From contig OZ257156.1 in NCBI GenBank assembly GCA_965279375.1, positions 4,608,001 through 4,672,000 on the forward strand: 64,000 nt of DNA, given 5' to 3'. Under the pieces are notes generated by a model. It was given only the letters and a program-made list of their open reading frames with translations, did no database searches and was not told the origin of the DNA. Shown in pieces: positions 1 through 64,000 of the stretch; within the stretch, counting starts at the first letter, position 1, and the number at the start of each line of letters is the position of its first letter. Both the position numbers and the translations under genes were made by a program. The DNA is from Gemmatimonas sp. (GTDB lineage: Bacteria > Gemmatimonadota > Gemmatimonadetes > Gemmatimonadales > Gemmatimonadaceae).

Positions 1-1275
1 CCGACCTCCTCTGGCGCCGTCGTTCGGCAGCTGAACATCCGAGTAGGCACGGACGGCGGTTCGCCCTCGGGTGCCACCCCGCCAGTCCGCGCGCCGCGGC
101 TCCTCCCTGAACTGGACACGCACTTCACGCTGGTCTCCAATGACGGCCCGTTGCAGCGCGTCCCGACGCAGCTCGAGGCCGGTACGCTTGATGCCTTCGT
201 TCGCTTCGTCCTGTGTGATCCGGCGCGCACGATGCCGGTGCTGCTGTTGACCGAGCTGCCAGATGGCGGCTACGTGCTGCCACCGGAGCAGTTTGCCGGC
301 GAGCTGTTCGGTCTCGGGCTCTGCTTCATGCTCCGTCACTCGGATACCTTCGCCCTGTCCGATGCGGTGGGTGGCCATGCCCGGAGCGTCTTCCTCGGCT
401 CGGCGCGCGCCTACCTGCCCGGCTTCTCGCTCGAGGCCGATCCCTTCCAGCACCCGCTGGTTCTCGCCCGAGCGCTGGCACTCCCCGGCGAGCGCCGCCG
501 ACTGGTCCAGCGCCTCGCCGAAGTATCCGTTCAGCGCCCGCTCTCCGAGCCGGTCATTGTCGACACGCTCCGCGATGCCCGCGCCGCGGCCTACGGCACC
601 CGCTCCGACGCGGCCGAAGCGATGCTCGCGACGGAGTCCGGCGCTGAGCTCGATCGCCCGCAGCTGCTCGCCTTGGTTCGCAACTACGAGGACGCGGTCC
701 GGCAGGCCGAAGGAGAACTCGCGCGAACCCGTGAACGACTAACCGAAACGCGCCAGCAGCTCGACGCCGAACGGGCGATGACTCGTTCACTGCGCACGAC
801 GCTCGCGGCGCACAAGGAACGCCAGCCGATCTCCAAGCCGGCGAGTGATGCGCCGGAGTCGGTGCTCGAGTCCGTCGAACGGGCCCAGGCGATGTATTCC
901 GACGCGCTCCGCTTCCTCCCCTCCGCGTTTAGCTCCGCGGCCGAGTCGATCTTCCCCGACCCGGACACGGCGTGGAAGTACCTCAAGTCGCTCGGCGAAG
1001 TCGGCCGACGTCGACAAGATCGCGCGCTGGGACGTCCGCTCGCCGAAGTCTTTACCGACCTCGGGGTGGACTACTCGCCCGGACCGACGGACGGCACGCG
1101 CAAGACGCCCTACGTATTCGCCGATGGCGATCGCGAGACGGAATGCGCCGACCAGCTGCGCAAGGGCAGCAATCCCAACACGTGCCTGCGCATCTACTTC
1201 ACGTCGTCGGATGACGGCGGGTTCGTGATCGGCCATGTCGGGCGACAGATCGATACGCTCGCGGCGAAGGTCTGA
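1..1275 (+). CDS. Hypothetical protein, 5'-truncated by the window: coiled-coil middle and possible RelE/ParE-like C-terminal domain
   Basis: The frame of ORF 151..1275 is open back to base 1. Heptad segment YEDAVRQAEGELARTRERLTETRQQL. C-terminal LRKG..CLRIYF..FVIGHVG motif. Confidence 0.7.
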   Translation, partial: PTSSGAVVRQLNIRVGTDGGSPSGATPPVRAPRLLPELDTHFTLVSNDGPLQRVPTQLEAGTLDAFVRFVLCDPARTMPVLLLTELPDGGYVLPPEQFAGELFGLGLCFMLRHSDTFALSDAVGGHARSVFLGSARAYLPGFSLEADPFQHPLVLARALALPGERRRLVQRLAEVSVQRPLSEPVIVDTLRDARAAAYGTRSDAAEAMLATESGAELDRPQLLALVRNYEDAVRQAEGELARTRERLTETRQQLDAERAMTRSLRTTLAAHKERQPISKPASDAPESVLESVERAQAMYSDALRFLPSAFSSAAESIFPDPDTAWKYLKSLGEVGRRRQDRALGRPLAEVFTDLGVDYSPGPTDGTRKTPYVFADGDRETECADQLRKGSNPNTCLRIYFTSSDDGGFVIGHVGRQIDTLAAKV

Positions 1276-1289
1276 GTCCGGGATAAACG

Positions 1290-1441
1290 CGGATAACCGC
1301 CACCACAGGCCACGGATAAGAGCAGATAGAAACAGAAGAAGCTCGCGGATACAGCAACAACTTTCTTAGTTGTTCGCAGTATCCGCGAGCTTTTTCCGTG
1401 TGAATCCGTTGCTATCCGTGGCCTGTGGTGGCCGTTATCCG
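1290..1441. repeat. Nested imperfect inverted repeat (REP/MITE-like hairpin) between convergent genes
   Basis: 1290-1318 pairs with 1413-1441 (29 bp, 1 mismatch). 1339-1362 pairs with 1368-1392 around a 5-nt loop. Confidence 0.85.
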
Positions 1442-1472
1442 TTGCTATCCGCTATCGGCAATCCGCCATCCG

Positions 1473-3104
1473 CTACGGCTGATTCTCGTGGAAGACGACC
1501 TTGTCTTCGTGCTGCAGCGCGCGACGCAACGCCCAGTTGTCCGAGAAGAGCACGACCATGTTTCCCTTGTGGTCGTACAGGCGCATGCGCCCCTGCCCGC
1601 TCGACACGCGCTCGATCTCTGCCTTGGGCCCTGTGAGCCATCGCGGAAAGCGATACGTCATCTTTTCGAACTTGCACGGCGCGGCGTACTCGTGTTCCAG
1701 TCGGAACGCCATCACGTCGAACTGCAGCTGACCGACCGCGCCAACGATAGGCTGTGAGCCGGTGGACGTTTCGGCGAAGAACACCTGCGCGGCGCCTTCT
1801 TCGGTGAGTTGCCGCAGGCCGCTGTCGAATTGCTTGCGCTTGAGCGGATCGGCAGGGATCACGCGCGCGAAGTGCTCGGGTGGGAAGCGGGGAATGCCCT
1901 GGAACTCCATGCCGCCGTCGCCGCCCAGCGTGTCGCCGATGCGCAGGTTGCCGCGGTCCATGATGCCGATCACGTCACCTGGCCACGCGTCTTCGATGCC
2001 AACACGCTCACGCGCCATGAACTGCTGTGGCGCGGCAAGACGAATCAGTTTGCCGCTTCGCTGGTGCAGCACCTGCATGTTGGCTTCGAAGTATCCCGAC
2101 ACGATGCGCACGAACGCGACGCGGTCCCGATGCTTGGGATCCATGTTCGCCTGAATCTTGAACACGAAACCCGTGAAGTCGGGGCGATCGGCGTCTACTG
2201 GACCGATGCTCGACTCTCGCGGCCCAGGCGGCGGCGCGAGCTCGAGGAATTCGCGCAGGAACGGCTCGATGCCGAAATTCGTGAGCGCCGACCCAAAGAA
2301 TACCGGAGTGAGCGTGCCGTCGAACACACGCGCGTGCTCGTAGGTATGCCCGGCGGCGTCCAACAGCTCGACGTCGTTCATCAGGCGATCGAATGCACTT
2401 TCGCCCATCGCGTCGATCAGCTTCGGATCGTCGATGCTGACGATGGTATCGTCGGCGCGGGTGGCACCACGATCACCGCTGCGCTCGAACAAGTGCACTT
2501 CACGCTTGAGCCGATCATAGACACCGACGAACACGTCGTTATCAAAGACCGGCCAGGTCGCCGCGTAGCAGTCGATGCCCAGGTCTGCTTCGACATCCTG
2601 AATGAGCTTGAGCGGATCTTCGCCGTGACGGTCGCACTTGTTCACCAGCGTGAAGATCGGGGTGCGGCGGCGCTTGCACACTTCGAACAGCTGCCGCGTG
2701 CGCTCTTCCACACCGCGACGGTTGTCGAGGAGCATGATGGCGCTGTCGGCGGCGACCAGCGTGCGATACGTGTCTTCGGAGAAGTCTTCGTGGCCGGGCG
2801 TGTCGAGCAGGTTGAGCTGATAGCCCAGATACTCGAACTGCAGCACGCTCGACGTGACGGAGATGCCGCGCTCCTGCTCCAGCTTCATCCAGTCCGATGT
2901 CGCATGCCGCGTGGCGCGACGCGCCTTCACCGAGCCCGCGAGGTGAATGGCGCCGCCGTACAGCAGCAGCTTCTCCGTCAGCGTCGTCTTGCCGGCGTCC
3001 GGATGCGAAATGATGGCAAAGGTGCGTCTACGCGCGATCTCGCGCTGACGTCGCGTCTCCGGCTCGCCCGACTCGATCGGTGCTTCGTCCACGTTGGTGC
3101 TCAT
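1473..3104 (-). CDS. prfC: Peptide chain release factor 3
   Basis: RRTFAIISHPDAGKTT, ATSDWMKLEQERGISV, DTPGH and NKCD motifs. Start placed at ATG 3104 (ORF extends to 3137). Confidence 0.97.
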   Translation of the reverse strand: MSTNVDEAPIESGEPETRRQREIARRRTFAIISHPDAGKTTLTEKLLLYGGAIHLAGSVKARRATRHATSDWMKLEQERGISVTSSVLQFEYLGYQLNLLDTPGHEDFSEDTYRTLVAADSAIMLLDNRRGVEERTRQLFEVCKRRRTPIFTLVNKCDRHGEDPLKLIQDVEADLGIDCYAATWPVFDNDVFVGVYDRLKREVHLFERSGDRGATRADDTIVSIDDPKLIDAMGESAFDRLMNDVELLDAAGHTYEHARVFDGTLTPVFFGSALTNFGIEPFLREFLELAPPPGPRESSIGPVDADRPDFTGFVFKIQANMDPKHRDRVAFVRIVSGYFEANMQVLHQRSGKLIRLAAPQQFMARERVGIEDAWPGDVIGIMDRGNLRIGDTLGGDGGMEFQGIPRFPPEHFARVIPADPLKRKQFDSGLRQLTEEGAAQVFFAETSTGSQPIVGAVGQLQFDVMAFRLEHEYAAPCKFEKMTYRFPRWLTGPKAEIERVSSGQGRMRLYDHKGNMVVLFSDNWALRRALQHEDKVVFHENQP

Positions 3105-3136
3105 CCCGGGAAAGATAGTCGCACGCCGGAAACGCA

Positions 3137-3169
3137 CGAAGGGCCGGACAATCTCTGCCCGGCCCTTCG
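3137..3169 (-). terminator. Probable intrinsic terminator hairpin downstream of glmS
   Basis: CGAAGGGCCGG...CCGGCCCTTCG stem followed by TGCGTTT on the minus strand. Confidence 0.6.
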
Positions 3170-3190
3170 CCTAAACCGAAGCTGGCGCGA

Positions 3191-5017
3191 TTACTCGACC
3201 GTCACCGACTTGGCGAGGTTGCGCGGCTGGTCCACGTTGCAACCACGCTTGACCGCGATGTAGTACGCCAAGAGTTGCAGCGGCACCGATGCCAGAATCG
3301 GCGATAGCAAGTCGATGGTCTCGGGGATGCGGAACTCGTAGTCCAGCAGGCCAGCCAGCGAGGGCTCGTCGCGCGTGGTGATCGCGATGATCTTTCCCTT
3401 ACGCGCCTTCACCTCCTGAATGTTCGACCCGATCTTGTCGAACACCGAGTCGTGCGGCGCGATGCACACCACGGGCATCATCTCGTCGATGAGTGCGATG
3501 GGGCCGTGCTTCATCTCGGCGGCCGGATACCCTTCCGCGTGGATGTAGCTGATTTCCTTGAGCTTGAGCGCGCCTTCGAGCGCAGCCGGGAAGTTGTAGC
3601 CGCGGCCAAGGTACAGAAAATTCGACGCGCGCTTGAACTCTTCGGCCAGCGCCTCGATCTCTTCGGCGCGGTCGAGAATGGACTGGATTTGCTCGGGCAG
3701 CTTGGCCATCGCCTGCGCGATCGCGCGGCCGCGCTCCACCGACAAGTCGCGCAATCGCGCGAGCTTCAGTGTGAACAGCGCGAGGGCGACCACTTGGCTG
3801 GTGAACGCCTTGGTCGACGCCACACCGATTTCCGCGCCCGAGTGCAGATAGATGCCGCCGTCATCTTCACGCGCGATGGTGGAGCCCACCACGTTCACGA
3901 TGCCGAGCGTACGCGCGCCGCGACGCTTGGCTTCACGCATGGCCGCCAGCGTGTCCGCCGTCTCACCCGACTGCGAGATGACGATGCACAGCGTGGTCGG
4001 CTTGACGATCGGATTGCGATAGCGGAACTCCGATGCGTACTCGACTTCCACCGGAATGCGGCACAACTCCTCGATCATCATCTCGCCGATCAGCGCCGAG
4101 TGCCAGCTCGTGCCACAGGCCGTGATGATGATGTTGTCGATCTTGAGGAGCTCGTCTCGCGGGATGTTGAGTCCACCCAGTTTCGAGAAGCCCTCCTCGA
4201 GAATGAGGCGACCACGCATCGTGTTCTCGACGGTGATCGGCTGTTCGAAGATCTCCTTGAGCATGAAGTGCTGATAGCCGCCACGCTCGATCTGCTGCAA
4301 GTCCCACTCGATGCGGCTGACCGGCTTGTCGCGCGTCACGGCATCGAGGTCCACCACCTTGTAGCCGTCGCGGGTCACGACGGCGATGTCGCCGTCATCG
4401 AGGTAGACCACCTGCCGCGTATGCGCGAGAATCGCGGATGCATCCGACGCGATGTAGAACTCGTTGTCGCCGAGTCCGATCAAGAGCGGGCTGCCCTTGC
4501 GCGCGGCAACGATCTTCTCCTTTTCATTCGAGGATATCACCGCGATGCCGTACGTGCCATCCACCTGGCGCAGTGCTTCGATCACCGCCGCTTCGAGATT
4601 GCCGGCGTAGGCCGCCTGCACGAGATGCGCGAGCACCTCCGTGTCGGTGTCCGACTTGAATACGAATCCACGGGCCTCGAGCGAGGCCTTGAGCACCGTC
4701 GCGTTCTCGATGATGCCGTTGTGCACGACGGCGATCGTGCCGTCCATGCTCAGGTGCGGATGCGCGTTCCTCTCTGTCGGCGGACCGTGCGTCGCCCAGC
4801 GCGTGTGGGCGATGCCCATGGTACCGGTTGGGGGGTCGCGCTCGATGACCGCTTCGAGGCGTGCGATCTTGCCCGCCGCCTTGAAGGTCTCCACACCCTT
4901 GCCGTTCATGATGGCGATGCCCGACGAGTCATAGCCGCGATACTCGAGGCGCTTGAGTCCGTCGATGAGCATCGGAGTGGCGATTCGACCGCCGACGTAT
5001 CCTACGATTCCACACAT
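3191..5017 (-). CDS. glmS: Glutamine--fructose-6-phosphate transaminase (isomerizing)
   Basis: N-terminal MCGIVG, GIAHTRWATHG, SQSGETADT, C-terminal PRNLAKSVTVE. Confidence 0.98.
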   Translation of the reverse strand: MCGIVGYVGGRIATPMLIDGLKRLEYRGYDSSGIAIMNGKGVETFKAAGKIARLEAVIERDPPTGTMGIAHTRWATHGPPTERNAHPHLSMDGTIAVVHNGIIENATVLKASLEARGFVFKSDTDTEVLAHLVQAAYAGNLEAAVIEALRQVDGTYGIAVISSNEKEKIVAARKGSPLLIGLGDNEFYIASDASAILAHTRQVVYLDDGDIAVVTRDGYKVVDLDAVTRDKPVSRIEWDLQQIERGGYQHFMLKEIFEQPITVENTMRGRLILEEGFSKLGGLNIPRDELLKIDNIIITACGTSWHSALIGEMMIEELCRIPVEVEYASEFRYRNPIVKPTTLCIVISQSGETADTLAAMREAKRRGARTLGIVNVVGSTIAREDDGGIYLHSGAEIGVASTKAFTSQVVALALFTLKLARLRDLSVERGRAIAQAMAKLPEQIQSILDRAEEIEALAEEFKRASNFLYLGRGYNFPAALEGALKLKEISYIHAEGYPAAEMKHGPIALIDEMMPVVCIAPHDSVFDKIGSNIQEVKARKGKIIAITTRDEPSLAGLLDYEFRIPETIDLLSPILASVPLQLLAYYIAVKRGCNVDQPRNLAKSVTVE

Positions 5018-5128
5018 GGTCGTGTTGGTCCGCTGAAGTCAGGTCCTGCGAGAATATCGATGCACACGATGCGGAACGACCGCGAGCGCGTGTGCGAAAA
5101 CGATGCGTAGTCGTGACGACGGCTCAGC

Positions 5129-6502
5129 CTAGACGGCCCCCACCAGCGCCGCGAGCGGCTCACGCGCATCCGCCACCAGGCGACGCGCGTCTTCTTCGGT
5201 TGGTCCTTCGGCGATCACGCGCACGATCGGCTCCGTACCCGACGGGCGCAGATGCACCCAACGGTCAGGCCAATCCAAACGCAATCCGTCCTGCATATCG
5301 GCAATCGCATCGGGGAACGCAGCGCGCAATGCATCGTAGACGGCGTCCAGCGGCGCCTCCGGGCGGTCGAGCTTGTCCTTCACGATCACGTAGCGCGGAC
5401 GCTCCGCGATCAATGCGGACAACGGACGCGCTTCCTCGAGCATCAATTGCAGGATCAGTGCCGCACCGGCCGGCGCGTCGCGCCCGAGGTGCAACTCCGG
5501 AAGGATGACACCGCCGTTGCCTTCACCACCGATCGTCGCGCCGACATCACGCATCTTGAGCGCCACGTTGACCTCGCCCACCTTGGCGAAGTGGAAGGGC
5601 ACGCCAGCCTCGTTCGCGACGTCGGATACCACCTTGCTGGTGGAGAGATTCGTCACGACCGGCCCGCGGCGATGGCGCAGCACCGTGCGCGCCGCGAGGG
5701 CCAGCGTGTAGTCCTCCCCCGGCGCGACCCCATCATCCAGCACGAGCGCCAGGCGATCCACGTCAGGATCGGTGGCGAAGCCCACGTCCGCGCGCGTGTT
5801 GCGCACGAGCCCCGCGAGTTCGCCGAGGTTCTCGGCGATCGGTTCCGGTGACCGATGAAAGAGCCCATCGGTTTCCATGTTGATCGCGTACACCTCGCAG
5901 CCAAGCTCCGTCAGCAACTCGGGCATGATCGTCGCGCCGGCGCCGTGGCAGCAGTCGAGCGCCACGCGAAAGCCACGCGCACGAATGGCCGTGACGTCGA
6001 GGTACGGCAGCGCGAGCACCTGTGCGAGGTGGCGCGGAATCGCTTCGGGGTCCGCGACGATTTCGCCGAGTTGGTCCCACGAGGCGCGCGGAATGCCCGA
6101 TTCGAGCAGCGCGCGCATCTCGGCGCCTTCGGCCGCAGAGAGAAAAAGTCCAGACGGTCCGATGAACTTGAGCGCGTTCCACTCGATCGGATTGTGGCTC
6201 GCAGTAATGCCGAGCCCGCCCGCGGCGTGGTGATGTTCGACGGCCAGCTGAATCGTGGGCGTGGGAGTCATACCGACGTCGATCACGTTGCATCCGACCG
6301 ACTGCAGCGCGCCGTGCACGATGCGCGTGAACATGGGGCCCGAGACGCGACTGTCTCGTCCCACGACGACGTTGCGATTGCCCGTGCGCGATGCCCACGC
6401 GCCGAAGGCCGCCGCGTAGGTCGCCATGACTTCGGGAGTCAGCGCGTCGCCAACGCGACCGCGCACTCCGGAAACGCTCACCATCAAACCGTCAAACGCC
6501 AT
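5129..6502 (-). CDS. glmM: Phosphoglucosamine mutase / alpha-D-phosphohexomutase
   Basis: ITASHNP phosphoserine loop, DPDVDR metal loop, GGEGNGG, RPSGTEP. Adjacent to glmS. ATG 6502 has a GAGGAA RBS. Confidence 0.88.
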   Translation of the reverse strand: MAFDGLMVSVSGVRGRVGDALTPEVMATYAAAFGAWASRTGNRNVVVGRDSRVSGPMFTRIVHGALQSVGCNVIDVGMTPTPTIQLAVEHHHAAGGLGITASHNPIEWNALKFIGPSGLFLSAAEGAEMRALLESGIPRASWDQLGEIVADPEAIPRHLAQVLALPYLDVTAIRARGFRVALDCCHGAGATIMPELLTELGCEVYAINMETDGLFHRSPEPIAENLGELAGLVRNTRADVGFATDPDVDRLALVLDDGVAPGEDYTLALAARTVLRHRRGPVVTNLSTSKVVSDVANEAGVPFHFAKVGEVNVALKMRDVGATIGGEGNGGVILPELHLGRDAPAGAALILQLMLEEARPLSALIAERPRYVIVKDKLDRPEAPLDAVYDALRAAFPDAIADMQDGLRLDWPDRWVHLRPSGTEPIVRVIAEGPTEEDARRLVADAREPLAALVGAV

Positions 6503-6714
6503 TGTCTTCCTCGGCCTGCCATGACACACTGTCCCGACGTATTCGGGTGGGTGTGAGAAGTTAGACATTGGGACGGATGTCACCAATGGAGTTGGTAGCG
6601 GCTGTCACCAATCGGCCCGAGCGAGGAGTCAGCAACCTCATCCGCAGCCGTCGGGGATAAGACGAGTGCGTTATCCGTTTCGTTACCGGGGAGGCACAGA
6701 GTATTCTCCCGATC

Positions 6715-7398
6715 ATGCTCGACCCACTTTCCCTGCTTCCCTTCGCGTTGGCCGCTCGCGGCGGCTCCATCGACGGCCTCGGCGCTGGGCAGCTGGTGGC
6801 CGCTGGCACCACCGTGCTGCAGCGCTGCGCACCGCTGGTTCGGGCGCTGGCGATGGGCCGCACGGCGCTGCTGCTCCCGAACGGCCCCGCCTACCTGTTC
6901 GCGCTGGCGGCCTCGGATGGGCGCGGGGCGCTGCTGCTGGACCCGGCGGACGAACCCGCCGAGTGGGCTTGGCAACTCGAAGAAGCGAACGTGCGGGCAA
7001 TCTTCACCACGGCGCCGTTGCTGCGGCTGCTCGGCCCCGTCGTCGCCGCCCGTGCGCTCGTGCTGGTGGACGCCCTGCCGGCTTCGGCCAGCGTGATCGT
7101 TGGGGGGCGAGAGCTCGTGGTTGATCTGGGATCGCACCACGGACTGGACCTCGAAGGCGACGGCGACGCCCCCGGGCGCGACGAGGAGTGCGTGCTGCGA
7201 TACAAACGCGAGCGCGATGGCCCCCGGCGGCTGGTGAGCTACACGCACCGCGTGCTGCTGCGCGACGCGCGCGCAGGAAGTGCGGCGTTCACGCCAACCC
7301 CGGACGGAGAGGTGAACGCCACGTCTCCGTGGAGCGCCGTTCCAGCACTGACCACGGCGTGCGCCGCGCTGCTTGCAGGGGCGCGGCTGCGCGGTTAG
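6715..7398 (+). CDS. Short degenerate AMP-binding (adenylate-forming) N-terminal domain protein
   Basis: ALLLPNGPAY..A..GRGALLLDP resembles the ANL N-terminus. YKRERDGPRRLVSYTH occupies the position of YTSGTTGxPKGVxxTH. Only 227 aa. Confidence 0.55.
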   Translation: MLDPLSLLPFALAARGGSIDGLGAGQLVAAGTTVLQRCAPLVRALAMGRTALLLPNGPAYLFALAASDGRGALLLDPADEPAEWAWQLEEANVRAIFTTAPLLRLLGPVVAARALVLVDALPASASVIVGGRELVVDLGSHHGLDLEGDGDAPGRDEECVLRYKRERDGPRRLVSYTHRVLLRDARAGSAAFTPTPDGEVNATSPWSAVPALTTACAALLAGARLRG

Positions 7399-7416
7399 CA
7401 GCGCGACACGCGCGAC

Positions 7417-8544
7417 CTACGCCACAATCTGCAGGCGTGTCGGACGCTGGATCGACCAGTCCGGGCGCGGGAAGGACTGCTGCTCCATCGCTCGCTCGAA
7501 GGCCACGACGCACGCCGGATCGAACTGCGATCCGGAGCAGCGGCGCAGTTCGGCGACCGCGTCTTCCACCGACATGCCCGCACGATACGGACGACCACTC
7601 GTCATCGCGTCAAAGGAATCAGCGACGGCCGTGATCCGTGCTTCCAGCGGGATTTCGTAGCCACGCAGTTGATCGGGCAAGCCTCGGCCATCGAAGCGTT
7701 CGTGGTGCGAGCGTACGACGGCGAGCGCGTGCGGCATCTCGTGCAGCAGGGGCGCCAGCAAGCGCCACCCGATGACCGGATGCTCCATCACGTGCGCGTA
7801 CTCTTCGTCGGTGAGCGGACCTTCCTTGTTCAGCACCGCCTCTCGCACGCCGATCTTGCCGATGTCGTGGAGTCGACTGCCGAGTTCGAGCTGGTCGAGC
7901 CCCTGCGGCACGACGTTGAGCTCACGGGCGATCGCCATCGCGTAGCGCGAGACGCGCGTCGAGTGGCCCCACGTGTAGGCGTCCTTCACTTCCAACGCTT
8001 CGGCGAGCGAGTGCAGCGAGGCGAGAAACAGCTCCTCGTACTTTCGCGCCTGTACTGCCACGCGCTCCTCGAGGTCGACCCGGTACGCGCGATTCTCCAG
8101 CAGCAGGCGGCGCTTCTCGAGCGCCTGTCCCACGCGCGCGCGCACCTCCTCGATGCTGAACGGCTTGGTCAGATAGTCGAGCGCCCCGGTCTCGAGGCAA
8201 CGCACGGCGATGTCGACATCAGAGACGGCGGTGATCACCACCACGGCGGTGTCCGGCCATTGCGTGATGATGGAGCGCAGCATCTCGCCCCCATCCATGC
8301 GCGGCATGTGGTAGTCGGTGAGCACGAGCGGTGTCGGATGCTGCTCGAGCAACGCCAGCGCGTCTACGCCGGATGCCGCTTCGTCGCAGACAAAGCCGTC
8401 CGCCTCCATGAGGCGACGCAACACTGTGCGCAGCGGGGCTTCGTCGTCCACGATCAGGCAGCGCTTCTCCATGAAACGCGCCGACGCGGCCGTGCGTGCG
8501 GCGATCACGCCGCCGGCCGTGGATCTCGCGGTGGCGTGGGCCAC
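7417..8544 (-). CDS. Response regulator with HD-GYP-type phosphohydrolase domain (RpfG-like)
   Basis: REC motifs IVDDE, LTDYHMP, YLTKPF. HD motifs HSTRV, LHDIGK, HHERFDGRGLP, AVADSFDAM. An alternative start is ATG 8472. Confidence 0.9.
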   Translation of the reverse strand: MAHATARSTAGGVIAARTAASARFMEKRCLIVDDEAPLRTVLRRLMEADGFVCDEAASGVDALALLEQHPTPLVLTDYHMPRMDGGEMLRSIITQWPDTAVVVITAVSDVDIAVRCLETGALDYLTKPFSIEEVRARVGQALEKRRLLLENRAYRVDLEERVAVQARKYEELFLASLHSLAEALEVKDAYTWGHSTRVSRYAMAIARELNVVPQGLDQLELGSRLHDIGKIGVREAVLNKEGPLTDEEYAHVMEHPVIGWRLLAPLLHEMPHALAVVRSHHERFDGRGLPDQLRGYEIPLEARITAVADSFDAMTSGRPYRAGMSVEDAVAELRRCSGSQFDPACVVAFERAMEQQSFPRPDWSIQRPTRLQIVA

Positions 8545-8675
8545 GGCTCGAAGGTGCGCACGGCGGCGCGTGAGGCGATGCGTGGCGTCCGACGCGTAAG
8601 GCCGTCGACTGCTCGCCCTTGGCCGACTCGCTGGCTACCTTCCCGCGCATCCTCGCCTCGCACAAGACGGAGCCC

Positions 8676-9842
8676 ATGACGCGCATTTTCGACGAAGATC
8701 TGACGGGTGGCATGTCCACTCGCGCCATTCACGCTGGCCAGCGGCCGGACCCGGTGTCCGGCGCCATCATGACCCCGCTGTACCTCACGTCCACCTACGT
8801 GCAGGAAAGCATCGGGGTGAACAAGGGGTACGAATACGCCCGCGGGAAGAATCCCACGCGACAGGCGCTCGAGCGAAACGTGGCCACGCTCGAAGGCGGA
8901 CGACACGGGTTTGCGTTCAGCAGCGGCATGGGCTGCCTCGACTCGATCATGAAGCTCTTCCGCGCCGGCGATCATATCGTCTGCGGCGAGAACGTCTACG
9001 GCGGTACGTACCGCCTGTTCGATCGGATCCTTCGTCATTTCGGCCTGTCGTTTACGTACGTGGACACTGACGATCCGCAACGCGTCGAGGAGGCGATGAC
9101 GCCCGCCACACGCGGTTTGCTTGTGGAGACGCCGACGAACCCGCTCATGCGGCTGACCGACCTGAGCGCCATGAGCGACATCGCCAAGCGGCACCAAGCT
9201 TTGCTGATCGTGGACAACACCTTCGCCTCACCGGTATTCCAGCGCCCCCTGGAATGGGGAGCGGACATCGTGTGGCACTCGAGCACGAAATACCTCAACG
9301 GCCACTCAGATATGATCGGCGGCGTTGCGGTCGTTCTTGAGGACGATCTCGCCGACCGGCTCCAGTTCATCCTGAATGCCGCGGGCGCGGTCCCCGGTCC
9401 GTTTGACGCCTGGCTTGCCCTTCGGGGCACGAAGACGCTTCCCCTGCGCATGCGGCAGCACGATGCCAATGGCCGCGCGATCGCTGCGTTTCTGCTCGAG
9501 CGTCTGGGCGAGGAGCGGGTCTACTACCCGGGGCTCTCGCAGCATCCGCACCATGAATTGGCCAAAAGGCAGATGTCGGGCTTCGGCGGCATGATGACGC
9601 TCGATCTGGGCAGCCTCGATGCAGCGCGTCAGTTCCTCGAAAAGGTGCGTGTCTTCTCGCTGGCTGAATCCCTGGGCGGCGTGGAAAGCCTCACAAACCA
9701 TCCGTTCAGCATGACGCACGGCTCCGTGCCTGCCGACGTGAAGCTGGCGATGGGACTGACGGAGGGGATGGTGCGCCTCTCCTGCGGTGTCGAGGATGTC
9801 GAGGACCTGTTGTCCGATCTCGACCAGGCCCTGCCCGCCTAG
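8676..9842 (+). CDS. Cystathionine gamma-synthase/gamma-lyase family PLP enzyme
   Basis: YARGKNPT, ETPTNP, VDNTFA, HSSTKYLNGHSD (PLP lysine), SLGGVES. ATG 8676 has a GGAG RBS. Confidence 0.93.
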   Translation: MTRIFDEDLTGGMSTRAIHAGQRPDPVSGAIMTPLYLTSTYVQESIGVNKGYEYARGKNPTRQALERNVATLEGGRHGFAFSSGMGCLDSIMKLFRAGDHIVCGENVYGGTYRLFDRILRHFGLSFTYVDTDDPQRVEEAMTPATRGLLVETPTNPLMRLTDLSAMSDIAKRHQALLIVDNTFASPVFQRPLEWGADIVWHSSTKYLNGHSDMIGGVAVVLEDDLADRLQFILNAAGAVPGPFDAWLALRGTKTLPLRMRQHDANGRAIAAFLLERLGEERVYYPGLSQHPHHELAKRQMSGFGGMMTLDLGSLDAARQFLEKVRVFSLAESLGGVESLTNHPFSMTHGSVPADVKLAMGLTEGMVRLSCGVEDVEDLLSDLDQALPA

Positions 9843-9864
9843 CCGCCGGCACCAGAAATCCAGC

Positions 9865-9892
9865 GGAACCTTCGGGGCGACGGCATCGTAGG
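9865..9892 (+). promoter_or_regulatory. Putative ECF sigma promoter GGAACC-N16-CGTAGG
   Basis: Matches the AAC...CGT ECF architecture. A near-identical motif lies at 26818-26845. Confidence 0.55.
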
Positions 9893-9934
9893 GCAACCAG
9901 CCGCCGGTTCGCCCCCGCCTACACGAGTCCGCCC

Positions 9935-10936
9935 ATGACCACTCGCGTCGCCCTTTCCCAGATCTCCTCCGTCAGCTGGGAGCACCCGGCCGACCGCGCC
10001 GCCCTCCAGTCGCTGCGCGCCCTTCCCGGATTCGACGAAGTCGTGCGCCGCATCGCCGGCGCATTCGGCGAGTTCGGCGTGCGGAACCTCTACCTCGGCG
10101 ACGCGGTGCTCGTGGGCGCGACGCAACGCCCCAAGCTGTTCGCGCTGTATCAGGAGGTGCTGCAGACGCTCGACTGGCCTGACGCCGGTCAGGAGCCGCC
10201 GCAGCTCTACGTGACGCAGACCCCGATCGCCAACGCGGGCGCCGTGGGCTTCGAGCGGCCGTTCATCGTACTCAGCTCGGGGATGCTCGAGTTGCTGACG
10301 GAAGAGGGGCAGCGCATGGTGATCGCCCATGAGCTGGGCCACATCATGACGGGACACACCACCTATCGGACGATCGCGCAGATCGTGCTGTTCTTCGGGA
10401 TGAGTGCCCTTCCAGTGCTGGCGAGCATCGCTCTGCTTCCCTTCCAGCTGGCCCTCCTCGAGTGGTATCGCAAGGCGGAGCTGTCGGCGGATCGCGCAGG
10501 ATTGCTGGGCTCGCAGGACCCGCGCGAGAGCATGATGACCTTCCTCATGCTAGCCGGCGGACGCCCCGTCGATGATTCGCTGGACCTCGATGCGTACCTC
10601 GCTCAGGCGCAGGAATACGAGACGGGCGGCAACACGTGGGAGAACGTGCTCAAGATGCTCAACACCGCGCTGCGCGAGCATCCGTTTCACACGGTGCGCG
10701 TGGGTGAACTGCAGCGCTGGGCGCAGTCCGGCGAGTATCAGGCCATCCTCGATGGCACGTACATCCGCCGTGGCTCGGAAGCCGAGCGACCGTTGCGCGA
10801 CGATCTGCGCGACGCGACCGACTACTACGCCGATCAGGCCAAGGCCGCCGCGCAGTCCGTGGGTGACGCGCTGGGGCGCGCCGCCGACGCCTTCCGGGAT
10901 GCCTTCCGTACCGCCTCGAGTGGCGTGGGCGAGTAA
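9935..10936 (+). CDS. M48 family zinc metallopeptidase
   Basis: HPADRAAL, ANAGAVG, AHELGH, AELSADRAG, HP motif. Confidence 0.9.
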   Translation: MTTRVALSQISSVSWEHPADRAALQSLRALPGFDEVVRRIAGAFGEFGVRNLYLGDAVLVGATQRPKLFALYQEVLQTLDWPDAGQEPPQLYVTQTPIANAGAVGFERPFIVLSSGMLELLTEEGQRMVIAHELGHIMTGHTTYRTIAQIVLFFGMSALPVLASIALLPFQLALLEWYRKAELSADRAGLLGSQDPRESMMTFLMLAGGRPVDDSLDLDAYLAQAQEYETGGNTWENVLKMLNTALREHPFHTVRVGELQRWAQSGEYQAILDGTYIRRGSEAERPLRDDLRDATDYYADQAKAAAQSVGDALGRAADAFRDAFRTASSGVGE

Positions 10937-10960
10937 GTCGATTCTCCGGCGAGTGGCGGT

Positions 10961-10984
10961 CGCCGCCGTGTAACCACGGCGGCG
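10961..10984 (+). terminator. GC-rich hairpin between the M48 gene and purD
   Basis: Perfect 10-bp stem CGCCGCCGTG-taac-CACGGCGGCG with a weak U tract. Confidence 0.4.
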
Positions 10985-11005
10985 CGCGTATTACCTTCCG
11001 CGCCT

Positions 11006-12367
11006 ATGAAGATCCTTCTCGTAGGCAGCGGAGGGCGGGAACACGCCCTCGCCGACGCGCTCTCCCGCGAAAACACCACCGTCGAGCTGCTGGCGGCGCC
11101 GGGCAATCCGGGCATCGCCGACCTCGCGCGCATCCTGCCGATCAAGCCCACCGAGCTCGAGGCCATCGCCGAAACCGCGATCGCCGAACAGGTGAATCTC
11201 GTGGTGGTCGGGCCGGAAGCTCCGCTCGCCGACGGCTTGGTCGACCTGCTACAGCACCGCGGTGTGCCCGTGTTCGGGCCGACGATGGGCGCGGCCAAGG
11301 TCGAGACGTCCAAGGCCGACACGAAGGCGCTCATGCTTGCCGCCGGCATCCCCACGGCGCATGCGGAGACGCATCGCCACCCGTCCACCGCCAAGGAAGC
11401 GGTGCGCACGCGCTTTGGCGCACCCGTGGTCATCAAGGCCAGTGGATTGGCCGCGGGCAAAGGCGTAATCGTGTGCATGACGATCGCCGAAGCCGATCTG
11501 GCGATCGATCGCATTCTCGACGAGCGTGCGTTTGGTGAAGCGGGCGCCGAGTGTCTGGTGGAATCGTTCATGACCGGCGAGGAGCTGTCGCTCTTTGCGA
11601 TCACCGACGGGCACAGCGTACTGCCGATGATCGGCGCGCAGGATCACAAGCGGTTGCTCGACGGCGACGAAGGTCCGAACACGGGCGGTATGGGCGCGTA
11701 CGCGCCGGTGTCGCTGTGCACGCCCTCGCTCGTGGACGATGTGACTGAGCGGGTGTTCCTCCCCACGCTGCACGCGCTCCGTAAGCGCGGTACGCCGTTC
11801 ACTGGCCTGCTGTACGCGGGGCTGATGCTCACGCCGGAAGGCCCCAAGGTAGTGGAGTTCAACTGCCGCTTTGGCGACCCGGAAACGCAGGCCATTCTGC
11901 CGCTGCTCGACAGCAGTCTGCTCGAGCCGATGCTCGCGGTCGCGCGCGGCGCGCGCATCAACAACATGTCGCCTTTGCGCTGGCGTAACGCGGCGGCGGT
12001 GACCACCGTCGTTGCAGCGCCTGGTTACCCGGACACGCCGGAATCCGGTGCGCGCATCGATCTGCCGTCGTTCAGCGACGACATCCGCGTGTATCACGCT
12101 GGCACCAAGCGCGCCTCGGATGGGGCGCTGCTCACCGCCGGTGGGCGCGTACTCGGCGTGACGGCCGTCGCCCCCGATTTCGACTCAGCACGAACCAAGA
12201 GCCGCGAGGCCGCGCAGCGCGTTCAGTTTGACGGCGCGCAGGCACGCCTCGACATCGGTTGGCGAGAAGCGGCGCGTCTCGCGGCCGCGCGTGAGATCGC
12301 TCGTGACGCGGCGCATGAAATCGCGCAGCAGCTCGCCTCGGCGAGTGACGATGCCCGAACTGCCTGA
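11006..12367 (+). CDS. purD: Phosphoribosylamine--glycine ligase
   Basis: GSGGREHAL, VVGPEAPL, GLAAGKGV, QDHKR, GPNTGGMG, EFNCRFGDPE. Confidence 0.97.
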   Translation: MKILLVGSGGREHALADALSRENTTVELLAAPGNPGIADLARILPIKPTELEAIAETAIAEQVNLVVVGPEAPLADGLVDLLQHRGVPVFGPTMGAAKVETSKADTKALMLAAGIPTAHAETHRHPSTAKEAVRTRFGAPVVIKASGLAAGKGVIVCMTIAEADLAIDRILDERAFGEAGAECLVESFMTGEELSLFAITDGHSVLPMIGAQDHKRLLDGDEGPNTGGMGAYAPVSLCTPSLVDDVTERVFLPTLHALRKRGTPFTGLLYAGLMLTPEGPKVVEFNCRFGDPETQAILPLLDSSLLEPMLAVARGARINNMSPLRWRNAAAVTTVVAAPGYPDTPESGARIDLPSFSDDIRVYHAGTKRASDGALLTAGGRVLGVTAVAPDFDSARTKSREAAQRVQFDGAQARLDIGWREAARLAAAREIARDAAHEIAQQLASASDDARTA

Positions 12368-13223
12368 GACGGAAACGATCGCCCGCGATCTCGACGCCAG
12401 TGTCCGCGGCGCGACGATAAAGGCGGTATCGATCGCAAAGGCCGATGTGCTACGCGAAGCGACGACCGAAGACTTCTCCGCTGCGCTGGTAGGAACACAG
12501 ATCGTTCGTGTCTGGCGGCGGGCGAAGCTCGTCGTCATCGACTGCGCGACTCCGACCGGCGACGGCGCGCGCGGCAACGAAGCGGACGCATGTGCCACGT
12601 GGCACATCGTTGTGCAGCCGCGCTTCACGGGCGGGTTGCTGATCGACACCGGTGCGACGCCCGCGGCCGAACTCGCCTACGTGGCGGTGACGCTCTCGCT
12701 CGACGATGGCCGCCGGCTGCACTACCGCGACGTGCGACGTTTGGGCACGGTCGCACTGATGTCTCCCTTGAGATTCGCCGAGTACAGCGGCGCACTCGGC
12801 TACGAGCCTCTTGACCCGACGCTGAGCACCGCCGTATTTTCGGGTCTTGTTCGGGCATCGAGGCGGCCGATCAAAGTGGTGCTGATGGACCAGCGCCGAT
12901 TGGCCGGGGTGGGCAACATCTACGCGAACGAGGCACTGTGGCGAGCGGGCATCGATCCATCGCGCGAGGGCAGTACGCTGTCGCAGGCCGAATCCGGAGC
13001 GTTGTTGACGGCGCTCCGCGACGTGCTGCAGGCATCGATCGTGGCGCGAGGCACGAGCTTTCGTGATTATCGCGACGCACGAGGGGAGCGCGGCGGATTT
13101 GTCGCCCAGCTTGCCGCCTATGGCCGCGGCGGTGCGCCCTGCCTGGCGTGCGGCCGACGACTCGTCGCCACGCACGCCATCGACGGTCGTGGCACCGTCT
13201 TCTGCCCGAGCTGCCAGCGCTAG
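12351..13223 (+). CDS. mutM: Formamidopyrimidine-DNA glycosylase
   Basis: N-terminal MPELPE, GVGNIYANE H2TH motif, C-terminal zinc finger CLAC..FCPSCQ. Confidence 0.95.
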   Translation: MPELPETETIARDLDASVRGATIKAVSIAKADVLREATTEDFSAALVGTQIVRVWRRAKLVVIDCATPTGDGARGNEADACATWHIVVQPRFTGGLLIDTGATPAAELAYVAVTLSLDDGRRLHYRDVRRLGTVALMSPLRFAEYSGALGYEPLDPTLSTAVFSGLVRASRRPIKVVLMDQRRLAGVGNIYANEALWRAGIDPSREGSTLSQAESGALLTALRDVLQASIVARGTSFRDYRDARGERGGFVAQLAAYGRGGAPCLACGRRLVATHAIDGRGTVFCPSCQR

Positions 13224-14508
13224 GGCCAAAGCGAAGTCGCGCGCGAGTGCACGCGCGCTGGCGGGAGCAACGCAACTCGATCTCGCCGTTGGATCGGCCG
13301 ACGCCGATGTCGCATTACTGCGGGCGCATGTGCGAGCGGGCGCGCGCAACACCTCCGGCGTGTATCTCATGCGCGGCGCGCACGGCGAAGTGCTCTACGT
13401 CGGCAAGAGCACGCAGATCCGTACCCGCCTGCTCTCGTACTTCCGGTTGCCGTGGCCCGAGCATCGGCACGCGCGCATGCTGCGCGAAACGGCGTCGATC
13501 GAGTGGGAAGAGACGCCCAGCGAATTCGCGGCGCTCCTGCGCGAAGTGCGACTGATTCGCGCGCACCTGCCGCGATACAACATCCGGTCGGCCCGCCCGC
13601 TCGATAAGTGGTGGGTCATCACGATCGGCGAGGGCCCTGCTCCACGGCTGCGTGTTCAGCGAGCGAGCGCCGCGATGCGCACCGCTGGGCGTGGCGCCGT
13701 GGTGGGTCCGTTCGCCAATCGCCGACCGCTGGTGGATGCACTGCGCGTGCTCAACGACGCGCTGGGGCTGCGTGACTGCACGGAGCGCGTGCCAATGGTG
13801 CTGAGGGATACCGGCGATCTGTTCGATGTGGCTGCGTTTCCCAGTCTCGCGCGCACACCGGGGTGTCATCGCTACGAAACCAAGCGGTGCATGGGGCCCT
13901 GCGTCGGCGCCTGCGGCGAGTACGAGTACCGCGCGCAGCTGACGCGCGCGCGGGCCGTGCTCGAAGGACGCGACGACTCCCCACAGCAGCAGTTGGTGCG
14001 CGAGATGAGTGTAGCCAGCGCGGCGCTTTCGTACGAACGCGCTGGCTGGCTGCGCGACCGGCTCACAGCGCTGCAGGAATTGGAAGCGCAGCTCGCACGG
14101 GTGCGCGAGGCGATCACGCGTCCGAGCTTTGTGTACGCCGTGCCCGGACGCACCGGCGACGACCGGCTCTATCTCATCCGCCAGGGGCGTGTGGTCGCCG
14201 AAGCGCGCTGCGACGACATCGCGTCGGTCGACGCCCTGCAGGAGCGCGCACGCGGGCGCGATGGCGAATCGCACGCCGCACCCGCCGACCAACTCGATGA
14301 GCTACTGATGATCGAGCAGTGGTTCCGCACGCGCCCCGGCGAGCTGGCACTCACCGGTCCGACCGTGGTCGCGGCACTGGAGCAGCTTGCAGCCGACGCG
14401 GTGCGCTCGGCCGCCTCGCTCACGCCAGCGATGCCCACATCCACTGCGCACACGTCAACCACCCTGCCGTCGGCCACGTCCGACGGCCCGCTAAGTCAGC
14501 CGATGTAA
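13189..14508 (+). CDS. UvrC N-terminal-like (Cho-type) GIY-YIG endonuclease with UVR coiled-coil
   Basis: GVYLM..LYVGKS, Cys cluster CHRYETKRCMGPC, UVR motif MSVASAALSYERAGWLRD. No C-terminal RNase H or HhH part. Start uncertain (GTG 13189). Confidence 0.85.
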   Translation: MAPSSARAASARAKAKSRASARALAGATQLDLAVGSADADVALLRAHVRAGARNTSGVYLMRGAHGEVLYVGKSTQIRTRLLSYFRLPWPEHRHARMLRETASIEWEETPSEFAALLREVRLIRAHLPRYNIRSARPLDKWWVITIGEGPAPRLRVQRASAAMRTAGRGAVVGPFANRRPLVDALRVLNDALGLRDCTERVPMVLRDTGDLFDVAAFPSLARTPGCHRYETKRCMGPCVGACGEYEYRAQLTRARAVLEGRDDSPQQQLVREMSVASAALSYERAGWLRDRLTALQELEAQLARVREAITRPSFVYAVPGRTGDDRLYLIRQGRVVAEARCDDIASVDALQERARGRDGESHAAPADQLDELLMIEQWFRTRPGELALTGPTVVAALEQLAADAVRSAASLTPAMPTSTAHTSTTLPSATSDGPLSQPM

Positions 14509-14717
14509 CAGTGCGTGAGCCACGCGTCGCGATTTGTACGCGTAGCTCTGTGATGCGCCGCTCCGCTGCCTCCGTCCGCGCGACACCTCGCGCCGTCCTC
14601 CCTCGGCCTGCGGGTCGGGTACTGTCCCCGCCTGCGCGCGGGCGCATATTTCCCATCGCTCCGACAGACGACCGTCATCAACCGCGCGCGCCCCTCTCGC
14701 TTCCGCATCCGACCGGC

Positions 14718-15269
14718 ATGTCATCGAAAGACTCGCCACCGGAAGACACCCCGACGCCGGGACGCTCAGGGTCGCTCGAGGCGCTGTTGGATGAGGTGTA
14801 CCCGCAGCTCCGCGCACTCGCTGGATATCTCATGCGCGGTGAGCGCGGCGAGCACACGCTGCAGCCCACTGCGCTCGTACACGAGGCGCTGCTCCGTCTG
14901 CTCGATCAGGACGGCGTCGAATACGAAAACCCGAGACATCTCATCGCGCAGGCGGCCGCAGCGATGCGCCGCACGCTCGTCGATCATGCGCGCCGACGGC
15001 GCGCGACCAAACGCAACGGCGGTGTACGTGTGCCGATGCCCGACGACGTCGCCGCTCCCGACTCCCGCGACCTCGACCTGTTGGCGGTTGACGAAGCGCT
15101 GCAGCGACTCGCGGCACTCGACGCGCGACAGGCACGCATCGTGGAGCTGCGATACTTCGCTGGCTTGGATATCGCCGAAACGGCGGCGGCACTGGACATC
15201 TCTCCTGCGACGGTAAAGCGCGACTGGGTCATGGCGAAGGCCTGGCTGCAGCGCGAGATCGGGCCCTGA
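14718..15269 (+). CDS. ECF sigma factor of the kinase-associated (TIGR02999-like) type
   Basis: VYPQLRALA, HTLQPTALVHEA, MRRTLVDHAR..KRNGG, VELRYFAG, TVKRDW. Confidence 0.92.
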   Translation: MSSKDSPPEDTPTPGRSGSLEALLDEVYPQLRALAGYLMRGERGEHTLQPTALVHEALLRLLDQDGVEYENPRHLIAQAAAAMRRTLVDHARRRRATKRNGGVRVPMPDDVAAPDSRDLDLLAVDEALQRLAALDARQARIVELRYFAGLDIAETAAALDISPATVKRDWVMAKAWLQREIGP

Positions 15270-15270
15270 C

Positions 15271-17799
<2,529 letters not shown>

Positions 17800-17817
<18 letters not shown>

Positions 17818-18735
17818 CTGCTGCGCCGCACGCAAGACGGCAGCCGATGCATTCAATGCCGCGCGCTCTGCGGCAGACATCTCGGGCAGCACCACCAGCG
17901 ACGCACCGTCCGCACCGACCACTGCGGGCAGCGACAATGCCACATCACGAAATCCGTCGATTTCCGTCTGCACGCGTGACACCGTGAGCACCGTGCGTTC
18001 GTCGCGCAGGATGCACCGCAGCAATTGCGCAGTCACCAGACCGATCGCGTGGTTGCTCGTCCCCTTGCGCTTCACGATCTCGTAGCCGGCATTGCGCACG
18101 GCGTCTGCAAGGCGCTGTTCGTCCGCGGGCGCCCATCGCGGCCAATCACTGAGTGGCGTGCCGCCAACGTGCGCGGACGACCAGAGCACCACCTCCGAAT
18201 CGCCGTGCTCTCCCACCACCTGCGCGTGCACGGAGCGCGGATCGAGGTCGAGCTGCTCGCCGACCATCTGACGAAGCCGCGCAGTATCGAGCATCGTCCC
18301 GGTGCCGATCACGCGTTGCGGAGCGATGCCGGCCGCCTCGACCAATGCGTAGGTCAGGACATCGACTGGGTTGGAGACCATGACCACAATGCCTGCGTAA
18401 CCGCGAAGCTGCGCTCCGATGCCCCGCACGATGGCCACGTTCTTGGCGAGCTGTTCGAGGCGACTCTTGCCGCCCGGCAACGAACCGTTTCCCACCGCGA
18501 CAACGATGGCACTCGTGTCTCGCATGTCTGCGATGGATCCAACGCGCACCGACGCCGGCGGATAAAAGGTCCCGCCCTGTGCAAGATCCATCGCCTCGCC
18601 TTCAGCGACTTCCGTTCGCAAATCGCTCAGGAGCAACTCCTCGGCGACACCGGCGTGCAGCAGCGAGATCGCAACGCTGGAGCCTACCCAGCCCATGCCG
18701 ATGATGCCCACGCGCTTCTGCGTACTGCCCTGCAT
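17800..18735 (-). CDS. ldh: L-lactate/malate dehydrogenase family protein
   Basis: GMGWVG Rossmann motif, SNPVD, LDTAR, GEHGDS. Confidence 0.8.
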
Positions 18736-18776
18736 GCCCCGCTCCGTGAGGAAAGACTGCGTCGTAGTGCCCTCCG

Positions 18777-21608
18777 CTACTTGATCGCGCCCGCGGCGCC
18801 CGCGCGACGGGGATCCGCACCAGCGGTTACCGTCTTGCCCTGCATCGTGATCGCCGCCCCGTACCCTTCACGCACCTCGCCGCGCATCGACACGAAGCTG
18901 AGTTCGTAGCCAAGTGCACGCAGCCGTTTGACGACGTCAGGCGAAAAGCCGTCTTCGAGCTGAATCGTGTACGGCGGCGAGGCGGCCACAGTCCCGCGTC
19001 CCGCCACGGGACCACCGCCGCCACCCGGCAAGAAGCGTGGCAGCTCCAGCGCACGCTGTGCATCGAGTCCATAGTCGAGCGCACCCAGCGTGGCCTGATA
19101 CACCGCCGACGTGATCCACGCGTTGCCCGCCGCGCCCACGGCCAACACTGGCGCACTCCCCTTGAAGACGATCGTCGGTGCAAGAGTGCTGCCATGTCGC
19201 GCGAACGGGAGCCGCGAGCCGTACTGCGTCGGGTCGGTACCGTACGACGTCAGTTTGTCGTTGCTGAGAAAACCGAGCCCGGGCGTCACGTAGAAATTAC
19301 CGCCCCATGTGCCGAGGGTCTGCGTGACGGCGACGGCGTTCCCATCGTTGTCTGCGACGGTGAACGCGGTCGTGCCGGCAGCATGGCAGACGTCCATCTC
19401 GAGCGCATGGTTCTCACCGCACGGAGACTCTTCACGCGCGCTTCCGTTGTCGGCAGGCTTCGCGAGCGCCTTGAGGCACGCCAGCGTATCTCCGCGCACA
19501 TCGGCGGGCCGCAGTGCCTTGTCGGCGTTGTAGCATCCCCAGCGCACCTTGGCCGTGTCCTTGTTGACGATCGGCGCGTAGTCCACGGGCCACATGGCCG
19601 GATCGGCGATGCGATTGCGCGACGACGGCACGAGGAACCACGCCGTGAGCGCGGCATGCAACGTGGCTGCGTCGTCCGTGTACTGCTTGGGATTGGGGAA
19701 CTGCTCGAGCAGGTTGAGTCTCGCGACCAGCTCGGCGCCACCGCTCACCGGCGGCGCACTCGAGTAGATGGTGTAGCCGCGATACGTACCGCTCACGACA
19801 TCGCGCTCAGGTGCGAAGTAGCGCGCCAGATCGCTCAGCTTCATGGCGTTGCCCTTGGCGTGCAGGTCGTCCACCCACTTCTTCGCCACTTCGCCCTTGT
19901 AGAAGCCGTCGGCGCCGTTGGCGGCGATGCGATCGAGCACCCACGCGAGGTCCGGATTCTTGAGCGTGTCGCCAGCGAGCAGCGGCTTCCCGTCGCGGAA
20001 GAACAGCGCGCGCGATCCCTCGTACTTGGCGAAATGCTCGCGCTCCGTGGCGAGCGTCGTGGCCAATCCTTCGCTCACGACGTATCCACCGCGCGCCGCA
20101 CGAATGGCCGGCGCAAGCAAGTCCTTCCACGCGACCTTACCGCTGCCGTACTTCTGCCACGCCGTGTGCATGCCCGCGACCGTGCCGGGCACGTTCACCA
20201 GCACCGGTCCGTCCGACGGATATCTACCGTTCTGCAACAGTGATGTATTGGAGAGCCCTCCATCCTCTGGCACGCGGCTCATGAACTCGATGACCGTCGG
20301 GCGCTTCATGCTCTTGAGGGTGATGACCATCTCGCCGTAGCCCGCAATTCCGCTCGCATCTGGCTCCACCACGCCGAGTGCGAAGCTGACGGCCACCGCC
20401 GCATCGACCACGTTGCCACCGGCACGCATGATCTCGAGGCCGGCTTCGGTGGACACGGGATGCGCGCTCGAGACCCCGGCGCGACCGACGGCGGAATTGC
20501 GCAGCGTGGGCCGATCGTGCAGCATCGCACCGATGGCGCGCTGCAGTTCGTCGTCGTTTCGCGCAGCCAGCGCGGCCGGACGATGCTTCGCCTTGACGGC
20601 CTCCCACTGCGTCCTGCGTGCCGTCGCATCAGGCTGCGAGAAGTACAGCGCCGTGGATCGATCCCACACCCGATCGAATGCGTCGGCGTTGCGCGACGCG
20701 CGATCAACCGGCGTGGCGACTGTTGGCGCAGCGGAGACGACATCGGGCGCGATCGGCGCAGCCACCATCACCAGCGCGTCCGTACCATCGAATCGCTCGG
20801 TGTTGGTGCGATCCCCCAGTCGATCCGGATCGCCGTTGTACCCCACCGACACTTCCTCGTACTCAGCGATGGCCAACGTGTTGGCCGTCGGTGACCAGGC
20901 AATGTCACCGCGATGCGAAGACGCGAAGCTGCTCCACCGTCCGTCGGTCGGCACCACCCACACGCCCGTGCGGGTAGAGAGCGCGAGACGGTTGTCCGCC
21001 GACCAGGCGAGACGCTCGGCGTTCTTGTCGCTGTTGGCCGTCTGCTCATCGCCACTGGCCACGGTGCGCACGATCACGCGACGCCCCGATTCGCTCGATA
21101 CGATGTACGCCAATCGCGCACCGTCGGCGGAGAATCGCGGCGACGACTCCGTCTGCTCACGCGTGTTCAGCCGCGACTCGGTGCCATCGACAGCGCGGAG
21201 CCAAATGCGCGTCGCGTTGCCGCTCCCGCGCACGAATGCGATGCGTCCATCGCGCGCCACGCTCGGCGATGTCTCGGTGAAGCGCGTTTCCGCCACCCGC
21301 TCGGGCGTGCCCGCAGTGCCATCAGCGGCCACCGTCACCTGCCACAGATCGAATCCGCCACTACGATCAGAGGCAAAGACGATGCGACTGCCGTCTGCGC
21401 TCCATGCCGGATCGCGATCCCACGCCTTGCCCGTGGTGATGCGGCGCAGCGAACCGCTGTCGCTCGTGCGCACGTACAGGTCGCCCTCGATCGCCAGCGC
21501 CAGTGCGCCCTTGGCAGAGTAGGCCGGTGCGCGCACGCCGCGCAGTGGCGGCGTCTCACCGCTCACAGCCGACTGCAGCAACAGCGCAACGAGAACGGGA
21601 ACGCTCAT
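18777..21608 (-). CDS. Secreted gamma-glutamyltransferase with N-terminal TolB/PD40 propeller repeats
   Basis: Signal-like N-terminus. PAWSADG and PRFSADG repeats. GGT motifs GGNVVDAA, VEPDASG, VPGTVAG, GTTAFTVAD, GADPRR. Confidence 0.85.
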   Translation of the reverse strand: MSVPVLVALLLQSAVSGETPPLRGVRAPAYSAKGALALAIEGDLYVRTSDSGSLRRITTGKAWDRDPAWSADGSRIVFASDRSGGFDLWQVTVAADGTAGTPERVAETRFTETSPSVARDGRIAFVRGSGNATRIWLRAVDGTESRLNTREQTESSPRFSADGARLAYIVSSESGRRVIVRTVASGDEQTANSDKNAERLAWSADNRLALSTRTGVWVVPTDGRWSSFASSHRGDIAWSPTANTLAIAEYEEVSVGYNGDPDRLGDRTNTERFDGTDALVMVAAPIAPDVVSAAPTVATPVDRASRNADAFDRVWDRSTALYFSQPDATARRTQWEAVKAKHRPAALAARNDDELQRAIGAMLHDRPTLRNSAVGRAGVSSAHPVSTEAGLEIMRAGGNVVDAAVAVSFALGVVEPDASGIAGYGEMVITLKSMKRPTVIEFMSRVPEDGGLSNTSLLQNGRYPSDGPVLVNVPGTVAGMHTAWQKYGSGKVAWKDLLAPAIRAARGGYVVSEGLATTLATEREHFAKYEGSRALFFRDGKPLLAGDTLKNPDLAWVLDRIAANGADGFYKGEVAKKWVDDLHAKGNAMKLSDLARYFAPERDVVSGTYRGYTIYSSAPPVSGGAELVARLNLLEQFPNPKQYTDDAATLHAALTAWFLVPSSRNRIADPAMWPVDYAPIVNKDTAKVRWGCYNADKALRPADVRGDTLACLKALAKPADNGSAREESPCGENHALEMDVCHAAGTTAFTVADNDGNAVAVTQTLGTWGGNFYVTPGLGFLSNDKLTSYGTDPTQYGSRLPFARHGSTLAPTIVFKGSAPVLAVGAAGNAWITSAVYQATLGALDYGLDAQRALELPRFLPGGGGGPVAGRGTVAASPPYTIQLEDGFSPDVVKRLRALGYELSFVSMRGEVREGYGAAITMQGKTVTAGADPRRAGAAGAIK

Positions 21609-21716
21609 GCTTGTCTCCGAGATGATTGACGATCGGCAAGCGCCAACGGCGACGCCCGTTGGCAACCCAGCGTTAGCTGAAGCTCCGCAAGTAGCTGCTC
21701 GATGGAGCGGTACGCG

Positions 21717-22214
21717 CTACGCGAGCTCCGTCGCGATGTTCAGCGACACCAACTCGACGTCGGCTTGTCCATTGTGGATATACAATCGCGCAACGGAGGG
21801 CTGCAGTTTGAAACGACGCGGCCCAGCGGCACCGGGGTTGACCACGATGCGCCGAGCCGCCTTGGTCACCAGCTGTTGATGCGTATGCCCGTACACGATG
21901 ACCTGCGCGTTCATGTGCGCCGACACGAGCTTGGGGGGGGTCGGGCTCCCGAGTTCGTGGCCGTGCGTCACCACGATGCGCACGCCTCCGATCGTCTCCT
22001 CAATGCGTTCCACGAGATCCGGACGACCCGGCGCGTCGGTGTTCCCCCACACGGCTTGCACCGGAGCGATCGTCGCCAATTCGATCAGCACATCCGGCGG
22101 CCCGACATCGCCCGCATGAAAAATGCGCGAGACACCCTTCAGTGCCTCGAACACTTCAGGGCGCACGAGCCCGTGCGTATCGGAGATGAGTCCGATGATG
22201 ATCGCCTCGCTCAT
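21717..22214 (-). CDS. YfcE/MJ0936-family metallophosphoesterase
   Basis: SDTHG, HAGD, GNTD, THGH, GHTH, NPG motifs. Confidence 0.92.
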   Translation of the reverse strand: MSEAIIIGLISDTHGLVRPEVFEALKGVSRIFHAGDVGPPDVLIELATIAPVQAVWGNTDAPGRPDLVERIEETIGGVRIVVTHGHELGSPTPPKLVSAHMNAQVIVYGHTHQQLVTKAARRIVVNPGAAGPRRFKLQPSVARLYIHNGQADVELVSLNIATELA

Positions 22215-22831
22215 GATTCGTCAGCGCCCCAGCGCTTGCCCAACATGTGATCGACCTGCAAATGATCGAGTACGCGCGCCACGATGAAATCCACCAATTC
22301 GGCGATCGTCGTCGGCCTGTGATAAAAGCCTGGCGCGGCCGGAATGACGATCGCGCCTGCGCGCGTCACCTGCGTGAGATTTTCGAGATGGATGAGCGAC
22401 AGCGGCGTCTCACGCGGCACCAGCAACAGCGGCCGACGCTCCTTCAGCGCGACGTCGGCGGCGCGTTCCACCAACGAGCGTGACGTGCCGTGCGCGATCG
22501 CCGACACCGTTCCCATCGAGCACGGACAGATGACCATGCCGCTGCTCCGCGCCGACCCAGACGCTGGCGCTGCGCCACGATCGTTGTCGTCGAAGACCGT
22601 GACGACGCGATCGAATGCCGTCGCCCCCACGTGCTCCCGCAGTGCGCCCACATCGTCGATGCCGGACTCGGTGGACAGCAGCCGAAAGCCGTGGCTGGAG
22701 ACGATGAGCCACGTTGGCACCGCATGTTCGACGAGCTGCTGCACCAGTCGCACCGCATACGGCGCACCGGACGCGCCGGTGATCGCCACAACGACCGGGT
22801 CACGCGTGCGTCCCGTTGTCGCTCTGCTCAT
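22211..22831 (-). CDS. ubiX: Flavin prenyltransferase
   Basis: AITGASG, ASGS, PCSMGT, RAADVALKERR, RETP, PGFY. Confidence 0.93.
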   Translation of the reverse strand: MSRATTGRTRDPVVVAITGASGAPYAVRLVQQLVEHAVPTWLIVSSHGFRLLSTESGIDDVGALREHVGATAFDRVVTVFDDNDRGAAPASGSARSSGMVICPCSMGTVSAIAHGTSRSLVERAADVALKERRPLLLVPRETPLSLIHLENLTQVTRAGAIVIPAAPGFYHRPTTIAELVDFIVARVLDHLQVDHMLGKRWGADES

Positions 22832-23778
22832 GCGCCACCGCCGGCCAGCAAACGCGCCACCAGCACCACGCAGAAGAATCCGATCGAGATCAGACCGTTC
22901 ATGGTGAAGAACGCCGCGTTCAGTTTGGTCAGGTCATTGGGCTTCACCATGCGATGTTCCCACACCAGCATCGCCGCCATGCCCGTCACGCCGCTCCACA
23001 ACAACCAGCGCGCACTGTCCGGCAGCACGCCCATCGGCTGCGACGCCACGACCGCGGCGAGACAACTCACCGAAATCACATGCAAGGCACGCGATAAGCG
23101 AATCGCGTTGGGCACCCCGATCGTGGACGGAATGCTGTGCAATCCGTTCAGTCTGTCAAACTCCGCATCCTGCAATGCGTACAGAATGTCGAAGCCACCG
23201 GACCACGTCACTACCACCATGGCCAGCACGCACAGCAACCACCACGGATCACTCCACGCACCCGTGATCGCGAGGTATCCACCCACCGGCGCGATCGACA
23301 GGCCAAAGCCGAGCCAGATGTGCGACCAGCGCGTGAAGCGCTTGGTGTAGCTGTACCCCAGCACCCAGAGCAATGCGACCGGCGACAGCAGAAAGCACAG
23401 CGGATTCAGCTGCGACGCCGCGAAGACAAAGAGAATCGACGCCACCACCACCGAGCCCTTCGCCTGCGCGAGCGTCAACTTCCCTGCCGGCAGTTCGCGC
23501 ATCGCCGTGCGCGGATTGATTGCATCCACATCGCGATCCACGATGCGATTGAAGCCCATCGCGGCGAACCGTGCCGCTGTGAACGCCAGCAGTACCCACC
23601 CCACCATCGCAATGGTGATGTCGTGACGCGCGCTGGCGAACGTCACCCCCACCAGCGCGAACGGCATCGCGAACACGGTGTGCGGCAGCTTCACGAAGTT
23701 GGCCAGCCGCACGAGCAGCGAGCTCCCCTCCATCAGCTGACCGTCGCGTGCGCCCTTCGGCGGAACGATGCTCGTCAT
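22828..23778 (-). CDS. UbiA-family polyprenyltransferase (MqnP-like, menaquinone futalosine pathway)
   Basis: KLPHTVFAMPFA, FNRIVDRDVD..NPRT, YSYTKRFT, FDILYALQD. Multiple TM helices. Confidence 0.9.
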   Translation of the reverse strand: MTSIVPPKGARDGQLMEGSSLLVRLANFVKLPHTVFAMPFALVGVTFASARHDITIAMVGWVLLAFTAARFAAMGFNRIVDRDVDAINPRTAMRELPAGKLTLAQAKGSVVVASILFVFAASQLNPLCFLLSPVALLWVLGYSYTKRFTRWSHIWLGFGLSIAPVGGYLAITGAWSDPWWLLCVLAMVVVTWSGGFDILYALQDAEFDRLNGLHSIPSTIGVPNAIRLSRALHVISVSCLAAVVASQPMGVLPDSARWLLWSGVTGMAAMLVWEHRMVKPNDLTKLNAAFFTMNGLISIGFFCVVLVARLLAGGGA

Positions 23779-23788
23779 CGGCGGCCGA

Positions 23789-25264
23789 TCACGGCTTGAT
23801 CCCGAGCGTCGGCCACATCGCGTCCACACGACTCTTGGTCGCGTCATCCATGTGGATCACCTTGGGCCATGCGCGCGTGAAGCCTTCTTCCGGCCACTTC
23901 CGCGTCGCATCGATGCCCATCTTGCTGCCGTACGTGAACGCGCGACTGGCATGATCGAGCACATCCACCGGGCCCATCGTGAATCGCACGTCACGCTCCG
24001 GGTCCATGTTGTTGAGCGCCACCCACCACGCTTCCACCGGATTGCGCACGTTCACTTCCTTGTCCACCACCACCAGCACCTTGGCCAGCGACATCAACCC
24101 CTGCCCCCACAACGCGTGCATCACCTTGTCGGCGTGCCCGGGATACTTCTTGTCGATGGACACGAACACGAGGTTGTGAAACCCTCCCTCGGCGGGCATG
24201 TGGTAGTCCTCCACCTCGGGCGTCGTCAGCTTGAGCAGCGGGAGGAAGATGCGCTCGGTCGCATGACCGAGATAGAAATCCTCCATCGGCGGACGTCCGA
24301 CAATTGTCGTCGCGTAGATCGGAGTGCGACGCATGGTTACCGCCGTCACGTGCACCTTGGGATACAGATCCGCTTCGGAGTAGAAGCCGGTGTGGTCGCC
24401 GAACGGCCCCTCCACCACCAGCGCTTCCGCGGGGTCGATGTACCCTTCGATCACGAACTCTGCGTCGGCCGGCACTTCAAGATCACAGGTGACGGCCTTG
24501 GCCAGTCGCACCGGATCACGGCGCAGGAAACCCGCAAACAGAAACTCGTCGATATTCGGCGGCAACGGCGCTGACGCCGAATACATGCTCGCCGGGTCGG
24601 CACCCACCGCGATGCACACGGGCATCTTCTCGCCGCGTTCGGCCATCTGCCGCATGTGCTCCGCGCCCGTCTTGTGGCGCTGCCAGTGCATGGCGACGCT
24701 GCGCTTGTCGAGTTGCTGCACACGGTACATGCCCACGTTGCGAATGCCACGCACCGGATCCTTCGAGATGACCATCGTCAGCGTCACATAGGGCCCGCCG
24801 TCCTCCGGCCAACAGGTGAGCACGGGGATCTTGTCGAGATCGATCTCGTCGCCCTGCCAGACGATCTCCTGGCATGCCGGCGTGCCTGACTTCACGCGCG
24901 GCGGAAACTTCGACACCTCGAGCAATCGCGGCAGCAGCGACAACTTGCCGAGGAAACCCTCAGGCACCTTGAGGTCGAGCAGCTGCGTGATGCGGTCACC
25001 GATCTTGTCCATGTCATCGACGCCGAGTGCCATCGACATGCGGCGCATCGAGCCGAAGAGATTGATGGCGACCGGATAGGCCGACCGCGTGCCGTCGCGC
25101 AGGATCACGTGCTCGAAGAGCAGTGCCTTGCCGCCCCCAGGCATCTTGGAGACGCGATCGGCGATTTCGGTGAGTTCGAGATGCACGCGCACCGGCTGCG
25201 TGATGCGCTGCAGTTCGCCGGCGCGATCGATCGCCGCGATGAAGTCGGACAGAGTATCTAGCAT
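23789..25264 (-). CDS. ubiD: UbiD-family menaquinone biosynthesis decarboxylase (MqnL-like)
   Basis: RNVGMYR, MHWQRHK, EGPFGDHTGFY, GRPPMED, KMGIDAT. Confidence 0.9.
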   Translation of the reverse strand: MLDTLSDFIAAIDRAGELQRITQPVRVHLELTEIADRVSKMPGGGKALLFEHVILRDGTRSAYPVAINLFGSMRRMSMALGVDDMDKIGDRITQLLDLKVPEGFLGKLSLLPRLLEVSKFPPRVKSGTPACQEIVWQGDEIDLDKIPVLTCWPEDGGPYVTLTMVISKDPVRGIRNVGMYRVQQLDKRSVAMHWQRHKTGAEHMRQMAERGEKMPVCIAVGADPASMYSASAPLPPNIDEFLFAGFLRRDPVRLAKAVTCDLEVPADAEFVIEGYIDPAEALVVEGPFGDHTGFYSEADLYPKVHVTAVTMRRTPIYATTIVGRPPMEDFYLGHATERIFLPLLKLTTPEVEDYHMPAEGGFHNLVFVSIDKKYPGHADKVMHALWGQGLMSLAKVLVVVDKEVNVRNPVEAWWVALNNMDPERDVRFTMGPVDVLDHASRAFTYGSKMGIDATRKWPEEGFTRAWPKVIHMDDATKSRVDAMWPTLGIKP

Positions 25265-26061
25265 CAGGAAACAACGCCTGTGTGGATCGCTGCGATCCCG
25301 AACGTCAGGCGTTCCCAGGTCACCGTGGCGAAACCAGCGTCGCGCATCTGCTGCGCGAGACGCTCTTCGGTGGGGAACTGCGCGACCGACATTGGAAGGT
25401 AGGTGTAAGCGGAGCGATGGCCGCTCACCAGACGCCCGATGAACGGCAGCACATGATGGAAGTATGCCTGATAGGCAACCCGCACAAGCGCGACCGGTGG
25501 CGTGGAAAATTCGAGGATGATGAAGCGAGCGCCGGGCTTGAGCACGCGGCGCACTTCGCGCAGCCCTGCCCCAAGATCGGCGACGTTTCGGATGCCGAAG
25601 GCGACAATGGCGCCATCCATGCTGGCGCTCGCGAAGGGCAGCTGCAGCGCATCAGCACCCACGGGCGCGAGCACCTTACGCGAGGCCTTGCCGGTGCCGT
25701 GCTGCAACATGGGCACGGCAAAGTCGGCGCCCACCACAAAGCCCGAGAAGCCCGCTTGGCGTGTCAGTGTCGCCCCAATATCCAGCGTGCCGGCGCACAG
25801 ATCCAGGTAGGTGCCCTGAGGGCGGCTCGTCCAGGCCAGGGCCCGCAGAGCTCGACGTCGCCACGCCTTGTCGATGTTCATCGACAGCACATGGTTCAGC
25901 AGATCGTACCGCGGCGCGATGTCGGAGAACATCTGCTGCACGTATTCGCGCTTTCCTTCGCCACGGGCGGCGCTCGCTGCGACCGAGGTTTCCGCGGCAG
26001 GGCCACGGCGACGGGGCTCAGATGGTGCGTCGAGCGTGGGTGGAAGCGGTGCAATTGCCAT
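25264..26061 (-). CDS. menG: Demethylmenaquinone/ubiquinone methyltransferase UbiE/MenG
   Basis: MFSDIAPRYDLLN, LDLCAGT, AFGIRNV, RVLKPG, LEFS. Confidence 0.9.
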   Translation of the reverse strand: MAIAPLPPTLDAPSEPRRRGPAAETSVAASAARGEGKREYVQQMFSDIAPRYDLLNHVLSMNIDKAWRRRALRALAWTSRPQGTYLDLCAGTLDIGATLTRQAGFSGFVVGADFAVPMLQHGTGKASRKVLAPVGADALQLPFASASMDGAIVAFGIRNVADLGAGLREVRRVLKPGARFIILEFSTPPVALVRVAYQAYFHHVLPFIGRLVSGHRSAYTYLPMSVAQFPTEERLAQQMRDAGFATVTWERLTFGIAAIHTGVVS

Positions 26062-26199
26062 CGTCGAAACATCGATACACGCCAGAGGCCGAGCAAGCGC
26101 TGTTCACAGATCGACCACAGCGAACTAGCTTCTTCCTCGTTCCCGCGGCCCGTCGGTATTCGATGCGCGCCGCACGGTGGGTTGACGTCAGCACTCTGA

Positions 26200-26802
26200 A
26201 TGCAGAATCCCGACGCGCTGGCGACCCTTCCGGATGCCGACGTCGTTCGTCTCGCCCAGCAGGGGCGCGAGCTCGCTTTTCGCGAACTCGTGCGCCGCTA
26301 CGAGCGGCCGGTGTTCTCGCTCGTCTTCCGCATGGTGCGGGACCGGGAGCTGGCGGAGGACCTGTCGCAGGACGCCTTCGTGAAGGTGCTCAACCACATC
26401 GACCGCTACAGCCCGGAATTCAAGTTTTCGAGCTGGCTGTTCAAGATCGCCAACAACGTCGCCATCGATCATCTTCGGCGGCGTCGGATCGACACGATCA
26501 GCATGGACGGGTCGCCGCACGCGTCCACGGCCGCCGAGGTGGAGGCCAGCAGCCTCGAACTCGCGGACGACCAGGAGAGTGCCCTCGACGAGATGGAGGC
26601 CAAGGAGCTCGGCTCGGCCATCGAACGGGCGATCGCCAAGCTGCGCCCGGAGTATCGGGCGTGCATCATGCTTCGTCATGTCGAGGGCAGGTCTTACGAG
26701 GAGATCGCAGCCACGCTCGACCTCCCGCTCGGCACCGTCAAGACGTACATCCATCGGGCGCGCCACGAGCTCCGAAAGGCGCTCGAACCGCTCCGCGAGT
26801 AA
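26200..26802 (+). CDS. ECF RNA polymerase sigma factor (SigW/RpoE-like)
   Basis: AEDLSQDAFVKV, FSSWLFKIANN, SYEEIA..LPLGTVKTYIHRAR. Confidence 0.93.
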   Translation: MQNPDALATLPDADVVRLAQQGRELAFRELVRRYERPVFSLVFRMVRDRELAEDLSQDAFVKVLNHIDRYSPEFKFSSWLFKIANNVAIDHLRRRRIDTISMDGSPHASTAAEVEASSLELADDQESALDEMEAKELGSAIERAIAKLRPEYRACIMLRHVEGRSYEEIAATLDLPLGTVKTYIHRARHELRKALEPLRE

Positions 26803-26816
26803 CCCCGCCACATTTC

Positions 26817-26845
26817 TGAAACCCGCTGGAGCGAGGCGCCGTAGG
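26817..26845 (+). promoter_or_regulatory. Putative ECF promoter TGAAACC-N16-CGTAGG between the sigma and anti-sigma genes
   Basis: Close to the SigW-type consensus TGAAAC...CGTA. Sits just upstream of the GGAGG RBS of the anti-sigma gene. Confidence 0.65.
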
Positions 26846-26862
26846 CTCCCGTGGAGGCACGA

Positions 26863-27450
26863 ATGCAAGACAGACACCTGCGACCTGACGAATTCGAACT
26901 GATCCTCGATGGTGAGGAAGGCTTCGGCGTAGCGCCCCTTCGGGCCCACGTCCGAAGCTGTACGTCGTGTCAGGCCGAACTCGAAGAAGCCCGGGAGCTG
27001 ATGCTCGCGCTCGACACGCTTCCCGACTTCGCGCCTTCGGTCGGCTTCAGCGACCGCGTCATGAGTCAGGTGCAGGTGTTCGAGCCGTGGCATGCCGCCG
27101 CGCTCACCACCGCCCAGCAGTTCATCCCCGCCACCAAGCCGGCGCGGGTCGCCGCGGGCCTTGGCGCGGCCGTCTCCGCCGGCCTGCTCACCGCCGCGTC
27201 CACTTGGGCGGTCGCCCGTGCGGACATCGGCTTCCTGTTGGCCCAAGTCGGACTGTCGAGGGTTCGCGAGCAGGTCAGTGCGGCCTTCAGCGACGTGGTC
27301 TCCACGGTGCTCGGCCAGCCCGGCTTGGACGCCATGCGCTCGGGCACCCCGGAAATGACCGCGGTGGCCTTGGGCGGGTTTGTCGCCGTGGTGGGCATGG
27401 GCGTCGTCGGTCTGCGGGCGCTGGCCACCTCAGGCCGCCGGGCGCGCTGA
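26863..27450 (+). CDS. Zinc-finger (ZAS) membrane anti-sigma factor
   Basis: HVRSCTSC (HxxxCxxC) motif, two hydrophobic helices, directly downstream of the ECF gene. Confidence 0.85.
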   Translation: MQDRHLRPDEFELILDGEEGFGVAPLRAHVRSCTSCQAELEEARELMLALDTLPDFAPSVGFSDRVMSQVQVFEPWHAAALTTAQQFIPATKPARVAAGLGAAVSAGLLTAASTWAVARADIGFLLAQVGLSRVREQVSAAFSDVVSTVLGQPGLDAMRSGTPEMTAVALGGFVAVVGMGVVGLRALATSGRRAR

Positions 27451-27461
27451 GGCTGACGGGC

Positions 27462-28127
27462 ATGCCTACCGCCGGACTGCTCTCCGTCGCCGGCGTTTTC
27501 GGCATCACCCTCCTCGTGGGGTGGGTCGTTCTGACGACCGCTGAATCGTCGGTCACTGCGGTGGCGCGTGCTGCGGCACGAGACATCTCCGGGAGCTTCT
27601 GGGTGGGGCTGCTCTGGCAGTTGCTGGCGGCCCCGCTTCTGCTGGTGCTGGTGCTCGCCTGCGCAATCACCATCATCGGGATTCTGGCGATTCCCGTGGC
27701 TGTGCTGGCATGGGCCCTCGCCTATACCGGCGCCTTCACGCTTGGCCTGCTCGCCGTGGCGATCGTCGCAGGTCGCGCCATCGCCGGCAAAGGCAGCGCG
27801 ACCAACCCGCGGGCCGTTGCCCTGCGCAGCCTGACGGTCGGGCTGATCGCGCTGAGCGTCGTCTGGTTCGGGGCCGCGCTGATTGCGAACCTGCCTGTGG
27901 TTGGCCTTCTGGCGCGACTGGTCGCCGTGGCGTTTACGTGGGCCGCGGCGACCGTTGGTCTGGGCGCCGTGGTCAAGTCGCGAGGCGGCGTCATGAAGCT
28001 GCGCTTCGAGGCGACCACCGAAACGTCCATCCCCACCTGGCAGACCCCTACGCCGGTGCAGGGTGTCGCTGCGGCTCGCCGTCCGGTCACCACCACGCCG
28101 GCGTCCAACCCTCGGATGCCCGAGTAG
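27462..28127 (+). CDS. Polytopic membrane protein in the ECF/anti-sigma operon
   Basis: About five hydrophobic segments, 11 nt after the anti-sigma stop, Pro/Thr-rich tail. Confidence 0.75.
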   Translation: MPTAGLLSVAGVFGITLLVGWVVLTTAESSVTAVARAAARDISGSFWVGLLWQLLAAPLLLVLVLACAITIIGILAIPVAVLAWALAYTGAFTLGLLAVAIVAGRAIAGKGSATNPRAVALRSLTVGLIALSVVWFGAALIANLPVVGLLARLVAVAFTWAAATVGLGAVVKSRGGVMKLRFEATTETSIPTWQTPTPVQGVAAARRPVTTTPASNPRMPE

Positions 28128-28152
28128 TAGCAGCCGTCGTGGGAGTGTCGCG

Positions 28153-28914
28153 CTAGGCCCGCGCCGACTGCACCAGTATCACTTTCTGCCCGCGCGTCAG
28201 ACGAAGACGCGACGCCGCGTGTCCATCCCGCACGGCAATCTCGAGCAAGCCGCTCGAACCCGTCAGCGCGACCAGCTCGCCGACGTTCGCGTCCGCATAG
28301 GTGCGCACGACGCGCACCGCCTGATTCGCCACGAACACCGTGCTGATATCGCGCGCGATGAGATTCGTGATGGCGTTGCCGAATCGATCGACGGTGAGCA
28401 CTTCGCCCTCGAGGGCACCATCACCGTTGCGCGTGGGCTGCGGCGTTCGGCGTCGTACCGGATCAGCACAGCGTTCGCCCAGTGCGTCGATCGGCACACC
28501 GATGGCGAGTTTCGCGGCAGCAGGCGCAAAGACGTCGCGTCCGTGGAATGTGGGCGATGCAGCGTCGTCCACGGGCAACGTGACCACGCGCGCGTCGAGC
28601 GCGAAGAGCGACGGAGAGAGCACGCCGTTGTCCGGCCCGACCAGGAACCGGCCGTCGCTCTCGACGGCGATGGCAGCGCGCGAGGAGCCAACTCCGGGAT
28701 CGATCACCACCAGATGCACCGTGCCGGCGGGAAAGCGCTTCCAGTAGCGCGCCAGTGTCAGCCGCGCAAACTCGATATCGTGCTCCGGCACGTCATGCGA
28801 CATGTCGAGGATCGGAACGCCCATCGCGAACGTCGTGAGCACACCCTTCACTTCCGCGACGTAGCCGTCAGCGGTGCCGAAGTCAGTCAGAAGCGTGATG
28901 GCTGGTGCGGACAT
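28153..28914 (-). CDS. DUF62 SAM hydroxide adenosyltransferase (SAM hydrolase; halogenase superfamily)
   Basis: LLTDFG, VIDPGVGSSR, GPDNG, TFHGRDVFAP, DRFGN. Confidence 0.9.
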   Translation of the reverse strand: MSAPAITLLTDFGTADGYVAEVKGVLTTFAMGVPILDMSHDVPEHDIEFARLTLARYWKRFPAGTVHLVVIDPGVGSSRAAIAVESDGRFLVGPDNGVLSPSLFALDARVVTLPVDDAASPTFHGRDVFAPAAAKLAIGVPIDALGERCADPVRRRTPQPTRNGDGALEGEVLTVDRFGNAITNLIARDISTVFVANQAVRVVRTYADANVGELVALTGSSGLLEIAVRDGHAASRLRLTRGQKVILVQSARA

Positions 28915-28926
28915 GGCGGAAACGTA

Positions 28927-29775
28927 TCATTTCGCGCCGCGCTGTGCAGCCGCGAGGGAGTCCTGCAGAGTGTCCATCGGCTGAGTCGCCTTCTGCTCGG
29001 ACTTCTTCTCGGACTTCTTCTTCTCAGACTTCTTGTCCTTCTTCTTCGACTTCGATGCCCCACCGAGCTTCGTGCCGAACCCGAGAGCCATTCCGACGAC
29101 GTGGAAGGTTCGGTTGTACTTCTTGGCGTAGTCCGGTCGATAGATGTAGAACAGGTCCGCCGTGCGACCTCCGCCGTAGCCGAGCTTGAGCCCGACGGTG
29201 TTGCGCCAGTTGTCGATCGGATACGCCTCACCGCGCGCAAAGTACGGCTCGCTCGAGGCGTATAGATCAAGATTGTCGCTCAGCGCGCGTTTGGCCCTGA
29301 GCCGCGTGCGATAGAGCGTCTTGCCGTTCTCCTCCTCGTCAGCGCCTTGCAGCCGATGCTGCACCAATCCGCGTAGCGACCAACTCAGCCCGACAAACTT
29401 GGTGCCGGCTTCTGCGCCCAAGCCCACGCGATTGGAGCGTTCACCATCGACGCTCGCGTACCGGTAGTTGGCCAGCAACGACACACGCTTGAGCGGACTG
29501 TACGCCAACTCTCCGCCGAGGTACGAGCCCCGATATGCCGATGCGTTGTCCTCGGTGCGCAGGCGAAAATCGAACGACGTGGAGAGCTTCTTGGGCAAGT
29601 CGACATCAAGCCCAATCGAGTACCACGCCTGCAGATCCGTCGGATCGGCGCGGCTCGTTTGCGCAGCGAGGCGGACAGGAGAGTCGACAGCGGCTAGCGA
29701 GGCAATGGCCGCCAGCAACACCGGTACGCGCCGCGGCATGAATTTACCGAGCAACGGCCTCGGAGTCGGCATCAT
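28927..29775 (-). CDS. DUF2490-like outer-membrane beta-barrel protein with Lys-rich C-terminal tail
   Basis: Signal peptide, DLQAWYSIG, alternating beta strands, YRTRLR, YASSEPY, then the tail SKSKKKDKKSEKKKSEKK. Confidence 0.7.
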   Translation of the reverse strand: MMPTPRPLLGKFMPRRVPVLLAAIASLAAVDSPVRLAAQTSRADPTDLQAWYSIGLDVDLPKKLSTSFDFRLRTEDNASAYRGSYLGGELAYSPLKRVSLLANYRYASVDGERSNRVGLGAEAGTKFVGLSWSLRGLVQHRLQGADEEENGKTLYRTRLRAKRALSDNLDLYASSEPYFARGEAYPIDNWRNTVGLKLGYGGGRTADLFYIYRPDYAKKYNRTFHVVGMALGFGTKLGGASKSKKKDKKSEKKKSEKKSEQKATQPMDTLQDSLAAAQRGAK

Positions 29776-30419
29776 GAGCCGTAGTAGAATAGGGTGAGGC
29801 GTGCGGTGTCCCTGAGCAGATCGATCTCTTCCACGTCCACGCGGTGTACGTCGAGGCCCGTGCGCGTTCGCAGGTCGCTCAACAGATCGGTGCGTACGCC
29901 GGCGTGCAGCAGCGCGACTTTGTCATACAGCACGGTCTGCGCATGCTCGCGGCGAACCACGAGGTTGCTTTCGAGCAGCGCCGTTATGAGAACGAGACCG
30001 AGACCGATGCAGCCGAGCACCAGGAGATTCGCGCTGCCGACGGCCATGATGAGTCCCAGCGCGATGACAAGGAACAGATAGGTCATGTCCTTCGCCGAAA
30101 TTCCTTCGGTGCGATAGCGCAGCATCGAGAAGACCGCGAAGAGCCCGAACGCGGCGCCCATGCTCATCTCGGCGGCGTTCATCAGGTACGTGATCAGGAA
30201 GATCACGACGTTGCACGTAAAGAACGTCAGCACGAGGCTCGCGCGCGCGTAGTGGCTGAAGTACACACCGCGTACCAGCAGCGCGACGCACGTGAGATTG
30301 ATCGCGAGTCGCGTCAGCAGGGCGCTGCTCGAGAATGTCGCGACGGGCGGGGCCATGGTCGGGAGCTCTGTCGCCGGCGCGAACGCGGCCGCCGCCGATT
30401 GCAGCAGATCAGGCAACAT
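29772..30419 (-). CDS. DUF4956 membrane protein
   Basis: GAAFGLFAVFSMLRYRT, KDMTYLF, DLRTRTGL. The start could extend to 30434. Confidence 0.85.
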   Translation of the reverse strand: MLPDLLQSAAAAFAPATELPTMAPPVATFSSSALLTRLAINLTCVALLVRGVYFSHYARASLVLTFFTCNVVIFLITYLMNAAEMSMGAAFGLFAVFSMLRYRTEGISAKDMTYLFLVIALGLIMAVGSANLLVLGCIGLGLVLITALLESNLVVRREHAQTVLYDKVALLHAGVRTDLLSDLRTRTGLDVHRVDVEEIDLLRDTARLTLFYYGS

Positions 30420-31224
30420 CACGCAACCCTCCATGCTGGGAGGATCCGGCCAGCTGCAGCGCGTCGAGCTGTCGCAGCGTGGCCCGATAGTTGTTGGTCT
30501 TCACGCCCGGCTGCAGCAGGGCCACACCTATGCAGTACTTGCTGAACGACAGCGGACGACTGTGCAGGCTTAACGCCATCGCGTGAGCCGCCGAACGACG
30601 GGCACCGCCCTGCTTCACTTCTAACACAGCGAGCGCGGGTGTCGCGGCGGACCGGTCGCCGATGCTCATGCGCAAGTCCAGATCGAGCGTCACACGTTCG
30701 ACGCGTTCCGTCTCCACGAATGTGACGCGCAGATAGTCTACATCAAGCACCGGCCGCAGCGCGTCCAATGCGATGCCACTCGGAAAGTCGAGCAACGCGG
30801 AACGCATGGCCGAGAGCGACGCTCCGACGTTCATGTGCGCATCCGCAGCGACACGAGCCTTGGTCGTGACTCCGCGGTTGTTCCGGCGCTTCAGCTCCAG
30901 AAAGCGAACCTCGGACTCTACGTAGCAGCGCAAGCGCACCTTGTGCCTCGGCACGCGTCCGGCATGATGCGCGTGATACAGTGCGAAGTCCGCCGTATCG
31001 AAGTAGCGCGTGTGGTAGCGGCAGAGGCGCCGACCTCCGACTTCCAGCACGCGATAGCTGGCCGGTAGGCCGTTGATGATCTCGAGCGCGTTGGCCAGCG
31101 TCATCACGTACTTGGTGTCCACGCGTTCCATGAGCGCCGACTCTCCGAGCTCGGCCAGCGAGATCGGCTGACGCGCGTGCGCGAGTGTACGGACGCTCTC
31201 GACCAGCGGGTGAAGTGCGGTCAT
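30409..31224 (-). CDS. VTC-domain (polyphosphate polymerase, CYTH-like) protein
   Basis: MERVDTKY, YFDT, KVRLRCY, LELK, RVTLD, LEVK, FSKYC. Confidence 0.85.
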   Translation of the reverse strand: MTALHPLVESVRTLAHARQPISLAELGESALMERVDTKYVMTLANALEIINGLPASYRVLEVGGRRLCRYHTRYFDTADFALYHAHHAGRVPRHKVRLRCYVESEVRFLELKRRNNRGVTTKARVAADAHMNVGASLSAMRSALLDFPSGIALDALRPVLDVDYLRVTFVETERVERVTLDLDLRMSIGDRSAATPALAVLEVKQGGARRSAAHAMALSLHSRPLSFSKYCIGVALLQPGVKTNNYRATLRQLDALQLAGSSQHGGLRDVA

Positions 31225-32699
31225 GGGACGTACTGCGACATCAGCGTTCGGCGCACTGCGAGGTGTGCGCGCAGCGTGGATGCGGCCGCGGTGAACGCTG
31301 CTTGATTGGCGAGTTGCGTGTAGCCAGTCTGCTCGCCGTTGACGCCGACGACGTACGGCGAGATCAGCGCGGTGTACCTGTCAACCAGTTCGTTCATCGC
31401 CGTCGTCGTGAAGACCGACTCGTTGAACGTCTTCATGTGCGCCTTGTAGCGTGCGAGGTAGACCGGATCGTCCGCGACGTAGCGCAGAAGCGGCCACGTG
31501 GCGCCGACCTCGTTCATCGACAGCGACACACCTTGCTGTCCGCCGCCACCGGGTCCAAACCCACCACCGCCTCCGGTCGCGGCCGTGATGCCTGGGCTTC
31601 CCGTCATCGACTGATTGTGATCCCACGGAATCCAGATGAGCTTTCGCGTGGGATGGTTGAAGAGGTAGTAGTTATGGGCAATCGCGCCGTAGGTGTCCCA
31701 ATTCACGATGGCGTTGTTGACCGCGAGGCGCTTGAGGAAGTGATCCATGTCGAACGTGGCCTCGAGTCCGGCGCGCCACGCAGCGGCGTTCGACGTACGC
31801 GTCGTGCTGTTGAGGGCGGCCAAGAACGACTGGACGTCGGTGTAGTTCGCGGCCGTTTCGTTGTTCTTCTTCTCGAACTGGCTCTGGACGAAAGTCTGGA
31901 AGTTGGATTCGGGTTTGTAGATGTTGCCCGAGTCGCTGCCGAACTGGTCCTTCACCATCGTGTCGTCGATGACTTCGAGCGCGGTATAGACGCCGCAGTA
32001 CTTGAGCCCCGCGCCAAAATCGATGGACACGCGATAGAACGCGCTCCGCGCAGCGTTTACGCCGGCCAGGCGGAAGATGTCGGCGGCGAGCTTCTCGCGA
32101 ATCAACGAAGGATCCGAGAAGCCGGGCGAAAACGAGAGCTCCTTGAAGCCGTGGAAGCGCTGGTCGGCGATCGCGGGGACCTTGTCTTCGAACTCGTCGA
32201 ACTGCATCCGAAAGGGCAGCTTGTACGTGCCACTGCGCCAAGATGACGAGAGCGACGAGTTTCCCTTGAGTCGCCAGCCCACGTTCTTCCACGTCTTGCC
32301 ATTGAACTTGAGCGTGACGTCGACGTAGTCGGGTTCAACCGACGGGAGACCACCGCCCGGCAGACCACCACCACCGCCCGGCGCCCCACCGCCTCCTCCT
32401 CCTGGGCCGCCAACACCGCCTGCGCCGAAGTCACTACCAAACAGCGTACGCATGTTGGTCTTCACGCTGTCCCACTGCGACGCACGCATCGTGATCTCGA
32501 TGCTGTTCACGGCCGCCTGCGGCAACACCGTGGCATAGTCTGGCGCAACGCCCTTACCGTGCGAGGCGGTGGTCCAGTCCGGGTTGTAGCTCGTCGGACT
32601 GGCTTCTGGAGAGCCGGGAGACGCCGGGTCAGCGCGGCACGCAGTCAGCAGGGCAGCTGCCGATACGAGGCATGCTCGAAGTAGCGCGGATCGTTGCAT
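31221..32699 (-). CDS. CotH-family kinase lipoprotein
   Basis: Lipobox LLTAC, VGWRLKGNSS, DPSLIRE, GVYTALE, GNIYK, NWDTY, HNYYL, WIPWDHN. Gly-rich inserts. Confidence 0.88.
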   Translation of the reverse strand: MQRSALLRACLVSAAALLTACRADPASPGSPEASPTSYNPDWTTASHGKGVAPDYATVLPQAAVNSIEITMRASQWDSVKTNMRTLFGSDFGAGGVGGPGGGGGGAPGGGGGLPGGGLPSVEPDYVDVTLKFNGKTWKNVGWRLKGNSSLSSSWRSGTYKLPFRMQFDEFEDKVPAIADQRFHGFKELSFSPGFSDPSLIREKLAADIFRLAGVNAARSAFYRVSIDFGAGLKYCGVYTALEVIDDTMVKDQFGSDSGNIYKPESNFQTFVQSQFEKKNNETAANYTDVQSFLAALNSTTRTSNAAAWRAGLEATFDMDHFLKRLAVNNAIVNWDTYGAIAHNYYLFNHPTRKLIWIPWDHNQSMTGSPGITAATGGGGGFGPGGGGQQGVSLSMNEVGATWPLLRYVADDPVYLARYKAHMKTFNESVFTTTAMNELVDRYTALISPYVVGVNGEQTGYTQLANQAAFTAAASTLRAHLAVRRTLMSQYVP

Positions 32700-32715
32700 G
32701 GGTGGCGGGGCGGGG

Positions 32716-32749
32716 GTTCGTCACGGTTCTGTTACAAAACACGTGACAT
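32716..32749 (-). promoter_or_regulatory. Pho-box/OmpR-like direct repeats upstream of the cotH-VTC operon
   Basis: Minus strand reads ATGTCAC-gtgtt-TTGTAAC-agaa-CCGTGAC. The last two heptamers are 11 bp apart, in an AT-rich patch. Confidence 0.5.
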
Positions 32750-32808
32750 TTGCCACACCCTATCGACCCCAACGGCCCCGGTTACCACGACAGGCATTGG
32801 CGCCGTTC

Positions 32809-32835
32809 GGCGCGGCGCCCGACTGGCGCCGCGCC
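32809..32835 (-). terminator. GC hairpin downstream of the Xaa-Pro peptidase gene
   Basis: Perfect 11-bp stem GGCGCGGCGCC-cgact-GGCGCCGCGCC with no clear U tract. Confidence 0.4.
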
Positions 32836-32870
32836 TTACGCGCGATCGCGGAGGCGCTCTCGCGTAAGCG

Positions 32871-34820
32871 CTATCGCGCTCCCGTGGCGGCTTTCAGCTT
32901 GGACGCGCCGCCAACCACTGGGAGTGAAAGCGACGACTTCGCGAGATCGATGGAGAGCTGCGCACCCGGAGCTGGGCGGAGCGTGAACCCCGCGTCGGTG
33001 GACAGGATCATCAGCCCCAGCTGCTGACCGGGAAGGAGCACCTGATCGTCCGACTCGAGCGGCACGGTCAGCGTGTAGAACTTTCCGGGCTCGAGCGGTG
33101 AGCCTGCACGCATGAACGTGTAGTCGCCGGTGCCGCGCAGTGATTCGTGATTCTGCGGATCCGCCCATCCACGCGTGACGACGCCCACCTGCCCTGCACT
33201 GCCGATACGCGTGGTGTCGAAGGGCAGCGTGACCAGATAGACCGAGAGGTTCACCGCCGGCTTGTTGGCCGCGAGAGTCAGCGTCACGCTCGCGCGTCCC
33301 GACAGATGGATGGAGTCGGTGAGCGCAGGCAATGCATAGAGCAACCGATTGGGCGATGCAGCGGAGAGTGCCATCATCGCCGGAGTCACCAGCCCGTCGT
33401 CGGTGAACGTTTCGATGCTCGCAGCACGCGGAGCGCTGAATCCGAGCGCACCTACGCCGCTGCCGCCTTTGCTCAGGCGCAGCGTGACGTTGGCAGAGCC
33501 GGGCACAGGATAATCCGCGAAGAACGTCGGAGCCGGCGCCGCGCCACGGCCGCCCGCGACGGGTGCCGTTGCCGTCGATTGCACGATCATCGCGCGCGGC
33601 AGTGTATCGACGCCGTTCGCCACGCCGTAGAGATAGTGCGCCCACCACTTCGCCTGGATCTCCTGCGGCGGCGGTGCGCCATGTCCGCCTTGGCTCATGT
33701 ACAGCTTCGCGGAAGGGTTCACGTTCTTGAGCGCGTCCCACATGCGGATGGTATGCTCTGGCATCACGTTCCAGTCATTGAAGCCATGCGCGAACAGCAC
33801 CGCCGCCGTGATGTTCTTGGCCTGCGGCGTCTGATCGCGGTCCGCCCAGAACTGGTTGAAATCGCCGGACTGCCGATCGGCCGATGCCGCGAAGATGCCA
33901 TCACGCCAGATGCTGTCGCAGCGCTCGCGTACGCGGCCGCTGTGCACGAAATCGTAGAGCGCGTGCACGTCCTCGCCGAGGTAGCCACCGGGAGACCGCA
34001 CCAATCCGTTCGAGCGGTAGTAGCGATACTGCGACGTGTTGGGCGAGATCGGGATGATCGCTTCAAGTCCCTTCACTCCGCTCAGTGCCGCCGCCAACGG
34101 CATGGTGCCTTCATACGACACACCAGTCATGCCGACCTTGCCACTCGACCACGCGGTGGCACTCACTTCGACGTCGCCGTCGAGGGACGTGAATCCCTTG
34201 GCTCGACCGTTCAGCCAATCGATCACGAACTTGGGCGTCGCGTTCTCTATGGAGTCACCAACCGTCGGACACCCGCTGGACAGTCCGGTCCCCGCGTTCT
34301 CCGCGGCCACCGCAGCGAACCCGCGTGCCACCCACGCTACGGGACCGGACTTGAGCCGCATGTCCTCCGTGAACGGTTTGTAGGCAGGCACTTTGCGCAG
34401 CGGGGACGGTGCGCCGAGTTCCTGCGCAACGTCCCAATTGGGTGACTCCCCATTCGTAGGGCCAATGTAGGGAGACGACAGCATGAGGCTCGGCACCTTG
34501 AGCCCCGCCGCCTCCGCCGCCCCCGGTCGCACGACTTGCACGTGGATGCGGTCAGGCTTGCCGTCTCGATCGCTGTCGAAGTTGGTGAGCACCCACACCG
34601 ACTCGCGAACGAGTTTGGTGGAGTCGGCAAATTCGGTGACGGGCTGCAGCATGCCGTCCTTCACGACCACGTCCAGCTTGCCGTTCGCGCCGATGCCAGA
34701 GACGGGTGCGACGGCGCCAGTTCCCGGCCGATTCTGCGCGAGCAGGTGCGCCGGAGTGCCCAGCGCGCCGCCCGCGATCGCCAGCGCGAAGAACGTAGAA
34801 TGCGTGATCGAAAGCTGCAT
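32871..34820 (-). CDS. Secreted Xaa-Pro dipeptidyl-peptidase (S15, CocE/NonD/PepX family)
   Basis: Signal peptide, DSDRDGKPD, GVSYEG nucleophile elbow, HGFNDWNV, GGH, VTRGWADPQN. Confidence 0.88.
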   Translation of the reverse strand: MQLSITHSTFFALAIAGGALGTPAHLLAQNRPGTGAVAPVSGIGANGKLDVVVKDGMLQPVTEFADSTKLVRESVWVLTNFDSDRDGKPDRIHVQVVRPGAAEAAGLKVPSLMLSSPYIGPTNGESPNWDVAQELGAPSPLRKVPAYKPFTEDMRLKSGPVAWVARGFAAVAAENAGTGLSSGCPTVGDSIENATPKFVIDWLNGRAKGFTSLDGDVEVSATAWSSGKVGMTGVSYEGTMPLAAALSGVKGLEAIIPISPNTSQYRYYRSNGLVRSPGGYLGEDVHALYDFVHSGRVRERCDSIWRDGIFAASADRQSGDFNQFWADRDQTPQAKNITAAVLFAHGFNDWNVMPEHTIRMWDALKNVNPSAKLYMSQGGHGAPPPQEIQAKWWAHYLYGVANGVDTLPRAMIVQSTATAPVAGGRGAAPAPTFFADYPVPGSANVTLRLSKGGSGVGALGFSAPRAASIETFTDDGLVTPAMMALSAASPNRLLYALPALTDSIHLSGRASVTLTLAANKPAVNLSVYLVTLPFDTTRIGSAGQVGVVTRGWADPQNHESLRGTGDYTFMRAGSPLEPGKFYTLTVPLESDDQVLLPGQQLGLMILSTDAGFTLRPAPGAQLSIDLAKSSLSLPVVGGASKLKAATGAR

Positions 34821-34929
34821 GTCGGAACCGTCCGCTTATGTGAGTTGGAACATGTCTGCCGCGCGCATGTAACTGCGTCGCCGACCTCGGCTACGTACCC
34901 GAACGCCAGAACTTACATCACCAGCCTCC

Positions 34930-34951
34930 ACCCTTCACTTACCCTTCACTT
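34930..34951. repeat. Two 11-bp tandem copies downstream of the MATE gene
   Basis: ACCCTTCACTT ACCCTTCACTT. Confidence 0.75.
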
Positions 34952-34965
34952 ACCCTACGCTCCCG

Positions 34966-36315
34966 CTACACCCGCACGACGCGCCAGCGGCCGCTTCCCC
35001 AGAGGACCGACATCACGACGCCACGCGCGGCCGCCGTCAACGCGAGCGTCCACCAGAGACCTGTGGTGCCGTATTGTGCAGCGGCCCACGCGCCGACCGG
35101 AATACGGAGCGCCGTGATCGCCGTGGACGACAGCATCGGCGGCAACGTCCACCCTGCCCCACCCATCGCGCTCTCGAGCACGACTTCCGCGCCAAGAAAC
35201 AGCTGGGAAAACGCAGCGATCCGCAGATAGTGCGCCGCTTCGGCCACCACCGCGGGATCGGTTGAGAAGATGCCCGCCAGCCACGTCGGCGCGAGCGTCG
35301 TGCACGCGGCCATCACGAAACCGACTCCGCTCACGATGGCGGCGGCGCTCCATCCCGCTTTGCGCGCGCGTTCCACGTTGCCGGCGCCGAGACTCTGTCC
35401 GACGATTGCAGCCACTGCCGCGCCGAAGCCGACGGCGATGACGTACACGATGCCTTCCACGCGAAAGCCGAGCCCCAGCGCGGCGAGCGCCGGCGTACCG
35501 AACTGCGTGGTGGTCCGCGTGAGGAACACGTAGATCGCGCTGAATGCGACACCCGTCGCTGCTGCCGGTGCCCCGATGCGTGCGATCGATGCGATCACGT
35601 CACGGCGCGGGAGTGCGAACCGCACCATTCCGCGCGCATGCAACACCGCGATGCCAGCGACACAGCCCAACGCGCGCGGAACAATCGTGGCCAGCGCCGC
35701 ACCACGCACGCCCATGGGCGCGATCGGACCGTAGCCGAGGATCAATAGCGGATCGAGCACGAGACCGAGCACCGTCGTGCAGGCGAGCACGTACAACGGA
35801 GTGCGCGTATCACCGCTCGCGCGAAACGCTGCATCCACGGCAAAGAAGCCGAAGATGAGCGGCATGCCCAGCAGATAGGTGCCGAGGTACTGCGCTCCGA
35901 TGCGCGTCACACCGGGACTCGTTTCCATCAACGCGAAGAGCGTCGGGATGAGCACCGGCGTGAGCACGGCAATGACGCATCCCAACGCGATGCCAAACAG
36001 CAATCCATCGCTGACCGTGCGCGCCGCTTCGCTGGGGCGACGCTCACCGTGTCGCCGTGCGACGATGGCGTCGACGCCGATGCTCACCATCTCACCGATC
36101 GAGATGACGAGCCAGATCCAGAAGATCGAAGCGGTGGCAGCGGCAAGTGAATCGGCACCGAGGTAGCGGCCGATCCAGAACGTGTCCACGGTGTGGAACA
36201 TGGTCATCAGCAGATTCGCGATGACCGCCGGAACCGCGACGCGCCGGATCGTGCGCGCCAACGGTTCATTGACCAGCGCGCCTTCCGACGCGTCGTGCTC
36301 TGCCTCGAGACTCAG
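34966..36315 (-). CDS. MATE family efflux transporter
   Basis: VAVPA..VDTFWIG, FRASGDTRTP, LDPLLI, GQSLGAG. About 12 TM helices. Start uncertain (CTG 36315 overlapping the mrp stop, or TTG 36261). Confidence 0.88.
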   Translation of the reverse strand: MSLEAEHDASEGALVNEPLARTIRRVAVPAVIANLLMTMFHTVDTFWIGRYLGADSLAAATASIFWIWLVISIGEMVSIGVDAIVARRHGERRPSEAARTVSDGLLFGIALGCVIAVLTPVLIPTLFALMETSPGVTRIGAQYLGTYLLGMPLIFGFFAVDAAFRASGDTRTPLYVLACTTVLGLVLDPLLILGYGPIAPMGVRGAALATIVPRALGCVAGIAVLHARGMVRFALPRRDVIASIARIGAPAAATGVAFSAIYVFLTRTTTQFGTPALAALGLGFRVEGIVYVIAVGFGAAVAAIVGQSLGAGNVERARKAGWSAAAIVSGVGFVMAACTTLAPTWLAGIFSTDPAVVAEAAHYLRIAAFSQLFLGAEVVLESAMGGAGWTLPPMLSSTAITALRIPVGAWAAAQYGTTGLWWTLALTAAARGVVMSVLWGSGRWRVVRV

Positions 36316-37448
36316 ACGCGGAGGTGTTGCGCGCCGTAGCGTTCGTTGAGCCGCTCGACTGCCTTGAGGGCAATGCTTTCGAGCGCCTTGGCCGCCTTGG
36401 AGGTCGGCTCCGCTGCGACGATCGGGCGTCCCGTGTCTCCGCCTTCCTGCACTCGCGGATCGAGCGGCACCTGGCCGAGCAGCGGCAGATTGCATTCCTG
36501 CGCGAGACGTTCACCGCCACCCGATCCGAACACCGCGATCGGCTTGCCCGTCTCCGGATTCTCGAACCACGACATGTTTTCGACGATACCGAGCACCGGC
36601 ACGCCCGTGCGCTCGAACATCTTCACGCCGCGCAGCGCGTCACCCACCGACACCTGCTGCGGCGTGGTGACGATGATCGCGCCATGCACTTGCGTGGCCT
36701 GTACGAGAGAGAGCTGCGCATCGCCCGTACCCGGCGGCATGTCCACCAGGAAGTAGTCGAGCTGGCCCCACGCGACATCGCGCAGGAACTGCGTGAGGAT
36801 CTTCATCACGATCGGACCGCGCCAGATCGCTGGCTGCTCCTTCTCGATCAGGAAGCCGAGCGAAATGACCTTGATGCCATACGCTTCGAGGGGAATGATC
36901 TTCTCGTCGCGTACAGCGGGTGCCGCATCGACTCCAAGCATCAGCGGAAGGTTAGGCCCGTAGATGTCGGCATCCATGATGCCCACGCGCTTGCCCTGCG
37001 CAGCCAGTGCGAGTGCGATGTTGACGGCAACCGTCGACTTGCCCACGCCGCCCTTGCCCGATGAGATGGCGATGATACGACCAAGCTGCGGATACGCGAC
37101 AGGCTCGGGGACCTTGGGCGGCGCCTTTGTCGGTGCGCTATCCATAACCGGAAGGGCTCGGCCTGTACCGCCAGTGGCCGGCGCCTGACGCGCGGGCGTC
37201 GGCTCGGACTGCGCGGGATCACGCACATCAATGCGTACCTCGGCGACGCCCAGTGCTTCTATCGCTTGCCGCACATCGCGCACGAGCATCGCCTCGTCGG
37301 CGGGCGAAAGCAGCAACGTCAGGCGGACTTTGCCGTCGGTGGTGGTCGCGATATCGCGCACCATTTCGGCGGCCATGACATCGGCGCCGGTGCGCGGATT
37401 GCGCACGCTGGCGAGGGCGCCAGCGATACGCTCCTGAAGGGTCGACAT
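36312..37448 (-). CDS. mrp: Mrp/ApbC/NBP35 Fe-S cluster carrier ATPase
   Basis: SGKGGVGKST, DADIYGP, WRGP, DMPPGTGD, VENMS. Confidence 0.92.
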   Translation of the reverse strand: MSTLQERIAGALASVRNPRTGADVMAAEMVRDIATTTDGKVRLTLLLSPADEAMLVRDVRQAIEALGVAEVRIDVRDPAQSEPTPARQAPATGGTGRALPVMDSAPTKAPPKVPEPVAYPQLGRIIAISSGKGGVGKSTVAVNIALALAAQGKRVGIMDADIYGPNLPLMLGVDAAPAVRDEKIIPLEAYGIKVISLGFLIEKEQPAIWRGPIVMKILTQFLRDVAWGQLDYFLVDMPPGTGDAQLSLVQATQVHGAIIVTTPQQVSVGDALRGVKMFERTGVPVLGIVENMSWFENPETGKPIAVFGSGGGERLAQECNLPLLGQVPLDPRVQEGGDTGRPIVAAEPTSKAAKALESIALKAVERLNERYGAQHLRV

Positions 37449-37581
37449 GACGATCTAAGTGGTTCGAGGGCGAATACGGCGCAGGTACCTTCCCCGCGCT
37501 CCCCCGAAAGCTAGACGCCGCACGGTGTCCGACCAAGACGAGAACGCACCCGGGCGGTTCCCGTCTCGCAGGCTCGTAACC

Positions 37582-38625
37582 TTAGGCCCGCAGGTGACCC
37601 GTCGTCAGGTACTCACGGGCATCGGCCAGCACGCGCGTCCGCACTTCATCGAGCGAACCGGTAAGCAGGGCGCCGGACGCCTTGGCATGTCCACCGCCGC
37701 CGTAGGTGCGCGCCAACTGCTGTACGTCGACCGTACCCGTGCTACGGAACGACACCTTCACCTTGCCGTGGCCGAGATCGCGGAAGAACAAGGCGAGTCG
37801 CGTACCCGCGATCGAACGTGGATGCTCGACGATGCCGTCCAGTTCTTCGCTGGTGACGTCGTACTTCTCCATGACGCCGGCGTTGACGGCGATCCACGAG
37901 AGGCCGAGCGGAGCATCGACTTCCAGTGAGCCGAGCGCATCCCGCAGCAACTGTAGCCGCCCGACGCTCACCTGCGCGTAGATGCGGGAGTACATCTCCT
38001 CGGGATTCACGCCCGCCGTGAGCAGCGCCGACGCGATCGCGTGCGCGCGCGGCGACGTGTTGCTGAAGCGGAAGCTGCCCGTGTCGGTGAGAATCGCGCA
38101 GTAGAGCGACTGCGCAATCGCCGGCGTGAGGTCGAGATCCATCACGCAGGCGAAGTCGAAGACGAGTTCACCCGTCGCACAGGCGCGTGTGTCGGCGACC
38201 GCCAACTGCCCCACCGGTTCGTCGCCCGCGACATGATGATCGATGACGCCCACCGGCACTGTGATGCTTCGTACGGTGTCGGCCAACGCGCCAAGGCGGC
38301 GCACATCGTTGATGTCGAGCACGACGAGCGCGTCGATGTCCTTGAGCGCCTGCGCGCCTTCGGTACTCGCCTCCTGCACATCGGGACCGAGCAGAAACTC
38401 GAACATGCTCGGCCACGGCGTTGGATTGACGATGCGCGCGGTCACGCCCATCTGCGCCAGCAGTCGCGCCAGCGCGGTCTCCGAGCCGCAGCCATCGCCG
38501 TCGGAGTTGATGTGCGTTGAGAGGGCGACCGTCATACCGGGCTTGAACATCGCAACGAACGCACGAATGGCGTCCACACGAGCCGGTGCAACAGCGAGCA
38601 GGTCCTGCGCGGTAGGAGTCGTCAC
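37582..38625 (-). CDS. nrnA: DHH/DHHA1 phosphoesterase (NrnA-like oligoribonuclease / pAp phosphatase)
   Basis: HINSDGDG, IDHH, TDTGSF, KVSFRS, GGGHAKASG. Confidence 0.88.
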   Translation of the reverse strand: MTTPTAQDLLAVAPARVDAIRAFVAMFKPGMTVALSTHINSDGDGCGSETALARLLAQMGVTARIVNPTPWPSMFEFLLGPDVQEASTEGAQALKDIDALVVLDINDVRRLGALADTVRSITVPVGVIDHHVAGDEPVGQLAVADTRACATGELVFDFACVMDLDLTPAIAQSLYCAILTDTGSFRFSNTSPRAHAIASALLTAGVNPEEMYSRIYAQVSVGRLQLLRDALGSLEVDAPLGLSWIAVNAGVMEKYDVTSEELDGIVEHPRSIAGTRLALFFRDLGHGKVKVSFRSTGTVDVQQLARTYGGGGHAKASGALLTGSLDEVRTRVLADAREYLTTGHLRA

Positions 38626-38641
38626 GAAACAGAGCAAAAGA

Positions 38642-38673
38642 GAACGGCGCCCGTATAGCACGGAGCGCCGTTC
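38642..38673 (-). terminator. Intrinsic terminator after the amino acid permease
   Basis: GAACGGCGC...GCGCCGTTC stem followed by TCTTTTG on the minus strand. Confidence 0.7.
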
Positions 38674-38716
38674 AAGTTACCCGCCAGCGTTCACTTCTGC
38701 TGGCGGACGATCTGCA

Positions 38717-40195
38717 TCAAGCCACCTTGTTCAGCGTGCTGTGCTTCTTGCCGTAGCCGAAGTAGAAGAACATGCCGATCGCGAGCCAGACAACCAGACG
38801 AATCCAGGTGTCCTTGCCGAGCCCGTAGATCATGGCGCCGCACACGATGATGCCGAGCGTGGAGACGACCGGAACCGCAGGCACGCGGAAGGCGCGATGC
38901 AATTCGGGGCGCTTGACGCGCAGGATCCAGACGCCGGCGCAGACGAGCATGAACGCGAAGAGCGTACCGATGCTGGTCATCTCGCCAACGATGCTGTCAG
39001 GAAGGAAGCCGGCGAACGCAGCAGTGAAGAAGAAGAACAGGAGGTTCGACTTCCACGGCGTGCGGTACTTGGGGTGCGTGTCCGAGAAGATCTTGGGTAC
39101 GAGGCCGTCGCGGCTCATCGAGTAGAACACGCGCGACTGGCCAAGGAGCATGACCAGAATGACCGAGCTGAAACCGGCGAGAATGGCGACGGTGACCATG
39201 TTCGCGAGCCAGCCGTAACCGATCATGTACTTCTCGATGGCGAACGCGACCGATGCTTCACCGCCCGCGCCGCGGAAATCTTCGACCGTGGCGACGCCGC
39301 TGAGCACGTGGGCAAAGAGCACGTAGAGCAGCGTGCAGACCACGAGCGAGCCGAGAATGCCGATCGGCATGTCGCGCGCCGGGTTCTTGGCTTCCTGCGC
39401 CGCGGTGGAGACCGCGTCGAAGCCGATGAAAGCGAAGAACACGACACCTGCTGCACCGAGAATACCCATGATGCCGCCGTAGGCGTGCGTCACACCGAGC
39501 TTGGTGGTGTACGTCGTGGCTTCCGGGATGTACGGCGTGTGATTGGCCGGGTTCATGAAGCCCCAGCCGATACCGATCACCATCATGACGATGGCGACTT
39601 TGGTGATCACGATGATGCCGTTGAGCAGTGCGGATTCCTGCGTGCCGCGCACCAACACCAGCGAGAGCAGCAACAGTACGATGACCGCCGGAACGTTCAT
39701 GATACCCTGCGTACCGGTGCCGGCCATCGTTTCAAACGGCGAGTGGCTCCATTGGTATGGTATAGCCCCTACGCCTAGTATCGTGAGCAATTTGTTGAAG
39801 TATTGACTCCATGCGATCGCGACGGTGGCCGCGCCGACCGCGTATTCGAGCACGAGGTCCCAGCCGATGATCCACGCGACCAACTCGCCCATGGTGGCGT
39901 ACGAGTACGTGTACGCGCTGCCGGCGATCGGGATCATGGAAGCGAACTCCGCGTAGCAGAGCCCCGCAAAGGCGCATCCCAAACCGGCGACAAGGAAGGC
40001 CAACGTCACTGACGGGCCCGCGCGCTCGGCGATTGCAGCCGCAGTTCGCACGAACAACCCGGCACCGATAATGGCACCGATCCCCAAACCGACGAGGGAC
40101 CACGCGCCGAGGGTGCGTTTCAGCGCACTCTCGCCCTCGACTCCTGCATCCTTCATCAGGAGATCGATCGACTTTGTTCGATTCATACTGGCCAC
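38717..40195 (-). CDS. APC-family amino acid permease
   Basis: GAIIGAG, YAEFAS..GSAYTY, FFAFIGFDAVST, QEAKNP. About 12 TM helices. Confidence 0.93.
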   Translation of the reverse strand: MASMNRTKSIDLLMKDAGVEGESALKRTLGAWSLVGLGIGAIIGAGLFVRTAAAIAERAGPSVTLAFLVAGLGCAFAGLCYAEFASMIPIAGSAYTYSYATMGELVAWIIGWDLVLEYAVGAATVAIAWSQYFNKLLTILGVGAIPYQWSHSPFETMAGTGTQGIMNVPAVIVLLLLSLVLVRGTQESALLNGIIVITKVAIVMMVIGIGWGFMNPANHTPYIPEATTYTTKLGVTHAYGGIMGILGAAGVVFFAFIGFDAVSTAAQEAKNPARDMPIGILGSLVVCTLLYVLFAHVLSGVATVEDFRGAGGEASVAFAIEKYMIGYGWLANMVTVAILAGFSSVILVMLLGQSRVFYSMSRDGLVPKIFSDTHPKYRTPWKSNLLFFFFTAAFAGFLPDSIVGEMTSIGTLFAFMLVCAGVWILRVKRPELHRAFRVPAVPVVSTLGIIVCGAMIYGLGKDTWIRLVVWLAIGMFFYFGYGKKHSTLNKVA

Positions 40196-40288
40196 GAAAG
40201 ACCCTCTCAGTGTGCAGCGGCGGAGAACGCGGGAAATGCATCACATGCAAAACGGCGACAAACTGTCGCCATTCTGTTGCAACGGGCG

Positions 40289-40317
40289 AAGATGGCCGCC
40301 GGTCCACACGGAGTCAA
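40289..40317 (-). promoter_or_regulatory. Putative sigma70 promoter for the permease
   Basis: Minus strand TTGACT-N17-CATCTT about 95 nt upstream of the start. Confidence 0.5.
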
Positions 40318-40366
40318 GCACGGCTCGCGCATCGCAGCGACGAGCCGGAGAGCGGGCTGCCGCGCG

Positions 40367-41980
<1,614 letters not shown>

Positions 41981-42418
41981 CTAGGGATCGAGTGACGCGT
42001 CCTCGTCGACGCGTTCAGCACGGCGCGCCATCCGACGCAGCCGGCGACGGAGATGCGGCGGCAGAAAGAACCCCGCAGCGCCCACCACCCTCGTCACGTT
42101 CAGTTCAGACAAATCCTCGGCCGCGCCCCGCCAGTGCGTGAGCAGAACCCGCCGGCCCGCGTTGTCCATCAGCCGCTGCACCGCGAGCATGACGAAGAAG
42201 ACGTCGTCCACCTCGCCGAAGAACGGGATGAAGTCGGGAATGAAGTCCAGCGGCGATATCGCATACGCGATCGCCCCCAACACCATTGCCCGGTCCAGCT
42301 TGGAGACGCGGGCATCGCGCATCAGGCCGAAGAGCAGCCGGATGTAGGCCGGAATCTGCCGGATGGCGTGCAGGACAGTGCGCTTGGCGCCGGTCCGCGG
42401 CCGATCCGGGCGTCTCAC
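41981..42418 (-). CDS. YkvA/DUF1232 family membrane protein
   Basis: YAISPLDFIPDFIPFFGEVDD signature. Confidence 0.88.
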   Translation of the reverse strand: MRRPDRPRTGAKRTVLHAIRQIPAYIRLLFGLMRDARVSKLDRAMVLGAIAYAISPLDFIPDFIPFFGEVDDVFFVMLAVQRLMDNAGRRVLLTHWRGAAEDLSELNVTRVVGAAGFFLPPHLRRRLRRMARRAERVDEDASLDP

Positions 42419-42849
42419 GCGGCAGTCCCGGGGGGCACGACGCCAGACTGCGGCTGGGCGGTGGTGGCGTTGGCGGACTGGGCGGCGGGCATCGTGCCCG
42501 TCGTGCCGGGCGCCGCAGCGGGAGGCGCGCCCACCTGGTCGGCGGCGGTCTTGGCTGCGTTCACGACGTCGGTCGCGACCGACATGGTCGACTGCGCCAC
42601 GCCATTCAGCACACCCATCGCTCGATTGAGCAGTCCCATCGTGTCGGAGATGGTGCCCACCGCGACCCCACCGGAGCGCAGCTTGTCCTCCACACCCTCG
42701 GCGAACTTGGTGAAGACGCTGACCGGCGTGAGGGGCTTTTCGGCGTACTTCTGCTCGAGGAACTCGACGTAATCGAGCACCTGGTACAGTCGCTCATCGT
42801 TGAGCGTATCGAGCTTGCGAGCGATGCGCTCGCGAACATACGGGTTCAT
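42415..42849 (-). CDS. Hypothetical protein with DUF2281-like N-terminal helix pair and Ala/Thr-rich tail
   Basis: KLDTLNDERLYQVLDYVEFLEQKY. GGAG RBS. 4-nt overlap with the next gene. Confidence 0.7.
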   Translation of the reverse strand: MNPYVRERIARKLDTLNDERLYQVLDYVEFLEQKYAEKPLTPVSVFTKFAEGVEDKLRSGGVAVGTISDTMGLLNRAMGVLNGVAQSTMSVATDVVNAAKTAADQVGAPPAAAPGTTGTMPAAQSANATTAQPQSGVVPPGTAA

Positions 42850-42937
42850 CAGGCTTCTCCCGCGTCACAGAGGGACGCGCATGCGGATGACGCACTGCCG
42901 GCGATGGCCCCCGTACGCGAGGCAGGAGCCGATCGAT

Positions 42938-43921
42938 TCAGCCGCGCCAGCGTTTCCGCTCGCCGCGCGCGTCGATGTGACAATATGGTGTCGCGAAGCG
43001 CCGGCTGGAGTACACGCCTAGGCCGCCGGCGAGTTCCGGATGCGTGCGCTCGACCCAGTCCACGGCCTGCTCGACACGATAGGCATCGAAGATGGTCAGC
43101 TTGCCGTCACCGTCCGCATCGATCGCCACGTCTGCCGCATCACCATAGAGGTGTCGCGAATCCCGTGCCGAACCTTCCACACCCGCGTTGTGCAGCGGTG
43201 TCCGGAAGCCGCTGTGCACTTCGAGATCGAAATCCATCTGCATCTCGCCGCGACGGCGTGACAGCTCGCGCAGGACCAGCTCGATCTTGTCGAGAACGCG
43301 CGGGTCGATGGCCACGTAGCGGGGCCAGATCGTCTGCGAATCGTGCGTGATGAAGTCGCGCACCTTGAGATGCCGAGTGAGCGGGAGGTCGAGTTGCGCT
43401 TCGCGAACCTCGGCGAAGCCTGCGGGACGCTCGCCCTGCTCGTTTCGCGACCACTCGGACGGATAGCGCCCGATCTGATATCCGTTGAGCGTGCTGCCCA
43501 GCTTGAGCTCGAAGGGCACCAAGACCGCGAGCCGAGGTGAGTGGATGCGCTGCTTGAGCCCCGCGCGGGTGACTTCGAGCTCGTAGAATCCGGCTTCGAG
43601 CGGGGCCAGGAGGGTATCGCCGTCGAGCGGGCGTGCTACGTCGCCGCTCTGATCGCTTTCGACGCGCACCCACTGATACGTGAACCCCGTTGGCGAGCCA
43701 TGCACCTGCAACGGGAACGCCACGCGTTCGCCGGCGCGCACGAAGTGCATCTGCACATCGCCACTGAGTCCGTACGATGCCGACGCTGCTTCAACCACCG
43801 GGACGCTGCGCTTGGCGCTTTCGGCAGAGGAACCGGCGAGCAGTTCGGTCGGCGGCTGATAGAGCTCGACCGCCGCGATGGCAGCGAGACCGCTCAGGAC
43901 GATAGCGACGCGGCGCTTCAC
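42938..43921 (-). CDS. Peptidase M15A-like (D-Ala-D-Ala carboxypeptidase family) Zn metallohydrolase, paralogue 2
   Basis: SGFRTP, SRHLYGDAAD, GGLGVY, HIDARG. GTG start overlaps the upstream stop. N-terminal hydrophobic anchor. Confidence 0.85.
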   Translation of the reverse strand: MKRRVAIVLSGLAAIAAVELYQPPTELLAGSSAESAKRSVPVVEAASASYGLSGDVQMHFVRAGERVAFPLQVHGSPTGFTYQWVRVESDQSGDVARPLDGDTLLAPLEAGFYELEVTRAGLKQRIHSPRLAVLVPFELKLGSTLNGYQIGRYPSEWSRNEQGERPAGFAEVREAQLDLPLTRHLKVRDFITHDSQTIWPRYVAIDPRVLDKIELVLRELSRRRGEMQMDFDLEVHSGFRTPLHNAGVEGSARDSRHLYGDAADVAIDADGDGKLTIFDAYRVEQAVDWVERTHPELAGGLGVYSSRRFATPYCHIDARGERKRWRG

Positions 43922-44976
43922 TACAGGGCTCCCCACCGCGCGCGCGTTCCGCGCACATCGATGTGCACGAATGGGCCGTGCGCCGACGTGGCGGGATACA
44001 CGCCAACTCCACCGACGAGCTCCGGGTGCGCGGCCTCGACCCGATTGGCCGCGTCAGCAAGGACGCGCGCATCACGTGTATCGATGCGGCCGTCGCGATT
44101 GAGATCGCCCATCCAGTCACGCGTGCCGTTCACCACGTAGACGTCCGCGGCATCGCCGTACTGATGGCGACTGTCCTGCACGCGTCCGCCGGCACCTACA
44201 CCTTGCGCGTTGTACTGCGGCGTCCGGAAGCCGGACATCACGTGCAGCTTGTTGACCGCCACGCCCATGCGCTGTAGCTCGTCGATGACGAGTTCGAGCT
44301 TGTCGACCAGCGGCTCGCGCAGCACGAGATACTTGGGCCATGTGGCGCCCTGGTCGTGCGTGAGGAAGTCCGCCAACCGGAAGTGATCGGAGACGGCGGT
44401 TGCGCTGTTGCTCGGCGTCACCTCGACGAATCCCTCGGGATTCGCGTAGGCGCTCGAACGCGCGGAACGCTGCTCGCTCGGGAAGAAGCCGATGCGATAG
44501 CTCCCAATCCGCCCGCTGATCTTGTCGGCGAACGGTCGCATCGTGATCAGGTGGAACGCTGAATCGCCTTCAGCGGCCGTATACACACCGGGCCGGCGAG
44601 CCGCGTCGTCACCGAAGAGCTGGGCGAGGAGCGGGATTGATGCGGCGCGCGATGGAGTCAGAAAGCGCGCCCGCAGCTTGCGGCTGCGTCCACGGAGCGA
44701 GTCGAGAAATGCGAGCGAGACGCGTCCGCCTTCCGTGGTGACGCCGACGCTGGTCCTCGGCGCGCGTACCGCCAAACGGGCATCCGCCGATGCCGGCAGC
44801 GCCAAGGCACACACGATCGCCGCCGCCGACGCCCCCAAGGCGCCTGCCAAACGGCGGCGCTTCCGGGAGCGTGAGCTGGTCATCGGACCGCGCGAGGCGG
44901 TGCCGAGCGAATCGTGCGTCGCAGGAGAAATCGGCGTGTCGGCGAAAGGGGCGGTATTGCGGTCCGGGTTCATCAC
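43921..44976 (-). CDS. Peptidase M15A-like Zn metallohydrolase, paralogue 1
   Basis: SGFRTPQYN, SRHQYGDAAD, GGVGVY, HIDVRG. Basic plus hydrophobic export signal. Confidence 0.85.
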   Translation of the reverse strand: MMNPDRNTAPFADTPISPATHDSLGTASRGPMTSSRSRKRRRLAGALGASAAAIVCALALPASADARLAVRAPRTSVGVTTEGGRVSLAFLDSLRGRSRKLRARFLTPSRAASIPLLAQLFGDDAARRPGVYTAAEGDSAFHLITMRPFADKISGRIGSYRIGFFPSEQRSARSSAYANPEGFVEVTPSNSATAVSDHFRLADFLTHDQGATWPKYLVLREPLVDKLELVIDELQRMGVAVNKLHVMSGFRTPQYNAQGVGAGGRVQDSRHQYGDAADVYVVNGTRDWMGDLNRDGRIDTRDARVLADAANRVEAAHPELVGGVGVYPATSAHGPFVHIDVRGTRARWGAL

Positions 44977-45053
44977 GATAGACGACTCAGACCGGACCGG
45001 GAAATATAGCCGCGCCGGGAGACCATCACGTAGACGGCCCGGACTCGCTCAGG

Positions 45054-45932
45054 CTAGTAGATGTAGACCGGCGTACCGATCTGCACACGGTCGTACAGCA
45101 CGCGGATGTCTTCGTTCCGCATGCGCACACATCCGTGACTGACCGCACGTCCGATCGAATTGGGCTCGTTCGTCCCGTGGAGCCCGTAGCCATCGCCCAG
45201 ATAGAGCCGGAAATCTCCCAGCACGCCTGGGTATTTGCGCTGGTTGGTCCCATAGGGCGGAATCACGACGCGTCCGTCGGCGATGATCTCCTTGCCCTCC
45301 GCCGCGGTGAGCGTTCGAACGGACCCATCTTTCGAGCGGCGCACGACATCGTTGCCCACGACCGTGATCTCGCCGCCGTCCTTGAGGCGGATGGGGGCGC
45401 CGCGCTCAAGCTGCACCACGCTCGAGCGGCGGCGATTGGCCTGCTCCTGATAGTGCCAGTCCGGCGGGACCCAAGCAGGTGCCGAGTCACGGCGCTGGAC
45501 GACCAACCGTCCGCGCGGCGTCTCGAAGTGCAGCACCTTGCTGCCGCCCTTGACCACGAGCGTCTTGCCGCTGCCAGTGGCTACGGGCGCGGTGAACAGG
45601 ACGCTGTCGCCCTGCTTGTACCAGACGCGGCGATCGGCGATGGAGACGACGAGGTAGGGACCGCCCGGGGCGGCCTCGGGGACGCTGGCTACCTGCGCCC
45701 GCAGACTGTCCACGCCCGCGTTCGCCTCGAGCTTGGCCTGCAGCAGCGCCTCGGTGTTGTCGTTGAACACCAGCCGCGCCACGTCGCGCCCGAATCGGAC
45801 GCGCACCGTCGAGTAGGTGAGCCAGGCGGTGACGGCCGTGGAGGCGAGGGTGAGTCCGAGCAGCGTTCGAAAAATCACGCGGCCACGGCGTACAGCGCTC
45901 GTGTGGGCGTCGGTTACGTGTGAGGAGGTCAA
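45054..45932 (-). CDS. L,D-transpeptidase (YkuD family)
   Basis: [34 protein letters not shown]-terminal TM helix. TTG start overlaps the upstream TGA. Confidence 0.9.
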
Positions 45933-46582
45933 AAGAAGTAGACCTTCATGCCGCGCGTGAGGTTGGCCTTGATGGCAGCGAGATCGGCGGCGGACGCGCG
46001 CACGGCGCCCGGCATCACGTAGCTGCTGTCGGCCAGCGGTCCTTCGGCGGGGAGCGCGTAGATGAGCGTGCCGCCGCTGGTGACGATGGCGTCCGGTCCC
46101 GTCCAGCCGGCGACCGCGCGCTCGGCGGGAACCGGCAGCCCGCGATCGACCCAAAGCCAGCTCGGGAGCGCGAACTTGTCGCTGTTACCGATCAGCTGCT
46201 CGACCGTACGCGTCCCCTCCGGCACGGACACTTGGAGGGTGTCCGGGGGGAGTCCGACTCGACGCCCGGCCCCGACCCGCACCGCGAAGCGACGCAGTTC
46301 GGCCGTCCCTCTTTCGAGGACGATCGTGCCGGAATCGGTGTTGACGGAGAGGTGCAAGGCGTCATCGCCGTCGGCCTGACGTCGCATGAGCTCGAGCATC
46401 AACCCCGACTGATCGGCTTCCGCGGCGAGGATCGCATCGTTTCGCTGCCGCTCGATGTCGGTCATCCCTTGGCGCAACCGCTCGGTTTCCGCGGTGTATC
46501 GCTGGCGACGTTGCAACAGCAGTCCGTCGGCAACCAGCGTGGTGACGAAGACGATCGAGAGCAGGATGGAGCGTCGTTGCAT
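45929..46582 (-). CDS. L,D-transpeptidase-like protein lacking the catalytic His and Cys
   Basis: Aligns by eye with the neighbouring LDT, but HGT becomes YAL and SHGC becomes MPGA. TM helix plus coiled coil at the N-terminus. Confidence 0.72.
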
Positions 46583-46667
46583 GCGCTGGGCGTTGGTGGC
46601 GTCCCTCTGGCGGGACTAGATTCCAAAAGTAGTTCCTGCACCTTCATCGGCCCACACCCGAGTACGG

Positions 46668-48227
46668 ATGTCAGCACGCACTGCGCGCCCCGTCGCCCTG
46701 ATCATTCTGGACGGCTGGGGTTATCGCGAAGACCCTACCGCCAACGCGATCCTGCTCGCCGATACGCCCAATTGGCATCGCATCTGGTCACACCCCTCAC
46801 GGACGCTGCTGACCGCTTCGGGACGCGCGGTCGGTCTGCCGGTGGGACAGATGGGCAACAGCGAAGTCGGGCACCTGAACCTGGGCGCCGGTCGCATCGT
46901 CATGCAGGATCTGGTCCGCATTACCGCGTCCATCGAGGACGGGTCCTTTTTCCAGAACCCTGCCCTGCTGACCGCGTGCCACACGGCGCGCGCGAACGAC
47001 TCGACGCTGCACCTCGTGGGGCTGCTGGGCGACGGAGGCGTGCACGCCTACGACGAGCATCTGCTCGCCCTCGTGGAGCTGGCAACCCGCGAACAGGTGT
47101 CGCGTATCGTCATTCATGCGCTGCTGGACGGACGTGACACGCCGCCGTCGTCGGGGATGGGGTTCCTGTCTGAACTGCTGACGAAGATCGAGGGGCGCGC
47201 GGAATTGGCATCGGTGTCAGGTCGCTACTTCGGCATGGACCGCGACAACCGCTGGGAGCGCACGGAAGCGTGGTATCGCGCGGCGGTGCTGGGCGACGGA
47301 CCGATCGTGAGCGATCCCAAGGCGGCGCTGCAACGCGCCTACGACGCGCACACCACCGATGAATTCGTGCAGCCGTTCGTGGTGGGCGATGCGACTGGCG
47401 CGCCGCGCGCGCCGATGCGCGATGGCGATGCGGTGATCTGCTTCAACTATCGCTCCGACCGCATGCGGCAGACGCTGCGCGCGCTGGCGATGCCCAACTT
47501 CACGGGCTTCGAAACGGGAACGCGCCCCAACGTGGCCATCACCACCATGACGCGCTACGAGGAAGACTTCCCCTTCCCGATCGCGTTCGCGGCGCAGTCG
47601 ATGCAGCACCTGGTGGGCGAAGTGATTTCCGATGCCGGGCTCACGCAGCTGCGCACGGCCGAGACCGAGAAGTATCCGCACGTCACGTTCTTCTTCAACG
47701 GCGGGCGTGACGCGCCATTCCCCGGAGAAGATCGCAAGATGGTGGCGAGCCCCAAGGTGGCCACCTACGACCTGCAGCCGGAGATGAGTGCAGCGGGCGT
47801 GTGCGATATCCTGTGCGAAGCGCTCGCCAACCGCACGCACGATTTCGTGTTGTGCAACTTCGCCAACTGCGACATGGTGGGGCACACGGGCTCCATTCCC
47901 GCCGCGATTTCCGCTGTGGAAACGGTGGACGCGTGCCTTGGCCGCATTCTCGAAGCGGCGCGCATCGGTGGCGCGCGGTTGATCATCACTGCGGACCACG
48001 GCAACGCCGACGTGATGGTAGACGAAACGACCGGGCAGCCGCATACGGCGCACACGACCAATCCGGTGCCGATTGTTGTGCTCGATCCCGATGGCGACGT
48101 GCCACTCCGCTCGGGCGGTGCGCTGTGCGATGTTGGCCCCACGGCATTGGCACTGCTCGGCCTCACGTTGCCTCCTGAAATGACCGGTCGCGATCTCCGC
48201 GATCTTTCGCATCCTCCGACGGCCTGA
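46668..48227 (+). CDS. gpmI: 2,3-bisphosphoglycerate-independent phosphoglycerate mutase
   Basis: ILDGWG, QMGNSEVGH, DGRD, AETEKYPHVT, DMVGH, TADHGN. Confidence 0.97.
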   Translation: MSARTARPVALIILDGWGYREDPTANAILLADTPNWHRIWSHPSRTLLTASGRAVGLPVGQMGNSEVGHLNLGAGRIVMQDLVRITASIEDGSFFQNPALLTACHTARANDSTLHLVGLLGDGGVHAYDEHLLALVELATREQVSRIVIHALLDGRDTPPSSGMGFLSELLTKIEGRAELASVSGRYFGMDRDNRWERTEAWYRAAVLGDGPIVSDPKAALQRAYDAHTTDEFVQPFVVGDATGAPRAPMRDGDAVICFNYRSDRMRQTLRALAMPNFTGFETGTRPNVAITTMTRYEEDFPFPIAFAAQSMQHLVGEVISDAGLTQLRTAETEKYPHVTFFFNGGRDAPFPGEDRKMVASPKVATYDLQPEMSAAGVCDILCEALANRTHDFVLCNFANCDMVGHTGSIPAAISAVETVDACLGRILEAARIGGARLIITADHGNADVMVDETTGQPHTAHTTNPVPIVVLDPDGDVPLRSGGALCDVGPTALALLGLTLPPEMTGRDLRDLSHPPTA

Positions 48228-48955
48228 TGACTTCTTCTTTTTCGCTGGCACTGCGTCGGGCCTTCGTGCCGACGTCCCTTTCCGCTGCCCTGCTGCTCGC
48301 GGTCGCACCCACGCGGGTGGAAGCGCAGGTCGGCCATCTGCCCGACAAGAGTCCCTACGAGGACGTGAAGCCCGGCCAGACCCTCACGCTGAGTGCGGGC
48401 CGTCTGGGCGTGAAGCGTGATCCGGCCAAGGTGGCGCCGGACGCCGGAATGCTCTTTGGCCTGCGATACGATCTGCCGATCGGCGGGCCGGCCGGATTCT
48501 TCGTGAGCTACGAGTTCGCGCCGTCTCAGCGACGCGTGCTGGACCCGGGCAAGCCCGCGGCCACGCGGTTGGTGGGCACGCCGAATGTGACGACGCACGT
48601 AGTGGACCTGGGGTTGGACGTGTCGCTGACCGGCCGCAAGACGTGGCATCGGCTGATGCCCTCGCTGACGGGCGGCCTGGGGCTGGTGAGCGATTTCGGC
48701 GGCCTCGACACCGGCGCCTACAAGTTCGGCACGAAGTTCACGTTCGCGTACGGCGCGGCGATCAAGTATCTGCTGCGCAACGGCTGGACCATTCGCGCCG
48801 ATGCGACCAATCACATCTGGCAGTATCAGTATCCCGACCGGTATTTCGTGAAGGCGTCGGACACAACGTCGGTGCTGACCGACACCAAGGCACGCTCGGC
48901 GTGGCGCGGCAACTGGGCGCTGTCTGGCGGCGTGTCGATCCCGATCTTCCGGTAA
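48227..48955 (+). CDS. Probable small outer-membrane beta-barrel protein
   Basis: Signal peptide (..VEA/Q), alternating strands, aromatic C-terminus GVSIPIFR. Confidence 0.65.
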   Translation: MTSSFSLALRRAFVPTSLSAALLLAVAPTRVEAQVGHLPDKSPYEDVKPGQTLTLSAGRLGVKRDPAKVAPDAGMLFGLRYDLPIGGPAGFFVSYEFAPSQRRVLDPGKPAATRLVGTPNVTTHVVDLGLDVSLTGRKTWHRLMPSLTGGLGLVSDFGGLDTGAYKFGTKFTFAYGAAIKYLLRNGWTIRADATNHIWQYQYPDRYFVKASDTTSVLTDTKARSAWRGNWALSGGVSIPIFR

Positions 48956-48962
48956 CGCAGGA

Positions 48963-49391
48963 ATGCCGCGCACTTCGCTCACGCGGCGCGTCACGTTTGC
49001 GTCAGCTCATCGCTATCGACGCCCGGACTGGAGTGATGCGGAGAACGAAGCGGTATTCGGGGCGTGTGCGCATCCCAATTTCCACGGACACAGCTACACG
49101 TGCGACGTGACGGTTGCAGGTCCGGTCGATGAAGAGACCGGATTCGTCGTGGACCTGGGCTTTCTCGACCGCATGCTGCAGCGTGAAGTGCGTGATCGGT
49201 TCGATCACCGCAACATCAACCTCGACGTGCCGGAGTTCGCTGACGGCAAGTTGATTCCGACGGGCGAGAATCTCGCGCGCTTCATCGCCGAACGCATGCA
49301 GGCAGCGCTGGCGCACACGAGTGCGGTGGTGGTCCGCGTCCACCTGGCCGAAGATGCCACGTTGAGCAGCACGTATGAGGTGGACGCATGA
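48963..49391 (+). CDS. 6-pyruvoyl-tetrahydropterin synthase / QueD superfamily protein (CX5HGH type)
   Basis: FASAHR, CAHPNFHGHSY, GFVVD, FDHRNIN, PTGEN. Confidence 0.88.
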   Translation: MPRTSLTRRVTFASAHRYRRPDWSDAENEAVFGACAHPNFHGHSYTCDVTVAGPVDEETGFVVDLGFLDRMLQREVRDRFDHRNINLDVPEFADGKLIPTGENLARFIAERMQAALAHTSAVVVRVHLAEDATLSSTYEVDA

Positions 49392-50980
49392 CAGTCGCAC
49401 GATACGTGGGTGCCGCCGTGCTGATGTGCGCAGCGAGCGCGTGTTCGACGGCGAAGGTTGCACCGATTGCGCCGCATCGACCGGAGCCGGTGCCCGCCGT
49501 GATGACGCCAGCCGCGATCGTGCCACCAACGCCGACATTGCGGAACGTGGTGCGCGGCATCGTGGATTCCGCGACCGCGGCGCCAATGTGGCGCAACGCA
49601 CGCTGGGGTATTCTGCTGGTCGATGCGGCGAGCGGCGACACGCTGGCCTCGCACGATGCCGATCGACTGTTCATGCCCGCGTCAAACGAGAAGCTGCTGA
49701 CCGCCGCGATCGCCGTGCAGCAGTTGGGGCTCGAGTATCGGTGGCGCACGCCGGTGTCCCTTCGTGGTACGCAGCGCGGACACACGTGGGTGGGCGATCT
49801 GCTGGTCGCGGGCAGCGGCGATCCGAGCGTGAGTGATGCCATGCGCGGTGATACGGCGGCGCGCGCGTTCGACCCCATCGTGGCGGCGTTGAAGGCACGC
49901 GGCATCACGCAGATCGTGGGCGAGGTGCGGTCGATGGGTGATGCGTTCACTGGCCCAACCTCGGGCTTCGGCTGGGCGATCGACGATCAGGACGCGGAGT
50001 ATGGCGCCGCGGTGGACGAGCTGATCTTTAACGAGGGACTGCTGCGCGTGCGCGTGTATGGTGGCGCCAAGGCTGGTGCCGCGGTGCGCGTGGTGCGCGC
50101 GCCCACGAGTGCGTATCCGCCGATCGTGATGCGGGCGGAAACGCGCGACAGCGTGGCTCGGCGCGATCGGGTGCGTGCCGAGTATGACTCGGTGGGTGGA
50201 GCGCTCGTGATCTCGGGAGCGATTGCGACGGGTGACAGCGCGCTGCTGGAGCTGTCGTACCGGCACCCGGCCGATGCGTATCTGGCCGCGTTGCGCGAGC
50301 GGCTGATGGGTGGTGGCATTCGACTGCGCCCCATGCCGCGTGCGCAGCGCCGAAGCTTCGCGCGCATGGTCGCTCGCGACTCCGCACGCGGCGCGAGTGC
50401 CGACACGTTGGTCGTGCTGGAATCGCCGACGCTTCGCGACGTGCTGCCGCGCATGCAGAAGCCGTCGCAGAATCAGATCGCCGAGTTGCTGTTTCGCACA
50501 ACCGGCAGAGTGGTGAGTGGCGACGGCTCGGCCGATAGTGCGCGGGCCGTTGGTGTGCGCACGCTGGCGACCTTCGGAATTGCGCCGACGGAGATTGCGT
50601 ATCGCGACGGCAGTGGATTATCGCGCCACGATTACGTGACGCCGCGCGCGGTGATCAAGGTGCTCGATGCGATGCGCCGTGCGCCCACGTTCGATGTGTA
50701 TCGCGACGCACTGCCGATTGCCGGCGTGGATGGCACGATTGCCAACCGCATGAAGGGCACGCCGGCGCAGGGGAATGCGCGCGCGAAGACGGGGACGCTG
50801 GATAAGACGCGCGCACTCTCGGGCTACGTGACCACGGCTGATGGGCGGCTGGTGATGTTCTCGATGCAGTGCAACAACTTCACGGTGCCCAACCGCGAAG
50901 TGGAACGTGTGCAGGATCTGTTGGTGACGACGGTAGCTGGCTTCCGTTCTGCGAGCGACAGCGGTCCCCGTGGCCGCTGA
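49388..50980 (+). CDS. dacB: D-Ala-D-Ala carboxypeptidase/endopeptidase PBP4 (peptidase S13), possible lipoprotein
   Basis: PASNEK (SxxK), SQN, DGSGLSR, KTGT. Confidence 0.92.
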   Translation: MTVARYVGAAVLMCAASACSTAKVAPIAPHRPEPVPAVMTPAAIVPPTPTLRNVVRGIVDSATAAPMWRNARWGILLVDAASGDTLASHDADRLFMPASNEKLLTAAIAVQQLGLEYRWRTPVSLRGTQRGHTWVGDLLVAGSGDPSVSDAMRGDTAARAFDPIVAALKARGITQIVGEVRSMGDAFTGPTSGFGWAIDDQDAEYGAAVDELIFNEGLLRVRVYGGAKAGAAVRVVRAPTSAYPPIVMRAETRDSVARRDRVRAEYDSVGGALVISGAIATGDSALLELSYRHPADAYLAALRERLMGGGIRLRPMPRAQRRSFARMVARDSARGASADTLVVLESPTLRDVLPRMQKPSQNQIAELLFRTTGRVVSGDGSADSARAVGVRTLATFGIAPTEIAYRDGSGLSRHDYVTPRAVIKVLDAMRRAPTFDVYRDALPIAGVDGTIANRMKGTPAQGNARAKTGTLDKTRALSGYVTTADGRLVMFSMQCNNFTVPNREVERVQDLLVTTVAGFRSASDSGPRGR

Positions 50981-52259
50981 ACCCGCGCGCAGCTACGAGG
51001 AGGCACTCGCGGCGATTCTCGAGGCTGCGCGCGCCGTAACGACCGCAGCAGAGTTCACGGAAACGGTCGCGTTGGGCGATGCACTGCATCGTGTGCTCGC
51101 AGCAGCGGTGCGAAGCCCGCTCGCGTTGCCGCCATGGGATAACGCCGGCATGGACGGGTACGCGGTGCAGCGTGCTGCGGTGGCGGGGGCAAGTCCAAGC
51201 GCGCCAATCACGCTGCGCGTGACTGGCTCGATCGCGGCGGGTGCGGATCCGGCCACGCTGCCAACGGTGACGCACGATAGCGCGGTGCGCATCATGACGG
51301 GCGCACCAGTGCCGCCGGGATGCGACGCGGTGGTGCGTATCGAGGACACGGATCGTGGCACGACCTCGGTGGTGATCACCAACGATCGTGATCTCGCTGG
51401 ACGCGGAAACGTTCGCCCTCGCGGTGAGGATATCGCTGCGGGCGCCGTCGTATTCGAGGCCGGCACTCGGCTCGGTGCCTCGCACCTTGGTACGCTGGCG
51501 AGCGTCGGCGCGCCGACGGTGTCGGTGTATCGCAGGCCGCGCGTGACGTTGCTCTCGAGTGGCGACGAGCTGGTATTGCTCGACCAGTTCGACGAGGCGC
51601 TGGCGGGCCGGAAGATCGTGTCGTCGTCCACCTACGCGCTGCCGGCGCTGCTGCGGCAGGCCGGCGCGGATGTGCGCGTGCTGCCGCTGTTGCCCGATGA
51701 CTTGCAGGTCGTGACCAACGCCATTCGCGAGGCCGTCGCCGAGGGCTGCGATCTGTTGATCACCACCGGCGGCGTGTCGGTCGGCGCACACGACTACACG
51801 CGCGATGCGTTGGCGGCACTCGGCGGGGCGTTGGGCTTCTGGCGCGCGCGCATACGCCCTGGCGGACCGATCGGTACCGGAACCGTGCTGGGCGTGCCGT
51901 GGCTCGGACTGCCGGGGAATCCGGTGTCCACGATGGTCACCGGCGCACTCTTTGCGTGGCCATTGGTGCGCGCGATGAGCGGAGATGTGGCGGTCCACCA
52001 TGTGCCGTTGATGGCGTACGTGCGCGATACGATGGAGACGCCGGCGCCGCTCACTTATTTCGTGCGCGTCACGCTCGCGGTTCGGGACGATGGCGAGCTC
52101 GAGGCGCGGACGGCGGGGCCGCAGGGCTCTAATTTGCTGCGCACGATGGCGCTGGCGAATGGCCTGCTGATGGTACCCGAAGCGATGCAGCGGGTGGAAC
52201 CGGGCACACGCCTGCCGGTGTTGATGCTGCCTGGAGTTGAACTGAGTGGTCTCCGATGA
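50970..52259 (+). CDS. moeA: Molybdopterin molybdotransferase
   Basis: MDGYAV, IMTGA, SGDEL, TTGGVSVG, LPGNPVS. Confidence 0.93.
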   Translation: MAAEPARSYEEALAAILEAARAVTTAAEFTETVALGDALHRVLAAAVRSPLALPPWDNAGMDGYAVQRAAVAGASPSAPITLRVTGSIAAGADPATLPTVTHDSAVRIMTGAPVPPGCDAVVRIEDTDRGTTSVVITNDRDLAGRGNVRPRGEDIAAGAVVFEAGTRLGASHLGTLASVGAPTVSVYRRPRVTLLSSGDELVLLDQFDEALAGRKIVSSSTYALPALLRQAGADVRVLPLLPDDLQVVTNAIREAVAEGCDLLITTGGVSVGAHDYTRDALAALGGALGFWRARIRPGGPIGTGTVLGVPWLGLPGNPVSTMVTGALFAWPLVRAMSGDVAVHHVPLMAYVRDTMETPAPLTYFVRVTLAVRDDGELEARTAGPQGSNLLRTMALANGLLMVPEAMQRVEPGTRLPVLMLPGVELSGLR

Positions 52260-52279
52260 GTGGCCGTGACACGGGCAGC

Positions 52280-52309
52280 TCATGATGATTCCCATCATGA
52301 TGATTCCCG
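52280..52309. repeat. Two 15-bp tandem copies between moeA and the methyltransferase
   Basis: TCATGATGATTCCCA TCATGATGATTCCCG. Confidence 0.8.
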
Positions 52310-52339
52310 TGATGAGTGCGCTACCTCCAACGAGCGACG

Positions 52340-53059
52340 ATGAGTGAACAGTGGAGTGACGTCGTGCGCGACGGCATCACGACGTTGCATGGAGCTGCAC
52401 TCGACGAGGCGCTGGCGCGCCGGTTCGAGCTTGCGGACGAAACTGTTGTGCTCGATGGCGTCAGCTTCGTATTGCGCAAGCCGGCCAACGCTGATCATCT
52501 GATCAGCGAAGCCGACTACGTGATGGATGAGCGATTGCCATACTGGGCCGACCTCTGGCCTTCGTCGCGACAGCTGGCCACGACGCTGCTGCGTGAGCAA
52601 GGGAACGGTCGCACACTCCTGGAACTAGGGTGCGGTCTTGGCCTGCCGTCGATTGCTGCCTTGCGTGCGGGATTCGACGTCACGTCCACCGACTACTACG
52701 AAGATGCGCTGCAAGTCACGCGCGCGAACGCCGGTCGGAACCTGGGCGTGGAGCCGCACGTGCGCATGGTGAACTGGCGGCAGTGGCCGGATGACTTTGG
52801 CCCGTTCGATGTGATCGTGGCCGCCGATGTGATTTACGAGCCCGAGTACGCGGTGCTCGTGGCGTCGTGCATTGCTCGCGCGTTGAGTGCAGACGGCGAA
52901 GCGATCATCGCCGATCCGGGGCGCACGTCGCTGGCGCGCTTTCTCACCGAGCTGCCGCTGGTGGGGCTCGAGATCGTGGAGTCGAGCACCACCCCGTATC
53001 ACGAAGGCAAGATCAACCAGCAGATTCAGGTGATGCGCCTGCGGCGCGTGCAGCGCTGA
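52340..53059 (+). CDS. Class I SAM-dependent methyltransferase (METTL21 / lysine-MTase-like)
   Basis: PYWADLWPS, LELGCGLG, AADVIYE, ADPGR. Confidence 0.85.
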   Translation: MSEQWSDVVRDGITTLHGAALDEALARRFELADETVVLDGVSFVLRKPANADHLISEADYVMDERLPYWADLWPSSRQLATTLLREQGNGRTLLELGCGLGLPSIAALRAGFDVTSTDYYEDALQVTRANAGRNLGVEPHVRMVNWRQWPDDFGPFDVIVAADVIYEPEYAVLVASCIARALSADGEAIIADPGRTSLARFLTELPLVGLEIVESSTTPYHEGKINQQIQVMRLRRVQR

Positions 53060-53092
53060 CGGCTAACCGTCGGCTGCACGCGCGCGACGACG

Positions 53093-54280
53093 TCACGGTA
53101 CGAGCGTGACCGTGATCGGTGCGCCGAGTCGCAGCGCATAGGCGTCGAGGTACTTCCACCACGCTTGTGGGGTTGGGATATCGCCCGCTGCCGTCCATGC
53201 AGCGCCCACATAGTGCACGACCGGCTTTCCGACGGGCGCCGACGAGACGGCCATGTAGTGACCGTACGCTTCCTTCCAATCGGACACGCGATCGCGCGGG
53301 ATGAGCACCGCAGTTCCGATTTCGCCGTGGCCACCGTTCTTGGGCGCCGTCGGGCCCCACCCTGACACCCACGCCCACGGGTTGACCTTGCTGGTGCTGC
53401 CGATCAGGCCGGGCCGCTTCACGAGACCGATCACGAAGGGGATGCTGGTGGTGCCTGCCGTCGTGGTGTTGAAGATGCTCTCTTCGCGATAGACCATCTG
53501 ACCCGCGTCCACGCTGATGCGCTTCACTTCGCTGACCGAGAGTCCGGCAGCGTTCCACGGGTCATAGCGCAACTCGAAGACGGCGCGCAGCGGACCGTTG
53601 GCCAGGATCTTCCATGCCTTGAAGTTGTCAGCGCGAAAGAGCGTGTCGTTCTTCCAGACGGCCGTACCGCCGGCACCGAGCGTTTCGCCCACGTCGAAGA
53701 AGTCCGCACCCTCGCCGGTGTCCACATGATACGCATCGTGCCCCTTGTCGTACCATTTGTCGACGATCAGCGCGCGCGTCTTCTTGCTCCACACGTCGAT
53801 GCCGCTGCTCGACATCGCGGACGATGTCTTCTTGAGCCCTTCGCCGTAGATGCGCCACGCGCCGCGATCGTTCTCCCATGCGATGTCATCGCGCGGCTCG
53901 TCGTGGCGAATGTGCACCCGCTTTGGGACCGCGGCCGCTGCCGTGGCCTCGACGGTGAAGCGGCGCGTTTCCTTGGCAAGAAAGCTCGCCTGAAAAATCA
54001 GCTCATCCACACTGCCGTTGCCATCGTTGTCCACCGCTTGCGAGATGATCTCGCGTCCTTCGGCGTCGGTGACGCGAATGGCAGCGGCCGACGCGCTGCT
54101 GATCTTCGAGAGCACCGTGCTCCACGGAACGGAGACAATTTCCTCGCTGCGATCGATGGCGAGCGTATTCTGCGCGCGGACGGAGAACTTGGCCGCGCTC
54201 TGCGCAGAGGCGACCGCGCCATGCGCCAACAGCGCGACAGCGAGCGTGACGGGAGATACGACTCGGGTGAACGCGTTCAT
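53093..54280 (-). CDS. DUF4861-like secreted protein
   Basis: Signal peptide, DNDGNGSVDELIFQ, RDDIAWENDR..RIYG, SGIDVWSK, YHVDTGEGADFF. Confidence 0.75.
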   Translation of the reverse strand: MNAFTRVVSPVTLAVALLAHGAVASAQSAAKFSVRAQNTLAIDRSEEIVSVPWSTVLSKISSASAAAIRVTDAEGREIISQAVDNDGNGSVDELIFQASFLAKETRRFTVEATAAAAVPKRVHIRHDEPRDDIAWENDRGAWRIYGEGLKKTSSAMSSSGIDVWSKKTRALIVDKWYDKGHDAYHVDTGEGADFFDVGETLGAGGTAVWKNDTLFRADNFKAWKILANGPLRAVFELRYDPWNAAGLSVSEVKRISVDAGQMVYREESIFNTTTAGTTSIPFVIGLVKRPGLIGSTSKVNPWAWVSGWGPTAPKNGGHGEIGTAVLIPRDRVSDWKEAYGHYMAVSSAPVGKPVVHYVGAAWTAAGDIPTPQAWWKYLDAYALRLGAPITVTLVP

Positions 54281-55113
54281 CGCAGCGTCTCCATGTTGAC
54301 GGGATCCATATCGGCGTAGTCCTGATTCTCTCCACCCATCGCCCAGCAGAACGAGTAGGCGCGGGTGCCACATCCGCAGTGCACACTCCATCCCGGCGAC
54401 AGCGCCACTTCACCGTCGCGCATGACGAGCGATCGCGTCTCGGTCGGCTCGCCCATCAGGTGCATCACCACGGCGTCGGACGGGAGATCGAAGTACAGAT
54501 AGACCTCCGAGCGGCGGTCGTGCGTATGCGCCGGCATGGTGTTCCAGACGCTGCCGGGCGCGAGCACCGTGACCCCCATGACGAGCTGCGCACTGCGCAC
54601 ACCCTTGAGGTGGATGTAGCGACGCACCTGTCGCTTGTTGGCCGTTTCCTGCGCGCCCAGATCCAACACGTCCGCGTCGGCGGGCGTGATGCGTGCCGTG
54701 GGGTAGGCGGCGTGCGCGGGATAGCTGACGAGGTAGAATCGCGCGGGCTCGCCCACGTGGCTGCTGGCGAATACCACGTCCTGTGAGCCCCGGCCGATGT
54801 ACAAGGCTTCGTGCGCCTCAAGCGGATAGGCCATGCCATCCACCGTGACCGTGCCCGCCGCACCGATGTTGAGCACGCCGATCTCGCGACGCTCGCAGAA
54901 GTACTCCGCGCGCAGTGGTGACGGGTTGGGGAGCGTCAGCGGCTCGAGGAGGGGCACCGCCCCGCCGAGTACGACGCGGTCGAGGTCGACAGCGCGGAGC
55001 GAGATAGTTCCTGCAGCGAACAAATCAGACACAACGAAATGCTCGCGCAGTTCGGTCGTGTCCATGCGTCGCACGGCAGCAGCGTGTGGGAGGTAGCGCA
55101 TGGGGGTGGGCAT
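54277..55113 (-). CDS. kduI: 5-dehydro-4-deoxy-D-glucuronate isomerase
   Basis: ERREIG, WNTMPAHTHDRRSEVY, SPGWSVH, WAMGGENQ. Confidence 0.95.
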   Translation of the reverse strand: MPTPMRYLPHAAAVRRMDTTELREHFVVSDLFAAGTISLRAVDLDRVVLGGAVPLLEPLTLPNPSPLRAEYFCERREIGVLNIGAAGTVTVDGMAYPLEAHEALYIGRGSQDVVFASSHVGEPARFYLVSYPAHAAYPTARITPADADVLDLGAQETANKRQVRRYIHLKGVRSAQLVMGVTVLAPGSVWNTMPAHTHDRRSEVYLYFDLPSDAVVMHLMGEPTETRSLVMRDGEVALSPGWSVHCGCGTRAYSFCWAMGGENQDYADMDPVNMETLR

Positions 55114-55209
55114 TGGGTCTTGGCGGGGACGGCGACTGGAAAGCTATCTGCCCGGCGGTCGATCCGCAGCGCTCGCTCTCTTCGACTCGCCTGATGCCGT
55201 CTGGTCGGG

Positions 55210-56538
55210 TTGGCGTCGTCCGCGCAACTTGCCGCACCCATGCCCGAGCCCCTGCCCAAGCCACCGTCTCCCGCCGAGTCCCCCCTCGAGCGCGTGAGCA
55301 CCACGGCGTCCGACGCGACAGTGTCCGCTTCGACAGCGCCCACCGTCCGCTTTGGCGTGGACCAGCTGTGCGACGAGCCCACGCGGTTTCCGGCGTGGGG
55401 ACGGGTTGGCATGATCACCAACGAGGCGGCCCGGCTGGCGTCGGACTCCGCCGCGCGATCCCGCAGCGCCTTGCTCAGCGCCGGCTTTCCGCTGGTGCGC
55501 CTCTTTGGACCGGAGCACGGCCTGATCGCCACGGCCGACGATGGCGCGGCCGTAGCCGACGGTGTGGATGCGCCGACCGGGATGCCGGTCGTGTCGCTCT
55601 ACGGCGAGCGCATGCGCCCCTCGCCGGACGCGCTCGCGGACCTCGACGCGCTGCTGTTCGATGTGCCCGATGTGGGCGCGCGCTTCTACACCTACACCTG
55701 GACGCTCTACCACGCACTGGCGGCGTGCGCCGACGCGGGGGTACCGCTGGTGGTGCTCGATCGCCCCAATCCGCAGGGCGGGCTCCTCGCCATGGCGGAG
55801 GGGCCGATGCTCGAGGCATCGTGCCGATCGTTTCTTGGCGAGACGCGCATTCCGATCCGGCATCAACTCACACTCGGCGAGCTCGCGCGACTGTGGCAGC
55901 GCGAGGAGTTCCCCACGGCGATACTGCACGTGGTGCCTGTCGAGGGATGGTCGCGCGCGATGCGCTGGCCGGAGACGGGCCTCCCGTGGGTACCGACCTC
56001 TCCGGCGATGCCGTCGTTCGAGAGCGCCTCACTCTACGCCGGCACCTGCCTGCTGGAAGCGACCAACCTGAGCGTCGGCCGCGGCACCGCGTGGCCGTTC
56101 CGGTGGATCGGTGCGCCGTGGCTCGACGCCGATCGCCTGCTCGATGCGTTCGCGCAGCGACAGCGCCTTTCGCCATCGCTCGCGGCCATTGGAGCGACGC
56201 CGCTGCAGGCAGAGCCCACGAGTTCCCTCTACGCTGGCGAGCGTTGCCGCGGAATCCTGTTCGACATGCGTGATGCCGCGCTCGCGCGGCCGGTCGCACT
56301 AGGCGTGCATCTGCTGGCGTCGCTCGCGGCGACGCATCCGATCCAGTTCGCCTGGGCGCGCTATCCCACGGCCGCCAATCCCACCGGAGACCATCACCTC
56401 GCTCGCCTGTTTGGACGCACCGATGCTGAGGCCCTGCTGTCTGCGCAGCCTGTGGACATTGACGAAGCCCGCGTGGACGAGTGGACTCGCGCCGACGCGT
56501 GGGAGTCTCGCGTGACGCCAATCTTGTTGTACGACTAG
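55210..56538 (+). CDS. namZ: Exo-beta-N-acetylmuramidase NamZ (DUF1343/YbbC)
   Basis: LFGPEHG, SLYG, DVGARFYTY, VLDRPNP, WVPTSP, SVGRGT. The true start may be downstream. Confidence 0.85.
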   Translation: MASSAQLAAPMPEPLPKPPSPAESPLERVSTTASDATVSASTAPTVRFGVDQLCDEPTRFPAWGRVGMITNEAARLASDSAARSRSALLSAGFPLVRLFGPEHGLIATADDGAAVADGVDAPTGMPVVSLYGERMRPSPDALADLDALLFDVPDVGARFYTYTWTLYHALAACADAGVPLVVLDRPNPQGGLLAMAEGPMLEASCRSFLGETRIPIRHQLTLGELARLWQREEFPTAILHVVPVEGWSRAMRWPETGLPWVPTSPAMPSFESASLYAGTCLLEATNLSVGRGTAWPFRWIGAPWLDADRLLDAFAQRQRLSPSLAAIGATPLQAEPTSSLYAGERCRGILFDMRDAALARPVALGVHLLASLAATHPIQFAWARYPTAANPTGDHHLARLFGRTDAEALLSAQPVDIDEARVDEWTRADAWESRVTPILLYD

Positions 56539-56561
56539 TTGTACCACCAGTTGCACGACTA
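56526..56561. repeat. Three 12-bp tandem copies spanning the namZ stop codon
   Basis: GTTGTACGACTA GTTGTACCACCA GTTGCACGACTA. Confidence 0.8.
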
Positions 56562-56573
56562 ACCAGCGATCGC

Positions 56574-57083
56574 ATGACCAACTTGACCATTCGCATCAAG
56601 CGCGGCACCGATGGCGACGTGACGCTCACCTGCGTGCGCGCCAACGGTACCAGCACTTGGCAGCGCCAGACCGGGCCTAGTGCACGCTTCTTTCCGCTTC
56701 ATGACCTCACCCACCTCGCCGTCGAGACTGTGCTTGGCGAGTTGTGTGGCTTCTACGGATTGGTCGCCGCCGGTTGGGAGATCACCGACTTCGGCCACCC
56801 GTGGCCACGCGGGCCGTTGCCTCAGACCGCCGCTGACATGGAGTTGGTGATCGGCTTTCTCGACGCAGAACGCGCCAGTGGCGAGGCGTGGACGGCCGCG
56901 ATGATGCATGAGCGCAGCCGACTGCAGCACGACGCGCGCGGTGCAGCGCCCGCGACAGACGCACACTCCATCTGCATCACCGACGCACAGCTTGGCGCCA
57001 TTCGTCAACGTCGTGCCGAGCTGTTCGCCGAGTGGGAACGGACGCCGCCGGGGGACACGCTGACCGTGGTGTTTCACGTGTAG
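56574..57083 (+). CDS. Hypothetical protein with HDLxH..VE motif
   Basis: PLHDLTHLAVE..GFYGLVA.G. Clean ORF between recognised genes. Confidence 0.7.
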   Translation: MTNLTIRIKRGTDGDVTLTCVRANGTSTWQRQTGPSARFFPLHDLTHLAVETVLGELCGFYGLVAAGWEITDFGHPWPRGPLPQTAADMELVIGFLDAERASGEAWTAAMMHERSRLQHDARGAAPATDAHSICITDAQLGAIRQRRAELFAEWERTPPGDTLTVVFHV

Positions 57084-57215
57084 GGCTGCATGCCTGGCCG
57101 GTAGCCGCGTCCTTTGCTGCAACGCGGCGCGATATTGGAGTGCAGCGAACCGCCGCCACGCGATGATCGACGTGCCTGTCGACCGCTTGTCAGACCCCAT
57201 CTGCACTATTCGCCA

Positions 57216-60200
57216 ATGGCCGAAATTCGTCTCTCCGTCGCACTCGATCCCGACACGCTGCTGCGAAATGCCACGCGAGGGCTGTTTCCGTTGCCGACCA
57301 CCACGCACGGCGAGCCTTGGCCCACGCTGCCGGTGTGGCTCGTCTTGCGACAGGGTGGCTTGCGCGACGATGTGCATCGACTGGCCGCTCAAGCGGGGTG
57401 CAGCGGATGGTTTGATCCGCCGGTGTGCCTCTTCGCCGAAGTCGCGCCGCGCTGGGGCGCGTCATCGGTGGCCGCGCTCACGGAGCAGGAGCGTCTCGCA
57501 CTGCTATCGGCGGTGGTGGCGCGTCGAGCGCACGGGATCTTCGATCGCGGCGGCAGTGCCGAAGCGTGGGTGCCAGCCATCGACCGACTGCTTGGCGAAC
57601 TGTTGAGCGAAGGCGTTTCGCCAGAAGCGTTCCGCACTGCGATCTCCTCGCGATCGGATCAGGACGCCTCCGAGCGAGAGCGCGATGAGCGTCTCGCAGG
57701 CGTGTTTGCCGATTGGGTGCAGCTTCTCGATGAACGCGGCCGAGTGGATGGGCGCGATCAGCTGGTTCGTCTCGCCCATGACATCGTGCACGATCCCCAC
57801 GCATTCGCCCAACGGCTCGGCGGGCGACGTGAGTTGCGCATTGTGGGCTTGGCGGACCTGCGTGGTGGGTGGAAGCCTCTGCTCACCGCGCTCCGCGCGT
57901 GCACGAGCGTGGATACGGTCACGCTCTTCGCATCCCACGCACTGCCGTTGCCCGCGTCGCTCGATGCGATCGTTGAGCAGGTCGAGGTTCAGCGCGACAA
58001 TGCGTTAGACGCTGTGTCGTCCCTGCCCCTCTGCGCCGGCGCACAGGTTGCGTTCGTCGAGGCGCCGGACGCCGCGCGCGAGGTCGAGCAGATCGCAGTC
58101 CGCGTGCGTGCGCTTCTCGATTCGCGCTCCGCAACGCCCGATCGGATCGCGGTGGTCACGCGCCAGGCGCGCCCCGGTGTGGACGCACTGGCGGACGCAC
58201 TGGAATCGATGGGAGTTCCGGTGACCGCACGTCGTCGCGCCGCGCTCTCGCAGAGCGGCCCCGCACGAGCACTCCGCGCGCTATTGCATGCAGCGGCAGA
58301 GAACTTCTCGCGCCACGCCGTGTTGGAACTGTCGGAGCAGCCGCTGCTGGCGCTCCGATTTGATGCCGACGTGCTGCAGGCAGCGGCGCAGTCATCGCCA
58401 ATCACCGCTCTCGGTGAGTGGGAGCCTGCCATGCGTCGACTGCTCGCGCGATGCGAAGCGCGCGAAGCGGACTCGGGCGACTGGCGCTCGCAGCGTGGAC
58501 TGCCAGAGACAGCGCGCGTTGCCCGCACGTTGGCGGCCTGGATGGAGTGGCTGCCCGACCTGACGGCTTTGGCAACGGCACGCACGGATGGCGACTGGTT
58601 CGCGTGGGCGATGCAGGTGCTCACCGATGCTCGCTGGGGGGTCACGACACAACTGAACACCGCGCCGGCGGACGACGAGCGCGTACGGCGAGCCGACGTG
58701 CGTGCGCGCGACCAGATACTCGCGCTGTCCAACGAATGGGTGCGTGCCCTCGGCGCTCTCGACGAAACGCTGACGCGAAGCAGCGGGCGCTCCGACGCGG
58801 AAGTGTTTGCCCGTCGACTGGCGCTGGTGCTCGATGCTGACGTCATCACGCAGCCGGAGACCAGCTTTGGCGTAGTGGTGGCAGAAGCCTTGGCGGCAGG
58901 ATGGCGCGCCTTCGATCATGTGTTCGTCGTTGGACTCGTGGCGGGCGAGTTTCCTCGGCGACCGCCTCCCTCTGCGCTCATGTCCGACCGCGATCGTCGC
59001 GCGCTCATGATGCATGGGCTGTCGCTTGACGCGCCGGACAGCTGGCGTGCACGCGAACGCGCGCTCTTCGACGTGCTGTGCGCTGCGCCGCGCCAGCGCT
59101 TGACGCTGTCCTGGTCCTCGATGGACGGCGAAGGACGCGAGGTTGCACGATCGGCGTACGTCGACGACGCCATCGACGCACGACTGGCTGCGCTCGATCT
59201 GTCGAGCGAGAACGAGCTCGAAGCCACGGGCGATCTGGTACGCATTCCCGCGCAACAGGTCCTCACCCCCGGCTTCCCCATCGTCGCGCGCGGGCACGAG
59301 GCAGCCGTTGTGCATGCCTCCGCTGCGGCGACCCACGAGGCCGGTCGCTCGAACGCACCCACTGCGTACAACGGACAGATCGAAGACGCGGCAATGCACG
59401 CGCTACTCGACGCACGCTACGGCGAGGCCTACAACTGGTCGGCGACGCAGCTCGAGGAGCTGGCGAAGTGCGCGTGGTCGTGGTTCGCCAGCCGCGTGCT
59501 GAAACTGGAGCAGCGCGGCGACCTGACGGAACAGATGGAGCCCACTACGCGCGGCAGTCTGTTGCACGACGCGCTGGACCGCTTCTTTGCTGACGCGCGC
59601 AGGCGAACTGGGGCGCCAGCATTTCTGCGAGAGACCGACCGGCCGTGGGCTGAGCCCGCGCTGCGTGACGCGCTCGACTCAGCGTGGTCCACACTGTCCA
59701 GCACCGAGTGGTTGGGTAGCCCCGCGCTGCACGACATCACCCGTGCAGAGCTGGCGGCGCAACTGCAACGATATCTCGACTTCGAGATCGGCTACAACGA
59801 GAAGAGCTACAACAACAAGACGAACGCATCGCGACAGATTCGGATGGGTGCGTTCGCCGGCGAAATGGACTTCGCGAATGTCGCGCTGGGTGCGAATGGC
59901 GTGTCATTTCGTCTGCGCGGTCTGATCGATCGTGTGGACATTGGCGTGGACGATCGCATTCCCGATTCGGAGCAGTACATCGCAGCCATCGATTACAAGA
60001 GCTCCATCGGTTCGGCGCCGGCAGGCGGCAAAGCCAGTGGATGGAAGGACGGCGTGGTGCTTCAGGTGCCGCTGTATGCTCTCGCGCTGCGACAGCTGAG
60101 CATTGGTGGTAGCGTGCGCAGTCTCGCGCGCTTGGAGTATCGCACGCTCAAGCGGCCCAAGGCCGTGCACACGCTCGACTTCGTGACGCTCAAGCTGGTG

Positions 60201-60398
60201 AAGAAGGAGCGCGAACTGCAGGAGGTGCCCGAGGCGGAGGACGCGCTCGCCGGCGCGCTCTCCCATGCGGCAGCAAAGGTGCAGCAGGCGCGAACTGGTG
60301 TGCTTCCTGCGTCGCCGACTGATTCGTGCGGCTGTTCGCCGTACTGCGTGGCGCGTGACATCTGTCGCATTCCCAATGGCCCGAGGGAGGTGCGCTGA
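57216..60398 (+). CDS. addB: AddB/RexB-like PD-(D/E)xK nuclease subunit with Fe-S cysteines
   Basis: Degenerate helicase body, SATQLE..KC, RGLIDRVD, IDYKS, LQVPLY, CSPYC..ICR. Coupled to the UvrD-like gene. Confidence 0.8.
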   Translation: MAEIRLSVALDPDTLLRNATRGLFPLPTTTHGEPWPTLPVWLVLRQGGLRDDVHRLAAQAGCSGWFDPPVCLFAEVAPRWGASSVAALTEQERLALLSAVVARRAHGIFDRGGSAEAWVPAIDRLLGELLSEGVSPEAFRTAISSRSDQDASERERDERLAGVFADWVQLLDERGRVDGRDQLVRLAHDIVHDPHAFAQRLGGRRELRIVGLADLRGGWKPLLTALRACTSVDTVTLFASHALPLPASLDAIVEQVEVQRDNALDAVSSLPLCAGAQVAFVEAPDAAREVEQIAVRVRALLDSRSATPDRIAVVTRQARPGVDALADALESMGVPVTARRRAALSQSGPARALRALLHAAAENFSRHAVLELSEQPLLALRFDADVLQAAAQSSPITALGEWEPAMRRLLARCEAREADSGDWRSQRGLPETARVARTLAAWMEWLPDLTALATARTDGDWFAWAMQVLTDARWGVTTQLNTAPADDERVRRADVRARDQILALSNEWVRALGALDETLTRSSGRSDAEVFARRLALVLDADVITQPETSFGVVVAEALAAGWRAFDHVFVVGLVAGEFPRRPPPSALMSDRDRRALMMHGLSLDAPDSWRARERALFDVLCAAPRQRLTLSWSSMDGEGREVARSAYVDDAIDARLAALDLSSENELEATGDLVRIPAQQVLTPGFPIVARGHEAAVVHASAAATHEAGRSNAPTAYNGQIEDAAMHALLDARYGEAYNWSATQLEELAKCAWSWFASRVLKLEQRGDLTEQMEPTTRGSLLHDALDRFFADARRRTGAPAFLRETDRPWAEPALRDALDSAWSTLSSTEWLGSPALHDITRAELAAQLQRYLDFEIGYNEKSYNNKTNASRQIRMGAFAGEMDFANVALGANGVSFRLRGLIDRVDIGVDDRIPDSEQYIAAIDYKSSIGSAPAGGKASGWKDGVVLQVPLYALALRQLSIGGSVRSLARLEYRTLKRPKAVHTLDFVTLKLVKKERELQEVPEAEDALAGALSHAAAKVQQARTGVLPASPTDSCGCSPYCVARDICRIPNGPREVR

Positions 60399-63300
60399 TG
60401 AACTCATCTGCGGTTTCTGGCAGCGAGACCACGCGTCACGTCGGACTCCCGCCGCTCACGCTCGCGCAGCGCGAGGTCGCGTTGGCGACGGACGCACGAC
60501 TGCTCGTGGGTGCAGGCGCGGGTTCTGGCAAAACGTCCACCGTGGTGCAAACGCTCTGCTATCTGCTGGGCGGCATCATCACTGATGTGGAAGGCAATCG
60601 CTACACGCATCCGTCGCCACTGCAACTGAGCGACATCGCCGCGATCACCTTCACGAACGAGGCAGCGGCAGACCTCAAGCGAAAGCTGCGCTCGGCGTTG
60701 ATTGCGTGCGGCCTCCGTGAGATGGCCACAGACGTTGACGCTGCTCGCATCGGCACGATCCATGGCTTCTGTGGCGACCTGCTCCGAGAGTTCGCACTGA
60801 GGGCCGGCTTGCCACCTGCGCTTTCGGTGCTCGCGGACGGTGAGACGACGGCGCTGGCGTACGAATGCGCGAGTCGTGCGGTGCAGCATGCTGCCCAAAC
60901 TCAAGGAGTGACGCACTTCGACGTGCTGCTCACCAATCGCACGATCGCCGACGTGACGACGCTCGTGGTGGAAGTCGCGAGCGACAGCGACCGACTGCTG
61001 ACATGGGAGTCGAACGCTGCGAACCTTCGCGCGCACGAACGCGCGCTACTCCACCTCGCGCAGATCGCGCGCGAGTACCGCCAGGAAGAACTGCAGCGCC
61101 TGGGTGCCATGGATTTTGATCGCATGATCGTGGCGGTGCGTGATCTCCTGCGTCGCGACGAACGAGTGCGCCACGCGGTGCAGCGACAGGTGCGACTGCT
61201 CATCGTGGACGAGTTTCAGGACGTGGATCCTGCGCAGCGCGATCTGGCATTCCTGCTCTCCGGACTCGAGTTCTCTGATCCCGACCCATCACGCCTGATG
61301 CTGGTCGGTGACCCGAAGCAGAGCATCTACAAGTTCCGCCGTGCCGACGTGTCGTTGTGGAACGATGTGGCGCGACGTTTTAGTGAATCCAACGCGGGGC
61401 GCCAGCTCGAATTGAGCGACAACTTCCGCAGCCGACGCGGCATTCTGGGGTTGGTGGACGCGGTCGTCGGCGCGCGGCTCGCCGTGCCAGTGAATCTCGA
61501 GGTTGGGCGCCAATCGTTCGAAGTGGACTACCACCCGCTGCGAGCGATGGGCGCCGATGCCGAAGGGGATCGGTGCGTGGAGATCATCGCCGTGCGCGCC
61601 GGCAACGATGGCAAGGCGCGCAATGTCGGGGAGGTGCGCACCGAGGAGGCGGCCGCGGTCGCAGCGCGCATCGCCGAGTTGCATGCAAGCGGCGTCGGGC
61701 ACGGCGAGATGGCGATGTTGTTCTCAGGATTTGGCGCAATCGACATCTATCGAGCGGCGCTTCGCGAACGCGGCATACCCGTGTACATCCTGCGCAGCGA
61801 CGGATTCTGGGAAACGCGCGAAGTGCTGGACTGCCTGCTGGCGTTGCGCGCGATACGTGATACAGCCGACGATGTGGCGCTGATCGGCTTCCTCAAAGGG
61901 CCGTTCGTTGGCCTGCGCGACGATACGCTGATGGCGTTGCGTGCTGCGTTGCACGCGAATGGCCTTTGGGGCGCGCTCGCCGAGAGCGCGGTGGAACCCG
62001 AACTGTGCGACCGCGCTCGTCAGATGCTGCAGCGCTACACGGCACTCCGCGATCGCATCCCCGTCCACGCGCTCCTCGATCGCCTCGTGACGGAGAGCGG
62101 TTTTCTCGCGTACCTCGCGCACGATCCGGATCGGGCAACTCAGGCCATCGCAAACATCCGCAAGCTGATTCGCAAGGCATCAGCGGCCGCCGAACAGTCG
62201 TTGGGTGAGTTCCTGCGCGAGGTCGCGGAGGCGCGCGTGCGGCAGGATCGAGAGGGAGAAGAGCGCCTGTACCGCGAGCGCGCAGATGTGGTCACGATCA
62301 CCACGGTGCACAGCGCGAAGGGGCTCGAGTGGCCGATCGTCTTCTGGTGCGACATCACGCGCGGACCGCGTGAACGCAACGAGCCGCTGCAATGCGGACG
62401 CGCGTTCTTCAGGCTCAAGTCGCTCACGGACGAAGTGGACGACGACGGCGAACCGATCGATACGCGGCACGCCGAACTGTCGCGGTCCATGCGTGAAGAG
62501 GCACTGTCTGAAGCGCTGCGATTGTGGTACGTGGCAGCTACGCGCGCCAAGCGCCTGCTGGTGCTCAGTGGCGTGCCACTCGGCGACAAGATGAAGGGTG
62601 TCGACAACATGGCGGCGGAACTGCGACGGTGCTTTCCGTCACTCGCCACCGACGATCCGTCGCCCGAGATTTCGTACGTGGACGCGCAGCAGGCACCGTT
62701 CACATTGACGGTTCGCGTGGCAGCAGAACGAGGGGTGGCCGATGATGCGAGCGCTGGGGATCCGCTCGCTGAACGTACTCACAGAGTACCGACGATCGCG
62801 CTGCCTCCCGTGCCTGTCGTTGTCGCGCGCGGTCGTTCGCGTCTGTCGGCAACGCAGCTGATGACGGCTGCGCAGGATGCGAGTGTGTGGTGGCGGCGAT
62901 ACGCGTTTGGCTTTGCGCCTGACGAGCAATTTGCAGACGCCAGCGGCGTGTCGGTGATCGCGCGAGGTGTGGTAGTCCACGAAGTCCTCGATCAACTCAC
63001 CGTGCGACGTTACGCCGCCGAACGGTACGATATCGAGGAGCTGGTGGAGTGGGCGATCGAGCGGCACGATCCCGATGCACCAGACGCGAGCTCAGAGGCC
63101 GGTCGTTCCTACCGTGCGCAGATTCGCGCGCTGGTGGAAACCGCCGAGTCGTCGGACGAGTGGCGTACGCTCGCCTCGCTCCCGACGGCGCGCAGCGAAC
63201 TCACGTTCACACGCATACTGCGCGATGGCAGCGTCATTGACGGGGCGCTGGATCTCGTGGCCATGCGTGGCGACGTGGCGCGGATCATCGACGTGAAAAC

Positions 63301-63523
63301 GGGTGCCACGCGCGACGACGATCTACTGGCCGAGCGCTATGCCGTGCAAGCGACCGTGTATCAGGAGGCGGTGCGATCGATCGCGGGAGTCGCGACGTCG
63401 TTCGCGCTGCTCAGCGCACGCGATGGTCGCGTGGTGGAAGTGGACGCCAGTGACGTTTCACTGGCGTCGCTCATTCGGCGGCTACGTGGGACAGACGTGC
63501 GAGGCGTGCCCGCGCTCGACTAG
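60398..63523 (+). CDS. addA: AddA-like UvrD/SF1 helicase with C-terminal RecB-type nuclease
   Basis: AGAGSGKT, ITFT, VDEFQD, VGDPKQSIYKFR, NFRS, TVHSAKGLE, YVAATRA, GALD..IIDVKTG. Confidence 0.85.
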   Translation: MNSSAVSGSETTRHVGLPPLTLAQREVALATDARLLVGAGAGSGKTSTVVQTLCYLLGGIITDVEGNRYTHPSPLQLSDIAAITFTNEAAADLKRKLRSALIACGLREMATDVDAARIGTIHGFCGDLLREFALRAGLPPALSVLADGETTALAYECASRAVQHAAQTQGVTHFDVLLTNRTIADVTTLVVEVASDSDRLLTWESNAANLRAHERALLHLAQIAREYRQEELQRLGAMDFDRMIVAVRDLLRRDERVRHAVQRQVRLLIVDEFQDVDPAQRDLAFLLSGLEFSDPDPSRLMLVGDPKQSIYKFRRADVSLWNDVARRFSESNAGRQLELSDNFRSRRGILGLVDAVVGARLAVPVNLEVGRQSFEVDYHPLRAMGADAEGDRCVEIIAVRAGNDGKARNVGEVRTEEAAAVAARIAELHASGVGHGEMAMLFSGFGAIDIYRAALRERGIPVYILRSDGFWETREVLDCLLALRAIRDTADDVALIGFLKGPFVGLRDDTLMALRAALHANGLWGALAESAVEPELCDRARQMLQRYTALRDRIPVHALLDRLVTESGFLAYLAHDPDRATQAIANIRKLIRKASAAAEQSLGEFLREVAEARVRQDREGEERLYRERADVVTITTVHSAKGLEWPIVFWCDITRGPRERNEPLQCGRAFFRLKSLTDEVDDDGEPIDTRHAELSRSMREEALSEALRLWYVAATRAKRLLVLSGVPLGDKMKGVDNMAAELRRCFPSLATDDPSPEISYVDAQQAPFTLTVRVAAERGVADDASAGDPLAERTHRVPTIALPPVPVVVARGRSRLSATQLMTAAQDASVWWRRYAFGFAPDEQFADASGVSVIARGVVVHEVLDQLTVRRYAAERYDIEELVEWAIERHDPDAPDASSEAGRSYRAQIRALVETAESSDEWRTLASLPTARSELTFTRILRDGSVIDGALDLVAMRGDVARIIDVKTGATRDDDLLAERYAVQATVYQEAVRSIAGVATSFALLSARDGRVVEVDASDVSLASLIRRLRGTDVRGVPALD

Positions 63524-63530
63524 TCGGAGA

Positions 63531-64000
63531 CTAGCGGAGCGCGGGTTCGCGGAGGCGACTGGCGACGACTTCGGAGATGTCGAGCACCGGCACTTCGCTG
63601 CCGGCGCCAGTGACGCCGTCGGTGATCATCGTCATGCAGAACGGGCACGCGACGGCGATCTGGTCGGCACCCGTGGCCAGCAACTCTTCGCTGCGCTCGA
63701 CGTTCACACGCTTGCCCACGTTTTCTTCCATCCACATGCGTCCGCCGCCCGCACCGCAGCACAGGCCGCGGCTCTTGGTGCGCACCGGCTCCACGAGTTC
63801 GACGATGGGCAGCGCCTTGCGCAGCGTGGTGCGCGGCGCGTCGTAGATCTCGTTGTAGCGACCGAGGTAGCACGAGTCATGGTAGGCGATCTTGAGACGC
63901 TGACCATGCTCCGTGTCGAGCGGTACGCGGCCTTCGTTCAGCAGCTGCTCGATGTACTCGGTGTGGTGAATGACCGTGTAGTGTCCGCCGAGGTCGGGGA
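63531..64000 (-). CDS. CCG-domain (Fe-S)-binding oxidoreductase (FadF-like), 5'-truncated
   Basis: YHDSCYLGRYN, CCGAGGG, ACPFC. The frame stays open to the window edge. Confidence 0.85.
   Translation of the reverse strand, partial: PDLGGHYTVIHHTEYIEQLLNEGRVPLDTEHGQRLKIAYHDSCYLGRYNEIYDAPRTTLRKALPIVELVEPVRTKSRGLCCGAGGGRMWMEENVGKRVNVERSEELLATGADQIAVACPFCMTMITDGVTGAGSEVPVLDISEVVASRLREPALR

Follow-up and report, generated by a model that had tools for sequence, protein, structure and literature searches.

A CotH–VTC–DUF4956–DUF2490 gene cluster in Gemmatimonas sp., a possible phosphoryl-donor supply line across the cell envelope

Organization of the gene cluster

Analysis of a 64,000-nucleotide stretch of Gemmatimonas sp. 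DNA (hereafter, the window) revealed four tightly packed minus-strand ORFs at positions 28927-32699, matching the Pfam families CotH, VTC, DUF4956 and DUF2490 with scores that all exceed the curated cut-offs. The first gene (31221-32699, minus strand) encodes a CotH-family atypical kinase of 492 aa (E 8e-53), a predicted lipoprotein with Gly-rich linkers. It is followed on the same strand by the gene of a cytoplasmic VTC (triphosphate-tunnel) protein of 271 aa, a homologue of the Vtc4 catalytic domain and a predicted polyphosphate (polyP) polymerase (30409-31224, E 3e-28), by that of a DUF4956 inner-membrane protein of 215 aa (29772-30419, with an alternative start at 30434; E 5e-46), and by that of a DUF2490 protein of 282 aa, a predicted outer-membrane beta-barrel with a signal peptide and a Lys-rich tail (28927-29775, E 7e-14). 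The CotH/VTC junction is an ATGA with a 4-nt overlap, the VTC and DUF4956 genes overlap by 11 nt, with a GGAGG located 8 nt 5' of the ATG, and the DUF4956/DUF2490 junction is again an ATGA overlap. Both the domain assignments and the overlapping stop/start junctions given in a preliminary description of this DNA are thus confirmed. A search of the four proteins against NCBIfam returned no family except for one chance-level match.

The flanking genes encode PepX, MATE and SAM-hydroxide adenosyltransferase proteins, with no pel operon among them. The SAM-hydroxide adenosyltransferase gene starts 12 nt after the DUF2490 gene and is a conserved resident gene, outside the module. Upstream, an intergenic leader of 171 nt (32700-32870, minus strand) separates the PepX-like gene from cotH; a search of this leader for sigma-70-like promoters found 0 promoter-like sites, and its 4 terminator-like sites compare with 3.1 expected by chance. 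Composition was discarded as a sign of horizontal acquisition, as the GC3 of the cluster (0.77-0.83) is similar to that of its flanks; the case for such acquisition rests on patchy presence and synteny.

The VTC protein resembles the catalytic domain of Vtc4

The VTC protein scores 99.3 bits against PF09359 (gathering cut-off 23), and no hydrophobic segment was found in it. While a single-sequence search of the PDB returned nothing relevant, a profile matched Vtc4 (3g3q) with E 2e-11. In the profile alignment to 3g3q/8i6v, residues K38, R97, R99, K112, Y164, R166, E202, S228 and K229 correspond to Vtc4 K200, R264, R266, K281, Y359, R361, E426, S457 and K458, the nine residues listed in the yeast paper as needed for polyP synthesis (9/9, counted manually). 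Six of the nine are invariant in 83/83 VTC homologues, S228 and K229 are kept in 81/83, and the equivalent of Y359 is Phe in 17/83. In yeast, Y359F reduces polyP, and the inactive Vtc2/Vtc3 are devoid of a K458 equivalent. At the sequence level, the Vtc4-type tunnel appears intact, and a polymerase role is predicted for the protein.

The window shares with the yeast VTC complex (Vtc4/Vtc3/Vtc1; 3g3q, 7ytj, 8i6v) a homologous catalytic tunnel in which each of the nine listed residues is kept, and a membrane partner encoded alongside. However, the enzyme of the window has neither an SPX domain nor a membrane segment, the protein encoded beside it resembles MgtC and does not match Vtc1, and the destination of the product would be the envelope, whereas in yeast it is the vacuole. 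No Pfam domain for Vtc1-type three-helix channel subunits or for SPX was found in the four proteins. The source genome already carries two PPK1-type genes.

DUF4956 and its predicted association with the VTC protein

The AF2 model of the DUF4956 protein (pLDDT 86) displays five predicted helices and, at the C-terminus, a small beta-alpha-beta-beta domain that its elements and a Streptococcus intermedius study (PMC12345266) mark as ACT-like. The motif GLFxxFSxLRYRT is near-invariant, with R101 present in 98/98 homologues and K/R at position 103 in all of them. The alignment and the AF2 model place these two near-invariant arginines at the end of helix 3, probably on the cytoplasmic side, where they would be reminiscent of the basic rings that the yeast channel carries at its cytoplasmic mouth. 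No conserved basic residue was found inside the predicted membrane helices.

The parallel with the Vtc channel drawn in the preliminary description has to be amended: the DUF4956 profile matched no Vtc1/3/4 chain in the PDB, nor any solved structure by sequence. The family resembles the MgtC/SapB membrane proteins, with which it shares a membrane domain and a small C-terminal domain. The similarity to MgtC stays under the Pfam cut-off (E 3e-5), with weak matches in 3/39 family members; the window protein itself has no match to MgtC (PF02308), and its best relative reaches 24.8 bits for a cut-off of 31.4. The window protein differs from MgtC/SapB by its distinct RYRT motif and its gene context. 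Since DUF4956 is MgtC-like and its sequence does not match the Vtc1/3/4 channel, any channel that it forms would be an analogue.

The association of the two proteins, also proposed earlier, receives weak support from complex prediction: three copies of DUF4956 with the VTC protein gave a score of 0.44 versus 0.00 for the best control, to be read with the limit that this job is unlike those of the calibration. In the calibration, the docking mark was reached by 116/157 solved complexes and 2/215 mismatches, but among those that reached it at values of at most 0.60 were only 18 solved complexes and both mismatches. The separate runs agree in at least 97% of contacts, with a partner pLDDT of at least 74.

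The CotH lipoprotein and the DUF2490 barrel

The CotH protein scores 180 bits against PF08757 (cut-off 23.8) and carries a lipobox-like LTAC with Cys21, as read from the sequence. It is homologous to the Bacillus CotH spore-coat kinase (5jd9, 5jda): phmmer aligns it to B. cereus CotH (5jd9) with E 1.3e-11, including the D335, H342-N343 and WD360 motifs, which we take to have catalytic-loop and metal-binding roles, and K/R145, D335 and D360 are kept in 19/19 close homologues. The solved structure 5jda has a bound nucleotide (Mg/AMP). In contrast to the Bacillus enzyme, which in B. subtilis acts in the mother-cell cytoplasm, the CotH protein of the window is a predicted lipoprotein outside the cytoplasm. 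Two further Pfam CotH genes are found in the source genome, neither adjoined by DUF4956.

The DUF2490 protein (52.4 bits, PF10677 cut-off 29.8) has an N-terminal hydrophobic stretch at residues 19-37 followed by a conserved A38-Q39; the barrel fold of the family is taken from bioRxiv 10.64898/2026.07.29.741452. Positions 73, 105, 116, 135, 156, 158 and 191 are K/R in 85-100% of 54 homologues. The Lys-rich tail was considered as a polyP-binding element and dropped because it is not conserved, a tail with at least 7 Lys in 15 residues occurring in 0/56 homologues.

Conservation of the gene neighborhood

VTC lies directly upstream of DUF4956 in 63/66 metagenome loci with enough upstream DNA and is missing beside it in the other 3/66, and DUF2490 lies downstream of DUF4956 in 53/62 loci, in line with the co-occurrence across phyla anticipated earlier. 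The preliminary interpretation has to be amended in that CotH is found within about 4 kb in only 13/24 long loci and that related loci can dispense with VTC. One genome of the same genus (86% complete) has a CotH-DUF4956-DUF2490 operon and no VTC gene. Within 14 control genomes, DUF4956, VTC and CotH occur together in B. thetaiotaomicron, C. glutamicum and M. acetivorans, and B. subtilis has CotH alone. A Cthe_2159 carbohydrate-binding protein is encoded in 9 loci and two-component genes in 11; no Pst/Pho genes were found among the recurrent neighbor families, and no DUF4956 relative was confirmed on viral contigs.

Databases also contain two DUF4956+CotH and three DUF4956+DUF2490 fusion proteins; these retain signal-like segments in their interior and may reflect read-through errors. 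A DUF4956-VTC fusion (P0010), the only one of its kind, was rejected as a frameshift artefact. As the DUF4956 tree is a quick tree with long branches meeting, we claim neither a donor nor an order of events; its "noVTC" labels, which were not used for counting, include contig-edge cases.

VTC-DUF4956-DUF2490 being the best-conserved triad, these genes could secrete polyP for its own sake, to serve at the surface as a metal-binding, capsule or matrix polyanion, with CotH as a separate, co-regulated envelope enzyme that does not consume it. The conserved basic residues of the barrel would fit, as would the PPK-independent extracellular polyP of unknown origin described for B. cereus in a 2026 preprint, though its authors state that there is no VTC4 homologue in that organism. 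We consider this quite unlikely, for it leaves unexplained the VTC-less DUF4956 genes that lie beside three types of kinase-fold genes (see below).

Comparison with the trio of Gram-positive pel loci

The gene cluster as such has been seen before, its three-gene core being in print beside Gram-positive pel operons: CotH, polyphosphate-polymerase-like and DUF4956 accessory genes have been described in such loci (bioRxiv 10.1101/768473), and the S. intermedius trio corresponds to SIR_1594/1593/1592 (PMC12345266). The same three domain types are contiguous in the window, which differs in having no pel operon among the flanking genes, in adding the DUF2490 outer-membrane barrel, and in a CotH protein that lacks an FN3 domain and is predicted to be a lipoprotein. 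The S. intermedius authors report that they did not find the trio outside pel loci (PMC12345266); the loci described here contradict this.

The earlier assertion that no such module had been characterized experimentally has to be narrowed, as S. intermedius deletion mutants exist for the CotH, VTC-like and MgtC/DUF4956-like genes; it stands for enzymology, none being reported for them in the available part of PMC12345266. According to the same part, deletion of the DUF4956-like or the CotH gene each lowers aggregation in sputum medium by over 50% and alters Pel levels in opposite directions. The mutants listed there as aggregating less do not include the VTC-like deletion, and the authors suggest that polyP remains cytoplasmic.

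This last suggestion would agree with DUF4956 being a regulatory membrane protein of the MgtC kind, with no transport function, that links a kinase/phosphatase pair outside the cytoplasm to the phosphate metabolism within it, any polyP staying inside. The sub-threshold MgtC similarity, the described regulation of ATP synthase and PhoR by MgtC and the two-component genes of 11 loci point the same way. Such a regulator would, however, leave the exported kinase without a phosphoryl donor and the barrel unexplained, and we regard it as improbable.

DUF4956 beside exported kinase folds without VTC

What is added here is the occurrence of DUF4956 beside an exported kinase-fold gene without VTC, in the same genome and in its relatives. 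A second DUF4956 gene of the source genome has no adjoining VTC gene; next to it lie a divergent PF01663 phosphatase and a Pfam-less, signal-peptide-like protein with a predicted CotH fold (AF2 pLDDT 91; Foldseek match to 5jd9 with E 2.3e-9, TM 0.61 and 12% identity). A long DUF4956 and this Pfam-less kinase are adjacent in 30/35 relatives carrying the kinase, and 26/30 genomes with the pair have no VTC match. In a wider draw across the phylum, DUF4956 lies within 1.5 kb in only 17 of the best 30 kinase loci and is absent there in 13. A metallophosphoesterase-like gene and one for a kinase-motif/Omp85-type protein adjoin four other long DUF4956 copies, and one copy is two genes away from a CYTH-like/PPK1 fusion.

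The assignment of the Pfam-less family to the CotH fold is a model-based one, drawn from the predicted fold and from an ESM Atlas lead (0.97 to a cluster in which CotH makes up 17%), as no link to CotH was found by sequence (BLASTP; hhalign probability 0.4%; 0 matches for the PDB profile). The family has more than 2,000 members. For the Omp85-fused domain, Atlas values of 0.79-0.81 to CotH/HipA/Fam20C clusters make a kinase nature a lead only; hhalign gave 0.4% and the PDB search 0 matches.

The position of the second DUF4956 gene, the 30/35 adjacency and the 26/30 genomes without VTC together indicate that DUF4956 accompanies exported kinase folds whether VTC is present or not. The dispensability of VTC in related loci implies that the donor need not be VTC-made polyP, and the copies lacking VTC fit ATP export as well as polyP export. 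Export of ATP or another nucleotide by DUF4956 for conventional extracytoplasmic CotH-fold kinases, VTC being an accessory cytoplasmic enzyme for donor regeneration or buffering, or for triphosphate hydrolysis, is the main rival. The nucleotide bound in 5jda and the S. intermedius phenotypes, where the available text names the other two knockouts as reduced but not the VTC-like one, speak for it. We nevertheless hold it to be unlikely, given that the tightest partner of the short DUF4956 subfamily is VTC and not CotH (63/66 versus 13/24), that the Vtc4 polymerase residue set is intact, and that VTC is weakly predicted to dock on DUF4956.

The phosphatases adjoining the long-DUF4956 versions could also suggest an inward flow, with the barrel and DUF4956 importing polyP or another phospho-compound that VTC hydrolyses as a tunnel triphosphatase for phosphate scavenging. 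Other triphosphate-tunnel enzymes are indeed hydrolases. This is very unlikely in our view, since Pst/Pho genes are missing from the recurrent neighbor families, the residue set fits the polymerase Vtc4, and scavenging needs no kinase.

A tentative model and its implications

Taken together, we tentatively favor, at rather less than even confidence, an operon that acts as a phosphoryl-donor supply line across the envelope, in which DUF4956 is the exporter and the donor of this cluster is probably polyP made by VTC. The VTC protein would convert ATP to polyP while docked on a DUF4956 oligomer at its cytoplasmic face, DUF4956 would export the polymer, and the CotH-family lipoprotein would spend it on phosphorylating a target in the envelope; passage through the outer membrane would likely fall to the DUF2490 barrel. 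Where VTC is lacking, PPK1-made polyP or ATP may feed this conduit instead. The scheme draws on the nine kept Vtc4 residues, the 63/66 adjacency of VTC and DUF4956, their weakly predicted docking, the conserved basic positions of DUF4956 and the barrel, the kinase-fold neighbors of other DUF4956 copies, the fusion proteins, the joint occurrence in control genomes and the S. intermedius aggregation phenotypes. Weighing against it are the loci and genomes lacking VTC, the 13 kinase loci with no DUF4956 nearby, the 13/24 figure for CotH, the Cthe_2159 protein of 9 loci, the two further CotH genes, the missing match to Vtc1 and the absence of conserved basic residues in the membrane helices of DUF4956, the Phe at the Y359 position in 17/83 homologues, the S. 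intermedius VTC-like deletion and Pel levels, the nucleotide in 5jda, and the two PPK1-type genes. In this scheme, we infer the polymerase activity, the oligomeric channel, the direction of transport, the use of polyP by the kinase and the role of the barrel.

A broader proposal, which we find doubtful, is that DUF4956 may be a general inner-membrane phosphoryl-donor exporter for bacterial and archaeal extracytoplasmic kinases (Pfam CotH, Pfam-less CotH-fold and kinase-Omp85 fusions). Its VTC-linked form would then be a prokaryotic polyP synthase-translocase, reaching the design of yeast VTC via an unrelated MgtC-like channel, and CotH-fold enzymes would use exported polyP instead of ATP. The module touches two open questions, the supply of donor to kinases outside the cytoplasm and the release of polyP by bacteria. 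If true, it would provide a non-PPK route to bacterial polyP, the first exporter of polyP or ATP, and a function for two DUF families.

A diderm gene module inserted patchily among its relatives

The four minus-strand genes lie where the preliminary description had placed them, and each encodes its expected Pfam domain above the family cut-off: CotH (31221-32699, E 8e-53), VTC (30409-31224, E 3e-28), DUF4956 (29772-30419, E 5e-46) and DUF2490 (28927-29775, E 7e-14). The overlapping stop/start junctions were also found, as an ATGA overlap at two junctions and an 11-nt overlap at the third. As read from its sequence, the CotH kinase carries a lipobox-like LTAC at residues 18-21. No hydrophobic segment was found in the VTC protein, while DUF4956 has several and DUF2490 has one, at its N-terminus. 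This is a real, widespread envelope module, a diderm version of three neighboring genes that have been published before: cotH, a polyphosphate-polymerase gene and DUF4956 adjoin Gram-positive pel operons, according to the accessible part of bioRxiv 10.1101/768473.

Homologue names point to Gemmatimonadota as the source. The module is a patchy insertion within this lineage, because no DNA match spans it in 30 relatives (chance-level fragments only), because the MATE gene lies less than 0.8 kb from the SAM-hydroxide adenosyltransferase gene in six of eight relatives examined, against about 6 kb in the window, and because VTC is present in 5 of 61 genomes, source genome included. DNA matches to the flanking adenosyltransferase gene are widespread among the same 30 relatives, and in none of the eight do module or PepX genes separate it from the MATE gene. 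Base composition gives no foreign signature. The PepX-like S15 peptidase gene (32871-34820), missing at that position in these eight relatives, has no visible connection to the module. Elsewhere in the window, UbiX-like, UbiA-like, UbiD-like and methyltransferase genes (22211-26061), identified by reading alone, apparently form an ordinary quinone-synthesis cluster.

Short DUF4956 genes are linked most tightly to VTC

Of 571 metagenome matches to the short, window-type DUF4956, the best 80 were scored for their neighbors; these loci are related, so their counts are non-independent. VTC immediately precedes DUF4956 in 63 of 66 loci with enough upstream DNA, DUF2490 lies downstream in 53/62, and CotH is present in 13 of the 24 loci with 4 kb on either side. 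Also recurrent in this set are two small proteins of Bacteroidota type, found in 30 and 25 loci, together with two-component genes (11 loci) and Cthe_2159 (9 loci). VTC is thus the tightest partner of this subfamily, and conservation across phyla, suggested as a check, was borne out by VTC-DUF4956 pairs in named Chloroflexota, Bacteroidota and Actinomycetota genomes. Among 14 control genomes, three were positive for DUF4956, VTC and CotH together, and B. subtilis for CotH only. A search for longer proteins gave seven matches, including three DUF4956-DUF2490 and two DUF4956-CotH fusions, one of the latter recurring on 12 contigs; a DUF4956-VTC fusion proved frameshifted and the remaining match unrelated.

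Several loci depart from this layout. A same-genus genome has a CotH-DUF4956-DUF2490 operon resembling that of the window (L061:2922-5811), in which only about 30 nt separate cotH from DUF4956, so that it holds no VTC gene. The VTC-DUF4956 pair is duplicated in tandem in L002:3921-7366, its first VTC copy apparently split across two frames, and in L024:5812-8380 CotH directly follows VTC, with no DUF4956 detected within the locus. The Cthe_2159 carbohydrate-binding-domain protein adjoins VTC-DUF4956 in L004, L008, L011, L015, L018, L019, L120, L142 and L146, where CotH was not detected.

A putative polymerase and its proposed membrane partner

In a search with a 60-sequence profile, yeast Vtc4 was the best solved relative of the window VTC (3g3q, E 2e-11). 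Counted along the profile alignment, K38, R97, R99, K112, Y164, R166, E202, S228 and K229 correspond to Vtc4 K200, R264, R266, K281, Y359, R361, E426, S457 and K458. The accessible part of a cryo-EM preprint describes these nine as triphosphate and metal ligands, with the inactive Vtc2/Vtc3 deviating at K458 only. Six of the nine are invariant among 83 homologues, S228 and K229 are kept in 81, and residue 164 is either Tyr (66 sequences) or Phe (17). This conservation supports, without proving, a polyP polymerase.

DUF4956 is predicted (pLDDT 86) to consist of five helices and, at the C-terminus, a small domain of beta-alpha-beta-beta order. Conservation peaks in the third helix, which is rich in small residues and ends in RYRT; by analogy with the rings of basic residues that the yeast VTC channel has at its cytoplasmic mouth, its two arginines could act similarly in an oligomer. 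When three copies of DUF4956 were modeled together with VTC, the complex scored 0.44 against 0.00 for the best control (contact agreement at least 97%, partner pLDDT at least 74); this weakly supports docking. Passes at or below 0.60 comprised 18 of 157 solved complexes and both passing mismatches (2 in 215), in a calibration set that differs in kind from this job. The DUF4956 profile matched nothing in the PDB, and MgtC matched weakly in 3 of 39 members of the family.

In DUF2490, seven positions are basic in 85-100% of 54 homologues. The available part of bioRxiv 10.64898/2026.07.29.741452 assigns this family to outer-membrane barrels whose charge network is buried, so the basic positions would not have to be pore-lining. 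A Lys-rich C-terminal tail (28927-29050) is missing in 56 homologues.

Long DUF4956 proteins often adjoin a predicted exported kinase fold

The source genome has a second, longer DUF4956-like gene outside the window (G000:C1:417720-418799), away from any VTC gene. The gene immediately downstream encodes a 416-aa protein whose N-terminus resembles a signal peptide; it has no Pfam family and at least 2,036 homologues, a family of more than 2,000 unannotated members. Its model (pLDDT 91) best matches B. cereus CotH (E 2.3e-9, TM 0.61, 12% identity), with PI3K/PI4K and Fam20 kinases ranking lower, and a CotH fold is predicted. The locus (L057:6467-10427, equal to G000:C1:416466-420426) includes a divergently transcribed PF01663 phosphatase, and such an arrangement is common within the order. 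This kinase family occurs in 35 of 61 genomes and adjoins long DUF4956 in 30 of these 35; 26 of the 30 gave no VTC match. The association loosens when loci are drawn from the whole phylum: DUF4956 lies within 1.5 kb, in either order, in 17 of the 30 best kinase loci and not in 13, with VTC or DUF2490 within that distance in none.

Four other long DUF4956 genes (L068, L069, L072, L074) neighbor a protein that combines a kinase-motif domain with an Omp85-type barrel, with a metallophosphoesterase-like gene in all four and an SdiA-regulated propeller in three; that the domain is a kinase is only a lead. In L070:2011-7203, long DUF4956 shares a run of genes with a Ser/Thr kinase and, two genes from DUF4956, a PPK1 that carries a CYTH-like segment at its N-terminus. 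Two further long copies showed no such kinase, phosphatase or PPK1 neighbor. Two additional CotH genes (G000:C1:226921-228267 and L058:7533-9257) have N-terminal export-like signals and no adjacent DUF4956.

A proposed supply of phosphoryl donor across the envelope

In the window operon, VTC, docked on DUF4956, would synthesize polyP and hand it to this membrane protein, which would pass it out as donor for the CotH kinase. We hold this reading tentatively, as somewhat short of an even chance. Counted against it are the loci without VTC, the two stand-alone CotH genes of the source genome and a CotH structure with bound nucleotide; the main rival, in which DUF4956 exports ATP and VTC is accessory, is unlikely though deserving of weight. 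The source genome's two PPK1 genes and the lack of conserved charges within the predicted DUF4956 membrane helices also count against the polyP reading, as do the S. intermedius knockouts. There, the CotH, VTC-like and MgtC/DUF4956-like homologues were deleted (PMC12345266 and its preprint), and the accessible text of PMC12345266 reports aggregation in sputum medium down by more than 50% in the MgtC/DUF4956-like and CotH mutants, does not name the VTC-like mutant among those reduced, suggests cytoplasmic polyP and found no trio outside pel loci. An alternative in which polyP is itself the final, secreted product is rather unlikely, a solely regulatory, MgtC-like role for DUF4956 is slightly less likely still, and we give inward flow for scavenging little credence. 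In B. cereus, the accessible part of a 2026 preprint describes PPK-independent extracellular polyP in an organism without a VTC4 homologue, by its authors' own statement. In PMC10434189 and PMC13454231, DUF4956 appears solely in expression tables, and the literature searched, which excludes most subscription papers, yielded neither work on the biochemistry of any bacterial VTC protein nor a proposal of export via DUF4956.

To the published trio we add the pairing of long DUF4956 with a Pfam-less exported CotH-fold protein, with no VTC gene near. Over all these loci, VTC-less ones included, what recurs in the family is DUF4956 next to an exported kinase fold. Kinases that act beyond the cytoplasm have to be supplied with a donor, and all the versions are explained most simply if DUF4956 provides it. 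A trans-envelope donor pathway, proposed here at every step, is plausible.
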